Sequence record: OV754623
DNA: 64,000 nucleotides
Reading direction: 5' to 3' (one strand)
Source: Escherichia phage UGJNEcP1
In this document: one piece after another, positions 1 through 64,000 of the stretch
Layout of the letters: each line of letters begins with the position of its first letter
Position numbering within the stretch: position 1 is the first letter of the stretch
Position numbers and translations under genes: made by a program
The notes under the pieces: generated by a model
Databases searched by the model: none
The model's input: only the letters and a program-made list of their open reading frames with translations
Told to the model about the DNA's origin: nothing

Positions 1-104
1 CTAACTTCAGAATCTTTGATGCTCTGGCGTTGCAATCTCATTTTATTCTCCTCTTCACTTTTATTTGATAGGGCTACTATAACATAGCCCTATCTGATTG
101 TACA

Positions 105-509
105 CTACTTTTTAAAAGTTTTTTGCAAAAGTTTGATGATTTCGTCGACGTTGGTTTCATCTACGATACAATGGATTTTTGTTACACCTAAAGTTATACC
201 TTCGTTAGTAGGTTGAGGCTTTTCTAAAGTTACCTCAGTAAAGTACTCAATAAAGTATTTGAACTCGTCAGGATAAATCTCAAAATAAGTTTCAATTTCA
301 CCACCGGCAGAGCATACAGTACCATCTTCCATAGTTACACTTACTACGTTTGACGTATCGCTATCATAATCAGGTTCCATTCCGTTTACAACAAAACTAG
401 GCCCGTGGAGTTCAATCAATTTTAACATCTTAGCGTTATTATGTGGTGCTTCTTGAACAAAGTCGTCTTTAAATAAAGGGTTAATGATATAAGATTTTCC
501 GATTTCCAT
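105..509 (-). CDS. hypothetical protein downstream of gene 32 (frd-region small ORF)
   Basis: 134-aa ORF with SD-like GAGGAAA upstream of ATG; position downstream of 32 as in T4; no recognisable motif. Confidence 0.5.
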   Translation of the reverse strand: MEIGKSYIINPLFKDDFVQEAPHNNAKMLKLIELHGPSFVVNGMEPDYDSDTSNVVSVTMEDGTVCSAGGEIETYFEIYPDEFKYFIEYFTEVTLEKPQPTNEGITLGVTKIHCIVDETNVDEIIKLLQKTFKK

Positions 510-538
510 TTTGATTTCCTCATGTTGTTGATAGGTCT

Positions 539-567
539 ATACTAACACATCCAGGGAAGAAGTAAAC
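539..567 (-). promoter_or_regulatory. T4 early-type sigma70 promoter (minus strand: GTTTAC, 17 nt, TAGTAT)
   Basis: plus-strand gtaaac at 562-567 and atacta at 539-544 with 17-nt spacer, just upstream of ORF 105..509. Confidence 0.45.
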
Positions 568-597
568 AACTTTTTCGGCAATTTACAGATACTCAAA

Positions 598-616
598 AGG
601 GAGACCGAAGTCTCCC
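598..616 (-). terminator. intrinsic terminator hairpin with UUCG tetraloop after gene 32
   Basis: minus strand reads GGGAGAC-UUCG-GUCUCCC followed by UUUUGAG, immediately 3' of gene 32 stop. Confidence 0.6.
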
Positions 617-622
617 GATTTA

Positions 623-1525
623 TTATAGACCAGCTAACAGGTCATCGAGGTCACCATCATCAGAGGATGAGGTAGAGCTCATGAAGTCATCTTCAGTTTT
701 TGCAGAACTAAAGGCTTCCATGTCTTTATCAAAATCGTCAAGGTCAGAAGCAACTTTATCTGCAACAGAAGCTGCGGCAGCTGCTGCACCGCCCAGAGCG
801 GCAGTACCAAGAACCTTAGCGAAAGATTCATTTAATTTTTCAAAGGATTTGAACTGGTCTTTAGCCGTCAAAGTGGTAAGGTCTACCATCTGGTCATATA
901 GTTCTTTCTGGAATGCTTCATCATTAATACGAGGAATTTCAGATTGACCCAAGAATTTAGATTCGTCATAGTTGCTAAAACCAGAAACCTGCTTAGCTTT
1001 CAGAACGAAGTTAGCACCTTCAAATGGACAAGTAACATCAACTGGAGTTTCACCCATTTCGGTATCAACTGCAATCATTGCATTGATTTTGTCCCAAATC
1101 TTTTTACCGAAACGATATTTAAATACTTTACCTTCGTTATCTGGAGCTTGAGGGTCTTTAACAACCAGAATATTAGCCCAATAAGAAGTTTTACGTTTCA
1201 GTTGAGAATATTCAGTTTTGTTGGTATTGTACAGGTCATTTTTAATAATGTACTGACATACAGGACAAGAGTCGTAATCCCCATGTGTAGAAGAGCAATT
1301 TTCAATATACCATTTACCATTTTTCTTGAAACCGTGGTTAACAAGAATTGCAAATGGTAGTGCATCATCAGTTTTTGCTGGCAAGAAACGAATTACCGCT
1401 TGACCATTACCTGATGCATCTAGCTTCAGCTTCCATTCGCCTTTATCTTCTGAAGAGAAACCTTTGTTACCGTTCAGTTTAGCCATTTGAGCAGCGAGGT
1501 CAGCAGTAGATTTACGTTTAAACAT
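623..1525 (-). CDS. 32: single-stranded DNA-binding protein gp32
   Basis: 300 aa; N-terminus MFKRKSTA...[27 protein letters not shown] matches T4 gp32 as I recall it; acidic Ser/Asp-rich C-terminal tail. Confidence 0.95.
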
Positions 1526-1612
1526 TATATTTACCTTTATTTAGATTATTTAATTTATTTACAGTTGGTTGCTACGACACTTATACCTCGTAGCTGGTAT
1601 GTTTTATTTATA
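1526..1612 (-). promoter_or_regulatory. gene 32 leader: AU-rich (U)UAAA repeat operator, hairpin/pseudoknot candidate, and a late-promoter motif
   Basis: minus strand upstream of the AUG reads TAAATAAATTAAATAATCTAAATAAAGG; hairpin GCTACGA-loop-TCGTAGC at 1571-1594; TATAAATA on minus strand at 1605-1612. Confidence 0.5.
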
Positions 1613-1641
1613 AAGTAATTTTAACACGCAAGAAATAAAGC

Positions 1642-2295
1642 TTAATACTTACATGATTTGATTGTTTCTATGAACAATTTCTTAGCAGCATTTCCATCGA
1701 TTTGAAGTATTTTTCGATATGCCTTTAATTTGGTAGAATAATTTTGCCAGACTAAATTGTCGGTAAGTTCGTCATGCTTATCTATAATATTCAAGAATGA
1801 ATCTAACAACAAGAAGGTTTCAAATGAAATTATATTGCTTTGTAGCAATTTAAATATGTAGCTCGACTGAACTTTATTATTATAATCAAATATCTCTTGA
1901 AGCGCACTAACTTCCACTTTCTTACTGAAATAGTAGATGTTACGTACGTCTTCAGCAAACGTCTCCTTGGCTTGTTTGAGACGTCCAATGTATTCCCTAT
2001 AGAAAACTAATGCATCAGCGTCTGATATCTCACCAATCCATGCGTCTTGGTTAGCAACTAAGTTGCTTATGAATATCAAGGTGAGTTCCTTCAATTTATA
2101 TTTCTCTGCTAGTTTTTCAAAGAAATATTTATCTCGGCGTTTTTGATACGCATTATCCGAAACACGCATGCACCAGTTATATTTGATTACGTCATACCGA
2201 CCACCAAAATGGTTTTTGCACATCAAGTATAGTTTATATACTGATTTTCCATTAATATAACGTTCTCCATCAGGAGGCATGCGTATTTTAATCAT
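1642..2295 (-). CDS. 59: helicase loader gp59
   Basis: 217 aa, same length as T4 gp59; position between 33-side and 32. Confidence 0.85.
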   Translation of the reverse strand: MIKIRMPPDGERYINGKSVYKLYLMCKNHFGGRYDVIKYNWCMRVSDNAYQKRRDKYFFEKLAEKYKLKELTLIFISNLVANQDAWIGEISDADALVFYREYIGRLKQAKETFAEDVRNIYYFSKKVEVSALQEIFDYNNKVQSSYIFKLLQSNIISFETFLLLDSFLNIIDKHDELTDNLVWQNYSTKLKAYRKILQIDGNAAKKLFIETIKSCKY

Positions 2296-2971
2296 ATTTC
2301 CATCCGGGCCATTTTGAAGATTTAAGTCTATATGTAACTAAAGACGCAGAAATATTAAAAACATTTGAAACTTCTTTACACGAGGCGTATTTTATACCAT
2401 CAATAGTTATAGGTTTTTGTTTTTTAATAGTCCTTTCTCTAGAATGTGGTTTTGAATTTGCTATTCTAAGAGCTTCTTTAGTGGAATCAGGCATCGCCTT
2501 ATTCGTTTTTCTCCCTTTTCGGACTTTACTCAAGGCCAATTTGTGAGCTTCAGATAGTTTCTTACCCTTATTAGGGGACGGTATTTTTCTTTCTAGTCTT
2601 GTTTTAGATACTTTAGCCTTAGTCTCTTCAGATCTAGGTTTACCTAATTTAGAAAGTGAAATGGCCCTTTTAGCTTCATCACTTTGTTTTTTGCCAGGAC
2701 CACCTTTACCACCGGGAACTAAGTTATAAGTATCATCTCGCAAAACAAAATCTTCATTAACCAATTCTGCTTCTTTTTTATAGGCGTCCTTGTCATTATC
2801 ATATTCATAAAGAATTTCGGTATAAAAATTTTTTAGTCCATATTTAGCTTTGGCCGCTAATATAGCGCGGCCTGATCCAATATACCAATCTTTCTCTTTA
2901 TGTTTTTTATGTACGCCTATATAAATTTTACCATTTATTTTATTGGTAGTTTTATACACAACGTATTTCAT
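2288..2971 (-). CDS. GIY-YIG homing endonuclease (Seg-like free-standing HEG)
   Basis: N-terminal YVVYKTTNKINGKIYIGV GIY-YIG motif; Lys/Arg-rich C-terminal DNA-binding region with NUMOD-like repeats; 8-nt overlap with 59 and 4-nt overlap with 33. Confidence 0.8.
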   Translation of the reverse strand: MKYVVYKTTNKINGKIYIGVHKKHKEKDWYIGSGRAILAAKAKYGLKNFYTEILYEYDNDKDAYKKEAELVNEDFVLRDDTYNLVPGGKGGPGKKQSDEAKRAISLSKLGKPRSEETKAKVSKTRLERKIPSPNKGKKLSEAHKLALSKVRKGRKTNKAMPDSTKEALRIANSKPHSRERTIKKQKPITIDGIKYASCKEVSNVFNISASLVTYRLKSSKWPGWKYD

Positions 2972-3306
2972 AATAAGAAATCTAACGTATTAGTTTTTTC
3001 ACCACGAGCAACTGATGGGCGAAGCATGTTTTCGTCAATTGCTTCGCTTGTAATTTTTTCAACAATTCCTGTAGGAATAAATTTAGCAAATTGTGTTTCT
3101 GGAATAGAATTTTCTTCCAAGAAAGCAGTTGTTGCTTCTAAATAAGACATACCAAATTGTTCAACCATGGATTCAATAATGAATCCGTTTTCTTGCCGGT
3201 CAAGCAATTTAGCGATATCATCTTTATCGTGTTTTACTGCTAATTCTTGTTCAGATAAACCGGCCTCATCAACCGGTTTAATATCACTTAGTGAAAACTG
3301 TGTCAT
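2968..3306 (-). CDS. 33: late transcription co-activator gp33
   Basis: 112 aa; MTQFSL...ENGFIIE...EATTAFLEENSIPETQFAKFIP matches T4 gp33 as recalled. Confidence 0.9.
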   Translation of the reverse strand: MTQFSLSDIKPVDEAGLSEQELAVKHDKDDIAKLLDRQENGFIIESMVEQFGMSYLEATTAFLEENSIPETQFAKFIPTGIVEKITSEAIDENMLRPSVARGEKTNTLDFLL

Positions 3307-3553
3307 AAAGCTCGACTACCTCTTCGTTTTCAGCTTCAAATTGGTCACGAGCATCTTTATGATAAAGAGCTAACAAACGATTAAACATTTTTCCATCAAC
3401 GCCAAGCTCTTCTTTAGCACGAGTACGAATGTCTTTAATCAGTTCATTATAACCAGAAATTTTAAGTTTGTTATCGGAAGCTTCCTTGACTAGTTTAGCC
3501 AGTTCTTCACCATGCACATCTTGATTAAATTCAACTGCTTCTTTCTTAGCCAT
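3284..3553 (-). CDS. dsbA: late-transcription dsDNA-binding protein DsbA
   Basis: ORF 3284..3571; likely start at internal MAKKE giving about 89 aa as in T4 DsbA; synteny between 33 and rnh. Confidence 0.75.
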   Translation of the reverse strand: MAKKEAVEFNQDVHGEELAKLVKEASDNKLKISGYNELIKDIRTRAKEELGVDGKMFNRLLALYHKDARDQFEAENEEVVELYDTVFTK

Positions 3554-3560
3554 GTTTACC

Positions 3561-4478
3561 TCAGAATTCATTAATTACACTTGTTAATTTAGAAAGACCA
3601 GATTTTACAAAATATGAATAAATCTTGCCTTTAGGTTGTTGTTTATATGAGTTATAATACTCTATAATGGTTGAAGCAATATTATCAGGGATATAATCAA
3701 AATCAATGAGAACCAAATTTTCTTGATACCGTTTATATTCTTCTGCACTTAATAATACTTCAGCTTGAGAACGGTCGTTAGCAATTGCTTCAATAATTGA
3801 TGTTTTCATGCTCGGAGTTCGTTCACCTTCAACTCGAGTAAACCAGAAGTCACCACGAACTCGAACAGATGCGACACCATCCTTACGGTCACCTTTAAGA
3901 ATTTTAGTCATGCAATCAATTTCAGCAGAACCATTCTTAATTTTAACCCATTTTTTCTGTGGTGGCGACCACTGTTTAACGTTAGGATATTTGTGTAATT
4001 GTGTAAAGTCACCATCTGATGCAACAATACATACCTTATGTCCAGCTAATGACAAATATTTGGTTAATACACCAATATGGTCATCCGCTTCATACTTGTC
4101 AATATCCATTACAACGTATGGCATGTATTTCTTAATCTCATCAACAACTTGATGGAGTGCAGTAAAATATCCTTCCCAATCCCACTTTGAAGCTTCACGA
4201 TCGGTTTTACGATTTTTCTTGTAATAGTAAGCAAAGTCACGTCGCCAATAACCTGAAGTAGCATTATCCATACACAATACAAATTTTGTATAGCCTTGCT
4301 TACGGAACATCACTACGTTTTTACGAATTGAATTCAAGATTACATGGCGAACCATCGGAACAGTAATTTTATCGCCGTCTTCAAAGTTGTTTAATGCAGC
4401 TGCCAATGCAATGTTACTAAAGTCGGCAAGTGCAATACCTTCTTTGTAATCTTCATCCAACATCATTTCTAAATCCAT
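3561..4478 (-). CDS. rnh: RNase H (FEN-family 5'-3' exonuclease)
   Basis: 305 aa, same as T4 RNase H; synteny adjacent to gene 34. Confidence 0.9.
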   Translation of the reverse strand: MDLEMMLDEDYKEGIALADFSNIALAAALNNFEDGDKITVPMVRHVILNSIRKNVVMFRKQGYTKFVLCMDNATSGYWRRDFAYYYKKNRKTDREASKWDWEGYFTALHQVVDEIKKYMPYVVMDIDKYEADDHIGVLTKYLSLAGHKVCIVASDGDFTQLHKYPNVKQWSPPQKKWVKIKNGSAEIDCMTKILKGDRKDGVASVRVRGDFWFTRVEGERTPSMKTSIIEAIANDRSQAEVLLSAEEYKRYQENLVLIDFDYIPDNIASTIIEYYNSYKQQPKGKIYSYFVKSGLSKLTSVINEF

Positions 4479-4510
4479 ATGAACCTCTTGTTCAGTTAGT
4501 CAACTTGACT

Positions 4511-4540
4511 ATAGTAACACACTCATTTGAAAGCGTAAAC
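4511..4540 (-). promoter_or_regulatory. early-type promoter for rnh (minus strand)
   Basis: plus-strand gtaaac at 4535-4540 with TAnnnT -10 candidate about 18 nt away, upstream of rnh start. Confidence 0.35.
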
Positions 4541-4543
4541 TGG

Positions 4544-4551
4544 TATAAATA
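4544..4551 (+). promoter_or_regulatory. T4 late promoter TATAAATA for gene 34
   Basis: exact TATAAATA about 30 nt upstream of gene 34 AUG. Confidence 0.7.
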
Positions 4552-4581
4552 AGTATTATTGAAACAATAAAGGAAAAACGA

Positions 4582-7500
4582 ATGGCCGACATCAAACGTA
4601 AGTTCAGAGCCGAAGACGGTCTGGACGCCGGTGGCGACAAGATTGTTAACGTAGCATTAGCCGACCGTACAGTAGGTACAGATGGCGTAAACGTTGACTT
4701 CCTGGTACAAGAAAACACCGTTCAAGTATATGATTCTACGCGTGGATATAACAAAGGATTTGTTGTTCTTTATGACAACCGTTTATATCAAGCAATAAAT
4801 GATATCGTGTCTCCTTCAGGGGCATTTAACCTTTTACAATGGCGTGCAGTTCGTACCGATGCACAATGGATAACTGTCGCTTCTGGGACTTATCAACTTT
4901 CTTCAGGTGAATCTATTTCGGTTAACACTGGTGCTGGCAATGATATGGTTTTCACATTGCCAAATGCGCCGGTTGATGGTGATACTGTTGTTTTGGCTGA
5001 TATTGGTGGAAGAACCGGGACAGTTAAAGTACAGATTAACGCGTCTGTGCAGAGTATTTTAAACTTTAGAGGTGAACAAGTTCGTACAGTTTTAATGACG
5101 CGCCCACGTTCACAACTATTGTTTGTGTTTAGTAATCGCTTGTGGCAGATGTATATCATTGATTATGGTAAAGAATCAATCACTGTTACACCTGCGACAC
5201 CATATCAAGCACAAGCAAATGATTTTATCGTTCGTCGTTTTACTAGTGCAGCACCAATCAACATTACACTTCCACGTAATGCTAACAATGGCGATATAAT
5301 CACCCTAGTCGATTTAGATAAATTAAACCCACTGTATCATACAATTGTTAAAACATTTGATGATACAACGTCTATTGGTGAAGTCGGGACTCATATTGCC
5401 GAAGGCAGAAATGACTCTGACGCGTTTTTTGTTTTTGATGCTTCAAATAGTTTATGGCGTATATGGGAAGGCGACCAGAAATCGCGTCTTCGTATTATCC
5501 GTGCGGATTCAAATATTCGTCCAAATGAAGAAGTTCTTATTTTTGGCACAAATAACGCTACATCCGGAACTATTAATCTTACGCTGCCTACAGGAATTTT
5601 GAGTGGTGACACTGTTAAAATTTCAATGAACTACATGCGTAAAGGCCAAACAGTAAAAATTAAAGCTGCCGAAGGTGATACAATTGCTTCTTCTGTTGCA
5701 TTGCTTCAGTTCCCTAAACGTTCTGAATATCCACCTGATGCTCAATGGGTCTCTGTTACTGAACTAGAATTCAATGGCACTACTTCGTATGTTCCTGTAT
5801 TAGAATTAGCATATATTGAAGATACCGATTCCGACACTCATTATTGGGTTGTGCAACAGAATGTCCCTACGGTAGAACGTGTTGATGCTGGAACTGATGC
5901 TACACGAGCTCGTTTAGGTGTTATTGCTCTTGCTACTCAAGCGCAAGCAAATGTTGATTTAGAGAATACTCCAGCTAAAGAAGTGGCTATTACTCCTGAA
6001 ACGTTGGCAAATCGTACAGCAACTGAAGCTCGACGTGGTATCGCTAAAATTGCTACAACAGCACAAGTTAACCAGAATTCCACAGCAACATTTGTGGACG
6101 ATACTATTGTTACGCCTAAAAAACTAAATGAGCGTACAGCAACTGAAACTCGTCGTGGTCTTGCTGAAATTGCTACTCAGGCTGAAACCGATGCTGGTCT
6201 TGACGACACAACGATTATTACACCTAAGAAATTGCAGGCACGTCAGGGTTCTGAAACACTATCTGGTATAGTTAAATATGTATCAACTACTTCTGCTACT
6301 CCTGCTGAAACTCGTGGGGCAGCAGGCACTAACGTTTATAATAAAACCGTAAATAATTTAACTATTTCCCCTAAAGCCCTTGACCAATATAAAGCAACTT
6401 ATGCTCAACAAGGTGCAGTAATTTTAGCTGTTGATAGTGAAGTAATTGCTGGACAATCTCAAGCAGGTTATTCTCACGCTGTAGTAACTCCTGAAACACT
6501 ACATAAGAAAACTTCTACTGATGGACGTATTGGTTTAATTGAAATTGCTACGCAAGCAGAAACTAATACTGGGACTGATTATACACGTGCAGTAACGCCT
6601 AAGACGTTAAATGATAGGAAAGCTACGGAAGGAATATCCGGCATAGCCGAACTTGCTACGCAAGTTGAATTTGATACTGGAACTGATGATACTCGTATCT
6701 CGACTCCACTGAAAATTAAAACTCATTTTGATTCTTCTGACCGTACCAGTGTTAATTCTGATTCCGGACTTATTGAAGAAGGAACCTTGTGGAACCATTA
6801 TACTCTTGATATTTCTAAAGCAAATGAAACACAACGTGGTACACTTCGCGTAGCGACCCAGGCAGAATCTAATGCAGGAACTTTAGATGATGTTCTTATT
6901 ACTCCTAAAAAGCTTTTAGGGACTAAGTCCACTGAAACGTCTGAAGGCGTAATTAAGGTTGCTACTCGGGCTGAAACTGTAACAGGAACTTCTGCTAATA
7001 CTGCTGTATCTCCTAAGAATTTAAAATGGATTGTCCAGAACGAACCAACATGGGCTGCTACTACGGCAATTCGCGGATTCGTTAAAACTTCATCCGGTTC
7101 TATTACATTTGTTGGTAATGATACAGTTGGTTCAACACAACCTTTAGAATCATATGAGAAAAATAGCTATGCAGTATCACCATATGAATTAAACCGTGTA
7201 CTTGCTAACTATTTACCATTAAAAGCAAAAGCTGCTGACGCAAATTTATTAGATGGCCTAGATTCATCTCAGTTCATTCGTAGGGACATTGCACAGACGG
7301 TTAATGGTTCACTAACCTTAACCCAACAAACGAATCTGAGTGGCCCTCTTGTATCATCTAGTACCGCTACGTTTGGTGGATCAGTTTCGGCAAATAGTAC
7401 ATTAACTATTTCTAATACTGGAACGGCAACTCGTCTGATTTTTGAAAAAGGACCTCAGACTGGAACTAACCCAGTACAGACGATGACTATCAGAGTTTGG

Positions 7501-8457
7501 GGAAATCAGTTTGGTGGTGGTTCAGATACAACACGTTCTACCGTATTTGAAGTTGGCGATGAAACGTCTAATCACTTTTATTCTCAACGTAATAAAGCTG
7601 GTAATATAACGTTTAGCATTAATGGTACTGTAATGCCAATAAATGTTAACGCTTCGGGTTCATTGAATGCGAATGGCGTAGCAACATTTGGTAGTTCAGT
7701 TACTGCTAATGGCGAATTCATCAGCAAGTCTGCAAATGCTTTCAGAGCAATAAACGGTGATTACGGATTCTTTATTCGTAATGATGCTGCTAATACCTAT
7801 TTTATGCTCACTGCATCTGGTGATCAGACTGGCGGATTTAATGGATTACGTCCTTTGGCTATTAATAATGCATCTGGTCAAGTAACGATTGGTGAAAGCT
7901 TAATCATTGCCAAAGGTGCTACTATAAATTCAGGTGGTTTAACTGTTAACTCGAGAATTCGTTCTCAGGGTTCTAAAACTGCTGATTTATACACTCGTGC
8001 TCCTACTGCTGATACAGTCGGGTTCTGGTCAGTTGACATTAACGATTCAGCCACTTATAACCAATTCCCGGGTTATTTTAAAATGGTTGAAAAAACTAAT
8101 GAAGTGTCTGGACTTCCGTACTTAGAACGTGGTGAAGAAGTTAAATCCCCTGGTACTTTGACTCAGTTTGGTAATACGCTTGATTCTCTTTACCAAGATT
8201 GGATTACTTATCCAACGACACCGGAAGCGCGTACCACTCGCTGGACTCGTACATGGCAGAAAACTAAAAATTCTTGGTCAAGTTTTGTTCAGGTATTTGA
8301 TGGTGGAAACCCTCCTCAACCTTCTGATATTGGTGCTTTACCTTCTGATAATGCAACAATCGGAAACTTGACAATAAGGGATTTCTTAAGGATTGGTAAC
8401 GTCCGCATTATTCCAGACCCTGTGAATAAATCTGTTAAATTCGAGTGGATTGAATAA
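4582..8457 (+). CDS. 34: long tail fibre proximal subunit gp34
   Basis: 1291 aa (T4 gp34 about 1289 aa); internal repeats of a TPKKL/ATQAET motif; late promoter upstream; first gene of the 34-38 operon. Confidence 0.95.
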   Translation: MADIKRKFRAEDGLDAGGDKIVNVALADRTVGTDGVNVDFLVQENTVQVYDSTRGYNKGFVVLYDNRLYQAINDIVSPSGAFNLLQWRAVRTDAQWITVASGTYQLSSGESISVNTGAGNDMVFTLPNAPVDGDTVVLADIGGRTGTVKVQINASVQSILNFRGEQVRTVLMTRPRSQLLFVFSNRLWQMYIIDYGKESITVTPATPYQAQANDFIVRRFTSAAPINITLPRNANNGDIITLVDLDKLNPLYHTIVKTFDDTTSIGEVGTHIAEGRNDSDAFFVFDASNSLWRIWEGDQKSRLRIIRADSNIRPNEEVLIFGTNNATSGTINLTLPTGILSGDTVKISMNYMRKGQTVKIKAAEGDTIASSVALLQFPKRSEYPPDAQWVSVTELEFNGTTSYVPVLELAYIEDTDSDTHYWVVQQNVPTVERVDAGTDATRARLGVIALATQAQANVDLENTPAKEVAITPETLANRTATEARRGIAKIATTAQVNQNSTATFVDDTIVTPKKLNERTATETRRGLAEIATQAETDAGLDDTTIITPKKLQARQGSETLSGIVKYVSTTSATPAETRGAAGTNVYNKTVNNLTISPKALDQYKATYAQQGAVILAVDSEVIAGQSQAGYSHAVVTPETLHKKTSTDGRIGLIEIATQAETNTGTDYTRAVTPKTLNDRKATEGISGIAELATQVEFDTGTDDTRISTPLKIKTHFDSSDRTSVNSDSGLIEEGTLWNHYTLDISKANETQRGTLRVATQAESNAGTLDDVLITPKKLLGTKSTETSEGVIKVATRAETVTGTSANTAVSPKNLKWIVQNEPTWAATTAIRGFVKTSSGSITFVGNDTVGSTQPLESYEKNSYAVSPYELNRVLANYLPLKAKAADANLLDGLDSSQFIRRDIAQTVNGSLTLTQQTNLSGPLVSSSTATFGGSVSANSTLTISNTGTATRLIFEKGPQTGTNPVQTMTIRVWGNQFGGGSDTTRSTVFEVGDETSNHFYSQRNKAGNITFSINGTVMPINVNASGSLNANGVATFGSSVTANGEFISKSANAFRAINGDYGFFIRNDAANTYFMLTASGDQTGGFNGLRPLAINNASGQVTIGESLIIAKGATINSGGLTVNSRIRSQGSKTADLYTRAPTADTVGFWSVDINDSATYNQFPGYFKMVEKTNEVSGLPYLERGEEVKSPGTLTQFGNTLDSLYQDWITYPTTPEARTTRWTRTWQKTKNSWSSFVQVFDGGNPPQPSDIGALPSDNATIGNLTIRDFLRIGNVRIIPDPVNKSVKFEWIE

Positions 8458-8465
8458 GAGGTATT

Positions 8466-9593
8466 ATGGAAAAATTTATGGCTAAGTTTGGACAAGGATA
8501 CGTCCAAACGCCATTTTTATCGGAAAGCAATTCAGTACGATTTAAATTAAGCATAGCGGGCTCTTGCCCGCTATCAACATCTCCTGCTTATATTAAGTTC
8601 CAGGATAATCCACTTGGGTCTCAGGTTTTTTCCGTTGGATTAAACGTTCGTGTAATAAACCCTACAACAGGTACAGTAGTTGAATCTAAGACATATAATT
8701 TCTCTACTGAAAACGACACCACGTCAAGTGCATTTGTTACTTTCATGGACACATATGCTTCAAATTTTATATTTGCTCTTGTTACTAACGCTAAAACAAA
8801 CTTTCCACCTGAAGTTCTTGCATGGTTTAATAAAGCCGGAAGTTCTGCTATTCCATTAGCTCAACAAGTTTTAAATATAGTGGACATTTCTTATTCGGCA
8901 TTTTATATTTCTGGTAAGAATGCTATAGCACTAGAACATATTAAGTATAGTAATAAGAAAACTTCAACCGACTATAGTACACCACTTGATGTTGTGTATG
9001 ACACAATCGATGATATCGGTGCTACCGGCTTCCCTAGTCGTACGTATGAATCGTCAGACACATTTTTATCTGCCATTGGAGGTACTAATAATGAAATTAA
9101 AAGGATGCCTACAACATCCCTTATTACACCTCTCGCTGGGTATAAATTGAAGCCTGGAGATTTCCTTTATATGAAATTCCAACTAATGGCTGATGCCGAT
9201 TTGTTAGCACAAGGGACGACACGACTTTCTATTCGTTTCTTTAAATCTCCTTCTACTTCACCTATTTCATTTAAGGATACAAACTTTGATGGGGCTGCAG
9301 GTGAATGGAAGATATATGAAGACTACATAGAAATTCCTGCTGGTGCTGACGGGTTCACGATTTATTGTTATCGTACAGCTCCAGTCGGGCAAGGTGGATT
9401 AAGAAACGTTATATTCACTGAAGTATCATGTAATGGAAGCGTTTCAAAACCTGCCGAGTTTGGTATAAATGGTATTCGTGTAAATTATGTTTCAGAATCT
9501 TTAAGTGCCCCAGACATAATGACATTACCTACTCAATCTTCAACTGATACTGGTAAGGTATTTGGACAAGAATTTAAAGAAGCATCAGAATAA
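8466..9593 (+). CDS. 35: long tail fibre hinge connector gp35
   Basis: 375 aa (T4 gp35 372 aa); synteny. Confidence 0.85.
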   Translation: MEKFMAKFGQGYVQTPFLSESNSVRFKLSIAGSCPLSTSPAYIKFQDNPLGSQVFSVGLNVRVINPTTGTVVESKTYNFSTENDTTSSAFVTFMDTYASNFIFALVTNAKTNFPPEVLAWFNKAGSSAIPLAQQVLNIVDISYSAFYISGKNAIALEHIKYSNKKTSTDYSTPLDVVYDTIDDIGATGFPSRTYESSDTFLSAIGGTNNEIKRMPTTSLITPLAGYKLKPGDFLYMKFQLMADADLLAQGTTRLSIRFFKSPSTSPISFKDTNFDGAAGEWKIYEDYIEIPAGADGFTIYCYRTAPVGQGGLRNVIFTEVSCNGSVSKPAEFGINGIRVNYVSESLSAPDIMTLPTQSSTDTGKVFGQEFKEASE

Positions 9594-9598
9594 ATTTA

Positions 9599-9616
9599 GG
9601 GAGACTTCGGTCTCCC
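9599..9616 (+). terminator. hairpin with UUCG tetraloop plus U-tract after gene 35
   Basis: GGGAGAC-UUCG-GUCUCCC followed by AUUUUUG on plus strand. Confidence 0.55.
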
Positions 9617-9623
9617 ATTTTTG

Positions 9624-9631
9624 TATAAATA
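9624..9631 (+). promoter_or_regulatory. T4 late promoter TATAAATA for gene 36
   Basis: exact TATAAATA 25 nt upstream of gene 36 AUG, preceded by the hairpin. Confidence 0.7.
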
Positions 9632-9655
9632 TGGTATACATATAAGGAGACAACT

Positions 9656-10321
9656 ATGGCCGATTTAAAAGCTGGTAGTACAACTGGCGGTGCTGTTATA
9701 TGGCATCAAGGTAATTTCCCTTTAATGCCGGCAGGTGATGACGTCCTGTATAAAACGTTTAAACTCTATTCAGAATATAATAAGCCACAAGCGGCTGATA
9801 ACGATTTCGTTTCTAAAGCTAATGGTGGTACGTATGCCGCTCGAGTAACATTTAATAATGGTGTGCAAGTACCTTATGCCGTAAATAACACAAATCAAAG
9901 TGGTATTTATCCTGGCAATGGCGATGCTGCTACTTTTGATACAGCAAATATTGATATTGTTTCATGGTATGGCATTGGTTTTAAATCATCACAAGGATCT
10001 GCAGGTAGAACTGTTGTTGTTAACACTCGTACTGGTGATATCAGCACTAAAGGTGGTATTTATGCAACTGGTCCTGTCCGTTCTAACGCTACTGCTCCTA
10101 TAGCAGCGAATGACCTTACTAGAAAGGACTATGTTGACGGACGAATAAATATTGTTACGGATAACGCAAATTCCCGTGTATTGCGTAAAGGCGATACCAT
10201 GACTGGTACTTTAACAGCACCAAACTTTTTCTCACAGAATCCGGCGTCTGAGGCTAATCATGTTCCTCGTTTCGACCAGATTGTAATTAAAGATTCTGTT
10301 CAAGATTTCGGCTATTATTAA
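9656..10321 (+). CDS. 36: long tail fibre distal connector gp36
   Basis: 221 aa, same as T4 gp36; SD AAGGAG upstream. Confidence 0.9.
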
Positions 10322-10329
10322 GAGGACTT

Positions 10330-13300
10330 ATGGCTACATTAAAACAGATACAATTTAAAAGAAGCAAAGTGGCAGGAGTTAATCCTACTGCAGCACAATT
10401 AGCCGAAGGCGAATTAGCGATAAACTTAAAAGATCGAACTCTTTTTACTAAAGATGACCTCGGTAATATTATTAGCCTAGGCTTTGCTAAGGGTGGGGAT
10501 ATTAACGGTAATGTAACTCAAACTGGCGATTATTTACAAAACGGCACGTATAATCTCAATGGAAATCAGTTTGTTTATGCAGGAAAATACATTGAATTTT
10601 TACCTAAAACCACTGGAAATGGCGCTTGGGCTAACCAACATTCGAATAAAGCCCCTATCTTTACAGATTTAAGTTCAACTACTTCTGTTTCAGAATACCA
10701 TCCACTGATTAAACAACGCTATAAAGATGGAACTTTTTCTGCTGGTACATTAGTAAACGAAGGTAGTTTTAAATTCCATTATATTGATGAAACCGGGACT
10801 TCAAAATACTGGACTTTTAATCGAAACGGTAATTTTCAAGTTGATTCCGGAAGTTTATTAGTATCTAATGGATATTTAGTTACTCAAAGTAATATTGAAA
10901 CTAAAGCTGGTTCTTTAATTGGTCCTAAAGTTATTACCAAAAATATCAATGTGAGCACTAAATCTTGGGACACTAATATTGATACTGCATATGATTTAGT
11001 TTCATTACCGACTTGGCAGTATACTCCAACCGAAACAGATTTGGATACTAATGGTATAAACTACCTTCGTAAATTCCGCGGACATGTTTCTTCTGCTATT
11101 TTCCATGAAGTTGCTGATGCTCGTTCAGGTAAACCACAGAATATTTCGTATTGGACAGGACGTAATGCTGAAGTTTATCAATGGTCTTATACCACAGATG
11201 GGCGTATGTCTGTTGCTAATTCGATAGGTATAGGTCTTGCTGATGTTGGTGACCAAGGACGTTATCCATTGGTTTCGTTTGGTAAAGGTATTGCAATTGG
11301 TGACAATGATACTGGTATTAAATGGGTTCGTGACGGGGTTATCGATTTAGTTGCGAATGGTATTTCTGCCGGCACTATTCTTAATAACGGTATTAACAGT
11401 ACTAAAAAATTGATGGTTGGTTATAGTCGAGATTCTGGTTCTACTTGGGATTACCCAAATAACAACCAAGCAATGTTTACTGCGCGTACCGATGTTGATG
11501 GTAATAATAACGGTGACGGTCAGACTCATATCGGTTATAGTAGCAATGCCAAGATGTATCACTATTTCCGTGGCACTGGTCGTATGTCCGTTAGTATGGG
11601 TGATGGGCTTCTTGTTGAGCCTGGCATTTTAGATATTAAAACCAGTTCAAATAGGGTTGCTATTAGAGCAGATGGTACATTTGACTCAACCCAACGTATT
11701 TCAATGCGTACTGGGTTATTTTTATCAGGTGATGACAATACCAATGCTTTGACATTTAAAGCGCCTACAGGCGTTGACGGGACAAAAACCATTAACTGGG
11801 ATGCAGGTACTCGTAATGGTCAGAATAAAAATACTGTAACCATTAAAGCATGGGGTAACTCATTTAACGCTGAAAAGGGTAATAGAGAAACTGTATTTGA
11901 AGTATCAGATTCACAAGGTTATTATTTTTATGCTCAACGTACCAACCCGGCTTCTGGTGAAACAGTAGGTCCTGTTAACTTTAAATTTAACGGAACTGTC
12001 GAAACAGGCCATATCATAGGCCTTGGTAATATAAGTGCCTCCGGTACAGGTTCTTTTGGTGGCAATGTTACCATGACTAATGGCCTGTTTGTCCAAGGTG
12101 GTTCTTCTATTACAGGCCAAGTTAAAATTGGTGGAACAGCTGATGCATTAAGAATTTGGAATGCTGAATACGGTGCTATTTTCCGTCGTTCTGAAGATAA
12201 GCTTTATATTATTCCAACCCCGCAGAATGCTGGCGAATCAGGTGGTATTTCTAATTTACGTCCGTTCTATATTACATTAAGTACCGGTAAAGTTTCTATG
12301 GACCATGATGTAGATATCGGTGGTGGAATATTTAAAGTAGAAACTAGTGGAACAACAGCAGGGAAACGTATTACAGTTAATGCGGCGTCAGATGCTATTA
12401 GAATAAATGCCCCAACGCAAGAGTCTTCTAACTTTATTCAAGGACGTAAAGCAGATGTTACAAAATGGTATTTAGGTATTGGCGATGGCGGCAACGTCGT
12501 TCGTATGCATAGTTACACCTATTCACATGGTATTGCACTGAATTCTGATACTGTCGATATTACTAAACCATTAAAAGTTGGTAATGCTCAATTCGGTACT
12601 GATGGTAATATCACTGGTGGTTCTGGTAATTTTGCTAACTTGAATACCACAATAAATAACCTTAAGACAGATATTGTCTCAAGTTATCCAATTGGTGCTC
12701 CGATTCCTTGGCCTACTGATACACCTCCTGAAGGTTATGCCATAATGGAAGGCCAGACGTTTGATACTGACTTGTATCCTAAGTTAGCTGCGGTGTATCC
12801 TTCCGGCGCTCTGCCTGATATGCGCGGTCAAACTATCAAGGGTAAACCATCCGGGCGTGCTGTATTAAGTACAGAAGCAGACGGTGTTAAGTCACATAGC
12901 CATAGTGCAAGTGCGTCAAGCACGGATTTAGGTACTAAGACCACTTCTAGTTTTGATTACGGTAGCAAAACGACTTCAAGCTTTGATTATGGTACTAAAA
13001 CCAGTAATACTACTGGTAACCATAACCATACAGTGAGTGGTAATACTAGTGCCGCTGGTAATCACCAGCACTCACAGACAGGCCCAAGAGGACCTAGTAA
13101 CCAACCGACCGGGATATTTCCTAATGGGGCTACTCTAATTAGTGGGACTCAGGTTATTAGTTTTGGCCTAAGCAACGGTATCGTGCCTGGTACAAGCCAA
13201 TATATTGCAAAGTCGTCAACAGAAGGTAACCATACCCATAGTTGGTCAGGAACTACTAGCGCTACTGGTAACCATGCCCATACGGTAGGTATTGGTGCTC

Positions 13301-13443
13301 ATACCCATTCGGTAGGTATTGGTGCTCATTCTCATACTGTTGCAATTGGTTCCCATGGGCATACAATAACTGTAAATGCCACAGGAAATACAGAAAACAC
13401 TGTTAAAAACGTTGCTTTTAACTATATCGTTCGTTTAGCATAA
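10330..13443 (+). CDS. 37: long tail fibre distal subunit gp37 with His-x-His tip motifs
   Basis: 1037 aa (T4 gp37 1026 aa); C-terminal GNHTHSWSG...[23 protein letters not shown] HxH repeats. Confidence 0.95.
12931..13002 (+). repeat. tandem 30-nt direct repeat within gene 37 encoding (T)KTTSSFDYG twice
   Basis: actaagaccacttctagttttgattacggt followed by agcaaaacgacttcaagctttgattatggt; peptide [25 protein letters not shown]. Confidence 0.7.
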
Positions 13444-13449
13444 GGAGAA

Positions 13450-13463
13450 GGGACTTCGGTCCC
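13450..13463 (+). promoter_or_regulatory. UUCG-tetraloop hairpin between the gene 38 Shine-Dalgarno and AUG (also a possible gene 37 terminator)
   Basis: AAGGAG at 13442-13447, hairpin GGGAC-UUCG-GUCCC, then UUUUUAUAAU-AUG at 13474. Confidence 0.55.
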
Positions 13464-13473
13464 TTTTTATAAT

Positions 13474-14025
13474 ATGAAACTCTATCACTATTATTTTGAC
13501 ACTAAAGAATTTTACAAAGAAGAAAATTATAAACCATTAAAAGGCGTAGGATTTCCGGCTCATTCGACACCAAAAAAACCTTTAGACCCTAAAGAAGGCT
13601 ATGCTGTTATATTTGACGAACGCGAGCAAGAATGGGTATATGTTGAAGACCATCGTGGAAAAACAGTATGGACTTATGATAAGCAAAAAATTGTTATTGA
13701 CACTCCAGGTGCTCTTCAAAATGTTACTACAGAAGAACCTGGTGAATTTGACATTTGGACCGACGACGGGTGGAAGGAAGATGAAGCATATAAACGCGTA
13801 GTTCAACGTGATAAGAAAATTCATGAACTCTATAAATTATTCAGTGTTTTAAGTTCTCTTATTGACGCAGAGGTTGCTAATAGAGAAGAAAAACGAAAAT
13901 TTAAAGAGCTCAAAAAATTCTTTGCCCTTTTAGAAAAACATGAACATCTTGGCGGCGAATTCCCTAAATTCCCTGACCTTGAAAAAAAATCTATTGTCAA
14001 AGCGATTATAAATATCTTTAAGTAA
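13474..14025 (+). CDS. 38: tail fibre assembly protein gp38 (T4-type, short form)
   Basis: 183 aa as T4 gp38; no glycine-rich T2-type adhesin segments; synteny after 37. Confidence 0.85.
   Translation: MKLYHYYFDTKEFYKEENYKPLKGVGFPAHSTPKKPLDPKEGYAVIFDEREQEWVYVEDHRGKTVWTYDKQKIVIDTPGALQNVTTEEPGEFDIWTDDGWKEDEAYKRVVQRDKKIHELYKLFSVLSSLIDAEVANREEKRKFKELKKFFALLEKHEHLGGEFPKFPDLEKKSIVKAIINIFK
14007..14014 (+). promoter_or_regulatory. T4 late promoter TATAAATA for holin gene t
   Basis: exact TATAAATA inside the 3' end of gene 38, about 20 nt upstream of t AUG. Confidence 0.65.
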
Positions 14026-14034
14026 GGAGGTATT

Positions 14035-14697
14035 ATGGCAACACCAAAAGTGTCATTTTCGCCTAGTGATATTCTATTTGGGTTGCTAGATCGTATTTTC
14101 AAAGATAACGCTACTGGAAAGGTTTTAATGTCCCGAGTAGCGGTAATTATTCTTTTGTTCCTAATGGCACTAATATGGTACAAAGGAAGTATTTTGCTGG
14201 ATTATTATGTAAGAGCTAAGTATGATACTTATACTGAAATAATCCAAAAAGAACGAGCTTTACGTTTTGAATCTGCGGCTCTAGAACAACTGCAAATAGT
14301 TCATATCTCATCTGGTGCAGATTTTAGTGCTGTGTATTCTTTCAGACCTAAAAACTTAAATTATTTTGTCGACCTTATAGCTTATGAAGGCAAACTACCT
14401 AGCACAATTTCTGAAAAGTCGCTTGGTGGATTCCCGGTGGATAAAACGGCTAATGAATATATAATTCATTTAAGTGGCCGTCATTTCTCATCTAAATCAG
14501 AATTTGCATTTTTGCCTACAAAATCTAAGACTGCCGAACTTTCTTATATGTATAGTTGTCCATACTTTAATTTGGATAACATCTATGCTGGAACTGTGGC
14601 GATGTATTGGTATAAGGGGAATAATAATATACTTGAGGAAGATCGCTTAGCGGCTATATGCAACCAAGCGATCCGAATACTAGGAAGGGCTAAATAA
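14035..14697 (+). CDS. t: holin T
   Basis: 220 aa; KDNATGKVL.SRVAV and FESAALEQLQIVHISSGADFSAVYSFRPKNLNYFVD match T4 holin as recalled; single N-terminal TM segment. Confidence 0.95.
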   Translation: MATPKVSFSPSDILFGLLDRIFKDNATGKVLMSRVAVIILLFLMALIWYKGSILLDYYVRAKYDTYTEIIQKERALRFESAALEQLQIVHISSGADFSAVYSFRPKNLNYFVDLIAYEGKLPSTISEKSLGGFPVDKTANEYIIHLSGRHFSSKSEFAFLPTKSKTAELSYMYSCPYFNLDNIYAGTVAMYWYKGNNNILEEDRLAAICNQAIRILGRAK

Positions 14698-14970
14698 TTA
14701 GTTGTTAGAATACATCGCTAAATGACGATAAATATTTTCAAAACCTTCATTGAATTCACTAATCAGTGTTTTCTTTTCTTCGGCAGTTAAATTTGTAATT
14801 AGTTTTCTAAAAGAATTCTGATTTAGCTGCCGACCATCTTTTTTAATTCCAATCTCATTCAAGAATCCGATGAAACTTGCTCGGTCTTCAACAATATCTT
14901 CCCTAGAGAATTTAATCAAAATAGAAGCAATAGTAATAATTTCACGTACAATTTCAATATCTTTATTCAT
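14698..14970 (-). CDS. asiA: anti-sigma70 factor AsiA
   Basis: 90 aa; VREIIT.ASILIKFSREDIVE...FLNEIG matches T4 AsiA as recalled. Confidence 0.95.
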   Translation of the reverse strand: MNKDIEIVREIITIASILIKFSREDIVEDRASFIGFLNEIGIKKDGRQLNQNSFRKLITNLTAEEKKTLISEFNEGFENIYRHLAMYSNN

Positions 14971-15016
14971 AACGTTTTATTCATTCTACTTAGTTGATAT
15001 GGATATAGTACCATTA

Positions 15017-15232
15017 TCAGTGTTGATTGTAAACAGCTTTTTCTACGCTTTTAACGTAATTGACGTAGTCTTCCTGTTCGTACGAGTGTAAGGCTAAGAA
15101 CAGAGCTAATAGTTCATTATAGACTAAAGCCTCACGCTCGCGTTCGGCCTCTACTACGTTCTGAAGATTATGGCTCATACCGTTCCTTATAACTATCAAT
15201 ATAGTCCTGTATGTCGAAGAATGACATTTCAT
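15017..15232 (-). CDS. hypothetical small early protein
   Basis: 71-aa ORF in the asiA-motA interval; no motif recognised. Confidence 0.35.
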   Translation of the reverse strand: MKCHSSTYRTILIVIRNGMSHNLQNVVEAEREREALVYNELLALFLALHSYEQEDYVNYVKSVEKAVYNQH

Positions 15233-15467
15233 ATTCTAGGGCATTAAGAGCCCGTTCTTCAGTATAGTCAGAACCAAAGACGATAGTGATTTCACCAGGC
15301 TTCATGTGATTGAAATCAACACTAAAAGGAATACGAGAACATACTTCGTCTGCCATATCTGCAACAACACTACGATACACTTCTCGGTTAACCTGATAAA
15401 GCTCTGCAAGTTCTTCGCATCGAATAACAAGTTCAGTGGCAGGATTTTCTTTGATTTTAGTAAGCAT
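15168..15467 (-). CDS. hypothetical early protein
   Basis: ORF 15168..15554; internal Met at MLTKIKE is the more likely start; acidic. Confidence 0.4.
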   Translation of the reverse strand: MLTKIKENPATELVIRCEELAELYQVNREVYRSVVADMADEVCSRIPFSVDFNHMKPGEITIVFGSDYTEERALNALEYEMSFFDIQDYIDSYKERYEP

Positions 15468-15550
15468 AGTCTTTACCCTTATGTTTTTGTTTGCGTTTAG
15501 ATTGAAGTTCTGATTTCTTCTTGTCCTTATGGACAGAAGCCTTATTGAAA

Positions 15551-15769
15551 TCATGTTTTGCTACAAGATTGTTCATAATGATTTATAACCTCATTTAAGC
15601 ATTTATCGGTAAAAGAAAACTTTTTAGCCACAGAACATTCGATAATGTGCTCTTTCAAATCTTTAGAGTCGGTATATCCCATCTCAGTAATAAAGTGGCG
15701 AATTAAAGCTTTATTCTTATCATTGACAGAATTAAAATAATCTGCTTTAGAATCAATTATTCTCATCAT
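15551..15769 (-). CDS. hypothetical early protein
   Basis: 72-aa ORF, stop/start overlap with neighbour. Confidence 0.4.
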   Translation of the reverse strand: MMRIIDSKADYFNSVNDKNKALIRHFITEMGYTDSKDLKEHIIECSVAKKFSFTDKCLNEVINHYEQSCSKT

Positions 15770-16034
15770 CTAATTTCCTTAATTGATATTGCAACGAGCT
15801 AATAATTTCTTCATTCATTTTAATATACATGTCACACAAGAAAGATTTTAACCCGTCACGAATAATTGCTAACTTATCACCTTTACATAAATTGACCAAA
15901 TAAGGATGATCTAAAGCATCCCAACCAGGCTGATTAGCATACATACCATAGTTTTCTTCCATCATATGATTAAGACGTTTGATATCTTGGATACGTGTTT
16001 CAATAGCATCTTTCTGGAGTTGTTTAATATTCAT
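15753..16034 (-). CDS. hypothetical early protein in the arn region
   Basis: 93 aa; T4 arn (about 92 aa) lies between asiA and motA, but identity cannot be confirmed from sequence alone. Confidence 0.4.
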   Translation of the reverse strand: MNIKQLQKDAIETRIQDIKRLNHMMEENYGMYANQPGWDALDHPYLVNLCKGDKLAIIRDGLKSFLCDMYIKMNEEIISSLQYQLRKLDDENN

Positions 16035-16495
16035 TAATAAAGGTCCTCTGAATAAAGTTCTTTCTCACTTCCGCCACGTTCAATACGTACCTGTCCAGCA
16101 TATGTTGCAATAATCATTGCTTCTTCACGAGTCCAGTAATTAGAGTATTGGTCGATAAAGCCTTGGTCGTCACCACAAACTTGTTGCGAGACTAATTGAG
16201 GACCAACTATATCAAGTACTTCAGCCATATCTTTAGAGTAATGACGAACTCCAGGAATAACCAGAGTTCCACCGCTCTTCAATTTAAACCTATTAGCTGC
16301 ACATACTATAACACGTTGAACTTTTTGGTCATTATTCCAATAGCATGTTTGCCAACAGATTTCAGGAACTTCATTCATTATATCATCAGCAGAATAATTA
16401 TAACCGTAGGACTGGAATTTTTCTGCTAGACTTTCAGGAGTCTCACGAGACAAGGCCAAATCTAATAGCTCTAAACGTTCTTTAAATGATTTCAT
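16034..16495 (-). CDS. hypothetical early protein
   Basis: 153-aa ORF, tight packing with neighbours. Confidence 0.45.
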
Positions 16496-16836
16496 TTAAA
16501 CCATTCCTTAATACGTTGCCAAATAGATTTTTGTGCTTGTTTATTTACACCAATCGAACGAATAACTGGTTGTGACTGCTGATATTCTTTATAATCTTCT
16601 TTATAGATTTCGTAAGCTGCATCAACAAATGAACTGATCGCTGCCATGTAGTTTTTACGAAGACCACCAGGAGCTACTCCATTAGGGAATTCGGAATTTT
16701 CGCGAATAATTAAATATAACCCAGCTTTAACCTTTACAATTGTCCCTAAATAAGCCCCGTGGTACCAAATATCCCATCCTTCCTGAGTAGGTTCTGCACA
16801 TTTACGAAGTTCGTTAATAATATTCAGCTTATTCAT
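16492..16836 (-). CDS. hypothetical early protein
   Basis: 114-aa ORF with ATGA-type overlap to the downstream gene. Confidence 0.45.
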
Positions 16837-16846
16837 TATGTATTCC

Positions 16847-17479
16847 TCACAGTACGTTAGTTACAAGAGTAATGATTTCTTTGGACACATTAGGGAAGTC
16901 AATGTAAGTATATTTACCACCGATCTTAATCTTAACATCATTTTCAAGAGAAGTAAACAGCTTTGATTCAGTTTCTGACATGTTGTATGCAAAGATTCTA
17001 AGAGCGCCATCTCGTCGAATTTCAATTTGGCGAATGCCTAGAACTCGTTTAGCGAATCGAACTTCTAAGTTACTACGGTTTTCACCAATTTCTTTAACTT
17101 CAACTTTATCTTTAATATTTTCAAAAACAAAGTTTGCTAATTCATGCATTTCAGGAGTAACTCCACGTGCTTTTCTAGTGTTACGTTTCTGAAGAAGTTC
17201 TGGAGCATTTTCTTGGGCAAAGAGGTCTGCAGCTTTTTGGATAATATCCATTGCTTCGCCTGTTGCTATAAGTCCATCACCAGATTTTTCGACTAAACCT
17301 TTCTTAATCAATACACCAATGTTAGAGTTAACAACCGATGCATTGTATTCAGCTTCCAGAGCTTCACGGACATTAGCAGCAGTGGTGAAGTTGTTCTTAA
17401 TGATATAAACCATTATTGCAGCAGTTTTTTCATTCAGAGCGTTTTCAGAAGCTTTGATGATGTAAGTAACTTTAGACAT
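16847..17479 (-). CDS. motA: middle-transcription activator MotA
   Basis: ORF 16847..17539; likely start at MSKVTYIIKAS as in T4 MotA; NSNIGVLIKKGLVEKSGDGLI matches T4 MotA as recalled. Confidence 0.9.
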   Translation of the reverse strand: MSKVTYIIKASENALNEKTAAIMVYIIKNNFTTAANVREALEAEYNASVVNSNIGVLIKKGLVEKSGDGLIATGEAMDIIQKAADLFAQENAPELLQKRNTRKARGVTPEMHELANFVFENIKDKVEVKEIGENRSNLEVRFAKRVLGIRQIEIRRDGALRIFAYNMSETESKLFTSLENDVKIKIGGKYTYIDFPNVSKEIITLVTNVL

Positions 17480-17518
17480 TTTATTTCTCCAATTTGGTTG
17501 TTTTGTTTTGATATGTCT

Positions 17519-17547
17519 ATAATACCATGTTTGAAGCAAAAGTAAAC
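17519..17547 (-). promoter_or_regulatory. early promoter for motA (GTTTAC, 17 nt, TATTAT)
   Basis: minus strand GTTTACTTTTGCTTCAAACATGGTATTAT, then GGAG SD and AUG. Confidence 0.55.
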
Positions 17548-17584
17548 TTTATTTTGGGCTCTTTTTCAAAAGCCCTGGTAAAAT

Positions 17585-17800
17585 TTACAAACTCATTTCT
17601 TTAATAAGGCTAATAAGTTTTGCCTTTTTAGAACGAAGCTTTTCTAAATGATGCCCATTTGAACCGCGAACCACTAAAGAATTGATTTCAACTTCTAAGA
17701 AATTTAATTCTTCAACAAGTGCTTTACGGAGAGCATTCATACCAGGTTTAACTTTACCGAAACGAGTAGTTGTGTTTTGAGTTAATTTCATTTTAGACAT
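17585..17800 (-). CDS. hypothetical small basic protein (motA.1 position)
   Basis: 71 aa; begins MSK as MotA does and shares the same promoter/leader sequence. Confidence 0.5.
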   Translation of the reverse strand: MSKMKLTQNTTTRFGKVKPGMNALRKALVEELNFLEVEINSLVVRGSNGHHLEKLRSKKAKLISLIKEMSL

Positions 17801-17839
17801 TTTATTTCTCCAATTTGGCTGTTTTGTTTTGATAGGTTT

Positions 17840-17868
17840 ATAATATCATGTTTGAAGCAAAAGTAAAC
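17840..17868 (-). promoter_or_regulatory. early promoter, near-identical copy of the motA promoter
   Basis: minus strand GTTTACTTTTGCTTCAAACATGATATTAT; about 73 nt near-identical to 17470-17545. Confidence 0.55.
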
Positions 17869-17896
17869 TGTTTTCGTGAGAAAAAAATGCACAAAA

Positions 17897-17912
17897 GGGA
17901 GCTTCGGCTCCC
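17897..17912 (-). terminator. hairpin terminator after gene 52
   Basis: GGGAGC-loop-GCUCCC followed on the minus strand by UUUUGUGCAUUUUUUU. Confidence 0.5.
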
Positions 17913-17988
17913 TAATCATGTTTGTCTAACCAATACAGCCAAATCACTAGTGCAGCTATTGCACCGAGAAATCCTAAGGCTAGGGCAC

Positions 17989-19314
17989 TCAAAGTGCCTC
18001 CAAGTCTTTAGTGTACTCTGTCACAACATCAGTAGACTTCCAATACTCGTTTTCTTCTTTCTTAGCTTTAGCTTCTTCTGCTAGTTTACGTGCTTCGTCG
18101 GAAGTGATATGGAAGATGTTAAGACCTACCAGTTTATCGACATGTTCTTTATACATTTCGATTTGTGCTAGCTCTTCAGTCAAAGCTTTACGAGTCTTGC
18201 CTTGAATCACAATTTCACCGGCAATAACTTTTTTGATGAAGTGTGCCTTAGCAAAAGCAAGTTTAAATGCTTTTTCAGATTCAAGGATTTTGTTGTCAAT
18301 ACGTTTCTGAACGTAAGTCTTACGGACTTCAACAAAATCTTTGATTAAGTCCACTACGTTATCGTAGACCGCTAATTTACCCTTTTCATTAATCACTGTG
18401 ATGTTTTGTGAACGACGTTCGATGAGACTAAAATCTTTCATGATTTTTTCGTGACGTAGCTCTTCATCATCAGGAAGCGAGTACTCTTTACGGAACTTCA
18501 CCTTAAACCCAAAGCCGTGTTCACCACAATCATCTTCCCATGAGATTAGACCTTTGTCTTCCAACGGGTCAAGAACCTTACTCACATACGTTTCACGGTC
18601 GAATTTATATGGGATTTCAGTTATCTGCATTTGAGTGCGAGATGTGAACTTATATGTTCCGTGAATCTCATAACGCCCATCAACTTCATGTACTTCACCA
18701 CGGAATTCCGGGAATTCAACTTTTGGCTTAGTGACATTTTTACCTTGAAGAGCTTGTAATACAGCCTTTTTAACTGATTTAAAACTATGAGGCAGAATAT
18801 TTGTTGCGTAACCGGTTGCAATACCAGAGACGCCATTCAAAAGAACTGTCGGAATAATAGGAAGATAGAATTTTGGTGGAACGTGTTCTTTATCTTCATG
18901 AGCTGGAGCGTATTCAGTATCTTTATAGACATTATAGAAATTTTTACTTACACGAGCAAAAATATAACGAGATGCTGCAGCTTTTTGGACTGTTCTAGAA
19001 CCAAAGTTGCCCTGGCCGTCTAACAGTGGATAGTTGTTGTTCCATGTGTTAGCCATCAATGCACCTGCATCTTGTGCAGAAGATTCGCCATGATGATAAC
19101 CTAAATCTGCAACACCTCCTGCAATTGACGCAAGTTTATGAAATTTTTCTTTATTACCACGAGCCAAATCTAATGCCCGATGAACAACAAAACGTTGAAC
19201 CGGCTTAAATCCATCAATCATGTTTGGGATTGCACGGTTTTCAACGGTGTACATCGCATATGCTAAGGCTTCGTTATCAATAATACTTTTTAGATTACGA
19301 GAATTCAATTGCAT
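17989..19314 (-). CDS. 52: DNA topoisomerase II medium subunit gp52 (GyrA-like)
   Basis: 441 aa (T4 gp52 442 aa); GyrA-like N-terminal region with DGFKPVQRFVVHRALDL and active-site Tyr region. Confidence 0.9.
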   Translation of the reverse strand: MQLNSRNLKSIIDNEALAYAMYTVENRAIPNMIDGFKPVQRFVVHRALDLARGNKEKFHKLASIAGGVADLGYHHGESSAQDAGALMANTWNNNYPLLDGQGNFGSRTVQKAAASRYIFARVSKNFYNVYKDTEYAPAHEDKEHVPPKFYLPIIPTVLLNGVSGIATGYATNILPHSFKSVKKAVLQALQGKNVTKPKVEFPEFRGEVHEVDGRYEIHGTYKFTSRTQMQITEIPYKFDRETYVSKVLDPLEDKGLISWEDDCGEHGFGFKVKFRKEYSLPDDEELRHEKIMKDFSLIERRSQNITVINEKGKLAVYDNVVDLIKDFVEVRKTYVQKRIDNKILESEKAFKLAFAKAHFIKKVIAGEIVIQGKTRKALTEELAQIEMYKEHVDKLVGLNIFHITSDEARKLAEEAKAKKEENEYWKSTDVVTEYTKDLEAL

Positions 19315-19318
19315 ATTT

Positions 19319-19459
19319 TCACCATATTAATGAACGAATAACCATTATAACATCTGAAATGAAAAGCACTACTTGGATTAGTCCAAACATCACACCATAA
19401 TACAGAACCGTAAGCAACAACAAGAGCCCGAAGGCTCCTGCTAAGATTTTCTTAATCAT
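19319..19459 (-). CDS. small hydrophobic protein (52.1 position)
   Basis: 46-aa ORF below the 60-aa track cutoff: MIKKILAGAFGLLLLLTVLYYG...; overlaps neighbours out of frame. Confidence 0.3.
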   Translation of the reverse strand: MIKKILAGAFGLLLLLTVLYYGVMFGLIQVVLFISDVIMVIRSLIW

Positions 19460-19604
19460 TACTCGCCTTTAACACGTTAAGAAGAGCTAAGACCGCTAAG
19501 GTGCCTTGTGATACGGCTTGTTGAAATACTGTTGTTTCGCCTGTAACTAAAGTGTTAACGAATAAAAACAACCAACACAGCAATGCAATAATCCATGATA
19601 CCAT
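19452..19604 (-). CDS. small membrane protein (ac position)
   Basis: 50-aa ORF MVSWIIALLCWLFLFVNTLVTGETT...; position of T4 ac between ndd and 52; below track cutoff. Confidence 0.35.
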   Translation of the reverse strand: MVSWIIALLCWLFLFVNTLVTGETTVFQQAVSQGTLAVLALLNVLKASND

Positions 19605-19656
19605 TTTAATTACCTCAAAAATAAATTAAAGGACTATTAAGCTAGGCCCGTATAAA

Positions 19657-20103
19657 TTAGTAACTCTGCAGAATGAATTTGAAATTATCTGCCAGAAGAC
19701 GGTTCATTTCAGTGAGTGTTTGATATTCTGATGTATGATTGCGAGTGAATGCCAGAGCCAATTGTCCTTTACCATAACCAGTAGTCAGGGGTTTCATGTT
19801 CTTAGCTGCAACAAAGATTACATCATATTCAATATTGTTAGTGCCCATAGTACGGGCTAGTTGTGAACGGCCTTGACGAATGTGAGAAAGAATTGCATCC
19901 AACCCTTGTTTAGAACGTTGACGTCCTACAAAGAATCGTGCTGCTACTTGTCGCCAATCAGATGAACCTTTAACAAAGAAGTAAAAACCTTCACGAGAAC
20001 GAAACTCTTTAGAAACTTCAGAACCGTATTCACCATTACGAACTACTGCAACAACTTCACCGCCAACTGCCAGAAGGTCTTTACGAGTTAAATATTTGGA
20101 CAT
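19657..20103 (-). CDS. ndd: nucleoid disruption protein Ndd
   Basis: 148 aa; [13 protein letters not shown]...[14 protein letters not shown]...[38 protein letters not shown] matches T4 Ndd as recalled. Confidence 0.85.
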
Positions 20104-20179
20104 GCTAATTTCCTCAATTGATTAATGTTTTTGTAATCCATGAGAGCATTATACTCTGCTCTCAAGAGTTTGTACAATT

Positions 20180-20380
20180 TTATTCGGCCATATCAGAACG
20201 TTCAAAAAGCTCTTCAACAGTTAAACATTCAGTGTCATCCTCAATAAAGAATCGAGTCCAACACGTTGGGGCGATACAGTTATGAGTTTGTCCGGCGATA
20301 GAAGCTACACGAATAAGCTGCTGACCGTTATTCAGAACAAATTTTTCACCAATTTCAACATCTTTAAAAAGCTTAGCCAT
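20180..20380 (-). CDS. hypothetical small protein
   Basis: 66-aa ORF in the ndd-denB interval. Confidence 0.4.
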   Translation of the reverse strand: MAKLFKDVEIGEKFVLNNGQQLIRVASIAGQTHNCIAPTCWTRFFIEDDTECLTVEELFERSDMAE

Positions 20381-20630
20381 TTTGTGTTCCTCATGTTTCA
20401 GTAGGACTACTATACCATAATCCTACCTTGTTGTAAACAATTAAATTACATTAAAATATGTTAAAGCCAACCATGTTCCTGTGAACGAACACGCAATGTA
20501 AAAACCCGTATCGCAAATTGTTCTTAGTACAATAAGAAGTGCATTTTTCATAAGTACCTCAATGCAATTGAAAATATTATACAAATCATAGGGATACTAA
20601 GCAACCATATTCCGATCCACATTTTAGAGC

Positions 20631-20894
20631 TCATAGCTCAACTTCCGCCAGTTCCATATATCCTTTGTTGATAGTCTCTTTAAGGTCTTTAGAAAGAATG
20701 ACATTAAAATGGTCGTTCATATGTCCGTTAACTAAACGAGTTATTTCGGCTTCAGATGACATATAAGGCACGTCTGAGTCCCAATGAGATAGTCCCAAAT
20801 GGGTATAAATCATCCCTTCGTCATCTGCAGTGTTGTACATTGAAACAAATTCGCCTGTTACTTTATGTTTTGCGTAGAAAAATTTAAATTTCAT
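20631..20894 (-). CDS. hypothetical small protein
   Basis: 87-aa ORF with an early promoter upstream. Confidence 0.45.
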   Translation of the reverse strand: MKFKFFYAKHKVTGEFVSMYNTADDEGMIYTHLGLSHWDSDVPYMSSEAEITRLVNGHMNDHFNVILSKDLKETINKGYMELAEVEL

Positions 20895-20920
20895 AATGTT
20901 ATCCTCTTTTAGATAGGACT

Positions 20921-20950
20921 ACTATAACATAGTCCTACTTAGTTGTAAAC
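20921..20950 (-). promoter_or_regulatory. early promoter with a palindrome spanning the -10 element
   Basis: minus strand GTTTAC-AACTAAGTAGGACTATGTTATAGTAGTCCTA; inverted repeat taggacta/tagtccta around the -10. Confidence 0.45.
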
Positions 20951-20962
20951 ACTTTTATGAAA

Positions 20963-21520
20963 TTAAAGATGAAGATACCACCCGTTGTAGTTGCTCTTGC
21001 GGACGATTTTCTTTAGGTCTTCATGGTCTCCCACAAACTTTATAGAATAAGAGAAGACGTCAGGTGAGGTTTCTTTGACATCTAATATAATAATGCAATC
21101 TGCGACTCGATGATTCAAGAAGGGCCCTATATTGATTCCATTACCACCCGGATAATCACCGCTGTATCCTGTGGTAACCGAAATCCATTTAGAATCTATC
21201 TGATGGGTCTTTACTTCTACGCGTAGACCACAGTACTTAGGATGAGCTAAAACGTCCCACGCATACGTGTACGGGTCTTCTACGTCTTCAATACCTTTAT
21301 TAACATATCCGTCTAGCCAATTTGCTACTACGTACTCTGCAAAGACCGCAACCTTACAACGTCGAACTACATCTTCTTTGTTTTGGTCAGGATTTTGGCT
21401 CAGGGAATACCGAGCAGTGTCAGCAATCTTCACCTTCATTTCACTAGTCAAAAACTCATTCGACAGGATAAATGTCGGAAGATTCTTCAGTCTCAACAGT
21501 CCCAAGTTCGTCTTTACCAT
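20963..21520 (-). CDS. denB: endonuclease IV (DenB) candidate
   Basis: ORF 20963..21583; start at internal MVK gives 185 aa, the T4 DenB length; synteny between ndd and rIIB; sequence identity not verified. Confidence 0.5.
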   Translation of the reverse strand: MVKTNLGLLRLKNLPTFILSNEFLTSEMKVKIADTARYSLSQNPDQNKEDVVRRCKVAVFAEYVVANWLDGYVNKGIEDVEDPYTYAWDVLAHPKYCGLRVEVKTHQIDSKWISVTTGYSGDYPGGNGINIGPFLNHRVADCIIILDVKETSPDVFSYSIKFVGDHEDLKKIVRKSNYNGWYLHL

Positions 21521-21743
21521 AGATACCTCTGATGTGTAGTTCGCCAAAATAAATGCGGTCACCTTCTTCAAGATATTCAGCATCTACAGATGGAATTTCA
21601 ATAACAACTTCGTCGCATTCTAACCAGCCGTAGTGTGCATCACCAGGATGTTTTACCAATTTAGCACAATAAACTGATTTACACTTATGATGACCACGAA
21701 GATTAGCAATTTTGGATTCTGATACGTCAAATGGATGAATCAT
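21456..21743 (-). CDS. hypothetical protein between rIIB and denB
   Basis: 95-aa ORF with several Cys/His; overlaps the N-terminus of the denB ORF. Confidence 0.4.
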   Translation of the reverse strand: MIHPFDVSESKIANLRGHHKCKSVYCAKLVKHPGDAHYGWLECDEVVIEIPSVDAEYLEEGDRIYFGELHIRGIYGKDELGTVETEESSDIYPVE

Positions 21744-21763
21744 AATTACCCCTAAAGAAAAAA

Positions 21764-21779
21764 GGGGACCGAAGTCCCC
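21764..21779 (-). terminator. UUCG-tetraloop hairpin terminator after rIIB
   Basis: minus strand GGGGAC-UUCG-GUCCCC followed by UUUUUUCUUUAG. Confidence 0.6.
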
Positions 21780-21784
21780 AATTA

Positions 21785-22732
21785 TTATTCTGCAAATAAT
21801 TCAGTAACGTCTGAAATTACTTCATAACGACATGTACGCATCTTAGCATCACCATAGTCAACTGGGATGGATACAACATCACGTGGATGAACTTTAACCT
21901 TAACAACTTTATCTGAGCTAGAACCAAAGTAACGAATATATGATTTAGCACAAACGTGGAGACCGCGAGAACAGGTTTGTGTATCATCGTCGTTAACTCG
22001 AGTACGAGGCATTGAAACAACTTTACCAGGCGAGTTATCAAATGTGCCACTATAGCAATCTAAATAGTCTTTACGAACTACTTTCCATGCATAGAAATAC
22101 CCATCTTCAGTGATTTCAATATCGTTTGCAACCAAGAAGTCGAATAAACGTTGTACAGCTTTTTCGCTTGGGTTTTCTAACAGGTTTTCAAGGAATGGCA
22201 GATAGAATTTAAAGTCTTCACCTTTTTCCATGGAATCAATAATACGGTTAACCAGCCCTGAACGAATCTCTATACCTTGATAAAATAAACTACCACCTTC
22301 AATAGTAACATTACCGTCAACAAACTTACTAATAGCTTTCTTGATGTTAATAAGTTCGACAGCTTTACTAAGGTTTCCTGCGACCAAATTAGCTTTAATT
22401 TCTTCAAAATTTGCATGACTTGATGGGGTCGCATTGTATGCTACGCGTCCTTCAATGATTGAAATAAATTTAGATGACGCGTTCCATATGATTTCAGGAC
22501 GATGTCCGCCGATAATAGGTTCATCATTTTCTGGAACTTCTTCGATTACATAAGAGGCATCGTTTGCTTCAGGGACAACGCCTTCAGCTTTAAAATTCTT
22601 AACAATCTTACGAAGAGTATCTGTTGAAATGTCGAAGTAATCGGCAATTTCTTTACGAGTCCATTTGCCTGATTCAACCAGGCCGTAAGCTTCTAACTGT
22701 TCTTCTTGGGACAAGCATTTGATATTGTACAT
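21785..22732 (-). CDS. rIIB: rIIB protein
   Basis: 315 aa; MYNIKCL..., IIWNAS.KFISI, GGSLFYQ.IE.RSGLV.RI.DSMEKGE.F.FY.PFLENLLENPS.KAV.RLFDFLVANDIEITEDGYFYAWKVVR match T4 rIIB as recalled. Confidence 0.95.
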   Translation of the reverse strand: MYNIKCLSQEEQLEAYGLVESGKWTRKEIADYFDISTDTLRKIVKNFKAEGVVPEANDASYVIEEVPENDEPIIGGHRPEIIWNASSKFISIIEGRVAYNATPSSHANFEEIKANLVAGNLSKAVELINIKKAISKFVDGNVTIEGGSLFYQGIEIRSGLVNRIIDSMEKGEDFKFYLPFLENLLENPSEKAVQRLFDFLVANDIEITEDGYFYAWKVVRKDYLDCYSGTFDNSPGKVVSMPRTRVNDDDTQTCSRGLHVCAKSYIRYFGSSSDKVVKVKVHPRDVVSIPVDYGDAKMRTCRYEVISDVTELFAE

Positions 22733-22741
22733 AATGTTTCC

Positions 22742-24955
22742 TTATTTGGCCGCTTCCACGGCCTTCATGAATTTAACGATTTGAGCGACCTGTTCTTTTG
22801 AAAGAGTACCACGTCGTCCCATGTATTCTGACACAATATGATAATTGGTTTCAAATTCAATAACCATTTTATCATCATTATCGTAAGCATTATCTTTAAG
22901 CTTATCGAAAATTTTAGCACACAATTCTAACTTCCTGTTCAGGTCTGTATTAGTAGCACCTGCGAATCGATTCCATCCCCAGCGATTATTTACTGTTGAG
23001 AGTTTTGCAAAGTCTTTACTGATTTCTTTGTTCTTAGAGCTAAAATACTTACTAAGGAAGTTAAGCTCTTCATTACGAGTAATATGATTCAAATAAGGCT
23101 GTGCTCTACGACTTGGTGATACATACTCATCATAATCTACTTTATCGATTAGCATAATATAGTCATTAATTGATTTTTCAAACAAACATTCTACTTCACC
23201 AAGTTTACGAACTTTCTTAGCAATCTGTGGGCGAACTACAGTGAACTCTTTAATACCTGACAAATCGGCAATACGAGTCAAGAAATTAGAATCATAGTTC
23301 AACCAACCTTTATCTGCGTCAAGACATTCAGCGTTAGAACGATTACGAATTACAACATAACCTTGAATCTCATCAGCTTTACCGGCCGGAATAAAGAGAT
23401 CTTCTGATACCCAAACATCGTTTTCATTCTTAAAGAACCGATGAGCACTCGGCGATTTAGGACGAGGCTGCGATGAACGTTCTTTAACTTCAATCCACGG
23501 TTTAACTAATGCAAGAATTTCAGATGTCTTATAAAATTTAAGGCTATCACCAGCGAAAATAACCTTTAATCGTTCCAGAAGTTTCATTGCAACTTCATCT
23601 TCCGGGTTAATGAATAATACGCTACTACCCCATCCGGAAGGAACCTTATCAACGAGTGTTGATGCATCGGTGGAAGTCAAAGCATCGTTCAGAGCACGCA
23701 TCATTGGTACGCGGCCTTTCACATCGTCAATAACGATATCAATATGCTTACGACTAATACCTAGCAGGCTATTAATTGAAATAGTTGCAGACGAGCTTCC
23801 GCTTTCACGAATACGACGAAGTCGTGGGTCTGAAACGATATCATATACAACGCCAAGGTTGCACCATTCAGGTCCCATTTTAAAACGTTTGTACAACTCA
23901 GAATAAGTTAGTTGTTCTTTAGAGTATTTCAGTGATTCAATATTAGAACCGGCTTTTTCCATATATTTACGAGCAGAGTAACCAAGAGAATCGATTTCAC
24001 GGAATACATGACGTGGATATTCACAATCAATCCATTTCTTAGAATCTTCAGCAAATAATTTTGCATCGATTTCTGCAACACGTTTATGGATATTTGCTAC
24101 TGTACGTTTATCAAATGACAATGCTTCACGAGACGGGGCTACATCTAGTTCACCCATAGGGAATTTAATATAAGCTGTAGTGCATCGCGTCATCATCCAT
24201 GTTTGTTCTTTAATAACACTTCCGATTGGATATACAATACCGCCATAAACAGCCATGATATTACCACGTTCACCCCATGGAGCTTCCTTGGCCAAATATA
24301 CATCGTCAAATTCAGGAAAGTATTTAATATCTTTAACACCGCGAACTTCTGCAATATCACCTAGAGGACGCATAACATATGCAATTTCAGATGCGAACTT
24401 TTCAAAATCTTCTGGGTTAACAGGTACAACTACTTCTACACCCGTACGGTCATCAGGACCCATCTTATCTACAAAGGTTGGCTTAATCTGTGGACCACTG
24501 TCATCTTGGTAGATTACGTAACCACGAACTTCACCGTTGTGATAAGACGTAAGGTTAAACGTATCAGTATATGCTAGCGGAGCTTTAGAGCCGAGTCCGA
24601 ATCCACCAATGAAATCGTTACTCGATGTTTTAGTTGAAGCAAAATATGAGTTATAGATTCCTGGCTCTTCGTCATTACCTCGAATGGTGAAATCACTCAT
24701 ACCAGGACCAAAGTCTCGAACTACAAAACGTGGGTCTAAACGACCTGGTGCCTGAACAATAAACTTATCAGTGCAACCATTAAGAATTTGTCCATCGATA
24801 CAGTTTGTGATTAATTCACGTACACAAGCCAATTCTTTGTTTGTATAAAGGTCATTAGACAAAATCTTATAAACTTTGCTATTGCCTTGAATAGTAAATG
24901 CTGTGCTCTTACCGCCTGAACCAATAATCGTTTCTTTAGCCGTTTCAATAATCAT
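22742..24955 (-). CDS. rIIA: rIIA protein
   Basis: 737 aa (T4 rIIA 725 aa); synteny directly upstream of rIIB. Confidence 0.95.
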   Translation of the reverse strand: MIIETAKETIIGSGGKSTAFTIQGNSKVYKILSNDLYTNKELACVRELITNCIDGQILNGCTDKFIVQAPGRLDPRFVVRDFGPGMSDFTIRGNDEEPGIYNSYFASTKTSSNDFIGGFGLGSKAPLAYTDTFNLTSYHNGEVRGYVIYQDDSGPQIKPTFVDKMGPDDRTGVEVVVPVNPEDFEKFASEIAYVMRPLGDIAEVRGVKDIKYFPEFDDVYLAKEAPWGERGNIMAVYGGIVYPIGSVIKEQTWMMTRCTTAYIKFPMGELDVAPSREALSFDKRTVANIHKRVAEIDAKLFAEDSKKWIDCEYPRHVFREIDSLGYSARKYMEKAGSNIESLKYSKEQLTYSELYKRFKMGPEWCNLGVVYDIVSDPRLRRIRESGSSSATISINSLLGISRKHIDIVIDDVKGRVPMMRALNDALTSTDASTLVDKVPSGWGSSVLFINPEDEVAMKLLERLKVIFAGDSLKFYKTSEILALVKPWIEVKERSSQPRPKSPSAHRFFKNENDVWVSEDLFIPAGKADEIQGYVVIRNRSNAECLDADKGWLNYDSNFLTRIADLSGIKEFTVVRPQIAKKVRKLGEVECLFEKSINDYIMLIDKVDYDEYVSPSRRAQPYLNHITRNEELNFLSKYFSSKNKEISKDFAKLSTVNNRWGWNRFAGATNTDLNRKLELCAKIFDKLKDNAYDNDDKMVIEFETNYHIVSEYMGRRGTLSKEQVAQIVKFMKAVEAAK

Positions 24956-24967
24956 ATTTTTCTCTCA

Positions 24968-25168
24968 TCACAAGTTACGTTTAAAAATTTCTGCCACTTC
25001 GAGAAGTTCTTCTTTAGTAGCTGTATCGGTTTGTATTTTATATCGAATTTCTTTAAAGCGTTCTTTAAAGGACTCTGCTGACTCGATATCAAAAAATCTT
25101 TGGATAAGCCGGAATTCCCGGAGCACTGCTTTATCAAAAAGTTCCAAGTCCACGTTATATGTTCTCAT
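24968..25168 (-). CDS. hypothetical small protein (rIIA.1 position)
   Basis: 66-aa ORF immediately upstream of rIIA. Confidence 0.5.
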   Translation of the reverse strand: MRTYNVDLELFDKAVLREFRLIQRFFDIESAESFKERFKEIRYKIQTDTATKEELLEVAEIFKRNL

Positions 25169-25260
25169 AATATTCTCTTCAGTAGATTCCTAGGGCACTA
25201 TTACTAAAGACCATATAATCTATCATCTTATGTGTAATAGTGCCTCAGGCTATTCAGGAT

Positions 25261-26361
25261 TTACGCTGTGAAGATTTTATCCCACATCGCAACAACTGCA
25301 TCTCGGTTATACTTCTTCCATACTGCTTCAGCACGTTTAACTCGAGCTTCGTATGTGTCAGTGAATTCTAATACAGCTTTTGTGTAAAGCGCAACTACTT
25401 CTTTCTTAGGAGTAGAGGAATCAATTTCTACACGCACAGTATCTGGGTCGTATTCGAATGTCGCATGAGGATAATCCTTAAAAACTAACTGGATTACAGG
25501 GACACCTTTAGAGATGGCTTCAATAGAACTATTCTCTACAGTACCTGTGTCAGGACACGTATTAATAAGTGCTTTAGCTGTTTTAAGACGTTCCATAATT
25601 TCACTGTGTGGAGCATCAATAATAACAGGATATTTAGCTGGTGGCGCCCATTTGCTTGGACAGTATCCTGCACCATTTTCGCCTAGTGCTTTAATCGCTT
25701 CAAGAGCAACATCAGTACGACGCATTTTAGTGTCATAACGTTGTGCACTAATAATCAGATCCGTCGCCGGAAGAACTTCTGGCTTTTCAGTCAAACAAAT
25801 AACCGGATAATCTTCGGCTTCAAACAACGGATTTGCTCGCCAATAATCATAATCAATTTTGTCAGTCAGACCTGAAGTCATATAACAATATTTGCGTTCA
25901 AATTCACGGAAGGCTTTAGTAGGAGCATAACTCTTACCACCATTCTTATGAATTTGAATAGTCTGGTCCCAAATTTGAACAATGCCACGAGATACCGGTT
26001 CAAATGGTGTTGCCATAAAATTCTTATGAACTTTAGAGAGACCTGCGTCTTTAATTGCCTGAACGGTTAGTTTAGTCGGTTCCATAGTAACAACAAAATC
26101 GTATTCATGGATGCCGGCTAGTTCAACAATCTTACGAGCCATAGTATAACTCATACCTAGACTGAATTTAGTCAGATGACCAACAGGATGATGATTAACT
26201 TTCCAATCACCAAATGTGTCATTATCAAAACCGATATAATCAATATCAGCACCGATGGACACAAGATATTTCAACACGTTCAAATGAACCGCTTCAAGAC
26301 CACCTTGTACACGGTCAGGATTAAATGGGACTGCACGAGATGGGATAAACATAACTTTCAT
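25261..26361 (-). CDS. putative GT4-like GT-B glycosyltransferase; candidate DNA sugar transferase
   Basis: 366 aa; N-terminal RVQGGLEAVHLNVLKYLVSIG resembles the GT4 GG.E..V..L...L...G motif; C-terminal TGTVENSSIEAISKGVPVIQ resembles the GT4 EGFG...EAMA.G.PVI donor-binding motif. Confidence 0.65.
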   Translation of the reverse strand: MKVMFIPSRAVPFNPDRVQGGLEAVHLNVLKYLVSIGADIDYIGFDNDTFGDWKVNHHPVGHLTKFSLGMSYTMARKIVELAGIHEYDFVVTMEPTKLTVQAIKDAGLSKVHKNFMATPFEPVSRGIVQIWDQTIQIHKNGGKSYAPTKAFREFERKYCYMTSGLTDKIDYDYWRANPLFEAEDYPVICLTEKPEVLPATDLIISAQRYDTKMRRTDVALEAIKALGENGAGYCPSKWAPPAKYPVIIDAPHSEIMERLKTAKALINTCPDTGTVENSSIEAISKGVPVIQLVFKDYPHATFEYDPDTVRVEIDSSTPKKEVVALYTKAVLEFTDTYEARVKRAEAVWKKYNRDAVVAMWDKIFTA

Positions 26362-26387
26362 AATTAAGCCTTATTAAAATTAAAATG

Positions 26388-26405
26388 AAGCTCCCGAAGG
26401 AGCTT
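26388..26405 (-). terminator. UUCG-tetraloop hairpin at the 3' end of gene 39
   Basis: minus strand AAGCUCC-UUCG-GGAGCUU overlapping the gene 39 stop. Confidence 0.4.
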
Positions 26406-28221
26406 AGGACATCCATTCTTTACGAAGTTCTGAATCATCACCCATCAACATTTCAAAGAGTTCTTTCCAATTTTCAGGAAGTTTAACTACGTCGTACACA
26501 GGGTTCTGAATCATTTCACGATATTCTGACTTTTCAAGGGAGCCTAATCCCTTGATGTATCTAATACTATGCTTAGGCAGTGTATCTTTAACTTCTTCAT
26601 ACTCAGCTACAGTATAAAACCATTTTTGAGTTTTGCCAATTTGTGCAATAATTACAGGCGTTTTAACAAAACGAATACGTCCTTGTTCAAACAATTCAGG
26701 CCAATTACTAAAGAAAGCAAGCAAAGCCGGATAGATACTTCCAAGACCGTCGTGATCTGCATCGGTCATAATTGCAATATTACGATAGTTCGTATTCTCT
26801 GCCTTTTCACCAAGAATAAGACCTGTGATAGCACAGATATCGAAGAGCTCTTTGTTCTTCATCATATCGGCATATGACATACCCCAGCTATTCATCACCT
26901 TACCACGTAATGGGAATCCACCGTGTAGTTCACGGTCACGAACATCAATGAGATAACCAATTGCCGAATCACCTTCTGTTAAAAACAATGTTGTATCTGC
27001 ATCTTTACCGCATTGGTTAGCTTTAATATGCTTATGAACCTTAGCTTTAGTTGCCTTTTTAGCTGCTTTAGTTTCTGCAGCCTTTTCTGCCGCCAATTTA
27101 CGAGCTAATGCTGCTTCAACAATAGGCATAATCAAGGCTTCGTTTTTAAGAAGTGCCTGAGCAATTTTCTTAGCATCTAATTGGATATGATTACGAATAT
27201 CACCGTACGTTGACGTTAAACGCTCTTTAGTCTGAGAATCAAAACGCATGTTGCTCATGTCTCTAATAAACATCAACATTGTGAGACATTCTTTAACACG
27301 AGCTTTAGTGACTTCAATACCCTTATATTTCTTTTTAATACCTGGCAAAAGATGTTCACAGATATCATCCATTACACATTCAACATGATGACCACCATTT
27401 TTAGTATGGATGTTATTCACATAAGTTAAATGACGGAAGCCATCTGGTGATGTTGTGAATGCTATAGAAACTTTATCATTTTCTTGAATGATGTTATCTT
27501 CACCAAATTGTTTAGCAAATCGTTTAAAATTACCATCAACCTTTTTACCATTAAATGTGAACTTGATATCAGGATAAACGACTGCCAATGTTTGAAGTCG
27601 GTCTAAAGTAATATCTAAATAAATTTGAGATAAATTGTGCTCTTCAAACGAAGAGAAATCAGGAGTGAAGATTACTTTAGTGCCTTTACCTTTAGATTTC
27701 TTAGAAGACCATGATTTGTTTTCCATTCCATTTGAACAGTTAACAGTGATTTCATTTTCGCCATCTGACGTAATGCCTGTAAACAACGTAGAGAAGATAT
27801 TAGTTAAACTACTCCCGACGCCATTCATACCACCAGTCTTGCGTTCAGAGTCATCACCAAAGTTACCACCGGCCTTTGGAATAGTCCAGGCTGCTACAGG
27901 CCCAGGAATTTGTTCACCTGTTTGGTCGGTAACTAAACCTTGAGGAATACCACGTCCGTTATCTTCCACCGAAACTTGATTATTTTTAATTTGCACATCA
28001 ATTTTATTTGCAAACTTAAATGATGTACGAATAGCTTCATCAACCGAGTTGTCAATAATCTCATCGATTAATTTAACCAGACCAGGAACATATTCAACTT
28101 GTTGATATTTACCAAACAAAAAACGCTCATGTGCTTCTTTAGCTGAAGAACCAATATACATACCACTGCGTTTCTTAATATGTTCTACATCCGACAATAC
28201 CTTAATTTCATTTTTAATCAT
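26404..28221 (-). CDS. 39: DNA topoisomerase II large subunit gp39, unsplit (GyrB-like, includes the T4 gene 60 portion)
   Basis: 605 aa single ORF with GHKL ATPase and TOPRIM regions; T4 splits this into 39 and 60. Confidence 0.9.
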   Translation of the reverse strand: MIKNEIKVLSDVEHIKKRSGMYIGSSAKEAHERFLFGKYQQVEYVPGLVKLIDEIIDNSVDEAIRTSFKFANKIDVQIKNNQVSVEDNGRGIPQGLVTDQTGEQIPGPVAAWTIPKAGGNFGDDSERKTGGMNGVGSSLTNIFSTLFTGITSDGENEITVNCSNGMENKSWSSKKSKGKGTKVIFTPDFSSFEEHNLSQIYLDITLDRLQTLAVVYPDIKFTFNGKKVDGNFKRFAKQFGEDNIIQENDKVSIAFTTSPDGFRHLTYVNNIHTKNGGHHVECVMDDICEHLLPGIKKKYKGIEVTKARVKECLTMLMFIRDMSNMRFDSQTKERLTSTYGDIRNHIQLDAKKIAQALLKNEALIMPIVEAALARKLAAEKAAETKAAKKATKAKVHKHIKANQCGKDADTTLFLTEGDSAIGYLIDVRDRELHGGFPLRGKVMNSWGMSYADMMKNKELFDICAITGLILGEKAENTNYRNIAIMTDADHDGLGSIYPALLAFFSNWPELFEQGRIRFVKTPVIIAQIGKTQKWFYTVAEYEEVKDTLPKHSIRYIKGLGSLEKSEYREMIQNPVYDVVKLPENWKELFEMLMGDDSELRKEWMS

Positions 28222-28271
28222 GTTGTCTCCTCGTTATGAAGGTATTCTATCATCCGAAATCTAAAGCAAAA

Positions 28272-28285
28272 AGGGCCGAAGCCCT
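28272..28285 (-). terminator. UUCG-tetraloop hairpin terminator
   Basis: minus strand AGGGC-UUCG-GCCCU followed by UUUUUGCUUUAG. Confidence 0.5.
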
Positions 28286-28728
28286 TATTTAAATTTAATT
28301 TTCTGAAGTGCATCAATTGCAGCTAAACGCCCTTGTTCACTTTTAACTGTAATGACCACATCGCCTGATACGATCACCGAACCATCAACAAATTCTATAG
28401 AGCCTTTTTTGAAATCGACAGCTGTATCTGGTTCCGGAACTTCTTCAAAGAATTTAAATTCTGCACCATAAATCAGAATATCACCTTGCATACTAATGAT
28501 TGTACGTCTAGGTCCATCGGTTTCAGCGGCAATCATTGAAACACCATAACCAATCATCTCTTCTACAATAAAATCTCTTGATAATAAAACTGTATGCAGA
28601 GTAGTGTTAAGACGTTTACCAGTTGTATTAAGAATTCTCAAGAAATTATCTTCTTGACCTTTGATAATACGATATTTCTTACCAACTTCAAAACCTTTAA
28701 AACCTTTAAAAGCCGTATTAAAAGCCAT
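28285..28728 (-). CDS. hypothetical protein (goF/39.x region)
   Basis: 147-aa ORF; no motif recognised. Confidence 0.45.
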   Translation of the reverse strand: MAFNTAFKGFKGFEVGKKYRIIKGQEDNFLRILNTTGKRLNTTLHTVLLSRDFIVEEMIGYGVSMIAAETDGPRRTIISMQGDILIYGAEFKFFEEVPEPDTAVDFKKGSIEFVDGSVIVSGDVVITVKSEQGRLAAIDALQKIKFK

Positions 28729-28730
28729 AA

Positions 28731-28910
28731 TTAACCCTTCTTAAGTAAGTCGTAAAAACCACCGTTCACATGTTTAGGAGCAGAAACCCGACGAGTAGAC
28801 AGACGATGACATTCAGGGCAAACATCGTTTTCTCGTTCAGAAATCCTTTTAATTTTTTCATATTCATGACCACAATCTTCAGATTGACATTTATAGTCGT
28901 ATAACGGCAT
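28731..28910 (-). CDS. FmdB-family zinc-ribbon protein
   Basis: 59-aa [24 protein letters not shown]...CPECH matching the FmdB zinc-ribbon pattern; TAATG overlap with upstream ORF; below track cutoff. Confidence 0.5.
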   Translation of the reverse strand: MPLYDYKCQSEDCGHEYEKIKRISERENDVCPECHRLSTRRVSAPKHVNGGFYDLLKKG

Positions 28911-29341
28911 TATTGTTCCTTAAAATGTGCTTTCAACATTTGATACAAAGACCATGCCTGGTCGTTATTTTCGATAGTAATCGTCATCACAGGAAATTCA
29001 GACAATTCGTCAAGTTCATCAGAATCTTGCTCTTCAGACGCTTGATATGGATTTCCAACTTCGTCAAAGAACTCTGCTTCATTCGTGGAGAGCCAGATAA
29101 AGTTTTCATCAAGGATATCACCGCCTGTTGCGTATCCAACCGTGCCAGTAGATGTTAAAATTTTAGTAGGACGTCCGAGATGGTCAACATCTAATACTTT
29201 AAATGGTTCCATGCCAAGACGTCGTGCATAAATCCCATTATCAGTGTGGTCTTTAATAAACTCTTCTTGGGCACGTTTATCTATAAATTGATACCATGAG
29301 TTAACGCGGAATTTATTAGCCATTAGTAAGTTTCCTTCCAA
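28910..29341 (-). CDS. hypothetical acidic protein
   Basis: 143-aa ORF with acidic C-terminal stretch. Confidence 0.45.
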
Positions 29342-29595
29342 TAAGTTGTACCATTTTCAGTGATTTCACGGAAGATACCATAGATAGGCATTTCATCGCC
29401 GAGTTTTTCGTAAACGTAAACCACTTCGGTGTAGCATAAAAATTCAGTCCAGTTTTTCTGTACAACAACTAAATCAGGATTAAACAGAACATCTTCAAAC
29501 TCATCGATGTTTGAATCGGTAGTTACGTTTTTAATGATTTGACGTTTCATAATATTCTCCTCTTGTTTTGATAGGTCTATAGTATCATAGACCAT
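29323..29595 (-). CDS. hypothetical small protein
   Basis: 90-aa ORF, possibly starting at internal MKRQ. Confidence 0.4.
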
Positions 29596-29607
29596 AGTTG
29601 TTGTACA

Positions 29608-30132
29608 TCATTTTAGCAAAATAAAATCAACTTGTTCTGCCAATGAACGTCTGAACATTAATTGACAACTTCCAAGGATGAAATCAGGTGCTTCATAGAC
29701 CGCGATGTAGTATCCTTTAGCTTTCAAGAGTTCAACATCCACCTGGTCATCAAACCATGCATAGACCGCGTCAACACTTTCAAATCCAAAATAGAACTCT
29801 TGAGCCCAATCTTCGCTCAATTCAAATGTGTGCTCAATTCTATGGTATCTTAAGGTATTTTGTTCAAGGAGTTTGTCTTCATTTACTGTAGGACGATTAG
29901 GGACATTATAGTTGTCGCCATGATGGTAGAAGTTACCTGAGAGTATTCCATGCTTATCAAGGAACTCCCATGTTTCTTCAGAGTTGTCGGTGCCCGACCA
30001 ACCGTATGGCGAACGAGGTTCTTTATTCCAAGAGGTTTCCCAAATTCTGACGGCTTTACCGTCTTCAATAGCAATTCCTGGTAATGATTCACGTTGAGTA
30101 CAAAAACTACGTTCTACTCGGTAAACTAACAT
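29608..30132 (-). CDS. hypothetical protein
   Basis: 174-aa ORF with an early promoter upstream. Confidence 0.5.
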   Translation of the reverse strand: MLVYRVERSFCTQRESLPGIAIEDGKAVRIWETSWNKEPRSPYGWSGTDNSEETWEFLDKHGILSGNFYHHGDNYNVPNRPTVNEDKLLEQNTLRYHRIEHTFELSEDWAQEFYFGFESVDAVYAWFDDQVDVELLKAKGYYIAVYEAPDFILGSCQLMFRRSLAEQVDFILLK

Positions 30133-30158
30133 ATTATTCTCCTCTGGTTGATATGGTT

Positions 30159-30187
30159 ATAATATCAAAACCAGAGGAGAAGTAAAC
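30159..30187 (-). promoter_or_regulatory. early promoter flanked by an inverted repeat
   Basis: plus gtaaac 30182-30187 and ataata 30159-30164; arms cctctggtt/aaccagagg flank the -10 region. Confidence 0.45.
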
Positions 30188-30191
30188 AACT

Positions 30192-30611
30192 TTATGCAAA
30201 AGATGCTGGACAATATTTTTTGATTTGGAACTCAGGAACTACCATGAACTGACCAGCAAAAACAATGTTATAAAGCTTGACGCCATCTTCAACCCATTGG
30301 TCACTGATGAACCCAGCGACTTGATTCGTTGTCCACGGTGTTCCGTCTGTCGCAGAGGCAATGGTGAACTTGTGGTCTTTTACAACTAAAACCGATCTGC
30401 ACAGTTTCCATTTGAACGCTTTTTCTTCCGGTTCAATGAATTGGCTTTTAACGTAACCAATGTTACCATCGGCGTCACGAACTTTAATTTCGTTACGTCC
30501 AAAAACAGGATCACTCACATAAAGAACTTCAACCAACTTCCCGGCAACTTTAGAGCGAGAAGCATCCGATACGTGTACATAATCACCAATAGAGAGATTT
30601 GCAATATTCAT
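30192..30611 (-). CDS. paralog A of a three-member tandem family (shared C-terminal DQW.EDG domain)
   Basis: 139 aa; C-terminus GFISDQWVEDGVKLYNIVFAGQFMVVPE shared with the two upstream ORFs. Confidence 0.6.
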   Translation of the reverse strand: MNIANLSIGDYVHVSDASRSKVAGKLVEVLYVSDPVFGRNEIKVRDADGNIGYVKSQFIEPEEKAFKWKLCRSVLVVKDHKFTIASATDGTPWTTNQVAGFISDQWVEDGVKLYNIVFAGQFMVVPEFQIKKYCPASFA

Positions 30612-30620
30612 AATAATTCC

Positions 30621-31085
30621 TTAAGCTTTACGAGGAGACACATAGCGAGTGATTTCAGATTCTTCAACAACTCGGAAGTCACCTAAGAATACAATATTGT
30701 ATAGCTTTTTACCATCTTCAACCCATTGGTCGCTGATGAAGCCGCACATAGTATCAGTTTTGCTTGGATAACCGTATTCGTCGATGTAATCAAATTCTTT
30801 ATCGGTTATAAATTCAACGCCTTTGCAAAGGGCCCATTTGAACTGTGTAGTAGGCTCAACGATATCGCTTGAAGCAAATTGGACTCGTATATGTTTTTCC
30901 AGGAATTTAGGACTTACGTAAGCATACTGGGCATCTTGTCCGCCAAAACTCGGGATGATTCGAACTTTAACTTCTTTAACACGTCCCATGCCGTTAGTAC
31001 GAAGCCCTGCTACTTCAACCAGACGACCTGCAGCTTTAGAACGAGAAGCAGGAGATACACGAAGGATTTCACCAATAGTAATCAT
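30621..31085 (-). CDS. paralog B of the tandem family
   Basis: ORF 30621..31148; likely start at MITIGEIL; N-terminus parallels paralog A and C-terminus GFISDQWVEDGKKLYNIVFLGDFRVV. Confidence 0.6.
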   Translation of the reverse strand: MITIGEILRVSPASRSKAAGRLVEVAGLRTNGMGRVKEVKVRIIPSFGGQDAQYAYVSPKFLEKHIRVQFASSDIVEPTTQFKWALCKGVEFITDKEFDYIDEYGYPSKTDTMCGFISDQWVEDGKKLYNIVFLGDFRVVEESEITRYVSPRKA

Positions 31086-31115
31086 AATTTCTCTCTCTTT
31101 GTTTAAATTGAATTC

Positions 31116-31144
31116 ACTATACTCCATCCATCCTTGGATGTACA
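31116..31144 (-). promoter_or_regulatory. early-type promoter in front of paralog B
   Basis: minus strand TGTACA-TCCAAGGATGGATGGAG-TATAGT; spacer nearly identical to the promoter in front of paralog C. Confidence 0.4.
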
Positions 31145-31147
31145 ACA

Positions 31148-31642
31148 TTAATTAAGGATATTAACCACAGCACTACGTGGAACAACACTAAAATCACCAG
31201 CATGAACAACGTTAATAAGTTCAACACCATCTTCAATCCACTGGTCAGTTACCCATCCACTCACTGGACCTGCGAACGGACGTCGAATTGAAACGGCTTT
31301 ACACAACAAATCAGTAGGCTCAATAGGCTTAATCAGAGTACCGTACATACAAGCGATGTCCATATCAAAGTGGAGACCATCTTTAACAGGTGCTTCTTCA
31401 ATCAACAGTTCAAAGTCTGTGCTTGGAAGGGCGGTAGTAGAAATTGTACCGTATGAATTTTTAATTTCTAAGAATAACCAAGGGCCTTCAGCTTGTTTGA
31501 TGAAGTTAACAATAGTGAAACTATTACCTTGAGTGGCACCTAAAATTTCACAAAACTTTTCATAAGCTCGCACTGAAGCACCGTACCAATTGATTTGTTT
31601 TTCGTCTTTCAGGATGTAAGTAGCCGTAGTATTGATATTCAT
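31148..31642 (-). CDS. paralog C of the tandem family
   Basis: 164 aa; distinct N-terminus but shared C-terminal GWVTDQWIEDGVELINVVHAGDFSVVPR. Confidence 0.6.
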   Translation of the reverse strand: MNINTTATYILKDEKQINWYGASVRAYEKFCEILGATQGNSFTIVNFIKQAEGPWLFLEIKNSYGTISTTALPSTDFELLIEEAPVKDGLHFDMDIACMYGTLIKPIEPTDLLCKAVSIRRPFAGPVSGWVTDQWIEDGVELINVVHAGDFSVVPRSAVVNILN

Positions 31643-31673
31643 AATGTTTTTCCTGTTTGGTTAAGATAGAAAG

Positions 31674-31703
31674 ATTATACTCCAACCATCCTTGGTTGTA
31701 AAC
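31674..31703 (-). promoter_or_regulatory. early promoter in front of paralog C
   Basis: minus strand GTTTAC-AACCAAGGATGGTTGGAG-TATAAT. Confidence 0.5.
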
Positions 31704-31707
31704 TGTT

Positions 31708-32385
31708 TTATCGCTGTTTTACACTTAACGGGTCAGGATTCTCAGGGACATCTTCAAGGCCAAGCGCATAACGCTGGGCATATTTTAACATCAAAATATC
31801 TTTAGCACAATCATGAATACTATCATGGGCAACGAATCCTTTTAGCGTACCCATCGGTAATGGACACATACTTAATCCTCGTGTCAACGAGTAAGCTTCG
31901 ATTGCCGTACGAATATCACGTTGAGCCCAGAATTTAACAGGTTCTAATTTATCAGTATCAATATCTGGTTCAAGAACACCTTCATCACGATAGAGGTCAC
32001 GAATCAAATCGACCAAGATTGGGAAGTCAAAGCTCATACCACGACACCACATCTGTGATTTCCATTGGTCAACTTTATTAGCTCGACAATAATCTAAAAA
32101 GATTTTAATGCCTTCAAGCGTAGTGACATCGTCTTCAGACGGAGCCAAGTTTTTACGTGCTTCAGCCGATTGTTCTTTCCACCATTTCATAGTTGATTTA
32201 GCGAAAACTCGCTTCCCTTTCTGAGAAGCTAAATTAAATTTAATTCGCTTACCTCGTTGAACAAGTTCTTCGAATGATTCAACAACTTCAGGGTCGGAAT
32301 TATATGCAATAACCGCAAGGTCAATAACGGCCGCTTTTGATGTATTGCCGAATGTTTCAAAATCTATAATAACATCAGTGCTCAT
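31708..32385 (-). CDS. dexA: exonuclease A (DEDDh 3'-5' exonuclease)
   Basis: 225 aa (T4 DexA 227 aa); IIDFETFG Exo I motif and C-terminal H..D motif; synteny next to dda. Confidence 0.8.
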   Translation of the reverse strand: MSTDVIIDFETFGNTSKAAVIDLAVIAYNSDPEVVESFEELVQRGKRIKFNLASQKGKRVFAKSTMKWWKEQSAEARKNLAPSEDDVTTLEGIKIFLDYCRANKVDQWKSQMWCRGMSFDFPILVDLIRDLYRDEGVLEPDIDTDKLEPVKFWAQRDIRTAIEAYSLTRGLSMCPLPMGTLKGFVAHDSIHDCAKDILMLKYAQRYALGLEDVPENPDPLSVKQR

Positions 32386-32394
32386 AATTTTCTC

Positions 32395-33708
32395 TCAAAT
32401 AAAATGGACGTCAAACCGACCACGAGTTGTGCCGACATACAATAACTGTTTAGCTAATTCTGAATCGGCATAATGGATACACGGTGTATAAACAAAGGCC
32501 GTGTCAACAGACATACCCTGGGCCTTATGGAAGGTTGATACAGGTAGTGCCTTCACCTTAGTGAACATACGTTTAGCATCCCAGAATTCGCTCCATGGAG
32601 CTTTACCACCTTTATTCCAGAATTTGTATGTTTCTGCGGTCTTAGCCAAAAACAAATTGAATTTATAAAGCTCTTCTTCAGAAGAAATAACCTTTATATC
32701 TTCGCGGATGTATTCTTCATCATCCCCATATGTTTCTACTGTAAGATTCCAGTATCGTATCATATATTCGCCTGAAACACCACGTGCTTTAACGAATGTA
32801 GACGTTTCTACAGCATCTCGAATACGAACGAATTGCCCGTTATTGAAAAGCATTTCAGTCATATTTTTGCCATCTAGCTTGTACGTCTTAGTAAATGGCT
32901 CTTGTAGAACAATGACTTCGTCTTTAATAAATGGTTTTTCTGTTTCAAGAAGTTTTCGGCGAATAATTGAATTTAACTTGTCCACCGACTTATTTGTGAA
33001 TGCCATCATTCGATTTTCGAAAAGGTCTTCAGGAGTTTTAACGACGTTAAAATAGTTCATCATATACGATTTAAGGTCTGTATATCCATGAACACCGTGT
33101 CCATCAACTACTTTATCGTAAATCCATTTGCCATTACGAATATCAGTCGCAACATCAATAATTGGTGCATTGCTACGTTTAACTTCTGTAAGGTTGCATT
33201 GCACGAAGTCTTTGTGAGTGAAGAAAGGACTTAGATACGCAGTTGATTCGCCTGGGTCTACCGGACGAATCTGGCATCGGTCGCCGATTCCAATTACTGT
33301 ACACCATTTAGGGATACTAGCTAACATTATTTTAAACAGAGAACGGTCGCACATTGACGCTTCATCAAATAACAGTACACGACACAAGGCTAAGTCGGGA
33401 ACCTTTTTCTGTTCAAACAATACGTTTTCTTCGTATGTAGTTGGGTTGATTTTAAGAATGCTATGAATAGTCGATGCTTCTTGACCCGCAAGTTTGCTTA
33501 GAACCTTTTTAGCAGCATGTGTAGGGGCTGCTAAAATAATACCTGATTCTCCAGAAGAAATAAGGGCTTCAACGATGAATCTAGTAAGGGTTGTTTTACC
33601 TGTACCAGCAGGTCCATTAATAGTTACATGATGTTTCTTTTCTTTAATAGCTTTCATAACAACGTTGAAGGCGTTTTTCTGGCCTTCAGTCAAATCATCA
33701 AATGTCAT
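32395..33708 (-). CDS. dda: Dda DNA helicase (SF1B)
   Basis: 437 aa; MTFDDLTEGQKNAFN.VMKAIKEKKHHVTINGPAGTGKTT and downstream motifs match T4 Dda as recalled. Confidence 0.95.
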   Translation of the reverse strand: MTFDDLTEGQKNAFNVVMKAIKEKKHHVTINGPAGTGKTTLTRFIVEALISSGESGIILAAPTHAAKKVLSKLAGQEASTIHSILKINPTTYEENVLFEQKKVPDLALCRVLLFDEASMCDRSLFKIMLASIPKWCTVIGIGDRCQIRPVDPGESTAYLSPFFTHKDFVQCNLTEVKRSNAPIIDVATDIRNGKWIYDKVVDGHGVHGYTDLKSYMMNYFNVVKTPEDLFENRMMAFTNKSVDKLNSIIRRKLLETEKPFIKDEVIVLQEPFTKTYKLDGKNMTEMLFNNGQFVRIRDAVETSTFVKARGVSGEYMIRYWNLTVETYGDDEEYIREDIKVISSEEELYKFNLFLAKTAETYKFWNKGGKAPWSEFWDAKRMFTKVKALPVSTFHKAQGMSVDTAFVYTPCIHYADSELAKQLLYVGTTRGRFDVHFI

Positions 33709-34016
33709 CGTAAAGTCCCTGCAATTGGAATACTAACAATACGGCCTGTGTCCAGAATTCGTTGATACAATCTTTGCGTCTCCGCATCTAGTTTAACGTG
33801 TTTCATTTCAAGCTTATTAAACCAGAACTTACGCGGAGTTTCGACCATTCTTAGAGCTCCCATTTTTAAATCTGTTTTATACTGTGTTTTCAAAGTATCG
33901 AAAACTTTATCTGCAATATCCTTTCTAAAAAATACTGCAGGACGATGCTCATCAAGTGGAACCGGGACAGTAAATCCTTCCATATCTCGATAAACTATTG
34001 CATATACATAAACCAT
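33705..34016 (-). CDS. hypothetical protein (dda.1 position)
   Basis: 103-aa ORF with ATGA overlap with dda. Confidence 0.5.
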   Translation of the reverse strand: MVYVYAIVYRDMEGFTVPVPLDEHRPAVFFRKDIADKVFDTLKTQYKTDLKMGALRMVETPRKFWFNKLEMKHVKLDAETQRLYQRILDTGRIVSIPIAGTLR

Positions 34017-34018
34017 AA

Positions 34019-34765
34019 TTAACCTTTAATCAGTTGGAATAATGATGCGCTAAGTGGTAAGCCACGTTTCAATTTTAATTTACCAATGAAACCAATCTTT
34101 TCAAAACGTTGCAGACCTTGGATAACTTTATCATATGTATCGAAAAGCGATTCAGCGTCAGTTAATTTAGTTTTAGTTTTCCAGTCAGAGCCTTTAAGAA
34201 GAACGTTGAGTTTAGTAAGTTCATGGCCTTCTGCTTGATGTGAGCCGTTAATGCGTGCTTTCAAAGCAACAATTCTAAGTTTAGATTCGTTAGATAAAGG
34301 TTGATTTTTCATCATGTTCGCCATATGCTTAACACGATTTTCACGTTTTGCTCGGATTTTTAAAATAGTACCATAAACCTTTTTAATTTGGGCCCATTTC
34401 TTCTCGTCGAGATTAAGTTTCTCTACTTTACGAACAGAAGGATTAGCGATACGTCTTGCAATAGCATCACGTTTCTCAATAAGTTCTTCTAATGTTAAAT
34501 CAGAACGAGCCGTGTTATATTTTTTCTTAACTGGGATAACATTACCTTTAATGTAGCCTATATCATTATTAAAACGTTCTAAGGATAATTTCTCACCTTC
34601 AACAGAGTTATTGAAAGATTCACCTGAGTAAGCGCAGACCTTTTGATCAAGAATGTTTTTAAGGTAATTAAAGTCTAAGTTAAAATCCTTAGAGCGTCTC
34701 TTCGCAGAAGCTCTGGTGTGGTCAAGACGACGATTGATTTTGTTAATTTTATTATTTGATAACAT
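34019..34765 (-). CDS. hypothetical basic protein (srd position)
   Basis: 248 aa, Lys/Arg-rich; T4 srd (about 250 aa) occupies this slot; identity unverified. Confidence 0.5.
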   Translation of the reverse strand: MLSNNKINKINRRLDHTRASAKRRSKDFNLDFNYLKNILDQKVCAYSGESFNNSVEGEKLSLERFNNDIGYIKGNVIPVKKKYNTARSDLTLEELIEKRDAIARRIANPSVRKVEKLNLDEKKWAQIKKVYGTILKIRAKRENRVKHMANMMKNQPLSNESKLRIVALKARINGSHQAEGHELTKLNVLLKGSDWKTKTKLTDAESLFDTYDKVIQGLQRFEKIGFIGKLKLKRGLPLSASLFQLIKG

Positions 34766-34918
34766 AATATTTTCCTCTGTCTTACGGACGTTAAGGTCAT
34801 TTAGCTGATAAGCTTATAATATCATGCCCTCAGGTAGTGTACACTCTTTTTTCATGAAATGCTTTAATTTTTTATGTGTTATAATGGTTCTGAGTTCCAT
34901 CCGGTTATTCCAATTCAG

Positions 34919-35527
34919 TCAGTAACTGACAATAGACAGATTCCAGATTGTATAACGTCCATCCTGAATAATAGAATCTACACACAGTGTAGTCCCTATA
35001 GGGAGCATAAATTCACATTCGTCAGATATAAGTCTAGCATTAGACCGTCTTGTCGCTTCAGGGAAAGCTCCATTGAACTCACAAGATGGCGCAGCCAGAA
35101 TCATGTTAAGCATATGTTCACGGAAGTTGAAAGCAAATGGTGCATCTTTGATGCAGAACATATTAAATGTTCCGTAAAAATTATACGAAGCAAAGTTACG
35201 TGCTACACCGAACACTGGGCTGAAGCTCATTACTCTGTCAAATTTAATAATACTACCAATGCCTTTATCATCGAGTGTGGCCATAGTTTTCTTAGAGATT
35301 CCACGATACATTGTCTCAGGAACAGAAGACGTCCAATTTCTACGAACGATTGAACTTAACTCCTGTTGAATACAGTCTGGCTTGTTTTCCATACACTGCC
35401 AAAGGACACTTTGTTCAATGTCGCTGAATTGACTATCAATTTCGTACTGCAATACATCTTGATATTCGGGGTTTTGAGCACGACGAACCATTTCTTCAAT
35501 TTCACACTCGTTATACGGCATAAACAT
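34919..35527 (-). CDS. modA: ADP-ribosyltransferase, ModA/ModB family
   Basis: 202 aa; R-S-E-type ART motif candidates MYRGI, FSPVF, SDECEF; tandem with a paralog; T4 modA/modB lie after srd. Confidence 0.6.
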   Translation of the reverse strand: MFMPYNECEIEEMVRRAQNPEYQDVLQYEIDSQFSDIEQSVLWQCMENKPDCIQQELSSIVRRNWTSSVPETMYRGISKKTMATLDDKGIGSIIKFDRVMSFSPVFGVARNFASYNFYGTFNMFCIKDAPFAFNFREHMLNMILAAPSCEFNGAFPEATRRSNARLISDECEFMLPIGTTLCVDSIIQDGRYTIWNLSIVSY

Positions 35528-35584
35528 TTTGGTTTCTCCTGTGGTTGATAAAGGTATAGTATCATCATCGGAAGAGTTTGTACA

Positions 35585-36166
35585 CTAAAAATTCAACATT
35601 TTCAAATGAATGATTTTGTATAATCGAGATAAAGGGTCATACTCTAACTCTTCGATTTCCACAATCTCAAATCTAGAGATACTTGAAACCATGTACTCTT
35701 GTTCAGATTCAATCATATCTAGGACATCAACACGTGTTTCTTCCATAACATGCTTAGGGTTCTTTCCGGCGAGTACAATATTAACCATGTTTTGGTAGTA
35801 ATCAAAAATGAATGGAGCATTCCTGAGACTAAGAATAGTGTACGTCTGATATTCCCATCTCCCAGAGAATTGACGAGCTGTACTGAAATCAGTTGTGAAC
35901 GATGTTACTCGTCCAGGAGACCAATGGCATCCAACAGAAAGAAGTGAAAGACGTTCTACTTCTTCTGGAGTTACACCACGGTAAAGTTCTACTGGTACTG
36001 TAGAAGTCATATGCTTACGAACAAGATGGTCTAATTCATAGTGGAAATCCGGGTCTTCCTTAGAATCGGTGCAAGCCCAGAGAATGTTTTGTTCTTGGCG
36101 GGTGAATTTGTTATCAATAAGATTTGTTAGGTATTCACGTTCTTGAAGTTCAGATTGACATGTCAT
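35585..36166 (-). CDS. modB: ADP-ribosyltransferase, ModA/ModB family (second paralog)
   Basis: ORF 35585..36199; LYRGV, FSTA, ESEQEY motif candidates; paralogous to the adjacent ORF. Confidence 0.6.
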   Translation of the reverse strand: MTCQSELQEREYLTNLIDNKFTRQEQNILWACTDSKEDPDFHYELDHLVRKHMTSTVPVELYRGVTPEEVERLSLLSVGCHWSPGRVTSFTTDFSTARQFSGRWEYQTYTILSLRNAPFIFDYYQNMVNIVLAGKNPKHVMEETRVDVLDMIESEQEYMVSSISRFEIVEIEELEYDPLSRLYKIIHLKMLNF

Positions 36167-36383
36167 GATAGACCTCCATTTAAAGATAAAGCCTATCATA
36201 ACACGAGAGGAGGGAATGTAAACTACTTTTTAAGCTTTCCTACTAAAGGACCATCAGGACCAGGTTGTTCTAACATGAATAACGATGCTTTAAAAAGCAA
36301 TGTCAACCCTTTCACCATTCGATACCATGTCTCAAAGTCTTTTTCCTTAATTTCTAGTAAGAATTTCTCTTTAAATTTCTCTT

Positions 36384-36572
36384 TCATTTCCAAGGACTCC
36401 ATGGTGGAGGGTCGTCATAATAAGATGCAAGGTCTTTCAGGGCTTCAACAGGTAAACTAAAGCCATGACGCTGTATAATACTATCTAGTTCATCAACAAG
36501 TTCACTACGATGCACTTTAGGAGCCTCAACTTCAGGCTCGTCAAACATACTCATAAGGTCCATATTATTCAC
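36384..36572 (-). CDS. hypothetical small acidic protein
   Basis: 62-aa ORF. Confidence 0.4.
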   Translation of the reverse strand: MNNMDLMSMFDEPEVEAPKVHRSELVDELDSIIQRHGFSLPVEALKDLASYYDDPPPWSPWK

Positions 36573-37029
36573 CTAAATAAAAACTAGGCTGCTCGGAGAA
36601 TGTTTCTAGCGCTACACCTTTTGTCTTAAAAAATTTCCAAATAGCTCGTTGCAAATGGATTAAATCTGCTAATGATGTAATAAAGTATTTTTTGGCAAAA
36701 TATTTATGGTCTCGCTTTTCAAACAAGTCTAAACGCTTTTCAGGATTCACATAAACGGCATTTTCCGTAGATTCATAACCTAAGTCCTTTATGCCTTCTT
36801 CAAGACTAAACGGAGAATTTTTAGAACGAGTAATAGCTCCAACTCGCTCTACACGAATTTTGTAACCTTTAGGAATCTGCAATTTGCAGAATTCTTCTAC
36901 GATATATTGCGGATTATTTAGACTTTTGTTAATGAGAATAGCTATTTCTAGTGGAGTCTTATCTTCCACTGGTATATGTTTAAATGACTTGGCTTCAAGC
37001 AAATACATTTTAAATAACATAGCATCCAT
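36565..37029 (-). CDS. hypothetical protein
   Basis: 154-aa ORF, overlapping start/stop with neighbours. Confidence 0.5.
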   Translation of the reverse strand: MDAMLFKMYLLEAKSFKHIPVEDKTPLEIAILINKSLNNPQYIVEEFCKLQIPKGYKIRVERVGAITRSKNSPFSLEEGIKDLGYESTENAVYVNPEKRLDLFEKRDHKYFAKKYFITSLADLIHLQRAIWKFFKTKGVALETFSEQPSFYLGE

Positions 37030-37208
37030 TATAATTTCCTCGATGGTTCACCCATATAAAGTTTTACAATACGTTCGCCTTCATCTTCGACGAGCTTTTC
37101 TTCATGTTTCTGGAATTCTTTAGCCATATTCTCTTCAAGAACATCCAGCCAATCTTCTGGACCGACACCATCGTCCCAGCTTTTAAACCATTTAACTATC
37201 TTGTTCAT
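37029..37208 (-). CDS. hypothetical small protein
   Basis: 59-aa ORF MNKIVKWFKSWDDGVGPEDW...; TAATG overlap with downstream gene; below track cutoff. Confidence 0.4.
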   Translation of the reverse strand: MNKIVKWFKSWDDGVGPEDWLDVLEENMAKEFQKHEEKLVEDEGERIVKLYMGEPSRKL

Positions 37209-37393
37209 TCGCAGCTCCCTGAGCTTGAATCACAATCAGAATAACTTGACCCAGAATCACCAGACCAAGACGATACATATGAATGATTATAACTTGAAGA
37301 GTTTGAAGCAGACTTAGGACGAATAACTTCTTCCATCATTCCGTCACCGATATATTCCCAACTTTTTTCGTGTGTATCAGGAATAGGCATCAT
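37205..37393 (-). CDS. hypothetical small protein with Ser/Tyr-rich tail
   Basis: ORF 37205..37516 trimmed to internal MMPIP start to avoid overlap; C-terminus SSYNHSYVSSWSGDSGSSYSDCDSSSGSCE. Confidence 0.3.
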   Translation of the reverse strand: MMPIPDTHEKSWEYIGDGMMEEVIRPKSASNSSSYNHSYVSSWSGDSGSSYSDCDSSSGSCE

Positions 37394-37406
37394 ACCTTCG
37401 CCTGGT

Positions 37407-37634
37407 TTAACAGCAAACAACTTCTTCAGTATCGTAAGCATTAATTGTTCCTCGAACAAAACGAACACCACCATTATCCCAGCGGATTTCGGCATTAAAT
37501 TTGACGTCTTCACCATCCATCATGAATGAGTGTACGACTACATCATCGTAATATCCAAGACCGTATTTCAACGAAACTTCTTGAGCAATCAAAGCACCTA
37601 ATGTGTTATTAGGTTTAATCCAACGATTTAACAT
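37407..37634 (-). CDS. hypothetical small protein
   Basis: ORF 37407..37703, likely start at internal MLNRW. Confidence 0.35.
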   Translation of the reverse strand: MLNRWIKPNNTLGALIAQEVSLKYGLGYYDDVVVHSFMMDGEDVKFNAEIRWDNGGVRFVRGTINAYDTEEVVCC

Positions 37635-37712
37635 ATTGTTCTCCTCTTGAGTAAGTAAGAATATCTTAACACAGTTTTTAGCGGTTGTAAACTGTAGAAA
37701 CAAAAAAAAAAA

Positions 37713-37730
37713 GGAATCCCGAAGGATTCC
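37713..37730 (-). terminator. UUCG-tetraloop hairpin terminator after soc
   Basis: minus strand GGAAUCC-UUCG-GGAUUCC followed by a run of 11 U. Confidence 0.7.
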
Positions 37731-37738
37731 TAAATTAT

Positions 37739-37975
37739 TTAACCACTTACTGGTGTAGGGGTAAACATTGCAGCGTTCTTAGTTTTCCAGTCAGCTGCAT
37801 CAGAAACTACAGTAGAATAAGCTGCCTTTTCAGAAGGAAAGGTCTGATAATGAGAATCTGCAATCCGATGTTCGTTTGAATAAATCTCAAACGGTACAGA
37901 AACTTCCATACCTTTAACTTCTTTGCCTTCACCAGCCGGACGTGTAAAGGTTTTGATATTAACGTAACCACCCAT
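37739..37975 (-). CDS. soc: small outer capsid protein Soc
   Basis: 78 aa; GYVNIKTF and HYQTFPSEKAAYSTV match T4 Soc as recalled. Confidence 0.85.
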   Translation of the reverse strand: MGGYVNIKTFTRPAGEGKEVKGMEVSVPFEIYSNEHRIADSHYQTFPSEKAAYSTVVSDAADWKTKNAAMFTPTPVSG

Positions 37976-38020
37976 AATTAACTCCTTTGTTGTTTAATTA
38001 CAGGTGTATTTATAACTTAA

Positions 38021-38557
38021 TCAGTAACCATTATCCTGACGTTCAAAGTTGTGTTGGTTTTTCAAGTAGTAAAGTTTAAAGATTTCTTCTGCAGTGAGTC
38101 CAAGACCCTGGAACATATTCAGAACAAAGTGGAGGATATCAATCATTTCAAATTTAATTTCAAGCTGGTCTTCAGGAGACAGTTCATCGATACGACGATT
38201 TCGATATTCAGCATGTTGTGCTTTCCAAGGCTTCCATACAGAGCTAGCGGCTTTTTCACCATTGCTCATACCACCGAGTGAAGTCAGCAGTTCACGGAAT
38301 TCATCATCAATATAATCTTTCTGATTACGCAGCCAATCAACAACATCACCAGCAGTGGCCAATTCATCAGGATGTTTGTTATGTTCAGGCTTGTCATTTG
38401 CCAGACGAACCTGTAAAGATTTCTGCATATCAAGCATTACCTGCAGTGGGTCTTTATCTTCGTGAATCAGAGCATTAAAATAAGCTTCTTCCGCTTTATC
38501 AACACCAGAAATAAGTTGTGAACATTCGTTAAAGTGTGCCATTATTTTTCCTTTCAA
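38021..38557 (-). CDS. 56: dCTPase/dUTPase gp56 candidate (all-alpha NTP pyrophosphatase)
   Basis: 178 aa (T4 gp56 171 aa); acidic E..E....E..D-like pattern; synteny between soc and 61. Confidence 0.55.
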   Translation of the reverse strand: MKGKIMAHFNECSQLISGVDKAEEAYFNALIHEDKDPLQVMLDMQKSLQVRLANDKPEHNKHPDELATAGDVVDWLRNQKDYIDDEFRELLTSLGGMSNGEKAASSVWKPWKAQHAEYRNRRIDELSPEDQLEIKFEMIDILHFVLNMFQGLGLTAEEIFKLYYLKNQHNFERQDNGY

Positions 38558-38630
38558 TTCAGTATAAGAGAGTTAATTTTAACATTAATTTTATAAAGCG
38601 TAATAAATAATAGGTAACTAAGGAGATATT

Positions 38631-38828
38631 ATGTTTAAACTTCCATCGTTAATCAACGCTATTAAAGGCAATAAAAAGAAAACTGCTATCGCTGCAATAG
38701 TTGTAGGTGGCATTATTTCATGGAACTTCGGGATTGCACCATTGTTAGTTGCCCATGGTATTATAGTTCCTTCTGTTCCATTGGATACTGTAGTTGATTT
38801 GGCCTTTGCTATTATAGGGCTTGTTTAA
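38631..38828 (+). CDS. hypothetical small membrane protein on the plus strand
   Basis: 65 aa, two hydrophobic segments; AAGGAG SD 7 nt upstream of AUG; opposite orientation to its neighbours. Confidence 0.35.
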   Translation: MFKLPSLINAIKGNKKKTAIAAIVVGGIISWNFGIAPLLVAHGIIVPSVPLDTVVDLAFAIIGLV

Positions 38829-39847
38829 ATCTTCGAATAACGAGATAATCTCATTTTAGCATGCAACCCACTTGAAATATTCTGTTTCATATATTCTAAA
38901 ATTTCTTGTGGTGTTGCATTTTCTTTCATTACCATATCATTCACATCCTTTGATCTCCACGGAGCTCGGTCCCAGAACATGACACGTTCGCCTGCATCAA
39001 CTAATCGCTTCATGCGAGCTATAGTATCCGGATGCCTAGGTTCATTATCCATTACCCATACCCGACGTTCTTTAAATGGTACCACATCTAAATCTATTGA
39101 GCCGCCTGTAATAGCGATTGCATTGGGTATGAATAAACTATCAATAGGGCCTTCCATTACCCAGACGTCTCCTTCCTTAACACGTTCAACACCATAAATT
39201 TTTGTTGCAGACTCAAACGCTTTAATAGTGATATATTTCTGAGGAGCATCTTTACGAAGTGCACGTCCTTGGAATGACTCGGCCTTACCATCTTTATTAA
39301 AAATAGGAATCACTAAACGTGGTTCGGGAATCTCTTTCTTGTACGTACCAGGTTGAATCTTGTTGACCAATTTAGGCCATTCTAATGTGAACCATAATCT
39401 GTTCCATGATTCTTTAGGAATACACCGAGACTTGACATATTTCACAATAGGATGCTCTTCAGGCAACTTGTCCAGACGAGAACAAGACGGCAAAGAATTT
39501 ATAGTCTTTTTCTCCGGTTCTGGTTTATGTTCAGGAACCTTTTCAATTTTTGGTTCCATTCTAGCTTTTTCTTTACGAACTTCCATTAGATATTCGCGAT
39601 AAAGCTCTTCATCATACTCTTTTAAGTATCCAGAAATTGTATTATGGTATTGACAGTTATAGCAATGTACATTACCAGGAGTACCGCCATAATACCATCC
39701 GCGAGCTTTCATTGCATCTGTCTGGGAGTCGCCACAAACTGGACAACGAAACGTTAATTTAAATGTGCTTGAATTATTGATTTGTCTAAAACGAGGGAGG
39801 TGAGAAAACGCACGATAAGCAAATTCATTATCTATCCATTCAGCCAT
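38825..39847 (-). CDS. 61: DNA primase gp61
   Basis: 340 aa (T4 gp61 342 aa); N-terminal zinc ribbon CPVCGDS...CYNC and TOPRIM-like region. Confidence 0.9.
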   Translation of the reverse strand: MAEWIDNEFAYRAFSHLPRFRQINNSSTFKLTFRCPVCGDSQTDAMKARGWYYGGTPGNVHCYNCQYHNTISGYLKEYDEELYREYLMEVRKEKARMEPKIEKVPEHKPEPEKKTINSLPSCSRLDKLPEEHPIVKYVKSRCIPKESWNRLWFTLEWPKLVNKIQPGTYKKEIPEPRLVIPIFNKDGKAESFQGRALRKDAPQKYITIKAFESATKIYGVERVKEGDVWVMEGPIDSLFIPNAIAITGGSIDLDVVPFKERRVWVMDNEPRHPDTIARMKRLVDAGERVMFWDRAPWRSKDVNDMVMKENATPQEILEYMKQNISSGLHAKMRLSRYSKI

Positions 39848-39886
39848 AGTATTCTCCAGAGGCCTTAAATTAATAAGGCCATCATA

Positions 39887-40381
39887 TCACAACTTATTAA
39901 TATTTACTTTAATTCGCTTTCTTTTCTTGGAAGGAATTTGTTCTGGACCTTTATTTACGACTGCACCTGAAGTAGTTCCTGATGCAATAGCTTGAGGACT
40001 GCCACCTGAATCACCAGCAACCATATCCTCAAATAAAGGGAGTTCTTTAAATATTTCTTTCTGTTGTTCTTCCGTAATGTTATAGCGTGAAGCTACAGCA
40101 CTCCAGGCAGACATCATTGAGGCCATTCCATTAAGACCTGGAACAGTGCTCATCATTCGCTTCATTGAACGAACTGAAGCATGAAAAGGTGTATAAGCCG
40201 CTTTCTCTTCAGGAGTGGAAGGGCGTTTAAGAACACTTCCACGTTCATCGATGATTTTGGCTTCATACGCTTTCCATTCGGTAAAAGGTTTTTGCATTAG
40301 TCGAATAAACTTATATGCGTAAACAGAATCTATTGCAGTGTTAATAATACCCATAGGTACCTCCTGAGTATATTTAATCAA
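39887..40381 (-). CDS. hypothetical protein (61.1 position)
   Basis: 164-aa ORF. Confidence 0.5.
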   Translation of the reverse strand: MIKYTQEVPMGIINTAIDSVYAYKFIRLMQKPFTEWKAYEAKIIDERGSVLKRPSTPEEKAAYTPFHASVRSMKRMMSTVPGLNGMASMMSAWSAVASRYNITEEQQKEIFKELPLFEDMVAGDSGGSPQAIASGTTSGAVVNKGPEQIPSKKRKRIKVNINKL

Positions 40382-40571
40382 TTACAAAGATTGCTTTGTC
40401 ACCATTTATATCTGTGACTTCATATGTAGTGCCTTCATACTGTGGAATATTCCAAATTACACCATCATTAGCTTTTACGCTAATATGGCATTGGTGTTTT
40501 GAAACAACTTCATAATCTTCAAAACTTGTAAAAACACTAATTTTAGAACCAGTGCAAATTGCAGTAGTCAT
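40374..40571 (-). CDS. hypothetical small protein
   Basis: 65-aa ORF with overlapping start/stop. Confidence 0.4.
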   Translation of the reverse strand: MTTAICTGSKISVFTSFEDYEVVSKHQCHISVKANDGVIWNIPQYEGTTYEVTDINGDKAIFVID

Positions 40572-40572
40572 T

Positions 40573-41232
40573 TTAACCTCGATTCATAAATGCATTAAAT
40601 ATTTGGTCATCAACAGAAATTTCTAATTCGACTTCAATTGCTTCAGCCTTTTCTTCAGGCGGTAATTCGTATCCACACACTACAATTTTTTCATCGATAT
40701 CAAAATATACAGAAGCAATATGATTAATGTTATTTTCAGTTAAGTCCAAATCAACATCAACATCTTTTTGACCTTCACTTAAAGGATAACTAATACGGGT
40801 TATTTTATTATCTTTAACAAAGAGTCCGCCAACATACTCTGTACTACGTTTGAAGTTTACACGTTTCCGAATTGAAAGATATGATGCATCTTTACCGTGA
40901 GCTCGGCTCATAGGACATAATGAATAGCTAGAATAAGAGATGTCAAATCCTACACCTTCAATATGAGCCAACGTATCATGATTAAACCAATTATAATCAT
41001 ATGCCAAATCCATTATATTGTAATATGTGAAAGGCACAGGATTAACATCATATGTTGTACCTTTAAAATCCGCCCATGCAACGATTTCGTTATCTTTAAC
41101 AATTACAAAAATTACACCAATATGGTATCCATTATTATTTTCATTCGGCGTTATATTATAACATTGTGCATTAGGAAATTTACCATATTTAAATGGCGCA
41201 TTTTTGTGCATATAATAAATCATATTATTCAC
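40573..41232 (-). CDS. hypothetical protein (61.2 position)
   Basis: 219-aa ORF. Confidence 0.5.
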   Translation of the reverse strand: MNNMIYYMHKNAPFKYGKFPNAQCYNITPNENNNGYHIGVIFVIVKDNEIVAWADFKGTTYDVNPVPFTYYNIMDLAYDYNWFNHDTLAHIEGVGFDISYSSYSLCPMSRAHGKDASYLSIRKRVNFKRSTEYVGGLFVKDNKITRISYPLSEGQKDVDVDLDLTENNINHIASVYFDIDEKIVVCGYELPPEEKAEAIEVELEISVDDQIFNAFMNRG

Positions 41233-41518
41233 CTGTGATTTCGGTTACGATATCTTTGTTATCGAAATTAGGGTCACAATACAAAACATAGTTGTACTGC
41301 ATGATACCGCCAGACTTAAGTTGTTCAACAACTTTATTAACCATATTAGGACGGTCTCGTTTAGTGATGTTCATGATATCAGAGAAGATTTGTTGTTCAA
41401 CATCTTCTTGATTTGCAGTCATTGACCACTCACAGAGGTCTTTATCATAACCTGCCGTAACTGGAGCCGGTGCACATGATACTGCAAGTAAGATTGCTGC
41501 CAATGATAACTTTTTCAT
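41225..41518 (-). CDS. sp: Spackle (Sp), periplasmic superinfection-exclusion protein
   Basis: 97 aa with signal peptide; GYDKDLCEWSMTA, IMNI.KRDRP, QLKSGG.MQYNYVLYCD match T4 Sp as recalled. Confidence 0.8.
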   Translation of the reverse strand: MKKLSLAAILLAVSCAPAPVTAGYDKDLCEWSMTANQEDVEQQIFSDIMNITKRDRPNMVNKVVEQLKSGGIMQYNYVLYCDPNFDNKDIVTEITGE

Positions 41519-41581
41519 TTTAACTCCTTAGTTGATTTGATAGGACTACTATACTATAGTCCATCTATAATGTAAACAAGT

Positions 41582-41830
41582 TTATTCTTTTTCGCGAATA
41601 ATAATTACTTGTTGAGGCTGCTGAGCAGATTTCTTTTCGGCAACGATAGACCAAATTAAAGTTCCAATCCAACCAACCATCGTCCAGTTAAAGAGTAAAG
41701 ATACAAAGAAGATTGCTGCTGTGCTTTTTGTGCCACGAATAAGTGCGATTACCCAAGGCAACATGTAAATGATGATTGAACCAATACCTGCGATTAAAAC
41801 TGCTACTGAACTAGCCACGAATAATTCCAT
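41582..41830 (-). CDS. small inner-membrane protein (two TM segments), immunity-like candidate
   Basis: 82 aa, two hydrophobic helices; adjacent to sp; function unverified. Confidence 0.45.
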   Translation of the reverse strand: MELFVASSVAVLIAGIGSIIIYMLPWVIALIRGTKSTAAIFFVSLLFNWTMVGWIGTLIWSIVAEKKSAQQPQQVIIIREKE

Positions 41831-41891
41831 GATAATTTCCTCTTGATTTGTTATGTTTATAGTATCTTATTTTAACTTTGGTGTAAACCAA

Positions 41892-42260
41892 TTAATTAAA
41901 TTTGTTTAAACGTTCAATACACTGGACGTAGTTATTCGCGATTTGTTTCTGGGTAGGCTCTTTACCAGTTGTTTCAACATAGCGAATGAATGCGATTTCA
42001 GTAGCCTGTAAGCAATGTTCTTTAACGCGTTGTTCCTTTGACAATGCTACAGTATCAGAGTCACGATAACGTTGAGCATGAGCGTCAGCTTGAATCATTC
42101 GATTACCTACAGTAACCGGGTCTTCCACTTCAACTTTAGGTTGTTCATATTGTTTAACATTCGGATTGTAAATCAGTTGGCCAACGTTATTAGGGATAAA
42201 GCCATGAGCACCACATCCGGTTAATCCGAATACCATTGCTAAAGCGATTAATTTTTTCAT
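41892..42260 (-). CDS. putative lipoprotein
   Basis: 122 aa; signal peptide with lipobox LTGC. Confidence 0.55.
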   Translation of the reverse strand: MKKLIALAMVFGLTGCGAHGFIPNNVGQLIYNPNVKQYEQPKVEVEDPVTVGNRMIQADAHAQRYRDSDTVALSKEQRVKEHCLQATEIAFIRYVETTGKEPTQKQIANNYVQCIERLNKFN

Positions 42261-42320
42261 TTCAATTTCCTCTGTAGTTGATAGAAAGATAGTAACACAG
42301 TATGTGGTGCTTGTAAACAG

Positions 42321-42578
42321 CTATTTTAAACTTTTGCGAAATTTGCGTTTTTCTTGACGAATCTGTCGTTTAGTCGGACGTACAGCAAATTTAACGAAGT
42401 CCACTTTGCCGTGTGGAAACTTTTCAGATGCTTCACAATCCATCATTAGTTCCCATCCTTCCAAAATAAGAGCTTTCCATTGGGTAGTTGATGCAAATTC
42501 GTATGTTGATGGTTTAAACACAGTTGAATACATATTAACCTCTGAAGTCTGCTTCAAAAACTTTCTCATCATTAACAA
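42321..42578 (-). CDS. hypothetical small basic protein
   Basis: 85-aa ORF. Confidence 0.4.
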   Translation of the reverse strand: MLMMRKFLKQTSEVNMYSTVFKPSTYEFASTTQWKALILEGWELMMDCEASEKFPHGKVDFVKFAVRPTKRQIRQEKRKFRKSLK

Positions 42579-42726
42579 ATGCTTTAACTAATGCATTGTT
42601 CACTTCAGCAAGTTGTACCGCAACCCACTCGATTTCTTCGCGATCACCTGATAACATGATATCTTTAGTGAACATCTCACCGCTTTTAAACCAACCGATA
42701 AAAGTAACTTTAGTTAATTTGCTCAT
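42535..42726 (-). CDS. dmd: Dmd antitoxin (inhibitor of RnlA/LsoA-type toxins)
   Basis: ORF 42535..42747; start at internal MSKLTKV gives about 63 aa; V.F.GWFK...MFTK.I and AEVN.ALVKAF..D.KV.E.D.RG match T4 Dmd as recalled. Confidence 0.75.
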   Translation of the reverse strand: MSKLTKVTFIGWFKSGEMFTKDIMLSGDREEIEWVAVQLAEVNNALVKAFVNDEKVFEADFRG

Positions 42727-43040
42727 ATTTCCTCGCAAAATGCCCATTCAGCGTGATAAACTGTAGCGCCTTTAGTATCATTCATTTGAACTACATCTAC
42801 CGGAGAAATTACTCGATAGAGACGTGGTTCACCTCCATAAGAGCGTGCTGCTCGTCCTGCATAAATCTTTGCTAAACCGATATCTTCGGTAAAGAATACA
42901 CGATCCAAGTTTTTCTTACGTCCTGTTTCAGACAGAACTCCTGTTTCTTCAGGAGGACAAAGCATGTTTTCGATGTTAGCTGAACTACTTGAACCGTGAT
43001 AAAAAATCTTAAATTCTGCTTTACAATCGATGGTTTTCAT
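42723..43040 (-). CDS. hypothetical protein
   Basis: 105-aa ORF. Confidence 0.45.
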   Translation of the reverse strand: MKTIDCKAEFKIFYHGSSSSANIENMLCPPEETGVLSETGRKKNLDRVFFTEDIGLAKIYAGRAARSYGGEPRLYRVISPVDVVQMNDTKGATVYHAEWAFCEEI

Positions 43041-43095
43041 TTTGTTCTCCAGTAGTTGATAGGTCTATAATAACACAACTACTGGAGAAGTAAAC

Positions 43096-43470
43096 TTAAA
43101 AACGTAATTTAGATATATCTGCGTTGATTTCGTTTTGGTTTGCGTCGTATGCAATTAAACGAACCGCTTTAGATGGGTCATTCAATGCATAGAAATGATG
43201 GAACATTGCTCGAACGATATCACCATTTACGAGTTCTACCTGGATAGGAGAACCTTTTTCGAGTTGGAAATGTTCATAAGCTTTGATGGTTCGTAGATAA
43301 TCAAGTTTTTGATTTCCAGCTCCAACTATTTGTACGATACGTTTGCCCATGTTTTCCATACGAGATACAATAGTTTTAGGAGCAAGAATAACGTAGGTTG
43401 CCAGCGGAGAAACTACTTCAACAGTTGTGTTTTCGGTGATTGCAGTAAAAATTGCTTGAGACATATTCAT
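43096..43470 (-). CDS. hypothetical protein
   Basis: 124-aa ORF downstream of gene 41 with a promoter-like sequence upstream. Confidence 0.5.
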   Translation of the reverse strand: MNMSQAIFTAITENTTVEVVSPLATYVILAPKTIVSRMENMGKRIVQIVGAGNQKLDYLRTIKAYEHFQLEKGSPIQVELVNGDIVRAMFHHFYALNDPSKAVRLIAYDANQNEINADISKLRF

Positions 43471-43535
43471 AATGTTTTCCTCTTGGTTTGTGTAAGTGCA
43501 TCATATCATGCCTAGAGGAAGATGTAAACCCCGAA

Positions 43536-43553
43536 AGGAGACCGAAGTCTCCT
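43536..43553 (-). terminator. tetraloop hairpin after gene 41
   Basis: AGGAGAC-loop-GUCUCCU; U-tract on the plus side, GTTTAC promoter element follows on the minus side. Confidence 0.4.
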
Positions 43554-43558
43554 TTTTA

Positions 43559-45001
43559 TTAAAATTTTAACTCATTGGCTAAGCTATCTAGGTCAGCACG
43601 TGTTGCTTTGGCTTTACCTACGCGTTCCGTACGATTCACCTCTGCCTGACGCATCTGAGCACCTGCGTTTTCATTTACTGTGTTAGGTGTGTTCATGCCT
43701 TCTTGCTCAATCTCAATCCATTTCTGGTTGCCTTTACGTACACCCATCAGGAATTTATTCCACTTATTCTTATCACCATAACGTGATTTGATTTGTTTGA
43801 TAAGTTGTTGTTCGGCTTGTGCAAGTTCTTCGGTTTCAATTACAGCCAACATGAAATCTGCCGTTGCTGGTAAACCTGCTGATTCTGCGATATCACTCAT
43901 GTTCATGTCTGAAGCATCCCATGCTGCACGTCCTACTTGAGCTGCAGTCCATAGAACTGTTTCAGATTCTACTGCTAATGCACGAAGTTCTTCTGCGATA
44001 GCTTTAACTAATGTGTAGCTATTTTCAGTGTAAACTCTGATACGACAAGACCCACAAATACCTAAGTAATCAACCATGATTACAGATGGCACAAAGTTCT
44101 TCTTAAGTTTTAACTCATTAAGCAATGCACGGAATGTATTAGCATTAGCTCCACCAGTAGGATACTGTTTAACTACTAAACGTCCTAATGTGGATTTTGA
44201 ACGCCATTTTTCCATCTTGGCTTTATATTCAGCATAAGATACGTTACCATCATCGATATCATCGAGTGATACGTCAAGCATGTTTGCATCTATACGCTTA
44301 GCACAAACTTCTTCAGCCATTTCCATGGAAATATAAAGAACATTATGTCCTGTTTGAAGATAATCTGCAGCAAGTGAACAAAGGCCTAAAGATTTACCAA
44401 CGTTAACACCTGCCATTAAAACGTTTAGTGTACCAGTTTCAGCACCGCCTTTGGTGATTTTATTCAAAATGTTTAATTTGAACGGGACCTTACGTGCTTT
44501 GTTCAGATAAGAAAGCCAGCGTGCTTCGTAGTCTTCCATCCAGTCATGTCCAACATAACTATCGAACGAAATTGAAAGTGCTTGACGCATAATATCAGGA
44601 ATAGCTCCTACATCAGGCATTTTCTTGTTACGTTGTTCTGGAGGTAGTTCAGCATTAGACTGAATCTCAATGATTTTGGACGTAGCATTATACATCGCTT
44701 TTTGCTGGACATATTTCTCAGTTTCTTTAACCAACCATTCGTGGTCTTCAGGAGTATCAGCCAATTTTTCAATTAGGTCTGAAGTTCCTTTATATTCGGC
44801 TTCAGTTAAAGAACTGTTATCTAAAGCCACCTTTAATGCATTGATAGATGGCATTGCATTATATTCGTTAACGTGGCTCTTTATAATTTTAAAGACATTT
44901 TTTGCCGGTCCACGCTCAAAGTAATCAGAATCCATATAAGGCCAGACCTTAGAAAAATAAGCCTGGTCATATACTAGATGAGACAAAATAATTTCTACCA
45001 C
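43559..45001 (-). CDS. 41: replicative DNA helicase gp41 (DnaB-like)
   Basis: 480 aa (T4 gp41 475 aa); Walker A GVNVGKS and DnaB-family C-terminal domain. Confidence 0.95.
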   Translation of the reverse strand: MVEIILSHLVYDQAYFSKVWPYMDSDYFERGPAKNVFKIIKSHVNEYNAMPSINALKVALDNSSLTEAEYKGTSDLIEKLADTPEDHEWLVKETEKYVQQKAMYNATSKIIEIQSNAELPPEQRNKKMPDVGAIPDIMRQALSISFDSYVGHDWMEDYEARWLSYLNKARKVPFKLNILNKITKGGAETGTLNVLMAGVNVGKSLGLCSLAADYLQTGHNVLYISMEMAEEVCAKRIDANMLDVSLDDIDDGNVSYAEYKAKMEKWRSKSTLGRLVVKQYPTGGANANTFRALLNELKLKKNFVPSVIMVDYLGICGSCRIRVYTENSYTLVKAIAEELRALAVESETVLWTAAQVGRAAWDASDMNMSDIAESAGLPATADFMLAVIETEELAQAEQQLIKQIKSRYGDKNKWNKFLMGVRKGNQKWIEIEQEGMNTPNTVNENAGAQMRQAEVNRTERVGKAKATRADLDSLANELKF

Positions 45002-45010
45002 GATAACTCC

Positions 45011-45373
45011 TTAAAAGAATTTAAATTTTTTCTTGGCCCGTTCATTAAAAGCTTGTTGTACTTGCATTGTAACACATTTTTCAACATGTGGTGCAAGTTC
45101 TGCTTTTCTGTCCTGGTCAAGAACTGCAAAGTCCATTACGATTTTACCATCAACCCAGTCTAGTTTTGTAATATAGACTATATGATGGGAACCATCTTCA
45201 AGTGTAATCAGAATCTCTTGAATGACATTTTCCATTGCTGAACGGATAATTTTAAGAGATTCATTAAACACTCGTTCTTTGCGAATGTCTTCCCCTTCCG
45301 AAGAAGGGGATTCATCAACGATTTCTAGATTTAAATCATCGAGATTATTCATCGAAATCTTCCATTTCGTCAA
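45011..45373 (-). CDS. 40: gp40 candidate (head vertex assembly chaperone)
   Basis: 120 aa (T4 gp40 114 aa); synteny between 41 and uvsX. Confidence 0.55.
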   Translation of the reverse strand: MTKWKISMNNLDDLNLEIVDESPSSEGEDIRKERVFNESLKIIRSAMENVIQEILITLEDGSHHIVYITKLDWVDGKIVMDFAVLDQDRKAELAPHVEKCVTMQVQQAFNERAKKKFKFF

Positions 45374-46517
45374 GGTCGTTTTCTATATCTGCTGCAGACG
45401 GAGCATCAGAAGTTTTAACCGGAACTTTAGTTGTTGCTTTGCAATTAATAAGGTCATTAACAGCGTCATCAACTTCTTTAATAGAAGAGATAGCACCTAG
45501 TTTATATTTAGTTTCAATTGCATCTCGGAAAGGTTTGTGTTTAAACAAAGGTCCCCAGAATTCTACACAATCAGTAGCTTTAGCACGCCATGATTTTTCT
45601 TCACGAATCATTTCACCTGTTTCTTCGTCAAGGAATTCGCGAGCATACCAACCGGCTTTAGGCTTAACTACAAAACCAATTTCAGTTGCCATTTCTAACA
45701 AGCCACTGAATGGGTCAATACCGCCATCAAAATTAACCGTGATTGGGAAAGTAGATTTTTCTTTAACGGTGCGAGATTTTTCTGCTTTCAACGTGAAGTC
45801 ATAACCGGTCAATTCTGTACCTTCTTTAACCTGACGTTTAGAGATAAAAAATACCGTGTTGGCAGAATAAAGAATACCTGTACCACCGCCCATAATCTCT
45901 TTAGGATACAATCCGCCAATTTCCATTGCGGTATGGTTGATTGCAACACATGGAATATCTTTAATAGTCAGATAAGGAGTCACAATACGGAACAGAGATT
46001 TAAGTGCCTTAGCACGAGACATATCACCTACAACTTTCTCGTTCAACGCATCTTCGGTTTCTTTCTTAGATGCAGTATTACCGATTGAATCGATAAAGAT
46101 AATAACTTTATCACCGCGTTCAATCGCGTCAAGCTGATTAGTCATATCAACTTTAAGTTGTTCGACTGACTGAATTGGTGTATGAACTACACGGTCTAAA
46201 TCAACACCCATTGAACGAAAATAAGATTCTGAAGCACCAAATTCTGAATCATAGAACAAACAAATTGCATCTTTATATTTCTTCATATATGCTGCAACCA
46301 TAGTTAGTCCAAACAACGTTTTAAAGTGTTTAGAAGGAGCAGCAAAAATAGTCAAGCCTGATTGCAATCCTGCATTCAGAGCACCACCTAATGCAATATT
46401 CAACATCGGAATACGAGTAGGGACTTCATCACGATTATTAAACAGCTTAGACTTAGTCAAGTCTGCAGTCATTTTAGAAGTAGAAGCTTTAATCAGACGA
46501 GATTTTAAATCAGACAT
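45345..46517 (-). CDS. uvsX: UvsX recombinase (RecA-like)
   Basis: 390 aa (T4 UvsX 391 aa); RecA-fold Walker A region and acidic C-terminus. Confidence 0.95.
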   Translation of the reverse strand: MSDLKSRLIKASTSKMTADLTKSKLFNNRDEVPTRIPMLNIALGGALNAGLQSGLTIFAAPSKHFKTLFGLTMVAAYMKKYKDAICLFYDSEFGASESYFRSMGVDLDRVVHTPIQSVEQLKVDMTNQLDAIERGDKVIIFIDSIGNTASKKETEDALNEKVVGDMSRAKALKSLFRIVTPYLTIKDIPCVAINHTAMEIGGLYPKEIMGGGTGILYSANTVFFISKRQVKEGTELTGYDFTLKAEKSRTVKEKSTFPITVNFDGGIDPFSGLLEMATEIGFVVKPKAGWYAREFLDEETGEMIREEKSWRAKATDCVEFWGPLFKHKPFRDAIETKYKLGAISSIKEVDDAVNDLINCKATTKVPVKTSDAPSAADIENDLDEMEDFDE

Positions 46518-46615
46518 TGTATTTTTCCATAGGCATCATTATATTTTACTCATGTTTAAAAGATAAGATGATTATATACTAAGAGTTATACAGCATTTAA
46601 AACTTTAAATGGCTC

Positions 46616-47164
46616 TTAACGAGCCCATTTAATGATTTCTGTAATCAAATTATTACGTTCGCTTGCATTAAATCCTATAACTTTGTTAGAACCATCATGA
46701 TTAAGTAATTGATACGTTTGGATTTTGTTATGAATTGCAAACTCTTCAAAATGTGAAATGACTGTATTAAAACCGAATGAAGACAAAGTAATAAGGTCGT
46801 CTTCAAAACTTTCAGTCATTTCGTTACGTGTTAAAATAATTGTGAACACATCATGGTTTTGGCAAAGACGAACATAATCCTGTTCATAAACGTCAAGAAC
46901 CGAGTCCGCATCTTGTCGAATACGTCCATAAACCCAGTTACTAATATATCCACGGTCTAATAGATAAATCTTAGTAGGGTCTAAATAATTCAACATCGTT
47001 TCGAAACAGCCAACTTCATTTCGAGACTTAACATCGAAACGCCCATCAACTGTTCGTTTAGGGAAATCAATCTTTACATATCTTTCACTAATTTCCATTA
47101 TATCATTAATGAAAGTTGTTTTACCAGCATTATCCGGCCCGTCTACTAAAATAATTTTAGCCAT
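46616..47164 (-). CDS. P-loop kinase (thymidylate/deoxynucleoside-kinase-like fold)
   Basis: 182 aa; Walker A GPDNAGKTT and downstream LLDRGY (DR motif); occupies part of the T4 beta-gt slot. Confidence 0.6.
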   Translation of the reverse strand: MAKIILVDGPDNAGKTTFINDIMEISERYVKIDFPKRTVDGRFDVKSRNEVGCFETMLNYLDPTKIYLLDRGYISNWVYGRIRQDADSVLDVYEQDYVRLCQNHDVFTIILTRNEMTESFEDDLITLSSFGFNTVISHFEEFAIHNKIQTYQLLNHDGSNKVIGFNASERNNLITEIIKWAR

Positions 47165-47165
47165 T

Positions 47166-48065
47166 TTATTCCTCGATTACGACATCTTCGTATTTAGGTA
47201 TATTATACGGTGAAGAAATTAAAGCATTAAAGTAGATGAACTCACCAAGACCTGGATGGAATACTTCTTCAGGATTTTCGAAATATTGAATCTTCGGACG
47301 TCCTTTAAGAATTTGATAGTACTCAGTTTTAGTTGGATTAAAAATTCGAATCAGCGCTTCTTCAGGATACTTATTTCTGTCGAAACTATTATTTGGATCA
47401 GTTATATAAAGCGGTTGACCTAATTGAATTGCGCATTCAACCACTTGTTCAAAACGATAGCATGGGTCACTAATTCGAAATGGATGAAAAATACCATCTA
47501 GATGAATAGGAGCCAAATCACCTACAAGACGCTGCATGACGGAAGGACGTATAACTTTCTGCGTTACGATAATCTTATTACCATCTGCACCTGCGTTAAC
47601 CAGCACTTCTTTTTGACGTTCATTCAACATAGTAGTTTGAAGTGAACGATTAACAGACAACATGTCGGTTTTTAAGAATTCATCAATATAAAAACGTGGT
47701 TTATTAGGGTCTGCAGTGATATTGAAATTGAATTCTACATCAAAAGCGCCGTCATATCCAGTGATATCTGTGATTAGAAAATCACAATCATAATAAGCAA
47801 TTAATGAATCAACCACAAATTCATTTTCAGACCAAAAATATTTACGAGTGTTATACGCGTTATCTTTATACCATAATGGAACAAACTTAAATTCTGGGAA
47901 AAGACGTTCACATTCTTTAATATCAGATGCATTACGTGGATATGTAATCACATCACCCGGATTAGCACGGTGCAAATGAAGTTGGAAGTTGCCATCCTTA
48001 AGGATAGCATACTGTCCAGTTTCATAAGACCGCATACTCAAGATAGGTACGCGGAAAATAGCCAT
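47166..48065 (-). CDS. hypothetical protein in the beta-gt slot (candidate transferase)
   Basis: 299 aa; no confident motif; positional replacement of T4 beta-glucosyltransferase; stop/start abutting neighbours. Confidence 0.5.
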   Translation of the reverse strand: MAIFRVPILSMRSYETGQYAILKDGNFQLHLHRANPGDVITYPRNASDIKECERLFPEFKFVPLWYKDNAYNTRKYFWSENEFVVDSLIAYYDCDFLITDITGYDGAFDVEFNFNITADPNKPRFYIDEFLKTDMLSVNRSLQTTMLNERQKEVLVNAGADGNKIIVTQKVIRPSVMQRLVGDLAPIHLDGIFHPFRISDPCYRFEQVVECAIQLGQPLYITDPNNSFDRNKYPEEALIRIFNPTKTEYYQILKGRPKIQYFENPEEVFHPGLGEFIYFNALISSPYNIPKYEDVVIEE

Positions 48066-48781
48066 TAGTCAAGGAATCCTTTAACATAATCAAAATCACG
48101 TTCAAACACATGGGCACTTACCATGGTATGAGTATAATCACCAACTTCTACACCACATTCGTTAGCGATATAATGAAGTAATTTTCCTTGGAGATAAAAA
48201 TCCAACTGCATAACAACAGCACAGTTCTGGGAACGCATATGACAGTGGGTATAAAGCTTACCATCACGAATATAATAAGTCACTGAGTCAGTACATGGAT
48301 ATTCAAGCGTTTCGTCCGAATCAAGCAAAGCCTGATCAGAACTTTCTAGAATTTGGAACACAACTCTTCGGGAGTTAGGCTTCTCTTTAAGTTCTTTTAG
48401 AAGAGCTGGTAATTGAGCCGCAATGCGAGGGCCATAGAAAGTGTTGAAGTTCGCCGGCAAAACATCTGATTTTGGTTTAGAAATAAATTTAGCGACATTA
48501 GGATATGCCTTAAACGCTTCTTCTGCGTTGGTACCACCAGAAATCATAAACTTCCAGAAGTCTTCGGCATATTCATAAGAGATGCGGTTAATACGTGGGT
48601 CGGTCATTTTGAATGATGATGGAGTGTCAACAACCACTGTCATAGACCCAATTTCATTACAACGTCCAATACGAGAATCAGTTACGAATTCCGGGTTTTC
48701 TAAAATTTCACGATTGACTGCTTTAAATGCGGCTTGAAAATCTGCGGCTTTGATATATTTCATTGTGTTATGTTTTCCCAT
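48065..48781 (-). CDS. 42: thymidylate-synthase-fold pyrimidine C5-modifying enzyme, probable dCMP hydroxymethylase gp42
   Basis: 238 aa; YPCTDSVTYYIRDGKLYTHCHMRSQN has the catalytic-Cys and R/S motifs of the TS/dCMP-hydroxymethylase fold; synteny. Confidence 0.65.
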   Translation of the reverse strand: MGKHNTMKYIKAADFQAAFKAVNREILENPEFVTDSRIGRCNEIGSMTVVVDTPSSFKMTDPRINRISYEYAEDFWKFMISGGTNAEEAFKAYPNVAKFISKPKSDVLPANFNTFYGPRIAAQLPALLKELKEKPNSRRVVFQILESSDQALLDSDETLEYPCTDSVTYYIRDGKLYTHCHMRSQNCAVVMQLDFYLQGKLLHYIANECGVEVGDYTHTMVSAHVFERDFDYVKGFLD

Positions 48782-48823
48782 GTTTACCTCAATACAATTT
48801 ATTATATACTCAATTCGTAAAGC

Positions 48824-49063
48824 TTATTTGAATTTCTTGACAATGTTGATATAACGTAAAGCTTCAGCATCGATACTTCCAAGAACACTATGAAGAAATG
48901 CATCAGCGTAATATTCTAGTTGAACAGGTTCTTTAATCACTTTAGCCGCTTTAGTTTCAAACAGGCCCATCAGGGCCTTTTTAAGAATTTGTTCGTTAGT
49001 GTTCAGTTTAATAGTCAAAATCTCTTCGTTAAGTTGGTGGTTAAAAGTTTTTCTAGAAATCAT
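48824..49063 (-). CDS. hypothetical small protein
   Basis: 79-aa ORF with ATGA-type overlap with the upstream gene. Confidence 0.45.
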   Translation of the reverse strand: MISRKTFNHQLNEEILTIKLNTNEQILKKALMGLFETKAAKVIKEPVQLEYYADAFLHSVLGSIDAEALRYINIVKKFK

Positions 49064-50220
49064 TCCGGGTACCTCAAAGCGTCATCAGAGTTAGTTATAT
49101 CAATAATAGATATAGAGTTTTCTGCTAACCCGTTTTTAGATAATTGACGTTTATAATATCTTTCACAATATGTACACGTCGTCCCGCAGATTTCATTAGC
49201 ACAATCGAAATCTGGATGTCTGAACCACCTTTTTTCTAAAAAGCCATCTAACAAAGAGGTTTCAATATTTACTGTATGTGAAAACTCAGTTTCGTTTTCA
49301 AGAGTGAAAATAGTCTCTAAAGGCTTCCACAGTTCTAACAAATTACCTTCAAACTTTTCAGAAGCGTATGCTTCAAGAACTTTCAAAATGTAGTCTGTGC
49401 TACCTGTACGTCCTGAAACTTTGAATTGAGTGATACCAATATCATTATAAAGTTTCAAATCTTGAGGACGAACAAAACGAGTTCTCAACCAGTTAAATGG
49501 GTCTGTATCACGAGCTTTAATACAGTGCTGCATAGGATATCCGTTTAAGGATTTAGCATCATCGGCTGTAACATCAGTACTATGGAAAATATAGCAAGAG
49601 TCACGATAGCTACAATGTGTTGTATACCCTTTACCAGCATTAGAACAGAACTCATTTACAAGAACTTCAAATATTATATTGTTCTTATTGCAAAACTCTG
49701 CTGCACGCTTCAGGAAAGAAACTGAACGGTTCTTATGAATTCCACAGCAGACCTTTTTGATATTATATTGGTCATGCAAGTATTTGATTTGAGTTACAGC
49801 ATCGACATGTAGAATTGTTGAAACTTCAATCTCAATGTCTTTATTGACTTCACGAACAATTTCCATAACAACAGGGTTAGCGATAGTAATACGCCATACG
49901 CCTATTGACCAAAGATACTGAACATAATCCTGAATAGCTTTCTTCTTCCACTCAACTAGTTCTCTTTTTGAACCAGGATTTATCGTGTTGAGTGTATAGT
50001 TAAAGCAAATACCTAATTCGTTACAACGTTTAACGTAATCTTCTAACATCTTTTTGTCAACGTCAGGAAGCCTAAAATCAGGTCTGGCTGCTACAAAAGC
50101 CATTTCTCTTGTAGAGCCGTATACTTCATTTATCAAGCTATTAGGATAAGTTTTATTGAGCTCTACGATTTTATCAAGAAGAGCTAAATCAAAATTCGTT
50201 CCGATTTTAAAAGTATTCAT
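49060..50220 (-). CDS. U32-family (collagenase-like / Fe-S hydroxylase-like) enzyme candidate
   Basis: 386 aa; NYTLNTIN and VLVNEFCSNAGKGYTTHCSY resemble U32 TIM-barrel motifs (partial match to the E.F..G..C....G.C..S signature); C-terminal C-x4-C-x3-C-x2-C cluster. Confidence 0.45.
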   Translation of the reverse strand: MNTFKIGTNFDLALLDKIVELNKTYPNSLINEVYGSTREMAFVAARPDFRLPDVDKKMLEDYVKRCNELGICFNYTLNTINPGSKRELVEWKKKAIQDYVQYLWSIGVWRITIANPVVMEIVREVNKDIEIEVSTILHVDAVTQIKYLHDQYNIKKVCCGIHKNRSVSFLKRAAEFCNKNNIIFEVLVNEFCSNAGKGYTTHCSYRDSCYIFHSTDVTADDAKSLNGYPMQHCIKARDTDPFNWLRTRFVRPQDLKLYNDIGITQFKVSGRTGSTDYILKVLEAYASEKFEGNLLELWKPLETIFTLENETEFSHTVNIETSLLDGFLEKRWFRHPDFDCANEICGTTCTYCERYYKRQLSKNGLAENSISIIDITNSDDALRYPE

Positions 50221-50274
50221 TTTTTACATCTCGCGTTAATTGATGCGATGGTTTTTTTGCAGGTCTTACTTAAA

Positions 50275-50679
50275 TTATTGTAGATTCGGTTTATATGATT
50301 TAAATGTTTCGAATTCGCCTTTATTCATAAGAGCTTTGAATTCGTCAGGACGCATAGCTTTGTCGTCGATAATCCAATCATATACTGGTTTATGTGTTAG
50401 CAAATTATGGTACTTCAAGCCAATGTTTGCCAAGTTCTGAATCAGACTTGGGAGAATGTCAATTGCTATACGACCAGGACCTACTGACTTCATACCGCGA
50501 GCAGTGTAAAGCGTTATGGTATGCCCTGCATCATACAGGGCATTAATGGCAGACACCATTTCGACGTCTGGTTTGAAGTTCACGTAATCACGATTGTTAT
50601 TCCACTCTGTTATACAATCATCGACATCAAAACAAAGATTAAGCATGTTTTCTACACGGTGCATTAGATTCGTTCCCAT
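50275..50679 (-). CDS. HAD-superfamily phosphatase-like protein
   Basis: 134 aa; LCFDVDDCIT (DxD motif I), TLYTARG (motif II), IIDDK (motif IV). Confidence 0.55.
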   Translation of the reverse strand: MGTNLMHRVENMLNLCFDVDDCITEWNNNRDYVNFKPDVEMVSAINALYDAGHTITLYTARGMKSVGPGRIAIDILPSLIQNLANIGLKYHNLLTHKPVYDWIIDDKAMRPDEFKALMNKGEFETFKSYKPNLQ

Positions 50680-52349
50680 TGATGAGTGATATCGCCACCG
50701 ATTGGACGATAAGAAACACCAGTTTCTTTATCAGTTAGTACCCATTTACCAGGATTTTTTGTAATCAGAGTAGCCGTTACAGGCTCTGCTACGTCATAAC
50801 TAATAGAGCCGTCTTGAAGTACACGGCCCATGTTACGTAATTGCTTAGTCAGAAGTTCCATACCTTTATAATATGCGGCTACCGCTTTAAGTGGATTATT
50901 CTTGAAATAACCACCTAATGCAATCCAGATAATTGCCACCGCCAAATGATGATACTCGTTAAACGAACTCATCTTTCCATATTTGTAAATTAATGGATTG
51001 ATGTTAATAGTCACATTACAAGTTGTTTCATCAATAGTAAACTGTCCCCAGGTCGGATTAGCATTGAATTCATCATAACCTGAAACAGCATAAAGCACTT
51101 TAGCTTCATCGTACAATTTTGGCCCGTAAATCTTGGTTTCGCCAAAATATCCACGAGGGTCGATAAACTTGACTTCGCCGTTATCAGTAATCATAGTATT
51201 ACTGAAGTTCGGGTCACCGTGAATAACAGAGTACTGTCCCTGAGAACGGTTATGATAACGAATAAGGTGTTCTAAAGCTTGTTTCAGCATTGGCTTCAGA
51301 CGTCCAATCTTAGTGTAGTTCACGTGTGTGATTTTACCAAATGAATCAATCAATGGTTGAATGCTTTCACAACGATCAATAACTTTCGTATAGAATTCTT
51401 TAGTGAAATCACGACGAACAGTTTCAGGACTTACAAAATAAGTGTCTGTGCTGAATTTCAGTGCATCTAAAATTGCATCAACAATTTGTGGACGAGCAAG
51501 ACTTGATTTGGATTTAATATATTCAAATGCCGGCTTACCTTTAATGCGTTCCATTTCAAAGTTATTTTCATTAACAGAAACTAACTGAGGAACTGAATCT
51601 GATTTCACTTTAAGATACCATGAAATCTCATCTTTCTGAAGAGCTCGGCCCTGTTCGGTTAATGCGAATTTAGTTACAGTTTCTTCACCAATTTCAACTG
51701 CATTAAAACTACGATTAAGTTCACGAACTTCATGAGCCTTTTCAAGTTTAGGCATATCACCTAAATCAATTAGATTCATAAGCTCTGATTTATTGAATGC
51801 ACTCCCGTAAAGGAATTCTACAAAATCACGTCCTTTGCAATATTCGTGAATTTCCTCATCAGTAGAACCCATGTAGAATTCCCAGTCTTTGAACTGATAA
51901 ATTCCTACAACATTACCACCTGTTGAACCTACGTTAGTGATATTTTCACCGTCGAAATTATATCGACATTCGTCACCCTTAACATAGATTGCGTTAACAT
52001 TCCAAGACCATGAACCAAAATCAGGAATAATATCACACCAGTTAACAATTACGTTATGGCCGTCTAAATCTTTGTGTAATTTAGCAAGAGCATAAGCAGA
52101 ACCATACGCTTCATCAACTGTACGAATAGTCACATTGAACCCTTCTTGCTCACAATAAGCTCGAACAGTTTCAGCAAATTTTGAATGAACTACTACAATA
52201 ATTTCATCTGCGCCAAGGTCAGAATAAATTGTATACAAATTGCTCAGAATAGTGTCTTGTTTATAGTTAACAAGCACCTTAGGAATATGATGCGTTATTG
52301 GATACAAACGAGTTGCCAGTCCAGCACCAAGAATAACAGCTTTTTTCAT
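50664..52349 (-). CDS. bifunctional sugar-1-phosphate nucleotidyltransferase / APH-like sugar kinase
   Basis: 561 aa; N-terminal MKKAVILGAGLATRLYPITHHIPKVLV (nucleotidyltransferase G-loop); C-terminal VIHGDPNFSNTMI...FIDPRGYFGE (HGD...N and ID motifs of the aminoglycoside/choline-kinase fold). Confidence 0.75.
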   Translation of the reverse strand: MKKAVILGAGLATRLYPITHHIPKVLVNYKQDTILSNLYTIYSDLGADEIIVVVHSKFAETVRAYCEQEGFNVTIRTVDEAYGSAYALAKLHKDLDGHNVIVNWCDIIPDFGSWSWNVNAIYVKGDECRYNFDGENITNVGSTGGNVVGIYQFKDWEFYMGSTDEEIHEYCKGRDFVEFLYGSAFNKSELMNLIDLGDMPKLEKAHEVRELNRSFNAVEIGEETVTKFALTEQGRALQKDEISWYLKVKSDSVPQLVSVNENNFEMERIKGKPAFEYIKSKSSLARPQIVDAILDALKFSTDTYFVSPETVRRDFTKEFYTKVIDRCESIQPLIDSFGKITHVNYTKIGRLKPMLKQALEHLIRYHNRSQGQYSVIHGDPNFSNTMITDNGEVKFIDPRGYFGETKIYGPKLYDEAKVLYAVSGYDEFNANPTWGQFTIDETTCNVTININPLIYKYGKMSSFNEYHHLAVAIIWIALGGYFKNNPLKAVAAYYKGMELLTKQLRNMGRVLQDGSISYDVAEPVTATLITKNPGKWVLTDKETGVSYRPIGGDITHQWERI

Positions 52350-52390
52350 GTTGAAGTCCTCATTGGTAAGTAGGAGTATTGTACACTATT

Positions 52391-52534
52391 CTAGTTAAAG
52401 CATTCATACTTTGCTTGTAGTCCAATCATAATCCATCCGATTATAAGAGTCGGAATCATTACCGGAGCCGTTAAGCTCCAGTAGATAGTCATGACAAGCA
52501 TCAATAGTAAAAGTCCTATTGTTATTGCTTTCAT
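52391..52534 (-). CDS. small hydrophobic peptide
   Basis: 47-aa ORF MKAITIGLLLLMLVMTIYWSL...; ATGA overlap with the SIS gene stop; below track cutoff. Confidence 0.3.
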   Translation of the reverse strand: MKAITIGLLLLMLVMTIYWSLTAPVMIPTLIIGWIMIGLQAKYECFN

Positions 52535-53166
52535 TGTTCGCCTCGTAACATGGCACCTAGTGCACCGCCTGGATGGAACTTAAGGAAGTCATTAGAGGTA
52601 AATCCACGTTCAGACGAAAGGTTGATAGCAAACGTATCGATAAGCGCTAACAACAATGTAGTGGACATAGTCGGAGCCAGAGAATTCTCATCAACCTCTA
52701 CCGCGATGCCTGTACAGAAAGAGTAATCAAAAAGGGCTTCATTTTCTTGCGGAATGTCTGGGTTACAATGCAACAGAATCTGTTTGACGTTCGGTCGAAT
52801 CATTTTAAGATGCTTAGCCACGCCTATCATTTCTTCAGTTTTACCAGAACGACTAATATGAATCAACACATCATTAGGCGCAATGAATCCTGCGTCACCG
52901 TGAGAATAATGTCCAGTGTTCAAGTACATACTCGGGATACCGAGTGAAGCAAATGTCTCAGAAGCTTTAGTTGCAATATTAGCATTCTTACCAACACCTG
53001 TAATAATTACTCGGCTTTCATAATTACTAAGTCCAGGGCGTCGAAGAGTTTCTAGAATAGCATTATAACGAGCAGGGTTTTGACTAATTACTTTGGCCAT
53101 AGCGGCCAAAGAAGAAGCTTGTTTTATGATTGCGTCAATAGCGATAGTAATAGGAGTAGTTTTCAT
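52531..53166 (-). CDS. SIS-domain sugar-phosphate isomerase (arabinose-5-phosphate isomerase / GmhA-like)
   Basis: 211 aa; ITGVGKNANIA and HISRSGKTEE are canonical SIS phosphosugar-binding motifs; no CBS domains. Confidence 0.75.
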   Translation of the reverse strand: MKTTPITIAIDAIIKQASSLAAMAKVISQNPARYNAILETLRRPGLSNYESRVIITGVGKNANIATKASETFASLGIPSMYLNTGHYSHGDAGFIAPNDVLIHISRSGKTEEMIGVAKHLKMIRPNVKQILLHCNPDIPQENEALFDYSFCTGIAVEVDENSLAPTMSTTLLLALIDTFAINLSSERGFTSNDFLKFHPGGALGAMLRGEQ

Positions 53167-53206
53167 ATTTCTCTCATTTAATTAGTTTACCGTCCATGGC
53201 ATTATA

Positions 53207-55918
53207 TCAAAAATCGAACATATCGAACAGAGATGCTTTCTTCTCGTAATCGAGTTTCGCTGCTGATGTGAATCCTTCAAGTGGTTTAATAAATGTCTTC
53301 TCAAGGAGAACAGTGTAGTCCATCCAATGAAGTACGTCGTCTTTAATTAAATCTGTGATTTCCGTACCAGAAGGCCATGCGATACATTTATCACCGAATG
53401 GGTTTCCATCACGTAAAGGCAGAACGTATACCTTTTCGCCTTCTACAACTTGTGGAGCATCAATATTACCTTTGATAGCTCGGTTATATGTCAGAATTCC
53501 ACGAATATGGAACGGGCATTTAGGTCCTGGATATCCACCTACATCATATTTAGCAATGTTATTCGCAGAAGATACCGACGCGATGCTAATATAATTCAAT
53601 TGACGGAATTCTTTTTCAAACTCTTTAAAATATTCTTGTAATGATTCTTCACCTTCTTGAAGCATACGACGAATACATTCTTTAAGAGCTTTCTGTACTG
53701 CTTTAGGAGTCGAAGATTTCTGAGTCTCTAGACCCATGATTTTGAGTTTAGGCTCAGCGTAACGAGTACCTTCCATATCCCACACGTTTAATGCATAACG
53801 TTTCTTACCAGTCCAGAATCCACCAATACCTTTAGAACCGAGCGGAGGTCCAGCGATAGCTTCTCGGTCCATGAACATTAAGTGTTGTTTATTGTTCATG
53901 TATTCACACATTTCACGGAAACCTTTATCAATAGCTGGTTCCATACGTTCACGTGCAAACTTATCTAAGAAGTCTACCCAATGGTTGGTATCACGGAATT
54001 TAGATTCACCAACCTTATCGATAATTTTATCAGCAGATACGTAAATAGAGTCTGTATCACCATAAAGAACGAAAGCTTCACCTTCTGTGCCACAAACTTC
54101 ATTCAGATATTCATTAACTTTACGTTCAATCCACTGTAAAGCCATTTGACCAAATGTTGTGATTGCAGTTGCATTACGCAAATCGTAATAACGGAACCAA
54201 ACGTTGCCAAGTGCACCATAAAGCGAGTTGATGAGCAATTTACGGTTAATCTGTGCAGTCATACCTGCAACTTCAGTACGTTGAGCTCTAAACAACATTT
54301 CATTAAGAGATTTAGCAGACAACTTTTTAATCTTTTCTTTAATCTCATCGCTGAAGTCGAAACGATAATCAACATCTAATGGTTCGTCAACAGAAAGATT
54401 AGGATTATGCAATGCCTCTTTAATTATTTCACCATTACGTTGAGCTGCAAGCATGTAACCTTTATGTTCTTTACGTTGATTAAAGACCTTAGTTATTTCA
54501 GTTGGAACTACACCATCACGGTCTTTATAATACATCATGCCGTTAGGAGAACAACTGTACACATCTGAAGGACGTTCAGCGATTGCGTTAATATAATCAT
54601 GCAATGGAGCTACTTTAAACGTTCCTGCTATTGTTTCCGGGCTAATATTCACTTGGCGAATAATACTTGGATACAGAGATGTAAGGTCGAAACTCATTAC
54701 ATATTTGTATCGATTTGGAATAGGTTCCTTAACAAAAGCACCCGGGTAAGGTTGAACTGGATGCGAACGACCTTGTGGAATCACCTTGTTTTGTTCTTTA
54801 AGGCTATTAAAAATAATAGCGTCCCAAGTTTTAATTGGACTGAACACAGATTGAATCTGAATTTTAGCATAATAACCCATGTCCAAACTCAAGTTGATGA
54901 ACTGACGCTTAGCATCAATTTGCAATACACGATACACGTCGATAATGTTATAAGAAATATATCGTTGGTGATTGCTTTCACGAAGCTTAGAAATAGGGCC
55001 GTCATATTTCAGTTTACCAACGTTCAATTCAAATTCTGAAATGTAATCCAGAGAATACGACGGTTGATTAGTAAAAGAGAATTTTTTGTAAAGGTCGATG
55101 TAATCAAGAACAGAGATACCGAACAATGTAATGATTTCACGAGAACCATACATGTTTTCGATAACTTTAACACGAGTTTTACGATGTGGTGATAAACGTT
55201 TCGCAGTAGATTCGCCAAAAATATTCTTGATTCGGTTATACACATATGGAATATCAAATGACTCAACGTTCCATCCGGTTAAAATGACAGGAGTTTTCTG
55301 TTGCCAGAAGTTGAGATATTCCATCAACAATTCTTTTTCGTTATCGAACGGCATATAAACGATTTTATCGATAATTTCAGATGGAACCTCATCACCACCT
55401 TGTTCTTGAAGCTTAGCAGCGATTTCAATAGACCATTCTTCTACATTACCGTATGGAGAATTCAATAGATCAAATACGTAGAACCTGTCGTCAATTGAGT
55501 CATAATGGGTGATAGCATCAATCGGATGTTTTGCTTGTGACGGCTCAGGGAACCCGTCCGGAGATGTTACTTCGATGTCGAAGTTAGCCACACGAATTTT
55601 TGTATGGTCGTATTTGATTTCATAGTTATAAGTGTCAGACAAATACGCCAATTTGAAATCGTCCATGCCAAGTGCTTCAAGTCCGATATCTTCCATGCGT
55701 TTAATCCATTGGGAGGCATCACGCATATTAGCGAACAACTTACGAGTACACGGCTTACCGTAGATATCGAAATATTTCGTAGCCTGACTTTCCGGACAAT
55801 GAGCAAACAGTGATGGTTTATATTCTACTTCACGAGTACGTTCACGGCCATTAGAATCGATGTAACGTTCAAAAATTGAATCACCAATCTGTTCAACCGT
55901 TAAGTAAAATTCTTTCAT
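53207..55918 (-). CDS. 43: DNA polymerase gp43 (family B)
   Basis: 903 aa; N-terminus MKEFYLTVEQIGDSIFERYIDSNGRERTRE matches RB69 gp43 as recalled; exonuclease FDIE and polymerase YGDTDS motifs. Confidence 0.97.
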   Translation of the reverse strand: MKEFYLTVEQIGDSIFERYIDSNGRERTREVEYKPSLFAHCPESQATKYFDIYGKPCTRKLFANMRDASQWIKRMEDIGLEALGMDDFKLAYLSDTYNYEIKYDHTKIRVANFDIEVTSPDGFPEPSQAKHPIDAITHYDSIDDRFYVFDLLNSPYGNVEEWSIEIAAKLQEQGGDEVPSEIIDKIVYMPFDNEKELLMEYLNFWQQKTPVILTGWNVESFDIPYVYNRIKNIFGESTAKRLSPHRKTRVKVIENMYGSREIITLFGISVLDYIDLYKKFSFTNQPSYSLDYISEFELNVGKLKYDGPISKLRESNHQRYISYNIIDVYRVLQIDAKRQFINLSLDMGYYAKIQIQSVFSPIKTWDAIIFNSLKEQNKVIPQGRSHPVQPYPGAFVKEPIPNRYKYVMSFDLTSLYPSIIRQVNISPETIAGTFKVAPLHDYINAIAERPSDVYSCSPNGMMYYKDRDGVVPTEITKVFNQRKEHKGYMLAAQRNGEIIKEALHNPNLSVDEPLDVDYRFDFSDEIKEKIKKLSAKSLNEMLFRAQRTEVAGMTAQINRKLLINSLYGALGNVWFRYYDLRNATAITTFGQMALQWIERKVNEYLNEVCGTEGEAFVLYGDTDSIYVSADKIIDKVGESKFRDTNHWVDFLDKFARERMEPAIDKGFREMCEYMNNKQHLMFMDREAIAGPPLGSKGIGGFWTGKKRYALNVWDMEGTRYAEPKLKIMGLETQKSSTPKAVQKALKECIRRMLQEGEESLQEYFKEFEKEFRQLNYISIASVSSANNIAKYDVGGYPGPKCPFHIRGILTYNRAIKGNIDAPQVVEGEKVYVLPLRDGNPFGDKCIAWPSGTEITDLIKDDVLHWMDYTVLLEKTFIKPLEGFTSAAKLDYEKKASLFDMFDF

Positions 55919-55978
55919 TTAATTTCCTTTAGACGAGTTATTGTCTTTTGTTTGTTGATGAACTTATTATACTCCAAA

Positions 55979-55994
55979 TGGGACCGAAGTCCCA
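55979..55994 (-). terminator. UUCG-tetraloop hairpin between regA and gene 43
   Basis: minus strand UGGGAC-UUCG-GUCCCA followed by UUUGGAG and a TATAAT element. Confidence 0.45.
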
Positions 55995-55999
55995 TTGCT

Positions 56000-56368
56000 T
56001 TAATTACCAATTGTATATTTTGCTTTCAAAGTCCAGTCATCTTTCTGTTTAAAAGAGATAACACGGAAGTTATTAGTCAGGCCAAACAGATCTTCACGAG
56101 CAGAGTCTTCAATAACAATCAAGCCCCAGTCTTCAAGCAACTGAGCAATCGAATCACGTCGCTGATAGTCTTCACCATCAATATCAACCTGACGTCCGTC
56201 CATACGCAGCATTTCTTTAAAGTGGACGATGTAGTATTTACCTTGCTTTTGGAGGATATGACAGGACTGATAAAGGACTTTATCCTTGTTATTAGCGATG
56301 CCCATACGGGTCAGAGTCTCTTTGACTTTCAGAAAATCTTCGGGGTTCTTCAATTTAATTTCGATCAT
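56000..56368 (-). CDS. regA: translational repressor RegA
   Basis: ORF 56000..56377, start at MIEIKL gives 122 aa; PEDFLKVKETLTRMGIANNKDKVLYQSCHILQK matches T4 RegA as recalled. Confidence 0.9.
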   Translation of the reverse strand: MIEIKLKNPEDFLKVKETLTRMGIANNKDKVLYQSCHILQKQGKYYIVHFKEMLRMDGRQVDIDGEDYQRRDSIAQLLEDWGLIVIEDSAREDLFGLTNNFRVISFKQKDDWTLKAKYTIGN

Positions 56369-56370
56369 TT

Positions 56371-56934
56371 TTACCATTCCAATGCTAATTTTTTAAATTG
56401 TTTTTGTTCTTTCACATTTTTTGTAACTTCTTTGAGAAACTCATCAGTGACCATGGCCTTCAGTTCTTTAAGGACTATTGGCAACTTGTTATTTTTTTCA
56501 AGGAGCCGCTTATACTCGGTAGCATCATTCATGTTGATTGTGTAATGTTTCATCAACAGTTTGATAACTAGTAACTCTGAAGTGTCTTCGACTAGTTTAG
56601 CCCATTTAGAGAATCGACGACCACGCGGAATTGCCGCCATCATATAGTTGAAGTGCGCTTCATCACTTAATTCAGAACCGACTAAGTTCATCATGTAAAC
56701 AGCTGGCATACATTCTGGGAACTGGGATAATGAGTTCTCAACCATAAATTTTGAGTAGTCGACCTGAGCAATTGACATAGGTTTCTTTTCATTAATAGCA
56801 TTAATGATTTTAAAGAATTCGTTCTCAGGTTTTTCTTTAAACATGTCAGCGCATTTTTGAATCGCATCAGCGTCGTTAGACTTCCATGCGATTTGGTGCT
56901 CGTTAAGTTGGACGTCATCATCAAATAAGTTCAT
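56371..56934 (-). CDS. 62: clamp loader small subunit gp62
   Basis: 187 aa as T4 gp62; synteny. Confidence 0.85.
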
Positions 56935-56935
56935 A

Positions 56936-57898
56936 TTATTTCCAAGTCAATTCACAAGTCAATTGAAGAAGCATATACATAACATGTAATTCAATATTAC
57001 TAGCTAGTCCATGAAACTTATTATTTTCACCTGCAATTTCATAAAGCGAAATAATACTTTTACCAGGTGCAACTTGGTCATAACATTCTGAAACTAATTT
57101 ATCGATGAACCATGAATAATCTGCAGCGTATTTTGGAGCTAATGCACGAAGTTGTTTGATATCTTTGTTCTTCATTGCTTCGATAACATCAGAGACTGTG
57201 CCACGGTCATTAGTTACGATAGACAGAATACCTGCATCAAGAACACCTTTAGACGAGTACTGGTCTAATTGACCAATTGTACGACGAAAGTCCGGGAAGT
57301 TCTTTTTAACAAGAGCTGCAACAACTTTCATATCAGCGATTTCAATATTTTCGTTCTTACAGATTTCAACCATACGATGAATCATTTTCTTCATCATTGA
57401 GATTTTATCTTCTTCGGTTGGACGTCCGAATTCGATAACTCGACAACGACTACGTAACGGTTCGATAATTCCATCGATGTTGTTGGCAGTAATAATAATA
57501 GAACAGTTACTAGAGAATTCTTCCATGAATGTACGAAGGTGTCGTTGTGATTCAGCAAGGCCACTACGGTCAAATTCATCGATAACGATAACTTTCGGCT
57601 TGCCTTCCATTGAGACTGAACGAGCAAATGCAGTTAACGGACCACGCACAAAATCAATCTTACAATCAGAACCGTTGACGAACATCATTTCGGCATTGAT
57701 ATCATTACATAATGCTTTTGCTACGGTTGTTTTACCGGTACCAGGAGATGGAGAGTGTAAAATAATATGAGGAAGTTTTCCTTTAGATACTAAAGACTTG
57801 AATGTTTCATGGTCATACGCAGGCAGAATACATTCGTCAATGGAAGAAGGACGATATTTCTGTTCTAGAATGTGTTCTTTGGAATTGATAGTAATCAT
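56936..57898 (-). CDS. 44: clamp loader large subunit gp44 (AAA+)
   Basis: 320 aa; Walker [11 protein letters not shown], Walker B VIVIDEFD. Confidence 0.92.
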
Positions 57899-57973
57899 GT
57901 AATTTTCCTCATTATCATTAAACTGGAGGATTTCTCCTCCATAATCGTATCACAATAAATGTAAAGCTTTGAC

Positions 57974-58660
57974 TTAGAAGTCGTGAGTAGAATCGGCTTC
58001 CATCGCAATAACATAACTTACTTGAGAGCTTTCAAACTTGGCTGCAACTTTATCACCAGCTCCCCACAACATTACTTTATAGTTACCTGGCTGGATTTTC
58101 ATATTAGCCATATTGATTACGAAGTTAAAGTTGTTAGAACCATCATAATCGGTAAGAGTTAAAGAATACTTAGGACGAGTTAGTCCAGAATCTTCAACTT
58201 TATTATAGCCATTGATAACAATTTTACCATCTTTATTTGTAATAGCAATTGTATCAATCTGAAGACCACGTGAAACTCGAAGCAATTGTTGAAGGTCTTC
58301 AGCTTTAATTTCAGTAATCACAGAAGCCACTGGGAATTGAATTGGCTTATTAGGAAAAACAATAGTGCTCTTGTCAGCGGCAGGCCAATAAACTGTGGAA
58401 CGTGTATCTGCAATTTTAATATTGCCATCGGTGTGCATTGAAATTTCAGCATCATCAGACACTAGACTCAAAATGCTTAAGAAGCTATTCAAATCATAAA
58501 GTGCTACGTCAAAATCAATTTCATCAGAGATATTTGCTTCCGCATAAGTGGTGCCATTAACTGCACGAGTCATAATAAATTTACCTTGACTCAGCAGAAT
58601 GCCAGAGTTAATAGAGGCAAAGTTTTTCAGAATAGCGATAGTATCTTTAGACAGTTTCAT
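57974..58660 (-). CDS. 45: sliding clamp gp45
   Basis: ORF 57974..58675, start at MKLSKD gives 228 aa as T4 gp45; synteny. Confidence 0.88.
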   Translation of the reverse strand: MKLSKDTIAILKNFASINSGILLSQGKFIMTRAVNGTTYAEANISDEIDFDVALYDLNSFLSILSLVSDDAEISMHTDGNIKIADTRSTVYWPAADKSTIVFPNKPIQFPVASVITEIKAEDLQQLLRVSRGLQIDTIAITNKDGKIVINGYNKVEDSGLTRPKYSLTLTDYDGSNNFNFVINMANMKIQPGNYKVMLWGAGDKVAAKFESSQVSYVIAMEADSTHDF

Positions 58661-58702
58661 TTTATTTCCTTTCAAGACAATTCAAAGTTTATAACAAATT
58701 TA

Positions 58703-59119
58703 TTATGCAGCAACCATCTGCTTTTTAATAGCTTCAGGCAGTGATTCAATATATTCTGGAATTTTAGAAGCAACAATTTCGCCAGCTGCAATTAGTTGTT
58801 CGTCGGCATCAACACAATAGAAATCTTCCAGACGCTCAGAACCGTCTTTATCAAGAACGATTTTTCCGCCGGCTTCAATAGAATCTTTATAGTGCTTACG
58901 CATCAGATGAATCCACATATCAGATACATCGTTATCAATAAAACCATAAATCATAAAACGAGTTTCTTGTGGCAAAGATTGGAGTTTTTTAGCACTTGCG
59001 TCATCACAATGCAGGACCCATGCTTTACGAACACGATTATGGTTATGTGGGTTAGCGTCAGTACGGATAGAAGTAACTTTCAGATCAGCAGCAGTGAAAC
59101 CTTTAGCAGTAGTAAACAT
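58703..59119 (-). CDS. rpbA: RNA polymerase-binding protein RpbA candidate
   Basis: 138 aa; synteny between 45 and 46. Confidence 0.55.
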   Translation of the reverse strand: MFTTAKGFTAADLKVTSIRTDANPHNHNRVRKAWVLHCDDASAKKLQSLPQETRFMIYGFIDNDVSDMWIHLMRKHYKDSIEAGGKIVLDKDGSERLEDFYCVDADEQLIAAGEIVASKIPEYIESLPEAIKKQMVAA

Positions 59120-59131
59120 ATTATTTCTCTC

Positions 59132-59332
59132 TTATTCGTAGAAGTCGGTAACTGTCCATGCGGAATTGCGATTAGACATTATTTTATTATACTCATCTTT
59201 AAAAGCAGATTTGAGCATTTGTTCAGTAACAATATGTTCTTCACCTGAAAACGTATTGGTCAAAACATATTTTTTAATTTCAGGGACAACGAGAAGATGT
59301 TGGCCAGTTGAATACTCCATGTTGTTCTCCAT
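59132..59332 (-). CDS. hypothetical small protein (45.2 position)
   Basis: 66-aa ORF. Confidence 0.45.
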   Translation of the reverse strand: MENNMEYSTGQHLLVVPEIKKYVLTNTFSGEEHIVTEQMLKSAFKDEYNKIMSNRNSAWTVTDFYE

Positions 59333-59374
59333 TTAATTTGATGTGGTCATTATAACCACATCGTGTTAAAGCGT

Positions 59375-61063
59375 TTATGAAACAGTCATTACAGTAAATC
59401 GTCCAACTTTGCTCATTTGAAGATGTTGTCCATAACGTTGAGGGTCATGGTCTCGATGAGAGATAATGAACACATTAGTATTTTGTAAACTTCCAAGAAT
59501 GGTATCTATAGCCTTAACAGCCTCAGAATCGACAGCCCCGTCAAAAACCTCATCAAGAATCAGAGTGTTGATTTTAACGCCAGAGACCTTTTCAGCAATA
59601 TCTCGCCATGTAAACAACAATGCGATATCGATACGTGCCTTTTCACCTTGACTAAATGAAGCGTAACTAAAATCTTCACGACCACGTGATTTTATAGATT
59701 CATTGAATTCTTCGTCAATAGAAAACACGTAATCAGCTTCCATGATTTTAAGATAATGGTTAATCTGCTTGTTAAACAGAGGCACATATTTTTTAATGAT
59801 AGCACCTTTAATACCAGAATCTTTTAACATATCTGTGATAATACCACGATGGTATTTTTCAAGAACGATATCCGATTTTGTCTTAATGATTTTATCAAGT
59901 TCTTTTTGAAGCAAAGCTATCTCATCAGCATGGTCGATAAATTCTGCTGAGGCTTGCTCTATTGCAGCTTTAACTTTCTTAGCTTTATCAATAGTGGCAA
60001 TCATTGCTTGTTTCTTGGTACGAATATCAGATGCAAGGTCCTGTTTAGTCTTAACATTAGCTCTATATTCGTCCACTAGGACACTCAGATTATCTCTGTG
60101 ACATGTAAGTTGCTCGAATGAGTGATTACATTCGTGAAGCTTATCGGTAATCTTAGAGACAATAGGATCACCCTGGTGCAACTGTGATGCACAAGTAGGA
60201 CATGTACCGCCATCGTGATACATCTTAATAACTTTGTTATATGAGTCAATTTTAGATTTAATCAAGAACGCTTCTTGTCCTATCTTGTTGAATGCCTCAG
60301 TAGGGTCCTCATCAAGAACGATATTAAGTAGTCGCTCATTAGCTTCTTCGATTTCTGCTTTTAATGAACGAGCTTCTTTGGCTAGGTCGTCATACATATT
60401 CTGTAGACGCGCTACATTATCACCAGATAATTTCTTTTGACGTTCGATATTCTCGTTATAAATCTTAATTTGTTGGATAATACCATCTTTCTTGGCATCG
60501 AGAACTTGTCCCTGGGAATTAAGTTCTCGAACTTGAGCCTTATTGATTTTATCCATTTCAGCGAGTGTGCCGACTTCTAAAAGGTCTTCGACAAGTTTTC
60601 TACGAGCAGGGGTGCTAAGAGCCATGAAAGGGGTATACCCTGCCGTCCCAAGCACAACGATTTGTTTAAAAGACGCGTATGACATTCCGATGCTACGTTC
60701 AAATTCTTCTTGGAAGTCACGACTGCTGGCAGATTCATCAAGACGAACACCGTCAACGGAGATTTCGAAAATATTGGGCTTTTGGCCGCGTTTAATGAAG
60801 TATTTTTTACCATCGAATTCCATCCAAAGCTCAACTAAGAGCTCTTTCTTGTTCGTGCTATTAATGATTTGTCCTTTCTTAACATCACGAAATGGTTTAC
60901 CGAAAAGTCCGAAAGTAATGGCTTCTAACATCGTAGATTTACCGCCGCCGTTTTTTCCAGTGATTAATGTCTTTTGGACTTTATCTAATTGGATATCAAT
61001 AGGATTCCCACCTACCGACATGATGTTTTGATAACGAACACGATTTAATTTAAATGATTTCAT
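59375..61063 (-). CDS. 46: recombination nuclease ATPase subunit gp46 (Rad50/SbcC-like)
   Basis: 562 aa; Walker A GKNGGGKST, coiled-coil middle with CPTC zinc hook, C-terminal signature/Walker B LILDEVFD. Confidence 0.93.
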   Translation of the reverse strand: MKSFKLNRVRYQNIMSVGGNPIDIQLDKVQKTLITGKNGGGKSTMLEAITFGLFGKPFRDVKKGQIINSTNKKELLVELWMEFDGKKYFIKRGQKPNIFEISVDGVRLDESASSRDFQEEFERSIGMSYASFKQIVVLGTAGYTPFMALSTPARRKLVEDLLEVGTLAEMDKINKAQVRELNSQGQVLDAKKDGIIQQIKIYNENIERQKKLSGDNVARLQNMYDDLAKEARSLKAEIEEANERLLNIVLDEDPTEAFNKIGQEAFLIKSKIDSYNKVIKMYHDGGTCPTCASQLHQGDPIVSKITDKLHECNHSFEQLTCHRDNLSVLVDEYRANVKTKQDLASDIRTKKQAMIATIDKAKKVKAAIEQASAEFIDHADEIALLQKELDKIIKTKSDIVLEKYHRGIITDMLKDSGIKGAIIKKYVPLFNKQINHYLKIMEADYVFSIDEEFNESIKSRGREDFSYASFSQGEKARIDIALLFTWRDIAEKVSGVKINTLILDEVFDGAVDSEAVKAIDTILGSLQNTNVFIISHRDHDPQRYGQHLQMSKVGRFTVMTVS

Positions 61064-61314
61064 ATGTATTCTCTTCGAATGAAGTCCTCTACATATTTTA
61101 ACATGTCATCTCTATCAGCAAAATATTCATCTAGTTCTGCATACATGACAACACCTGGTGCGTACTCACAGGTAACATACATTGTTCCAAAGAAACGAGG
61201 AGTTGTCTCCTCGTAATTCTCAGTCCATTCAACGATACCAATATAACCGTCACCAATACTAAATTCGTGACGATGGATTTCATAATCAGTCTTCGTCATT
61301 ATACGCATCCTCAA
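61060..61314 (-). CDS. hypothetical small protein (46.1 position)
   Basis: 84-aa ORF with ATGA overlap. Confidence 0.5.
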   Translation of the reverse strand: MRMRIMTKTDYEIHRHEFSIGDGYIGIVEWTENYEETTPRFFGTMYVTCEYAPGVVMYAELDEYFADRDDMLKYVEDFIRREYI

Positions 61315-61543
61315 TACACGCTTCGGCCATTTTAAGAATAGAGCCAGGAGTATCGTTGTCCATTATATTAAAGCTAAATTCAATAGCCCAGTCAGTGCAG
61401 ACATGAACTGCTTTAACTTCATTGCCTTCAACGCGTAATGGCTCAATCCAATACTTGATAGTGTTCTCGAATCCATCATCATCTTTAACGTCCATTTCAA
61501 CTTCAAGCCTGAGTCCAGCATTGTTAAATTCATCTAAAGTCAT
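61286..61543 (-). CDS. hypothetical small protein (46.2 position)
   Basis: 85-aa acidic ORF. Confidence 0.5.
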   Translation of the reverse strand: MTLDEFNNAGLRLEVEMDVKDDDGFENTIKYWIEPLRVEGNEVKAVHVCTDWAIEFSFNIMDNDTPGSILKMAEACIEDAYNDED

Positions 61544-62559
61544 TGTGTTGCCTCAACATAAAGTTCGTTGGAATATTTGACCAGCGCTTCTCTGTCTTCA
61601 TCTGAGATATCCGGAATCGCGTCAATATATTCTTTAATGATATCTTGAAGCGATTTAATCTCGATTTCCTGGTCGTCATCAGATTCAACACTGTTATCAA
61701 CTTTAGAAACCATGCGAAGAGAGTGAACTACTTTTTCAAGTTCAGATTCAAACTTAGTCAACTCTGAATCAATTTCTGATACTATAACACGTACGGCTAG
61801 ATTAGTATAATCAGAATAATTGATTTTGCCTTTAAACGGATAAGTGATTCGTCGATGCCATGTTGTTTCATTAGGAATAAATTCCATACGTTCAACATCA
61901 GTGTCAAATACCCAGAATCCGCGAGGGTCGTTCTCATCACCTGCAGTAAGGGTCCATGGTGTCCCAATATATTTGACGTTAGCAGCTTCAGAGATTGTGT
62001 GGAAGTGGCCAGAACAGACTTGTTTATAGGTCTTTAAGAAATCAGGTTCAAGCCCATGAGACTTCATTCCTTTATAGAAATAAAAGCCATTCAGTTCCCA
62101 GTGCCCAACACAATACGCTGCGGAAGAAGTCTTGATGTGCTCTAAGATTTCACCTGTATTTTCTTCACACATCCATGGAACGATATCAATCAGACATCCA
62201 TCAAAATCTACAGTAGTTGGATGCTCATAAATAGTAAAGTTTTCAAATTGAGTTAACAATTCAGAAACAGTGTTAGGTGTTATTGTATTCTTAAACGCCA
62301 TGTCATGGTTTCCTACCGTGACATGAACGTGAATGCCTGCTTTAGAAATCATATCAACGATTTCACGATTGAATTCCATCGTACGATGTGTTATTGCTTT
62401 ACGGACGTCAAACCAATCACCGCACTGAATCCAAGTTTTAATCCCGTGTTTCTTAGAGTATTCAATTGCTTGACGAATACCATCACGTTGAATGTCTTGA
62501 ACCCATGGGTCGTCTTGTTTGACTCCGATATGGAAGTCGCCTAAGTACAAAATTTTCAT
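61540..62559 (-). CDS. 47: recombination nuclease gp47 (Mre11/SbcD-like)
   Basis: 339 aa as T4 gp47; phosphoesterase motifs LGDFH, GDWFD, GNHD, GHFH. Confidence 0.93.
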   Translation of the reverse strand: MKILYLGDFHIGVKQDDPWVQDIQRDGIRQAIEYSKKHGIKTWIQCGDWFDVRKAITHRTMEFNREIVDMISKAGIHVHVTVGNHDMAFKNTITPNTVSELLTQFENFTIYEHPTTVDFDGCLIDIVPWMCEENTGEILEHIKTSSAAYCVGHWELNGFYFYKGMKSHGLEPDFLKTYKQVCSGHFHTISEAANVKYIGTPWTLTAGDENDPRGFWVFDTDVERMEFIPNETTWHRRITYPFKGKINYSDYTNLAVRVIVSEIDSELTKFESELEKVVHSLRMVSKVDNSVESDDDQEIEIKSLQDIIKEYIDAIPDISDEDREALVKYSNELYVEATQ

Positions 62560-62610
62560 ATTATTTCCTCATTAGTTAATTCATTTTATCATCCGTTTAT
62601 AAAGCAAAAA

Positions 62611-62628
62611 AGGAACTCCGAAGAGTTC
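62611..62628 (-). terminator. UUCG-tetraloop hairpin terminator upstream of gene 47
   Basis: minus strand GGAACUC-UUCG-GAGUUCC followed by UUUUUUGC. Confidence 0.6.
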
Positions 62629-62841
62629 CTATCCACATAGTACACCATACAGAGGCTCATTTGAACTTTTAAATCGAATGGGCTTGTATGTAATAGTTCC
62701 TTCGGCTTTAGCTTTATCATAAGACTCTTTAAAACGTCTCATTCTTTCTGCTTTGCCTTTACGGATTTTATCGAAATTTTCAGAAGTCGGGATGTTCGTC
62801 ATGCATAAGCACCTCTCAGAAAATGCCTAAATCAATTTCTC

Positions 62842-63063
62842 TCATCGTTTCCACCATTTCTTAACTTGAAATGAATCGACCCACACGAGTTGTTTTGGGT
62901 CTGCCTTTACAATAGGCGGACAAATTTCTGTAATAGAACCGTCGTGATATTCCTTTTCAGAAATTTTAACACAAAGAGGACCTCCCAATTTAAGGGTGAA
63001 CCCTGCGTTCAGCTTCAGACGTTTAAACTTTGTTTGAACTAGCGCCATTAATGATGTCCTCAA
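62842..63063 (-). CDS. hypothetical small protein
   Basis: 73-aa ORF in the 47-55 interval. Confidence 0.4.
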   Translation of the reverse strand: MRTSLMALVQTKFKRLKLNAGFTLKLGGPLCVKISEKEYHDGSITEICPPIVKADPKQLVWVDSFQVKKWWKR

Positions 63064-63346
63064 TAGCCTGACGAGTAGTAACCCACTGGATTTTAATTAA
63101 CTTGTCATTATATGGTTGTCGTAGAATATCCCGAGATTTCTTAATAGCATATTCGTAAGCTTCGAAGTTGTTTTGAATTGCTGCTTCTTGAGCGTGAGCA
63201 TAAAGACGGTTTAGTTCAAAACGATTCTTTTTAAGAATCTTTTCGGATTTTTTACGTGCTTCAGCTTCATTTTTCTTTTGGATTTCTTGTAGCATTTTAG
63301 CTACTGCATCTTCTGCTTCTTTATTTTCAATAATCTCGGTAGTCAT
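63023..63346 (-). CDS. hypothetical protein
   Basis: 107-aa Lys/Glu-rich ORF. Confidence 0.45.
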   Translation of the reverse strand: MTTEIIENKEAEDAVAKMLQEIQKKNEAEARKKSEKILKKNRFELNRLYAHAQEAAIQNNFEAYEYAIKKSRDILRQPYNDKLIKIQWVTTRQAIEDIINGASSNKV

Positions 63347-63347
63347 A

Positions 63348-63563
63348 TTATCTCATTAAATTAAAATAAAAACGTCCATCCTCTTCAATACAGAACTCAT
63401 ACTCAACCGGAGTCCCATTTATCGAAAATGACACGTCGTGTGGGTTCAAAGGGTCGATGTCAAAATTAATTTTAAATTCACGACCCAACAGTTTTACCAA
63501 ATAAGGGATTGCTTCGTCAAAAGGTTCTTCTAAGTAGTTAGAGATGTCAATTGTCGTCCTCAT
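63348..63563 (-). CDS. hypothetical small protein
   Basis: ORF 63348..63641, trimmed to internal MRTT start to limit overlap with gene 55. Confidence 0.4.
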
Positions 63564-64000
63564 ATAAAAAATCCAAACTAGGCGAATCGCTAACAACTTC
63601 CTTCTTTTCAGCCCCAGGAGCTTTATAAGCGGATTCTTCATAATGCGTCATTTTATCGTAGATGTCTTGAATAAACGTTTCATCTACCAACGCTACCATA
63701 TCATCGTCATGACTGTCGTAGACATTATGAACGAAGTAACTATATTTCTTTGCAACTTCCTTACGTTCTTTTTTGATACGTTGGACAAAAGCATTAAAAC
63801 AAGCTCGAGTTATGTATGCATGTGGGTTATTGTACTTAGTTTCGTCGAAATTATGAAGTCCCTTAATAGAGGCTTCAATCCCATCTGCAATCATCTCCTG
63901 CTTCCAAGACTGGGTATATCCTGAAAAGTTGAAACGTTTAGACAGGCCTTCGGCAATAAGCATAATTGCTAAACCGATGGTATCATTCTGACGAATAATT
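63547..64000 (-). CDS. 55: late sigma factor gp55 (N-terminus beyond window end)
   Basis: [41 protein letters not shown] and downstream sequence match T4 gp55 as recalled; ORF continues past position 64000. Confidence 0.9.

Follow-up and report, generated by a model that had tools for sequence, protein, structure and literature searches.

The closest described system is the ribosome-binding site of T4 gene 38, where the 22 nt that separate the Shine-Dalgarno sequence (SD) from the AUG are cut to 5 nt by an intervening structure (PMC3014915). The same review describes gene 25 of T4, where an intervening stem-loop cuts 27 nt to 11 nt and where the enhancing role of the structure was shown with lacZ fusions together with DMS probing (PMC3014915). 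Destabilising mutations are stated to lower initiation, with reference to the work of Nivinskas et al. 1999 and of Malys and Nivinskas 2009; the mutational work behind this statement was apparently done on gene 25, whose split site is restricted to close T-even phages and is absent in distant relatives (PMC3014915). Our literature search, for which the primary T4 papers were out of reach, found no direct mutational data for gene 38. In the T4 reference (NC_000866) the junction reads TAAGGAG-A-GGGGC-TTCG-GCCCT-TCTAAAT-ATG, with a gap of 22 nt. The initial annotation of the DNA analyzed here had pointed to T4 gene 38 as a known split site, which agrees with both the spacing given in the review and the layout of the T4 sequence.

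The window is the whole 64,000-nucleotide stretch of the T4-like Escherichia phage UGJNEcP1 (sequence record OV754623). This locus, the ortholog of the T4 gene 37/38 junction with the synteny 35-36-37-38-t, shows 100% identity to that of Escherichia phage UGJNEcP2 and ∼83% identity to that of T4. The junction has the following features.

10330..13443, + strand: gene 37, long tail fibre distal subunit, an ORF of 1037 aa with its TAA stop at 13441-13443
13442-13447, + strand: SD, AAGGAG, which shares its first two bases with the end of the gene 37 TAA stop
13445..13468, + strand: optional 10-bp form of the hairpin, found in the MFE and ensemble folds, in which GAG of the SD pairs with UUU
13448..13465, + strand: hairpin AAGGGAC-UUCG-GUCCCUU, 7 bp with a C(UUCG)G loop at 13455-13458, abutting the SD
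13448-13449, 13450-13454, 13455-13458 and 13459-13463, + strand: AA, GGGAC, TTCG and GTCCC, respectively
13464..13473, + strand: U-rich tail UUUUUAUAAU, made up of TTTTT (13464-13468) and ATAAT (13469-13473)
13474..14025, + strand: gene 38, T4-type tail fibre assembly chaperone, an ORF of 183 aa with its ATG at 13474-13476

The gene 37 product matches Pfam gp37_trimer and Collar, and matching phage records annotate the upstream ORF as gp37. The gene 38 product is 67% identical to T4 gp38 and matches Pfam Caudo_TAP. Its N-terminus, MK[IL]YHY, is kept in relatives as far away as CkP1 and Moon, and this conservation among distant relatives fixes the gene 38 start codon. On the opposite strand across the site the ORF listing holds no ORF of at least 40 aa. 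A search of Rfam with both strands returned just sub-threshold chance matches to snoRNA and pistol models (E of at least 1), and the hairpin is covered by no curated family.

Read from 13440 to 13476, the junction is at-AAGGAG-AA-GGGAC-TTCG-GTCCC-TTTTT-ATAAT-ATG. The gap from the last G of AAGGAG to the A of the ATG (13474) is exactly 26 nt, as the initial annotation had stated in placing this SD beyond standard spacing, and the 14-nt GGGAC-UUCG-GUCCC that it had placed between SD and AUG is found there base for base, as the GC-rich core at 13450-13463. We surveyed SD spacing by locating GGAG or GAGG within 45 nt upstream of non-overlapping window ORFs. The spacing was 1–13 nt in 38 of 44 such ORFs, with a peak at 5–9 nt, and at least 23 nt in the remaining six, five of which have a nearer purine-rich motif (AGGA, GAG, TAAGG or AAGAG). 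Gene 38 is an outlier in this set and the sole window ORF whose only SD-like motif lies >20 nt upstream; between the hairpin and its ATG there is no nearer SD-like motif, the preceding 10 nt being UUUUUAUAAU. Four nt separate the gene 37 stop from the 7-bp stem, and 8 nt (13466-13473) remain as spacer between the base of that stem and the AUG.

Folding of positions 13425-13500 yielded −16.5 kcal/mol (z = −2.05), with the MFE and centroid structures both holding an extended hairpin. The 14-nt core alone contributes −7.5 kcal/mol. Pairs A13448-U13465 and A13449-U13464 lengthen the stem to 7 bp and −10.0 kcal/mol, and the weak pairs G13445.U13468, A13446-U13467 and G13447.U13466 produce the 10-bp form at −13.2 kcal/mol. 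In the ensemble the core stem has a pairing probability of ∼1, and the 10-bp extension is also predicted to be paired. Counting only the 14-nt core as paired leaves 12 unpaired nt before the AUG; the 7-bp stem shortens this to 8 nt and the 10-bp form to 5 nt. The proposal that the hairpin brings the spacing to a functional distance therefore holds for the 7-bp stem but not for the core alone, which leaves 12 nt. Freeing AAGGAG costs ∼4.3 kcal/mol compared with about −9.0 kcal/mol for the SD:anti-SD duplex, so the 30S subunit should win the SD while the 7-bp stem is still folded. According to the same folding model, the weak 10-bp extension would compete with ribosome binding. Half of the SD is paired in the predicted fold, which speaks against bridging. 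Loop energies in ViennaRNA gave no advantage of UUCG over UUCU; we give this no weight, since such parameters poorly represent the unusual stability that C(UUCG)G is known from experiment to have.

We consider it probable that gene 38 has a split ribosome-binding site and that, of the 26 nt between SD and AUG, 18 are looped out by the 7-bp C(UUCG)G hairpin. Gene 38 would be translated from a polycistronic late mRNA running through gene 37, and the hairpin (7 bp plus loop, 18 nt) would leave 8 nt, so that SD and AUG come within reach of one 30S subunit. Pairing with the anti-SD would displace the three weak pairs that cover GAG of the SD. This interpretation is supported by orthology with T4, by constrained geometry, by covariation and by the energetics. 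The data show the anatomy, its conservation and covariation, the constrained distances and the lack of a promoter for gene 38; from these we infer that gp38 translation needs the folded hairpin, and likewise the roles proposed for the hairpin at gene ends.

An 86-nt junction query recovered 208 phage records, 100 at ≥95% identity and 108 at 80–90%, which we took, by identity alone, as window type and T4 type, respectively. Junction diversity was drawn from the GenBank phage collection, and the split-type junctions fall into the following forms.

T4 reference: stem-loop GGGGC-UUCG-GCCC(U), tail UCUAAAU, gap 22 nt
Most T4-type phages: GGGGC-UUCG-GCCCC, tail UUCUAAAU, gap 23 nt
VR7, VR25 and PTE-Eco15: GGGGC-UUCG-GCCCC, tail UUCUGAAU, gap 23 nt
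DCP80: GGGGC-UUCG-GCCCC, tail UUUUGAAU, gap 23 nt
slur08: GGGGC-UUCG-GCCCC, tail UUUUUAUAAU, gap 25 nt
Window type: GGGAC-UUCG-GUCCC, tail UUUUUAUAAU, gap 26 nt
SA79RD, ST0, ECCR664 and one IMG/VR contig: GGGAC-UUCU-GUCCC, tail UUUU(U)AUAAU, gap 25–26 nt

In every split-type variant the stem abuts the SD and 5–8 nt lie between the last base of the 7-bp stem and the AUG, a spacing that is held although the split-type tails vary (TTCTAAAT, TTCTGAAT, TTTTGAAT, TTTTTATAAT, TTTTATAAT). The bridging model calls for just this contact between stem and SD and this short distance to the AUG. As the variants with a UUCU loop show, the identity of the tetraloop counts for less than the stem. Across the T4-type junctions sampled (about 15 distinct sequences) TAAGGAGA is invariant. 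Searches of IMG/VR by protein and by DNA pattern gave two loci and a metagenome scan gave four, all of the latter being of the T4 type or window type already met.

A GC-rich hairpin lies just after the gene 37 stop in all Tevenvirinae 37/38 junctions sampled. Outside the T4-type clade the order is stop, hairpin, SD, 5–7 nt, ATG, as seen in CkP1, Moon, RB69, RB5 and JS98 and also in CGG4-1, PG7, VPA32 and IME339. CkP1 and Moon carry homologues of the gp38 chaperone, that of CkP1 being 37% identical to the window protein and that of Moon 39% identical to that of CkP1. The same downstream-SD order is found in phages whose gp38 is an unrelated adhesin of the T2 type and whose gp37 ends in a different C-terminus. 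These junctions read as follows.

CkP1 (Citrobacter, Karamvirus): TAA-ttta-GGGCC-TTCG-GGCCC-tt-GGAG-aaaat-ATG, SD 5 nt from the ATG
Moon (Citrobacter, Moonvirus): TAA-tagatt-GGGGC-TTCG-GCCCC-tct-GAGG-aaact-ATG, SD 5 nt from the ATG
RB69 (T2-type): GAGGGGC-TTCG-GCCCCTT-GGAGG-tgtat
RB5 (T2-type): GGGGG-AAATG-CCCCC ... GGAG
JS98 (T2-type): AGGGCC-CTCG-GGCCCT-GGAGG
CGG4-1, PG7 and VPA32 (T2-type): AGGGCC-TTCG-GGCCCT
IME339 (T2-type): AGAGGGC-TTCG-GCCCTCT-AAGGA

In a loop-anchored alignment of 15 distinct junction hairpins, which represent roughly 3–4 independent events, 94.3% of stem cells are paired compared with 85.5% in shuffles, and the covariation score is 0.32 compared with 0.14; none of 500 shuffles reached the observed value in either case. 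Sliding the 3′ partner by 1–3 columns lowers pairing to 26–71%. Stem position 4 is G-C in eight hairpins, C-G in four and A-U in three, with no unpaired cases. The alignment indicates that the stem is maintained by selection through compensatory changes, few of them independent. The hairpin is not only a spacing device, being conserved after gene 37 in phages whose SD lies downstream at normal spacing and belonging to a class of gene-end UUCG hairpins found across the window. Because the hairpin is equally conserved where spacing needs none, its conservation alone does not support bridging.

The window as a whole is rich in such elements. With stems of at least 4 bp it contains 19 UUCG hairpins compared with 2.3 ± 1.5 in shuffles, a roughly eight-fold enrichment, and with stems of at least 5 bp it contains 14, compared with ∼0.9 for an average tetraloop. 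Eleven of these 14 begin −2 to +14 nt from a same-strand ORF stop codon. One sister from this hairpin census, together with the two copies of the T4 late-promoter consensus that bear on transcription of gene 38, is placed as follows.

9599..9616, + strand: sister hairpin GGGAGAC-UUCG-GUCUCCC, 5 nt after the gene 35 stop
9624..9631, + strand: TATAAATA, T4 late-promoter consensus, before gene 36 and just after the sister hairpin
14007..14014, + strand: TATAAATA, inside the 3′ end of gene 38, putatively serving holin gene t

The sister hairpin at 9599-9616 is followed by TATAAATA and then by the gene 36 SD. The 37/38 hairpin is the sole window member with a 5′ SD and with the next ATG 8 nt after its stem; the other UUCG hairpins lie 20–109 nt from the next ATG, with the SD after the hairpin where the flank was inspected (for example at 9599, 21764 and 26388). 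Intercistronic C(UUCG)G hairpins of T4 were reportedly described by Tuerk and colleagues in 1988. A C-G-closed UUCG loop, a GC-rich stem and a position directly after the stop codon are shared by those elements and the 37/38 hairpin; some close relatives carry UUCU instead.

The presence of the hairpin after gene 37 throughout, combined with its place in a gene-end class, indicates an ancestral gene-end element and a derived split layout. The hairpin predates the split layout: the ancestral order is stop, hairpin, SD, AUG, and the T4-type clade has its SD on the 5′ side of the hairpin. A role in protecting mRNA 3′ ends can reasonably be inferred from the position directly after stop codons, and the likely roles of the hairpin would be 3′-end stabilization or, with a U-tract, partial termination. 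We tentatively propose, at somewhat less than even odds, that the hairpin is ancestral Tevenvirinae gene-end punctuation, that the split site is secondary, and that in the variant with a U5 tail one hairpin does two jobs. If this is true, the hairpin would partly terminate or stabilize gene 37 transcripts and would license gene 38 translation on those that read through, and the two jobs together would set a low gp38:gp37 ratio.

These comparisons bear on whether the arrangement could be a chance juxtaposition, with AAGGAG fortuitous, the hairpin irrelevant and gene 38 initiating without an SD. The gene 38 ATG is preceded by 10 A/U-rich nt (UUUUUAUAAU), and A/U-rich sequence in front of a start codon can support SD-independent initiation. 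Against this stand the invariance of TAAGGAGA among the T4-type junctions, the occurrence of the layout in the 208 records, the covariation of the stem and the enrichment of UUCG hairpins. Moreover, relatives with the hairpin upstream of the SD all have a canonical SD, which argues that gene 38 normally uses one. Coincidence is the least credible of the explanations that we considered, and we give it hardly any weight.

The window tail is U5 after a GC-rich hairpin, which looks like a weak intrinsic terminator, and others have annotated a terminator here, in MM02 as such and in G2469 as putative, with a value of −11.8. U-runs also follow most of the sister hairpins in the window. An efficient intrinsic terminator at this site would end the gene 36-37 transcript, leaving gene 38 to a separate unrecognized promoter. 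The TATAAATA motif at 9624 is, judging from its match to the consensus, the nearest upstream motif that could drive genes 36-37-38, and the equivalent of the element at 14007 is annotated as a T4-late promoter in the SA79RD record; the count of TATAAATA in the window is not above chance. A pattern search of the + strand found no TATAAATA in 9632-14006, and thus none between genes 37 and 38 or between the hairpin and the ATG. We tried TATAATAT in the window tail as a late promoter and rejected it, as it has three mismatches to TATAAATA and would place the start site inside the coding region. The distance of 8–10 nt from hairpin to ATG is in any case too short for a promoter plus leader. As gene 38 has no late promoter of its own, its transcripts must cross the hairpin, which makes termination partial at most.

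The U-tract, in addition, is not conserved with the hairpin: the T4-type tail is UUCUAAAU, RB69 has UUGGAGG, and JS98 and CGG4-1 have GGAGG directly after the stem. With the hairpin kept in junctions that lack the U-tract, termination cannot be what it is conserved for. Tail-fibre assembly needs gp38, so the protein must be made, which also counts against an efficient terminator. A simple terminator scan did not call the hairpin either; this miss probably arose because greedy stem extension, with G-T pairs allowed, consumes the T-run, and we did not count it against terminator activity. We regard an efficient terminator combined with a separate gene 38 promoter as very improbable. The attenuator role that the initial annotation had suggested, partial at most, is plausible for the U5-tailed window variant. 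A literature search for 3′-end mapping of T4 transcripts found nothing usable.

The main rival to a split site bridged by the hairpin is reinitiation after gene 37. In this explanation the hairpin would be only a gene-end element (stabilizer or attenuator), and gene 38 would be translated mainly by termination-reinitiation, with ribosomes ending at the UAA (13441-13443), being retained by AAGGAG and restarting at the AUG 30 nt downstream. Coupling or reinitiation could contribute, given that a ribosome terminating on gene 37 covers both the SD and the hairpin's 5′ arm. The overlap of the SD with the gene 37 stop codon, the conservation of the hairpin wherever the SD sits and the coupled TAATG overlap of the homologous lambda stf/tfa junction all favor reinitiation. 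The gene 37 TAA and the gene 38 ATG are themselves separated by a 30-nt gap, and the overlapping stop/start of coupled genes is not found here. A further hint of reinitiation comes from Lv5cm, whose junction appears to contain a 77-nt duplication and in which an apparent full-length gene 38 copy follows the stop of an 18-codon ORF and a hairpin but lacks an SD. If real, this copy suggests that gp38 can be made without the split SD and that reinitiation across the hairpin can replace the SD, but it may be an assembly artefact. A hairpin of −10 kcal/mol would also re-form and obstruct scanning, and the contact of stem and SD and the 5–8 nt from stem to AUG in all split-type variants are as bridging expects. 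The T4 literature, too, reads the site as SD-dependent with structural bridging (PMC3014915). We therefore judge reinitiation as the principal route to gp38 to be unlikely, while giving it appreciably more weight than a terminator with a separate promoter.

Taken together, the split ribosome-binding site bridged by the hairpin mainly confirms that a textbook exception to SD spacing also occurs in a T4 relative, where selection maintains it. The analysis adds, modestly, that the hairpin is universal after gene 37 and that the SD may lie on either side of it. The T4-type junctions and those of the CkP1, Moon or RB69 type constitute natural paired designs for asking how far a folded helix is tolerated within a ribosome-binding site. 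Describing the site is useful for annotation, since the labels given to it by gene callers and terminator predictors disagree, and in the engineering of tail-fibre cassettes an altered 37/38 junction could silently lose gp38 expression.

Compared with the known systems, the window site shares with T4 gene 38 its orthologous position, a TAAGGAG that overlaps the stop codon, a C(UUCG)G hairpin that abuts the SD and a short A/U-rich spacer. Its gap of 26 nt is longer than that of the T4 reference (22 nt) and of most T4-type relatives (23 nt), and it has one more A before the stem. The stem itself is GGGAC/GUCCC in the window and GGGGC/GCCC(C) in T4, a compensatory change of G-C to A-U, and the window tail (UUUUUAUAAU) is more terminator-like than that of T4 (UUCUAAAU). 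With the 7-bp stem the residual spacing in the window is 8 nt, whereas the published value for T4 is 5 nt. The T4 gene 25 site works by the same principle as that of gene 38 but lies at another junction (26/25) and has an unrelated sequence. As for lambda, the DNA at the end of gene 37 matches that at the end of stf with 72.5% identity, up to the stop codon, and both lambda Tfa and the window gp38 are Caudo_TAP proteins. Unlike the 37/38 junction, however, lambda stf and tfa are joined by the overlapping TAATG with neither a hairpin nor a separate SD spacer; the hairpin is a feature of the T-even junction. The window site is nothing new in kind, being a common allele of the feature known from T4.

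C(UUCG)G hairpins are approximately eight-fold enriched in the window, where 19 are observed against 2.3 expected. Examples from the hairpin census, together with one 9-bp hairpin, are listed below.

UUCG hairpins in the window (coordinates, strand, description)
599-616, minus strand, C(UUCG)G hairpin
9599-9616, plus strand, C(UUCG)G hairpin
21764-21779, minus strand, C(UUCG)G hairpin
28271-28286, minus strand, C(UUCG)G hairpin
37712-37731, minus strand, C(UUCG)G hairpin
62611-62630, minus strand, C(UUCG)G hairpin
43534-43555, minus strand, 9-bp hairpin AAAGGAGAC-UUCG-GUCUCCUUU, 3 nt past a stop codon

When only UUCG hairpins with a stem of at least 5 bp are considered, 11 of 14 lie between -2 and +14 nt from a same-strand stop codon, and the C(UUCG)G hairpins look like a genome-wide punctuation system at gene ends. 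Two strong UUCG hairpins, at 45291-45310 (minus strand) and 17896-17913 (plus strand), are exceptions to this pattern; one of them, of 8 bp, is located within a long ORF, and no ORF on the same strand lies within 150 nt of the other, which has 7 bp. As regards the 9-bp hairpin, its 5' arm is AAGGAG itself, with this SD-like motif wholly sequestered within the stem and 63 nt separating the hairpin from the next ATG.

Close relatives of the window carry a natural loop variant at the gene 37/38 junction. In SA79RD (retrieved sequence L022), ST0 (L010), ECCR664 (L021) and IMG/VR contig 3300030021_000020 (L003) the hairpin reads GGGAC-UUCU-GUCCC, such that the special UUCG tetraloop is gone and the stem retained, indicating that loop identity is dispensable in nature. 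The T4 reference (NC_000866; L001 753-766) has a 3' arm of GCCC-T, which is one C shorter than in most T4-type relatives (GCCCC-T in L012, L006 and L009, against which the comparison was made). The missing C leaves a gap of 22 nt rather than 23 nt and turns one stem pair into G.U.

Salmonella phage Lv5cm (MZ150757; L013 451-604) carries a 77-nt segment perfectly duplicated in tandem (2.0 copies matching at 100%), and this repeat unit takes in the hairpin together with codons 1-18 of gene 38. Copy 1 retains AAGGAG and its reading frame is closed by TAG after 18 codons; copy 2 is the full-length gene 38, which has the hairpin and lacks the SD. Either this duplication is an assembly artefact, or gp38 is naturally synthesized there via reinitiation across the hairpin.

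In the window the gene 38 ATG is in frame with the gene 37 stop codon 33 nt away, and no further stop codon occurs between them in this shared frame (13441-13476). UAA read-through would yield a gp37-gp38 fusion. Unlike the window, the T4 reference has an out-of-frame offset of 29 nt, which argues that the shared frame is probably incidental.

The T2-type junctions of RB69 (L027 4357-4387) and IME339 (L033) contain an SD-like AAGAGG partly within the hairpin 5' arm, besides a canonical SD 3' of the hairpin. They look like possible intermediates between the SD-5' and SD-3' layouts. The 18-nt string GAGGGGCTTCGGCCCCTT is common to RB69 and T4-type phages. In Enterobacter phage PG7 (KJ101592; L031 177-233) the TTG annotated as the gene 38 start is probably a misassignment; 18 nt further upstream lies an ATG preceded by hairpin-aGAGGA-tttttat, the same layout that precedes the gene 38 ATG of VPA32.

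Lambda stf (NC_001416) shares 72.5% DNA similarity with the 3' end of the window's gene 37. This similarity extends exactly to the stop codon (L017 536-540; lambda 21971-21975), with none beyond. The 37/38 junction marks a module boundary, past which lambda has TAATG coupling whereas T-even phages have an SD and a hairpin.

Follow-up and report, generated by a model that had tools for sequence, protein, structure and literature searches.

Near-identical early-promoter cassettes upstream of motA in an RB69-like Escherichia phage: a probable site of promoter-cassette shuffling around a small gene

In the present study, we asked why a promoter, a leader and the first codons of a gene occur twice, almost letter for letter, between gene 52 and motA of Escherichia phage UGJNEcP1, once in front of motA and once in front of a small gene beside it. 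The analysis covered a 64-kb window, that is, the whole stretch of 64,000 nucleotides from sequence record OV754623, which was 100% identical to Escherichia phage UGJNEcP2 (OV877511), a member of Mosigvirus (RB69-like genus). All genes of the locus lie on the minus strand, and their order in the direction of transcription is gene 52, a 26-codon ORF, stem-loop 2, cassette copy 2, a 71-aa ORF, stem-loop 1, cassette copy 1 and motA. The features are listed below in this order.

17989..19314, minus strand: gene 52, topoisomerase II medium subunit; 441-aa ORF, annotated as DNA topoisomerase II in OV877511, with T4 gene 52 synteny
17912..17992, minus strand: unannotated ORF of a 26-codon hydrophobic peptide (LSALALGFLGAIAALVIWLYWLDKHD); its TTG start overlaps the gene 52 stop (TTGA)
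17896..17913, minus strand: stem-loop 2, AGGGAGC-CGAA-GCUCCCU followed by UUUUGUGCAUUUUUUU (U-rich tail), directly 5' of copy 2
17792..17874, minus strand: cassette copy 2 (upstream), 5' of the small ORF, found by repeat search and promoter scan
Parts of copy 2, minus strand: GTTTAC 17868-17863; TATTAT 17845-17840; GGAG 17811-17808; ATG TCT AAA 17800-17792
17585..17800, minus strand: 71-aa ORF, phrog_6200 (a family of unknown function), starting MSKMKL and flanked by the cassette copies
17556..17575, minus strand: stem-loop 1, GGGCUUUU-GAAA-AAGAGCCC followed by AAAAUAAA, with no U tract, directly 5' of copy 1
17471..17553, minus strand: cassette copy 1 (downstream), the conserved motA promoter and leader
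Parts of copy 1, minus strand: GTTTAC 17547-17542; TATTAT 17524-17519 with an upstream TG; GGAG 17490-17487; ATG TCT AAA 17479-17471
16847..17479, minus strand: motA, activator of middle transcription, 210 aa; start ATG at 17479-17477, annotated as MotA-like activator in OV877511

The repeat pair and its anatomy

A repeat search of positions 16500-19000 revealed a single direct-repeat family (n = 1), consisting of 17471-17553 and 17792-17874 with 83 nt each. The initial annotation had proposed a near-identical promoter-leader repeat before motA and the small gene, to be given up at an identity below 80%; the ungapped alignment of copy 1 with copy 2 gave 77 matches in 83 positions (93%), and the proposal was borne out over the full 83 nt. 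The intervals given there, 17470-17545 and 17798-17872, marked this feature with a register shift of about 6 nt and a length about 8 nt too small, and the gap of about 330 bp between the repeats had to be corrected, since the intervening stretch is 238 nt and 321 nt is the start-to-start distance. The longest exact blocks between the copies in this phage were 27, 23 and 15 nt. Each repeat half had exactly 2 sites in the 64-kb window at no more than 3 mismatches, compared with 0 expected from shuffles. As a background set, we took the 16 minus-strand GTTTAC...TAnnnT cassettes located 5' of ORFs in the 64-kb window and compared them in register at GTTTAC. The identity of the pair under study in this register was 92%, whereas the remaining 119 pairs had a mean of 41% (sd 9, maximum 64%). 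The boxes and a CTATCAA start region were common to the 16 early cassettes, and only the pair exceeded 64%. These results indicated that the identity of the pair was far above that of the other early cassettes and was therefore not a consensus effect.

On the minus strand, both copies consist of GTTTAC, 17 nt, TATTAT, a 30-nt A-rich leader, GGAG, AAATAAA and ATG TCT AAA, and the 3' limit of the repeat is exactly the end of the third codon. In the register of the promoter scan, the same unit reads TTTACT, 16 nt and TATTAT with an upstream TG, which is placed at -15/-14 (extended -10, TGnTATTAT). An AT-rich stretch is located 5' of GTTTAC (AAAATAAA / TTTTTTTCTCACGAAAACA), and the 3' end is GGAG-AAATAAA-ATG. 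The -35, -10, Shine-Dalgarno (SD) and start codon that had been assigned to both copies were all confirmed, so that by sequence each copy is a complete early-type unit. Both copies matched the T-even boxes TTTACW...TAYWAT, with a scan spacer of 16 nt versus the printed N17 (PMC4122927), and the geometry of GTTTAC, 17 nt and -10 was common to the other early cassettes of the window. T4 early promoters are of the UP/-35/TGn/-10 type (PMC2988021). We infer that both cassettes fire as immediate-early promoters with the host sigma-70 polymerase, with predicted minus-strand transcription starts at about 17512 and 17833. The common N-terminus MSK noticed earlier was likewise present in both proteins (MSKVTYIIK in MotA and MSKMKL in the small ORF), and the MotA N-terminus MSKVTYIIKAS matched T4 motA.

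The RNA fold predicted no structure in the leaders. RegB has the consensus GGAGRAYARAA, which is single-stranded and located at the ribosome-binding site (RBS) of early mRNAs, and the T4 motA mRNA is a good substrate (PMC1702504). A candidate RegB/S1 site, GGAGAAAUAAA, was found at both RBSs within the unstructured leader; it agreed with the consensus at 9 of 11 positions and contained no C, suggesting that it may be a RegB/S1 target in both leaders. In addition, a MotA-box-like TGCTTCA (TTTTGCTTCA) was present in both spacers, 7 nt from TATTAT. The MotA box of middle promoters, (a/t)(a/t)(a/t)TGCTTtA, is located 11-13 nt 5' of the -10 (PMC1524935). No TAnnnT was found 11-13 nt downstream of TTTTGCTTCA in either cassette, and this spacing ruled out a MotA-dependent middle promoter arising from the TGCTTCA motif.

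Each cassette is preceded by a stem-loop. Folding against shuffled controls gave -14.6 kcal/mol with a z of -3.3 for stem-loop 2, and -12.3 kcal/mol with a z of -3.2 for stem-loop 1. Stem-loop 2 is terminator-like, and in ATK47 this hairpin bears the label of a rho-independent terminator; it failed the minus-strand T-run rule of our scan. The Dhakavirus counterpart of stem-loop 1 is GAGCUCUU-GAAA-AAGAGCUC, with a compensatory change of G-C to A-U at pair 2. Terminator activity of stem-loop 1 appears doubtful because it lacks a U tract. No Rfam family was detected in 16500-18500, and the single sub-threshold match, to CrcZ, corresponded to the terminator hairpin. The 26-codon ORF upstream of stem-loop 2 has a GGAGG 4-5 nt upstream of its start and is a positional analogue of T4 motA.1. 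This ORF is kept in Mosigvirus relatives, and G2285 and Dhakavirus have a different, annotated 34-aa peptide gene instead.

The small gene and the cassettes among relatives

The sole PHROGs match of the 71-aa protein was PHROG 6200, and no significant match to Pfam was obtained. A single-sequence AlphaFold model (pLDDT 82) consisted of a disordered basic N-terminus and a helical hairpin, and a BFVD fold search at E ≤ 0.001 returned only the Bp7 orthologue. A search of 5.8 billion proteins gave 8 clusters, all of T-even types, and a related-loci search with the small protein gave only JS98 and VR5. The protein was found in 93 phage records, 76 of them Mosigvirus-type and 17 at 72-78% identity, and every one of the 93 carried a single copy of the gene.

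The unique 238-nt segment was detected at ≥95% identity in 76 records, versus about 153 Mosigvirus-type records that matched the flanks. In unit-less genomes, the 661-nt query was matched in two pieces spanning about 337-340 nt with 64% coverage, which is the value expected when exactly one 321-bp unit is missing; RB69 and phi25-307 are single-cassette genomes. The comparison indicated that natural variants without exactly one 321-bp unit account for about half of the related genomes. Because the unit is missing from about half of Mosigvirus, the small ORF is dispensable.

We further compiled a haplotype table of 17 Mosigvirus loci (12 two-copy and 5 single-cassette) and 3 Dhakavirus loci. The spacer marker just 3' of GTTTAC is A[TC]GTGC in copy 2 versus TTTTGC in copy 1, and the mid-leader marker is AAAACAACCAAATT in copy 2 versus AAATACTAATTT in copy 1. 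The standard spacer/leader pattern was found in 9 of the 12 two-copy genomes, in which the copies were 86-89% identical. Copy 1 of OLB35 carried the copy-2 spacer, and copy 2 of APCEc01 carried the copy-1 spacer. In the window, both copies combined the spacer of copy 1 with the leader of copy 2, which made it the most homogenised of the 12 sampled and accounts for its 93% identity. Among the single-cassette loci, phi25-307, phiE142, G2285 and one IMG/VR contig had a cassette identical to the standard copy 2. The RB69 cassette was a chimera of a copy-2-type spacer and a copy-1 leader, and that of Dhakavirus QL01 ran from the upstream flank of copy 2 through the shared 41-nt core into the leader of copy 1. 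Each of the three junction types (at least two in Mosigvirus and a third in QL01) is the expected product of an inter-copy crossover at a different point. The repeats had been put forward as substrates for deletion or duplication; the deletion part gained support from the one-unit-less variants and the crossover-type junctions, whereas the reciprocal duplication, with two small genes, was found in none of the 93 records.

The motA distances placed the single-cassette phages in at least two lineages, and the nearest neighbours were two-copy in each. RB69 and phiE142 were 4-5 nt from SHSML-52-1, and phi25-307 and G2285 were 11-12 nt from APCEc01; these are raw distances, and neighbour-joining trees with JS98 as the outgroup were too poorly resolved within Mosigvirus to stand alone. 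ECCR664 was left out of the distance comparisons because of indels in motA and the small gene.

The Dhakavirus phages JS98 and ABTNLsp5 have the same synteny, with the repeat limited to the 41-nt promoter core and with different leaders. The two JS98 copies were identical at 41 of 41 positions in the promoter core and differed by 3-6 nt from the Mosigvirus copies. The genus-specific core substitutions common to both copies, although at few sites, appear to be a signature of concerted evolution. The small-gene orthologues of Dhakavirus start with ATG AAT AAG (MNK) behind a different SD region, and the last 22 nt of the Mosigvirus copy 2 (TTGGAGAAATAAAATGTCTAAA) are the last 22 nt of the motA cassette. 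This comparison suggested that the MSK common to both proteins is a conversion footprint.

Origin of the pair and competing explanations

An exact-pattern scan of IMG/VR with the leader returned 7 loci, among them 3 motA contexts of other genera and 2 unrelated chance contexts. Three IMG/VR contigs from other T4-like lineages carried a copy-1-type cassette 5' of motA with 85-90% identity, and their upstream gene differed. MotA compared with these three lineages was 65% identical at the amino acid level and 69-70% at the nucleotide level, suggesting that the copy-1 cassette is more strongly conserved than motA itself. Since the cassette is kept before motA across genera, copy 1 would be the ancestral motA promoter and leader, and copy 2 would be the promoter of the small gene itself. 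JS98, which shares the synteny of the window, was 75% identical to it at the amino acid level in the small protein, 69% in MotA and 81% in gp52. The divergence of the small protein is thus comparable with that of MotA and gp52, which argues that the small gene was probably in the slot before the Mosigvirus/Dhakavirus split. The high identity of the pair points to exchange between two cassettes, the ancestral one of motA and the one belonging to the small gene, and not to a simple recent duplication.

The same slot was also found in phages with a T4 backbone. UoN_LDJ77_1 matched T4 with 95-100% identity in gene 52, motA.1, the terminator, the motA promoter of T4 type and motA itself. Positions -330 to -60, counted from the motA ATG, were 90-100% identical to JS98 and had no counterpart in T4. 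The inserted segment was the Dhakavirus version of the module, with the small ORF, its stem-loop and the conserved promoter of the motA type. The breakpoints were located at the SD/ATG of the two leaders, where only very short homology exists (AAAATG), so the transfer may have been microhomology-mediated, or the donor may be unsampled. In 168 records (ACG-C40-type Tequatroviruses and relatives), the slot contained another ORF, of 75 aa, with the same stem-loop and promoter downstream of it. The slot between gene 52 and motA thus appears to be a recurrent exchange point bounded by promoter-leader cassettes.

In our judgement, it is probable that the repeats are tandem T-even early-promoter cassettes of the PeSL type, and that recombination and conversion between the copies delete, insert and homogenise the small-gene module. 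According to this model, homologous recombination and gene conversion would keep the two copies alike. The conversion tract of Mosigvirus would span the SD and the first three codons, which would give both proteins their MSK, and in this phage conversion would also take in the leader, resulting in 93% identity. Repeated excision of the 321-bp unit would generate the single-cassette state of RB69, phi25-307 and QL01, and the module of ORF, stem-loop and promoter could enter other backbones. These exchanges presumably proceed via the phage homologous recombination system acting on the repeats. With regard to expression, the missing U tract of stem-loop 1 makes it probable that transcripts from copy 2 also continue into motA, and the RegB/S1-like GGAGAAAUAAA on both mRNAs may lead to their joint shut-off.

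The strongest alternative, which we regard as unlikely, reverses the direction of change: the single cassette would be ancestral in Mosigvirus, and the 321-bp unit would have been inserted, for example by crossover of a PeSL mini-circle in the resident motA cassette. Such an integration leaves the same junctions as a deletion, and reversibility is an explicit part of the PeSL model (PMC2839356). If the circle recombined with an RB69-like chimera, the products would be exactly the standard copy 2 and copy 1, and UoN_LDJ77_1 offers a clear insertion into a T4 backbone. However, the Dhakavirus synteny and the divergence of the small protein, which is similar to that of MotA and gp52, indicate that the gene predates the genus split, and the motA cassette found across genera is intact as copy 1 of the standard two-copy genomes. 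In addition, most single-cassette genomes drive motA from a copy-2-type cassette, and the junctions are of at least two types, distributed over at least two lineages of motA. We therefore regard deletion as the more probable origin of the single-cassette state in Mosigvirus; in most of these genomes, motA would now be driven from the small gene's cassette.

A more speculative reading, to which we give little chance, assigns a function to the spacer motif. The motA cassette might be a conserved unit made up of a spacer operator (TGCTTCA at about -26 to -20) and a RegB site, and its duplication might extend MotA autoregulation to the small protein. In that case, MotA bound at about -26 to -20 would block transcription and not activate it, and the operator function would account for a cassette conservation that exceeds motA conservation across genera. 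The small helical protein would then be a dosage-matched partner or a modulator of the early-to-middle switch.

It is very improbable that purifying selection or convergence alone produced the pair, with both genes needing the same strong promoter and regulated leader and no recombination between the copies. The motA cassette is indeed better conserved across genera than motA, as such selection would predict, and ECO07P2 has a cassette of about 85% similarity, with ATGTCTAAAGT in it, before an unrelated gene close to dmd. The fourteen other functional-looking early cassettes of the genome, however, are only about 41% alike, and selection alone leaves unexplained the blockwise swaps of spacer and leader between the copies, the identity that reaches into three codons which differ in Dhakavirus (MNK), and the genus-specific substitutions common to both copies. 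An assembly artefact, or a recent tandem duplication private to this genome, is hardly conceivable and is already refuted by the comparison: none of the sampled pairs is more alike than that of the window (93% versus 86-93%), but the same arrangement with a spacing of 321 bp occurs in 76 independently sequenced Mosigvirus records, and with a spacing of 324-325 bp in Dhakavirus.

Relation to known systems and biological meaning

Previous studies have described PeSLs as a stem-loop just 5' of an AT-rich stretch, -35/-10 boxes (TTTACW...TAYWAT in T4/PST) and a 3' SD with start codon, and have reported that PeSLs preferentially adjoin indels (PMC4122927). In the excision/integration model, tandem PeSLs excise the intervening ORF as a mini-circle (PMC2839356). 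The reported cases are RB49/phi1 (Arbiol et al. 2010, PMC2839356), and PST/T4 and nt-1/KVP40 (Comeau et al. 2014, PMC4122927); neither PMC2839356 nor PMC4122927 mentions the gene 52-motA site, motA, gene 52 or RB69. The resemblance to PeSLs suggested by the initial annotation was upheld, since the locus has the printed PeSL anatomy and is a site of insertion, deletion and replacement among close relatives. As in the published cases, the composite anatomy is the same, a small ORF of unknown function lies directly between the two tandem cassettes, and close relatives have a single, sometimes chimeric, cassette in place of the pair. The 321-bp unit is also close in size to the PeSL210 mini-circle of about 400 bp, and a mini-circle at the present locus would be consistent with the comparative footprints. 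Several features differ. Unlike the RB49 PeSLs, which are effective terminators, stem-loop 1 is without a U tract, and, in contrast to the dispersed and highly conserved family of RB49, near-identity within the 64 kb is confined to this pair, the remaining early cassettes having diverged much further than RB49 PeSLs. Moreover, the first three codons belong to the repeat, and the promoter of an essential regulator, conserved across genera, is one of the two partners.

Compared with T4, the gene motA itself, its place downstream of gene 52 and a terminator, and its promoter of the UP/-35/TGn/-10 type are alike (PMC2988021), as is the GGAG Shine-Dalgarno followed by an A-rich tract (PMC2988021, PMC1702504). 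In contrast, the T4 motA promoter is unrelated to the cassette, with 27-28 mismatches in 41 positions, and T4 has neither the second copy nor the small ORF, nor the 75-aa ORF. Deletion between short direct repeats also has a precedent in the work of Albertini et al. 1982, as cited in PMC4122927. The present locus resembles T4 short-repeat deletion in that the repeats are some tens of bases long and separated by a few hundred bp, the phage is highly recombining and exactly one unit is lost. It differs in that the repeats are regulatory cassettes and that every recombinant keeps a motA promoter. Work by Singer et al. from 1982 is said to have dealt with the homology dependence of T4 recombination. 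The retention of a working promoter before motA in every recombinant is what makes shuffling of the PeSL type viable.

Collectively, the findings fit the known PeSL model at a locus absent from PMC2839356 and PMC4122927, and such a result would be expected by a specialist and not surprising. The model would then also cover the RB69-like genus, the JS98-like genus and the motA promoter, and the current understanding would not be overturned. What the locus adds is the conserved promoter of an essential regulator as a partner, conversion into the coding sequence and a rich population record of junctions. In practical terms, the 321-bp unit is a handy test case for the rates of deletion and mini-circle formation between 83-bp repeats and for the effect of tandem promoters on MotA dosage. 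Across hundreds of T-even phages, the slot occurs in an empty state and with two alternative cargos, and it displays at least three junction types together with apparent blockwise conversion and inter-genus transfer. It may thus be read as an unusually clear natural record of promoter-cassette shuffling at one slot beside an essential regulator.

Conservation of the motA promoter-leader cassette

Three IMG/VR contigs from other genera (L015, L016, and L018) were compared with window 17480-17547. It was observed that the promoter-leader cassette was 85-90% identical between genera, whereas the MotA proteins of the same genera were only 65% identical and the third-codon positions 53-58% identical. 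These results indicated that the non-coding cassette was more conserved than motA itself. The Tequatrovirus ECO07P2 (L029, about 701-786) also carried a cassette with about 85% similarity to that of motA, ATGTCTAAAGT included, which sits before an unrelated small gene near dmd; thus this subtype is present at other loci in other genomes. The motA promoter and leader of T4 (L001 2104-2230) did not resemble the conserved motA cassette but resembled the upstream promoter, in the position of copy 2, of UoN_LDJ77_1 (L007) and ACG-C40. Laboratory T4, too, may have arisen by a deletion that joined the upstream promoter to motA.

Motifs within the early promoters

A MotA-box-like motif was located in both cassette copies:

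17531-17540 and 17852-17861, minus strand: MotA-box-like TTTTGCTTCA inside both promoter spacers, about -26 to -20

This motif was kept in the motA promoters across several genera. In middle promoters, the MotA box lies 11-13 nt from the -10, whereas the motif in the window lies only 7 nt from the -10 hexamer. Among the other early cassettes in the window, none of 14 carried TGCTT in the spacer, and its reverse complement AAGCA was present in one (42317).

Three further early-type promoters on the minus strand (GTTTAC at 20949, 20437, and 41576) shared an inverted repeat across the -10 region, (T)AGGACTAT..TATAGTAGTCCTA. After the two motA-type cassettes, these promoters showed the highest pairwise similarity in the window (59-64%). 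The shared repeat could mark another subfamily of cassettes or serve as an operator.

Variable genes between gene 52 and motA

Different cargo was found in the gene 52-motA slot of ACG-C40 (L011):

L011 1171-1398: a different 75-aa ORF (MKFKIENEIV...)

This ORF occurred in the same slot in 168 phage records, including many Tequatroviruses and some Klebsiella, Citrobacter, and Enterobacter phages. The same stem-loop and promoter came after this ORF, and a 23-nt leader segment (CTATCAAATAAATGAACTGAAAC) recurred on either side of it.

Disrupted or shorter matches to the 71-aa small protein were also observed. In ECCR664 (L009, OL631257), the region lacked annotation, both motA and the small ORF contained indels, and the tblastn match to the latter spanned residues 1-68 only; the indels are probably errors of a poor assembly and not genuine frameshifts. 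Two metagenomic clusters (P0003 and P0008) held 51-aa versions covering 72% of the small protein, which could be truncated forms or could result from wrongly called start sites.

An unannotated small gene was detected 3' of gene 52:

17912-17992, minus strand: hydrophobic peptide ORF of 26 codons (LSALALGFLGAIAALVIWLYWLDKHD), whose TTG start overlaps the gene 52 stop

GGAGG lies directly 5' of this ORF, and motA.1 of T4 is its positional analogue. In the single-cassette Mosigvirus G2285 and in Dhakavirus, its place was taken by another membrane peptide, 34 aa long, which had a terminator of its own. Thus, the peptide gene after gene 52 is exchanged between lineages too.

Follow-up and report, generated by a model that had tools for sequence, protein, structure and literature searches.

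Stem-loop at the denB-downstream promoter

The window, a stretch of 64,000 nucleotides of Escherichia phage UGJNEcP1 (sequence record OV754623), represents a Mosigvirus (RB69-like T-even phage) and is 99.97% identical to Escherichia phage UGJNEcP2. Between denB and a downstream ORF of 87 amino acids (20631-20894), it contains the minus-strand early promoter P20950 (20921-20950), composed of the -35 hexamer GTTTAC (20950-20945), an 18-nt spacer with a TGn motif, and the -10 hexamer TATAGT (20926-20921), and followed by a Shine-Dalgarno (SD) sequence GAGGA (20906-20902) and an ATG codon (20894-20892). The -10 region is enclosed in a minus-strand stem-loop, TAGGACTA-TGTTATAG-TAGTCCTA (20914-20937; RNA minimum free energy (MFE) -13.2 kcal/mol, z = -3.5), in which TATAGT extends from the loop into the 3' arm by one base. 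The predicted +1 of P20950, the A at 20914, is the final base of this arm. Here and below, the +1 positions are predictions that rely on the usual distance of 7 nt and on the C-rich positions -3 to -1, the latter being a feature of RB69 early promoters (PMC1524935).

The promoters associated with palindromes share GTTTAC/GTGTAC-like -35 hexamers, spacers of 17-18 nt, and TAnnnT -10 hexamers, often extended by TGn; they lie on the minus (early-gene) strand and are preceded by A/T-rich sequence. They occupy short gaps between small early genes (55-76 nt, and 250 nt at P20438), and an SD with an ATG follows 20-40 nt downstream of each of the five promoters flagged in the first-pass annotation. 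Embedded hairpins are present in 8 of the 22 early promoters of the window (about a third). A strong hairpin of any sort is absent from 9 of the 22, and thus the element is not obligatory. A comparison of the whole window with Rfam covariance models gave no match at gathering thresholds.

All five minus-strand inverted repeats reported in the first-pass annotation were found, with offsets of a few bases: 71-98 corresponds to 69-92 (extendable to 67-94), 20913-20938 to 20914-20937, 29568-29589 to 29574-29593, 30139-30177 to 30137-30181, and 41540-41567 to 41543-41562. They had all been described as centred on -10 elements, which merged two architectures. In class A, the -10 lies between arms of 6-10 bp, and the predicted +1 is where the 3' arm ends. 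The repeat at 30139-30177 belongs to class B, in which a helix of 13-14 bp extends from the spacer to the SD and the predicted start site lies in the loop. The members at 20401-20426, 20141-20164, 43045-43089, and 59340-59362 had been missed.

Other class A stem-loops and class B helices

Five further class A stem-loops were identified, all on the minus strand. The most stable one, GATAGGGCTA-TGTTATAG-TAGCCCTATC (67-94; MFE -18.7, z = -5.6), has the core TAGGGCTA/TAGCCCTA at 69-92 and belongs to promoter P105 (-35 GTGTAC at 105-100) upstream of a frd.1-like ORF; Karamvirus PG7 has a related hairpin, AGGGCTATAGT/ACTATAGCCCT, in its frd.1 promoter. Promoter P20438, upstream of ndd.1, carries GTAGGATTA-TGGTATAG-TAGTCCTAC (20401-20426; MFE -13.6, z = -4.6), whose stem has one sense-strand U.G pair. 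The ndd promoter P20177 (-35 TTGTAC, -10 TATAAT) carries TGAGAGCA-GAGTATAA-TGCTCTCA (20141-20164; MFE -13.9, z = -3.8). The two remaining ones are GGTCTAT-GATACT-ATAGACC (29574-29593; MFE -9.5, z = -4.3) in promoter P29608 (-35 ATGTAC, -10 TACTAT) upstream of cef, and GGACTA-TAGTATAG-TAGTCC (41543-41562; MFE -11.1, z = -3.4) in promoter P41577 between imm and sp.

Class B is represented by two minus-strand helices. In promoter P30187 the 5' arm of TTCTCCTCTGGTT...AACCAGAGGAGAA (30137-30181; MFE -23.9, z = -8.0) begins straight after the -35, the loop holds the -10 TATTAT and the predicted +1, and the 3' arm includes GAGGAG, the SD of the downstream ORF. In promoter P43095 the 14-bp helix TTCTCCAGTAGTTG...CAACTACTGGAGAA (43045-43089; MFE -21.1, z = -4.9) has the SD GGAG within its 3' arm. 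Thus, in class B only, the SD is paired in a stable helix and a promoter (with its inferred +1) lies inside the structure. Promoter P43529 (region 43477-43552, minus strand) has a canonical terminator, GGAGAC-TTCG-GTCTCC with a T run (43537-43552), adjoining its -35, and also a weaker 7-bp spacer-to-SD pairing, TTCCTCT/AGAGGAA (43477-43520).

Two smaller features, also on the minus strand, resemble these elements. At 59340-59362, the -10 of a MotA-type middle promoter, CGCTTTA-N12-TATAAT, is flanked by GATGTGGT/ACCACATC (30-nt MFE -13.3), and this site is the middle-promoter counterpart ('PmSL') of the early elements. A weak spacer hairpin, AACCA-AGGA-TGGTT (31684-31697), lies directly upstream of the P31703 -10. 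Taken alone it may be a chance match; its layout is that of the denB-downstream promoter hairpins of Dhakavirus (CACCA-TGGA-TGGTG) and T4 (TACCAC-N7-GTGGTA).

Complementarity of the arms among copies and relatives

The first-pass annotation had noted compensatory arm differences between copies, which was borne out: the centre pair is G:C, A:T, or T:A. The 23 distinct sequences of the family show pairing in 92.3% of cells and reach a covariation score of 0.267; shuffled sequences score 0.164, and none of 500 shuffles was as high. Orthologous promoters of four genera differ in their arms as well, yet remain complementary. At the denB-downstream promoter the arms are TAGGACTA/TAGTCCTA in Mosigvirus, TACCAC/GTGGTA in T4, CACCA/TGGTG or CGCCA/TGGTG (with one G.U) in Dhakavirus, and CTCCGTTAG/CTAACGGAG, in the spacer-to-SD arrangement, in Karamvirus. 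Similarly, the ndd promoter has TGAGAGCA/TGCTCTCA in Mosigvirus and CGAGAATCAT/ATGGTTCTCG in Dhakavirus around an identical -10. Complementarity is thus kept despite sequence change, both across paralogous copies and across orthologous promoters, in agreement with the nucleic-acid hairpin that had been offered as one of two options.

Relatives were taken from GenBank phage records, and a stem finder allowing G.T and A.C was restricted to stems of at least 8 pairs, because it yields spurious 7-mers. Stem variants were counted by eye in orthologous alignments only, the automated tally being contaminated by paralogous promoters and recombinant alleles. Among about 12 Mosigvirus genomes, eight single arm transitions led to a sense-strand G.U pair and one turned U.G into U-A (phage LF82-31 at P20438, TAGGATTA/TAATCCTA), versus two that gave A.C; the asymmetry rests on few events (9 vs. 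2, p about 0.03). One double compensatory change was found in the same genomes. In ESCO47, a G-C pair of the helix at 30137-30181 has become A-U by compensated change. Pairing at the centre is lost in LF82-31 at P41577 and in ATK48 and L158 at P29608. Altogether, 6 disruptive stem changes were seen, against about 15 expected by scaling background rates by hand (a ~2.5-fold depletion).

Since changes of the G.U type break the dyad symmetry of DNA but keep the pairing within one strand, they speak for a fold of the sense strand over a dimeric protein site; the pattern of variants favours such folding, most likely of RNA. A hairpin of that strand in single-stranded DNA tolerates G.T as well. A terminator read on the antisense (plus) strand was rejected, as each G.U pair seen would correspond to a C.A mismatch on that strand.

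A DenB-anchored search of IMG/VR retrieved 16 loci, which amounts to a comparison between genera with few Mosigviruses. The pattern GTTTAC-N17-19-TATAGTAG, with 14 fixed bases, matched 120 IMG/VR loci, nearly all random, with ~6 T-even promoters among them, and a metagenome scan with the conserved 23-mer downstream of the flagged site found 2 contigs only.

Position of the stem-loops relative to +1 and to terminators

As the predicted +1 closes the 3' arm in class A and lies in the loop in class B, the transcript of the promoter itself does not contain the hairpin. Given these predicted start sites, the hairpin is confined to read-through RNA that originates upstream or to single-stranded DNA. 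The earlier proposal of a hairpin in the leader transcript therefore fails, as does a leader structure in the mRNA that the promoter itself produces, and SHAPE on leaders would detect nothing.

In read-through RNA, the stem-loops could be efficient Rho-independent terminators of the ordinary kind, serving the upstream gene and happening to overlap the next promoter, which is the literal 'promoter-terminator' reading of the PeSL elements (early promoter plus stem-loop) of T4-type phages. The GenBank record of Mosigvirus SA79RD indeed labels the denB, ndd.1, and ndd hairpins as rho-independent terminators (WebGeSTer, TransTermHP), and a PeSL stem-loop of phage phi1 cut lacZ expression as much as rrnB T1 (PMC2839356). 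Moreover, the embedded hairpin is missing where a canonical upstream terminator is present. Promoters 567, 17547, 17868, 37692, and 43529 have a strong upstream hairpin or canonical terminator and neither a class A stem-loop nor a full 13-14 bp class B helix, the reverse holds for promoters with a class A or full class B structure, and in LF82-31 and ESCO47 a P43095 allele without the 5' arm lies directly behind a canonical terminator.

However, the genuine terminators of the window (599-616, 17897-17912, 37713-37730, and 43537-43552) look different, with GC-rich stems, UUCG-type tetraloops, and T runs. Class A stems are AU-rich with loops of 6-8 nt, and no U-tract follows them on the sense strand, where the tails are A-rich (UCUAAAAG, UCAAAUAA, UGGAUUAC, and similar), and thus they do not qualify as canonical terminators. 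They also differ from the phi1 stem-loop assayed with lacZ, which belongs to the GGGG/CCCC type, and the ARNold-based annotation of phage ATK48 does not call class A hairpins terminators. Our terminator scan flagged 20914-20937 and 29574-29593 on the plus strand only. Judging from these features, efficient intrinsic termination at class A stems is unlikely. A literature search found no maps of transcript 3' ends or transcription start sites for RB69 or T4.

Frequency of the palindromes in early promoters

The palindromes could also lack a function of their own, if one palindromic promoter cassette had been duplicated around the genome and the remainder reflected consensus and chance. The TATAGT promoters 105, 20438, 20950, and 41577 are clearly paralogous over ~30 nt. 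Additionally, the 3' arm of class A (AGNCCTA) is the conserved discriminator/start-site motif of Mosigvirus early promoters, so the likeness of the arms between copies is partly promoter consensus, and in ESCO47 a TATAGTAGTCCTATC promoter has no 5' arm at all.

To preserve the consensus in a control, the 5' and 3' halves of promoters were swapped to give chimeras. The native mean MFE was -5.3 kcal/mol, as compared with -2.8 kcal/mol for permuted pairings (-2.6 for all chimeric pairs), and was matched by 0 of 20,000 permutations (p = 5e-5). A 30-nt MFE of -11 or lower was found in 5 of 20 objectively chosen promoters vs. 0.5% of 2,205 other -10-like hexamers (p = 4.5e-8). Several of the low-MFE hexamers in this background set are the same palindromes in shifted register. 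The z-scores of individual hairpins range from -3.4 to -8. Clearly, the palindromes are far more common than chance or the promoter consensus permits, which was the comparison posed beforehand, and they are not a by-product of an AT-rich consensus, in line with the first-pass annotation. With unrelated arms at other promoters and at orthologous sites of other genera, compensated differences between paralogues and between orthologues, and the depletion of disruptive substitutions, the absence of a function is disfavoured and appears quite improbable.

Variable ORFs between promoter cassettes

Two 83-nt promoter cassettes form a 93% identical direct repeat on the minus strand (17471-17553 and 17792-17874, within 17471-17874) and bracket an ORF (17585-17800) that is absent in F2, ESCO47, and phiC120, and present in LF82-31, SF, NHEP10, and Shf125875. 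Likewise, F2 lacks the ORF that separates P30187 from P29608 and has a hybrid of these two promoters, and LF82-31 and ESCO47 lack the homologue of ORF041c that lies between P43529 and P43095.

Such gain and loss among close relatives of ORFs bracketed by hairpin promoters would fit a repeat acting at the DNA level, as a cruciform or single-strand hairpin that modulates promoter opening or marks promoter-ORF cassettes for structure-specific recombination. Arbiol et al. speculated that the stem-loop is a target of recombination proteins and cited T4 deletions ending at GGGC/GCCC inverted repeats (PMC2839356); the site at 67-94 includes GGGC...GCCC, and the G.T bias fits a DNA hairpin of the non-template strand too. 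Nevertheless, we regard this possibility as doubtful. Arms of 6-10 bp with 8-nt spacers extrude poorly, no recombinase is known, and T(-7) of the -10, if held in the stem, would hinder sigma-70, so that a formed DNA hairpin would mean a promoter turned off. Furthermore, the recombinant alleles (the F2 hybrid and P43095 of LF82-31 and ESCO47) are joined inside the -10/discriminator homology and not at the stem, and junctions in this conserved homology fit plain homologous recombination.

The sense-strand G.T bias, the conservation of structure and not of sequence, and the indels flanked by cassettes are compatible with a more specific version, in which the hairpins would be no RNA signals but strand-specific single-stranded DNA folds (in replication or recombination) and attC-like recombination sites, and the T-even promoter-ORF modules would be integron-like, with no known integrase; this we hold to be very improbable.

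An operator for a dimeric phage or host protein, shutting early promoters off, is hardly credible: although TAGGNCTA-N8-TAGNCCTA recurs over the -10 at five sites, where a repressor could plausibly bind, and the phage has genes for several small early proteins that bind DNA (MotB-like, DsbA, Mrh), neither one half-site everywhere nor a maintained duplex dyad symmetry was found at the window and orthologous sites, where the arms in equivalent positions are unrelated (TAGGNCTA, TGAGAGCA, GGTCTAT, and GATGTGGT here, and CGAGAATC, TACCAC, and CACCA in other genera), the variable centre base covaries, which a protein ignoring that base would not need, symmetry-breaking G.T-type changes are the commonest single variants, and only about a third of early promoters have the repeat, all of which counts against the dimeric DNA-binding site that had been suggested as the other option.

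Proposed function of the promoter stem-loops

Taken together, the sequence comparisons suggest, with a probability of about 0.6, that the elements are composite cassettes of the PeSL type, in which a T-even early promoter has a built-in stem-loop acting on the sense strand in read-through RNA. The structure would be selected on that strand and would form in RNA reading through from upstream early or middle promoters. Class A may serve as an intercistronic insulator, either as a weak attenuator or pause signal or as a barrier that shields the end of the upstream cistron from 3'-to-5' decay, and would replace the canonical terminator that is found in longer intergenic gaps. Class B would additionally hide the SD, and the downstream ORF would then be translated from the transcript of its own promoter and not from read-through RNA. 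Conservation of the promoter and hairpin sequences could incidentally provide the patches of homology at which promoter-ORF modules are gained or lost.

For annotation, the short early gene gaps of RB69-like phages pack a promoter and a hairpin into one unit of 45-60 nt, and terminator predictors disagree on these hairpins. For engineering, the units probably insulate neighbouring early cistrons, and their spacer-to-SD form probably makes translation depend on the gene's own promoter; thus, an ORF that is deleted or moved without its cassette may alter the expression of its neighbours. For evolution, the units bracket ORFs that vary between near-identical phages, which extends the PeSL picture to another T-even genus. 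The current understanding is unchanged by these PeSL members.

Comparison with known systems

Class A stem-loops resemble intrinsic terminators in lying just past a stop codon in an intergenic gap and in being called by two programs, and differ from them in their AU-rich stems, large loops, and lack of a U-tract.

With integron attC sites and the hairpin promoters of phage N4, the elements share the maintenance of structure rather than sequence and the folding of one strand; with attC, they also share the link to mobile ORF cassettes, promoter-less or promoter-bearing, a comparison drawn by Arbiol et al. (PMC2839356). Unlike in those systems, there is no integrase and no virion RNA polymerase here. 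The stems are much shorter than those of attC, the N4 hairpins form on the template strand with 3-nt loops, and DNA folding is hypothetical for the hairpins described here.

The class B helices (30137-30181 and 43045-43089) are similar to the SD-sequestering helices with an internal promoter in the T4 genes e, soc, 49, and I-TevI (PMC3014915): a long helix buries the SD, and the internal promoter follows the 5' strand of that helix, which leaves the SD free only in transcripts that begin at this promoter. In T4, however, the internal promoter is late and the silenced RNA is early or middle read-through, whereas both class B promoters are of the early GTTTAC type and not late (gp55) promoters. 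Class B would therefore tie translation to the gene's own promoter and not delay it to late times.

The closest known system is the PeSL, which was not recognised in the first-pass annotation. It is defined as an early promoter with a stem-loop, 'most commonly between -35 and -10 or overlapping the -10 box', and one of the five published stem-loop positions overlaps the -10 (PMC2839356). Terminator and promoter activity of PeSLs was measured in lacZ assays for phi1/RB49, and the formation of mini-circles was reported for the same phages (Arbiol et al. 2010, PMC2839356). PeSLs were later extended to T4/PST, with the ndd-denB locus included (Comeau et al. 2014, PMC4122927); our literature search found no further phage papers on PeSL beyond these two. 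The elements of the window differ in belonging to the Mosigvirus (RB69-like) lineage, outside both papers, in their AU-rich stems of the TAGGNCTA type without a U-tract, as compared with GGGG/CCCC in RB49/phi1, and in enclosing the -10, in contrast to PST/T4, for which the published drawings place the stem-loops immediately before the promoter. Neither paper reports a G.U pattern with strand bias or a division into two architectures. In all other respects the layout is the same: an AT-rich upstream region, an early sigma-70-type promoter, a stem-loop adjoining or overlapping it at the spacer or -10, and then an SD and the start of a mostly small ORF. The copies are intergenic and many, lie mainly in plastic early regions, and flank insertions, deletions, or replacements between close relatives, and ndd-denB is itself a published T4/PST example. 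The hairpin promoters are thus the already described PeSL cassette of T4-type phages, and not a new regulatory device.

Palindromic Early Promoters of the Window

The 3 kb around the inverted repeat at 20914-20937 matched Escherichia phage UGJNEcP2 (Mosigvirus, RB69-like Tevenvirinae) at 100%, and about 150 other Mosigviruses were 95–98% identical to it. Over the 64 kb, UGJNEcP2 differed from the window by four substitutions (2399, 13151, 15836, 61510) and two insertions: 12 nt in the window at 28706-28717, an in-frame near-tandem duplication (TTAAAAGCCGTA) within a small ORF, and an extra A/T at 37702, in the T run of the terminator 37713-37730. None of these differences touched the hairpin sites discussed here. 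The UGJNEcP2 annotation, transferred with shifts of +12 after 28706 and +13 after 37702, placed the repeat in the rIIB-denB-ndd early region between denB (20963-21439, minus strand), its upstream neighbour, and a small ORF (20631-20894, minus strand). Elsewhere, a segH-like homing endonuclease gene (2288-2971) lies between genes 59 and 33; it is also present in Shf125875 and missing from F2, LF82-31, ESCO47 and others.

On the minus strand the site reads GTTTAC-aactaag-TAGGACTA-tgtTATAG-TAGTCCTA-tctaaaaGAGGAtaacattATG, with the -35 at 20950-20945, an extended -10 (TGtTATAGT, hexamer 20926-20921), and arms at 20937-20930 and 20921-20914. In SF, NHEP10 and ESh27 (L147, L149, L150), TACAGT replaces TATAGT as the -10 of this denB-downstream promoter, and both hairpin arms are unaltered.

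All five inverted repeats listed by the first-pass annotation were found, 1–6 nt away from where it had placed them. A scan for a -35 with at most two mismatches to GTTTAC, a 16–18 nt spacer, a TAnnnT hexamer, and a downstream Shine-Dalgarno (SD) sequence, ATG and ORF yielded 19 minus-strand promoters, to which P105 at the window edge was added (promoters are numbered by position). Inspection of all intergenic gaps revealed four more palindromic promoters on the minus strand: those of ndd.1 (20401-20426) and ndd (20141-20164), one at 43045-43089, and a MotA-box middle promoter at 59340-59362. The ndd promoter with its hairpin (20130-20179, about 50 nt) matches at about 90% in phages with non-matching flanks, such as Salmonella phage vB_SenS_Jbel; this cassette is conserved past its neighbours. 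Two other minus-strand palindromes were seen: a long-range inverted repeat, GGCACTATTAC…GTAATAGTGCC, with 11-bp arms about 40 nt apart, in the 92-nt gap upstream of rIIA.1 (25169-25260), where this strand has no GTTTAC promoter, and a perfect 10-bp palindrome, ATGCCCTG-TATGAT-GCAGGGCAT, at about 50510-50545 (30-nt MFE -15.5), which is centred on a -10-like hexamer within a coding region and lacks a -35.

Pairing Exceeds Chance and Is Retained across Genera

To retain all position-specific preferences, the 5' half of one promoter was joined to the 3' half of another. The native mean MFE was -5.3 kcal/mol in the 30 nt around the -10, versus a mean of -2.8 for the permuted pairings, and -10.1 versus -7.5 from the -35 to the ATG; the native mean was attained in 0 of 20,000 permutations (p = 5e-5). 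This test is conservative, because paralogous promoters cross-pair. A 30-nt MFE of -11 or lower was found at 5/20 promoters but at only 0.5% of 2,205 other -10-like hexamers in the window (p = 4.5e-8), half of these background extremes being these very palindromes read in a shifted register or on the opposite strand. Single hairpins had z-scores of -3.4 to -8 against dinucleotide shuffles. The excess of palindromes at GTTTAC promoters, for which the first-pass annotation had proposed shuffled controls, goes beyond both chance and the promoter consensus.

One family, TAGGNCTA-N8-TAGN'CCTA with N:N' being G:C, A:T or T:A, comprises the cef promoter and the four TATAGT promoters. In 23 distinct family sequences from this phage and its relatives, pairing held in 92.3% of cells, the covariation score was 0.267 versus 0.164 in shuffles (0/500 as high), and sliding the partner by 1–3 columns lowered pairing to 27–57%. 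This bears out the earlier claim that the arms vary between copies while their central pairs stay complementary. The similarity of the arms is in part promoter consensus: the 3' arm AGNCCTA doubles as discriminator and start-site motif (…AGACCTATCAA) and recurs in many promoters without a hairpin, and the palindrome is due to the 5' arm, which lies in the spacer.

Stronger evidence than this paralogue covariation comes from orthologous promoters of other genera. Downstream of denB, Mosigvirus has the arms TAGGACTA/TAGTCCTA; at this promoter T4 has TACCAC-N7-GTGGTA, Dhakavirus has CACCA-TGGA-TGGTG, with a G.U where some members carry CGCCA, and Karamvirus PG7 pairs spacer to SD in a 9-bp helix, CTCCGTTAG/CTAACGGAG. 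Similarly, the arms TGAGAGCA/TGCTCTCA of the ndd promoter in the window correspond to CGAGAATCAT/ATGGTTCTCG in Dhakavirus, and both pairs enclose the same TATAAT. Across genera a hairpin is retained, while its sequence and even its exact place change.

Stem Variants Favour Folding of the Sense Strand

We compared distinct changes at orthologous sites of nine hairpins (164 stem nucleotides) in about 12 Mosigvirus genomes. Eight single transitions produced sense-strand G.U pairs: P20438 has three of them, P105 has one in either arm, and P20950, P29608 and P43095 have one apiece. In LF82-31 a G-to-A converts the U.G of P20438 to U-A, and ESCO47 carries one double compensatory change, G-C to A-U, at P30187. 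Transitions producing A.C numbered two (F2 at P43095, contig L158 at P29608), and transversion mismatches four (ESh27 at P20438, LF82-31 at P41577, ATK48 at P29608 and P30187). At 28,311 aligned background sense-strand sites the two kinds of transition were about equal (47% wobble-compatible); hand-scaled to 164 nt, these rates predict about 7 transitions of each kind, compatible and incompatible, and 8 transversions. Thus, compatible stem changes occurred at the neutral rate, and disruptive ones were depleted about 2.5-fold (6 observed versus about 15 expected, hand-scaled). The transitions split 9 to 2 between compatible and A.C (one-sided p ~0.03, on small numbers). Other genera have further sense-strand G.U pairs: Dhakavirus has them in its ndd promoter and its CGCCA/TGGTG stem, and the T4 group in its class B helices (defined below). 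In several genomes the centre pair no longer matches; the constraint is thus a moderate one.

This wobble-type pattern favours folding of the sense strand, albeit on small numbers, and an RNA and a same-strand DNA hairpin would both fit it. The first-pass annotation had offered a dimeric DNA-binding site or a hairpin; the hairpin stands, whereas the sense-strand G.U changes argue against a protein reading a symmetric duplex. The variant pattern likewise argues against a function of the antisense strand.

Two Architectures and the Predicted Position of +1

The five repeats had been described as one kind centred on the -10, which fits class A but not 30137-30181. In class A (67-94, 20141-20164, 20401-20426, 20914-20937, 29574-29593 and 41543-41562, all minus strand), arms of 6–10 bp surround a 6–8 nt loop containing most of the -10, and the 3' arm spans T(-7) to the predicted +1. 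In class B (30137-30181 and 43045-43089, with a weak member at 43477-43520, all minus strand), the 5' arm directly follows the -35, the loop contains the -10 and +1, and the 3' arm is the SD region; the helices have 13–14 bp (-24 and -21 kcal/mol). We placed +1 by the usual 7-nt distance and a C-rich -3 to -1, the latter known from RB69 early promoters (PMC1524935).

With +1 so placed, the promoter's own transcript would lack the 5' arm in both classes, contrary to the proposal of a hairpin in its leader. The hairpin is therefore predicted to be possible only in RNA coming from further upstream or in single-stranded DNA. Overall, the first-pass interpretation was half right, holding for the hairpin and failing for the dimeric site and the own-transcript leader.

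Embedded Hairpins and Terminators

Clear intrinsic terminators, with a GC-rich stem, a UUCG-type tetraloop and a T run, occur for example at 599-616, 17897-17912, 37713-37730 and 43537-43552, and several adjoin the -35 or MotA box of the following promoter. At 28271-28286 and about 62560-62628 (minus strand; …CCCTTTTTGCTTTA…, …TTCCTTTTTTGCTTTA…), the T run passes straight into the MotA box, so that a canonical terminator and a middle promoter have bases in common.

None of the five early promoters with a strong upstream hairpin has a class A hairpin or a full class B helix; P43529, one of the five, retains just a weak spacer-to-SD pairing of 7 bp. An embedded hairpin is present at eight promoters, which lack an upstream terminator and lie mostly in the shortest gaps (55–76 nt; the exception is P20438, 250 nt). 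The probability of zero overlap was about 0.08 (hypergeometric, computed by hand). Moreover, the P43095 allele of LF82-31 and ESCO47, from which the 5' arm has been lost, immediately follows a canonical terminator. Given this lack of overlap and this allele, the embedded hairpin looks like a compact stand-in for a terminator. Class A stems are followed by A-rich tails with no U-tract, and a terminator scan flagged two of them, only on the plus strand; class A hairpins are labelled terminators in the SA79RD annotation (WebGeSTer, TransTermHP) but are not called as such in that of ATK48 (ARNold). On the favoured reading, class A hairpins would act as weak attenuators, pause signals or 3'-exonuclease barriers at the end of the upstream cistron, and class B helices would mask the SD in read-through RNA. 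T4 masks the SD by such a device in genes e, soc, 49 and I-TevI (PMC3014915); here, in contrast, an early promoter lies within the helix.

Relation to PeSL Cassettes

Indels accompany these promoters. An 83-nt direct repeat (17471-17553 and 17792-17874, 93% identical) encloses a 71-aa ORF (17585-17800) upstream of motA. Each copy holds a whole early promoter, in which a MotA box (TTTGCTT) is embedded, together with the leader, the SD and the first codons (ATGTCTAAA). The ORF was not found in F2, ESCO47 or phiC120, whereas LF82-31, SF, NHEP10 and Shf125875 have it. ORFs 29608-30132 (between P30187 and P29608) and 43096-43470 (between P43529 and P43095), both on the minus strand, have hairpin-bearing early promoters on both sides; the former is missing in F2, where a hybrid promoter takes its place, and the latter in LF82-31 and ESCO47, a single hybrid or third-allele promoter standing wherever either is missing. 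No Rfam family matched.

Promoter-early stem-loops (PeSLs), which combine an early promoter with a stem-loop, were defined in RB49 and phi1 by Arbiol et al. in 2010; about 50 occur per genome, mostly preceding small ORFs in plastic regions, in five subclasses by stem-loop position, most commonly between -35 and -10 or overlapping the -10 (PMC2839356). Their terminator and promoter activities were measured, they participate in indels and mini-circle formation, and AT-rich counterparts on T4 early promoters were noted as 'analogous' (PMC2839356). The same paper mentions T4 deletions whose ends are GGGC/GCCC inverted repeats (PMC2839356); GGGC…GCCC is also present in the site 67-94. Comeau et al. 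in 2014 extended PeSLs to T4/PST and KVP40/nt-1, used the ndd-denB locus to illustrate them, and also reported versions on middle promoters (PmSLs) (PMC4122927). The middle promoter at 59340-59362 (minus strand) carries the analogue of the hairpins seen at early promoters and can be compared with the PmSL of Vibrio phage nt-1; there the -10 of a MotA-type promoter, CGCTTTA-N12-TATAAT, is flanked by 8-bp arms, GATGTGGT/ACCACATC (30-nt MFE -13.3), at 59340-59362.

Taken together, the hairpin promoters of the window show every sequence-level feature of PeSLs, including the association with indels, and by these features they are further PeSL-type members, from a genus outside the coverage of the PeSL papers. 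What they add to those papers is modest: the distinction between two architectures, the placement of the hairpin relative to the predicted +1, and the wobble bias of the sense strand.

Follow-up and report, generated by a model that had tools for sequence, protein, structure and literature searches.

We identify the 366-aa protein encoded at positions 25261–26361 of a 64,000-nucleotide stretch of the Escherichia phage UGJNEcP1 genome (sequence record OV754623; the whole stretch is called the window below) as the Mosigvirus orthologue of RB69 gp3 and, most likely, a chain-extending second DNA arabinofuranosyltransferase. The protein is a soluble two-domain GT-B enzyme that binds a UDP-sugar, and its substrate is most likely phage DNA that has just been replicated. 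There it would move D-arabinofuranose from phage-made UDP-arabinofuranose to O3 of an α-arabinofuranose already present on the cytosine 5-hydroxyl, giving the disaccharide β-D-Araf-(1→3)-α-D-Araf-O5-cytosine of RB69-type DNA. An unrelated 299-aa transferase, encoded beside the 5-hydroxy-dCMP synthase, would most likely add the first arabinose. A preliminary description of this DNA, made from its letters and open reading frames, had picked out the same gene as the best candidate for the DNA sugar transferase and hmC as its acceptor; it needs correcting on three points, the base being 5-hydroxycytosine (5hoC), the sugar arabinofuranose and the enzyme probably the second transferase.

The open reading frame layout and the T4 and RB69 records agree with the preliminary description in placing the gene between rIIA.1 and gene 39. 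The locus reads as follows.

22742–24955: rIIA.
24968–25168: rIIA.1 homologue.
25261–26361, minus strand: open reading frame with an ATG start for the 366-aa GT-B glycosyltransferase, orthologue of RB69 ORF003c/gp3.
26388–26405, minus strand: stem-loop with the core GCTCC-TTCG-GGAGC (TTCG tetraloop) and a T-rich run after it, from a consensus terminator scan and direct reading of the sequence.
26404–28221, minus strand: topoisomerase II large subunit of 605 aa, encoded without a split ('60plus39') as it is in RB69.

The equivalent locus runs rIIA–rIIA.1–60–60.1–mobA–39 in the T4 record and rIIA–rIIA.1–ORF003c–60plus39 in the RB69 record, so that the 366-aa gene occupies the same place between rIIA.1 and the fused 60plus39 as its RB69 counterpart. 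The earlier statement that it takes the position of gene 60 and mobA names the right junction, but comparison of the two gene orders indicates that gene 60 has not been replaced: the fused gene 39 includes its coding content, and what the rIIA.1/gene 39 junction holds in addition is the 366-aa gene. Because the topoisomerase subunit is unsplit, this locus has none of the T4 features here: no split of gene 60, no 50-nt translational bypass and no mobA remnant.

The 1551-bp region around the gene was compared with 153 phage records covering at least 80% of it: Escherichia phage UGJNEcP2 matches at 100% identity and about 150 further Mosigvirus (RB69-like) genomes at 95–99%. No sign of a recent foreign origin of the gene was seen, its GC content being 39.7% against 37.4% for the window. 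Scanning for sigma-70 promoters around the gene gave 8 sites against 11.0 ± 3.3 in shuffled controls, a consensus scan that is uninformative for a T4-type phage. The stem-loop at 26388–26405 follows directly on the gene 39 stop codon, lies 27–44 nt upstream of the transferase ATG and is succeeded by an AAGG ribosome-binding site before the transferase start; it is predicted from its sequence to be a terminator-like site, and a 'terminator' feature appears in this region of several related GenBank records. Downstream of the transferase, the 92-bp gap between its stop and the rIIA.1 start holds an 11-bp perfect inverted repeat (25194–25244; GGCACTATTAC ... GTAATAGTGCC) with a 29-nt AT-rich loop between the arms. 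Elsewhere the window differs from UGJNEcP2 by a 12-base shift within an RB69ORF005c-like open reading frame (about 28285–28728; 147 aa in the window, 143 aa as annotated in UGJNEcP2) and by one further base shift between 28.9 and 46.6 kb. A near-identical record also annotates a homing endonuclease gene at about 2288–2971 on the minus strand, flanked by a helicase loader gene (gene 59 type) and the gene for the late-transcription regulator.

Profile searches assign the 366-aa protein to no glycosyltransferase family, and its family assignment therefore rests on structure. Neither Pfam (at E ≤ 10) nor NCBIfam returned a single family for it, and 12 members of its family drew from Pfam sub-threshold matches of GT4 type only (GT4-conflict 0.0028, Glyco_trans_1_4 0.013, Glycos_transf_1 0.048), none reaching the curated threshold for CAZy GT4 or Pfam Glycos_transf_1, Glyco_trans_1_4 or Glyco_transf_4. 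HHpred profile–profile matches have been reported by others at E values of 1e-24 to 1e-27 (PMC6024577 Table 3). Residues 1–366 align with positions 1–366 of PHROG 8302, a profile of 'unknown function' (E 2e-222), and a profile search of PDB sequences found one entry pair, 9iqz/9ir0 (E 3.7e-196), labelled in the Foldseek library as 'phage HY126 glycosyltransferase' and the same 'with UDP' (released 2025-07-16). The window protein is 98% identical to this HY126 enzyme over its full length and 99.5% identical to RB69 ORF003c; the RB69 open reading frame next to rIIA, proposed for comparison in the preliminary description, is thus the same gene.

An AlphaFold model built from a 12-sequence alignment (pLDDT 92.5; it replaced a 6-sequence run with pLDDT 60) superimposes on 9iqz with a TM score of 0.97 at 1.3 Å and on the UDP complex 9ir0 with a TM score of 0.95. 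The model folds into two Rossmann-like domains, the cleft between which houses the nucleotide-sugar site, and it confirms the protein as a GT-B glycosyltransferase of GT4-like architecture; UDP binding by the 98%-identical HY126 protein is implied by the title of entry 9ir0. The preliminary description had staked its reading on a GT-B fold appearing in structure prediction, and that fold is what we find. Its claim of GT4-type GT-B motifs at both ends holds for the modelled fold and architecture but not for membership of a GT4 profile, such motifs being detectable by eye and by fold only: a Gly-Gly loop at 20–21, an R208/R214 pair and TGTVENSSIEAISKGVPV at 272–289. Within the last of these, E281 is invariant across the family and E276 nearly so, forming an E-x4-E motif; the canonical E-x7-E motif of the GT4 C-terminal domain appears not to be intact, position −8 from E281 being G273 (assigned by eye). 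The family-conserved residues G20, R208, R214, N267, T268, T274, E281, G286 and Q291 would fit the usual nucleotide-sugar site of GT-B enzymes. The closest structural neighbours are retaining enzymes that act on lipids, small molecules and polysaccharides.

The chemistry of the DNA identifies both base and sugar. RB69 DNA, analysed by MS/MS and NMR by Lee et al., carries β-D-Araf-(1→3)-α-D-Araf in an ether bond to 5-hydroxycytosine (PMC13326640), and the Mosigvirus phage NP has the mono-arabinosyl and di-arabinosyl cytidines in its DNA at 1:4, an earlier hmC assignment being called erroneous (Durham Collection, PMC13390438). Shewanella phage Thanatos is mono-arabinosylated and the DNA of Acinetobacter phage DLP3 tri-arabinosylated (PMC13326640). 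The modified nucleotide originates with RB69 gp48, which makes 5-hydroxy-dCMP (PMC13326640); He et al. are cited as having reconstituted 5-hydroxylation by the HY126 thymidylate-synthase-type enzyme, and the known 5-hydroxy-dCMP synthase depends on flavin and O2. The window carries the corresponding genes.

38021–38557 (maximal open reading frame), minus strand: dCTPase, gene 56 homologue, RB69 gp28 (annotated as nucleoside triphosphate pyrophosphohydrolase; PMC13326640 Table 1).
46616–47164, minus strand: thymidylate-kinase-like nucleotide kinase, RB69 gp45 orthologue (open reading frame; thymidylate kinase in a near-identical record; PMC13326640 Table 1).
47166–48065, minus strand: 299-aa putative glycosyltransferase, RB69 gp46:47 orthologue, in the T4 β-gt slot between uvsX/kinase and the gene-42 equivalent.
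48065–48781, minus strand: thymidylate-synthase-family 5-hydroxy-dCMP synthase, RB69 gp48 orthologue, at the T4 gene 42 position (Pfam Thymidylat_synt, E 2e-15).
48824–49063, minus strand: 79-aa open reading frame beside the U32 gene.
49060–50220, minus strand: Peptidase-U32-family protein, RB69 gp50 orthologue (Pfam Peptidase_U32, E 7e-11; weak UbiU match).
50275–50679, minus strand: open reading frame for a HAD-like phosphatase, RB69 gp51/HY126 AfhF analogue, putatively converting Araf-1,5-P2 to Araf-1-P (function per PMC13326640).
50664–52349, minus strand: bifunctional nucleotidyltransferase and kinase, RB69 gp52:53/HY126 AfhE analogue (Pfam NTP_transferase, E 8.5e-10; weak kinase-family matches).
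52531–53166, minus strand: arabinose-5-phosphate isomerase with a SIS domain, RB69 gp55 orthologue (Pfam SIS, E 1e-10; KpsF in a near-identical record).

In RB69, the gp52:53 (AfhE-type) enzyme makes UDP-arabinofuranose (PMC13326640) and the dCTPase gp28 clears unmodified dCTP from the pool (PMC13326640 Table 1). The 366-aa gene thus occurs together with a cluster for UDP-arabinose and 5-hydroxy-dCMP synthesis, and the distance of about 20 kb to this donor-synthesis cluster (46616–53166) had been given correctly. The hmC acceptor of T4-type enzymes has to be given up: the published chemistry puts arabinose on 5-hydroxycytosine in RB69-type DNA (PMC13326640, PMC13390438), and the product of the gene-42 equivalent matches the HY126 structures 9iqc/9ir2 over its whole length (E 8e-161). 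The two T4 glucosyltransferase slots, described earlier as lacking a T4-type gene, differ in what they hold. In the α-gt slot, between the gene 47 and gene 55 homologues (about 61.6–62.6 kb), lie four small hypothetical open reading frames of 57–107 aa, and no transferase-sized gene was found there; the β-gt slot is occupied after all, by the 299-aa putative glycosyltransferase, which is not of T4 type.

This 299-aa protein has no match in Pfam, NCBIfam or PDB sequences; it was also considered as a paralogue of the 366-aa protein, a relationship ruled out by BLASTP (E 2.0). Its RB69 orthologue gp46:47, whose split is a sequencing error in the RB69 record, has been assigned as a GT-B-like transferase through structure modelling (PMC13326640 Table 1), and the order proposed in the literature has gp46:47 act first, as the base-proximal transferase, and gp3 second (PMC13326640; PMC13390438). 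A tblastn search with the 299-aa protein found relatives in 348 phage records from more than 12 host genera, among them Escherichia, Acinetobacter, Klebsiella, Serratia, Enterobacter, Proteus, Yersinia, Edwardsiella, Erwinia, Pectobacterium and Providencia, and also in Shewanella phage Thanatos, and a ThyA-like gene adjoins the transferase gene in every record for which annotation was listed. The 299-aa protein is most likely the first, base-proximal α-arabinosyltransferase.

The gp3 family is rarer. Five clusters of it were found by a word-indexed search of 5.8 billion proteins and 11 by an exhaustive HMMER scan of 1.84 billion representative proteins, and tblastn with the 366-aa protein found 211 phage records, all Escherichia/Shigella Mosigvirus-type or Acinetobacter-type. 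Every genus that holds the gp3 family also holds the cluster transferase. In the preliminary description the 366-aa protein was 'the DNA sugar transferase'; a place in the DNA-sugar pathway stands, but not the definite article, a second putative glycosyltransferase being present and the more widespread of the two. Each Mosigvirus record has one gp3-family copy and each Acinetobacter-type record, among those listed, has two. The Acinetobacter phages DLP1 and DLP3 encode their two homologues (43% and 41% identity) within the arabinosylation cluster, where the genes adjoin the kinase, the cluster transferase and the ThyA-like gene. The two Acinetobacter paralogues are closer to each other (58% identity) than to the 366-aa protein (41–43%), so that the latter may be orthologous to either a 'second' or a 'third' transferase. 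Copy number follows the sugars on the DNA, with no copy in mono-arabinosylated Thanatos, one in RB69 and NP (mono- plus di-arabinosylated) and two in tri-arabinosylated DLP3, a series limited to the few phages with known sugar counts. The narrower distribution (211 records against 348 for the cluster transferase) and a copy number that rises with the count of sugars make gp3 most likely the second transferase.

Other accounts of the 366-aa protein are less likely. The preliminary description and, in 2018, Thomas et al. took it for the primary transferase, which would join the initial sugar to the modified cytosine itself. We consider this unlikely, given that at least 137 phage records, including mono-arabinosylated Thanatos, have the cluster transferase and the ThyA-like gene but no gp3 homologue, that the cluster transferase is universally syntenic with the 5-hydroxy-dCMP synthase, and that later structural work made gp46:47 a glycosyltransferase and proposed it as the first enzyme (PMC13326640). 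If the acceptor were not DNA at all but, for instance, a small molecule, a protein of the phage or a glycan of the host envelope, the link to DNA modification would be coincidental; this reading would agree with the lipid, small-molecule and polysaccharide substrates of the nearest structural neighbours and with the location of the Mosigvirus gene away from the cluster. We regard it as very improbable, because the Acinetobacter homologues are encoded within the arabinosylation cluster and are active on DNA in vitro, and because the family is confined to phages with the cluster and is small, with 11 representative clusters among 1.84 billion proteins.

DLP3 also provides the nearest biochemical evidence. 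From UDP-Araf, DLP3 gp76 and gp77 jointly add a third Araf to RB69 DNA in vitro; single DLP3 transferases had no activity on 5hoC DNA, gp76 and gp77 being required together (PMC13326640). A scheme of one enzyme for one sugar may for this reason be too simple, and the 366-aa protein might act only in complex with the 299-aa transferase, as a cooperative unit. Such an obligate partnership has about as little to recommend it as a primary transferase: the joint requirement in homologous enzymes speaks for it, but Mosigvirus has a single family member, encoded 20 kb from the other transferase, and the HY126 protein was crystallised alone with UDP. Outside He et al. 2026 (Nat Chem Biol) and Mahler et al. 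2025 (Cell Host Microbe), which our search did not include, we found no report of an activity or knockout of RB69 gp3 or the 366-aa protein; a deletion of an 'arabinosyltransferase Aat' in Bas46 is ascribed to Mahler et al. in a passage of PMC13216743 from which the identity of the gene is not evident. We infer that the 366-aa protein would make the second addition, that its substrate would be DNA rather than a nucleotide, and that it would form the β-(1→3) linkage.

The proposed order of two transferases has a mechanistic consequence. The product contains one α and one β linkage and both enzymes resemble retaining enzymes, so at least one of them must differ mechanistically from its fold neighbours; and since both presumably share one donor yet form opposite anomeric linkages, one should be inverting. 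Tentatively, and with the balance somewhat against it, the 366-aa protein could be an inverting β-(1→3)-arabinofuranosyltransferase on a retaining GT4-type scaffold, or the 299-aa enzyme could be the odd one out; the gp3 family would then merit a glycosyltransferase family of its own, for enzymes that extend DNA glycans.

A further gene of the cluster may bear on the origin of the modified base. The gene for the U32 protein (49060–50220) lies between the 5-hydroxy-dCMP synthase and sugar-activation genes. Wherever the gene occurs, in 221 records of Enterobacterales and Shewanella phages, its product is at least 80% identical, whereas the cluster transferase is much less conserved, at about 47–72% identity outside Mosigvirus-type records. 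The gene is absent from every Acinetobacter phage found, although the rest of the cluster is present. Cysteines occur at 177, 192, 203, 209 and 233 of the protein and, clustered at its C-terminal end, as C340-x4-C345-x3-C349-x2-C352. The U32-family proteins RlhA, TrhP and UbiU/UbiV are oxygen-independent, prephenate-dependent hydroxylases, and by analogy the phage protein may be a candidate anaerobic cytosine-5 hydroxylase. As the known 5-hydroxy-dCMP synthase needs flavin and O2, the U32 protein could supply an oxygen-free route to 5-hydroxycytosine, which, if true, would serve phages of facultative anaerobes. In Erwinia phage Virsaitis27 a chorismate mutase gene (Pfam CM_2, E 1.7e-11) stands between the U32 and ThyA-like genes; the 79-aa open reading frame at 48824–49063 showed no chorismate-mutase similarity in Pfam or in BLASTP against the Erwinia phage enzyme. 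Lee et al. cite pathways of rRNA and tRNA hydroxylation but draw no connection from these to the U32 gene, and mention neither U32, prephenate nor chorismate (PMC13326640).

The identity of the 366-aa gene is already known. Thomas et al. proposed RB69 ORF003c as an arabinosyltransferase in 2018 (PMC6024577), and its recognition in the preliminary description is an independent rediscovery; most database records nevertheless label the gene 'hypothetical protein'. It can now be named as a DNA arabinosyltransferase of gp3/ORF003c type with a probable role in the second step, and the 299-aa neighbour of the ThyA-like gene annotated as the probable first transferase. Against restriction enzymes, DNA glycosylases and type I CRISPR-Cas, these phages are protected by their arabinosylated cytosines, and the range of protection appears to change with the number of sugars (PMC13216743, PMC13326640). 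Assigning enzymes to sugars is useful for phage engineering and for making defined glycosylated DNA.

Among known systems, RB69 ORF003c/gp3 and the HY126 glycosyltransferase are the same gene, at the same rIIA.1/60plus39 position in RB69 and with the same fold in HY126 (TM 0.95–0.97 to 9iqz/9ir0); they differ from the window protein by few substitutions, and no functional difference is expected. DLP3 gp77 and gp76 are full-length members of the same family, at 43% and 41% identity, and use UDP-Araf on arabinosylated DNA, but they are tandem copies within the cluster that add a third sugar in β-1,5 linkage, whereas Mosigvirus has one copy 20 kb away and two sugars. The closest functional analogy to gp3 is the β-1,6-glucosyl-α-glucose transferase of T2 and T6 (ba-gt), which produces gentiobiosyl-hmC. 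The ba-gt of T-even phages is a second transferase, extending a sugar already on modified cytosine in DNA. It handles glucose on hmC where the Mosigvirus enzyme would handle arabinofuranose on 5hoC, and no sequence relationship between them was detected; ba-gt is mentioned in PMC6024577. The T4 α-GT (GT72, 1y6f) and β-GT (GT63) glucosylate the hydroxymethyl group of hmC directly. No sequence similarity of the 366-aa protein to T4 a-gt or b-gt was detectable, and among its structural neighbours α-GT (1y6f) ranks 36th and β-GT is absent from the top 60. Bacterial GT4-type enzymes (sucrose-phosphate synthase 6kih, BshA, PimA/PimB', WaaG and MshA) share 10–15% identity with the 366-aa protein; unlike any of these, gp3 would have as its acceptor a sugar borne on DNA.
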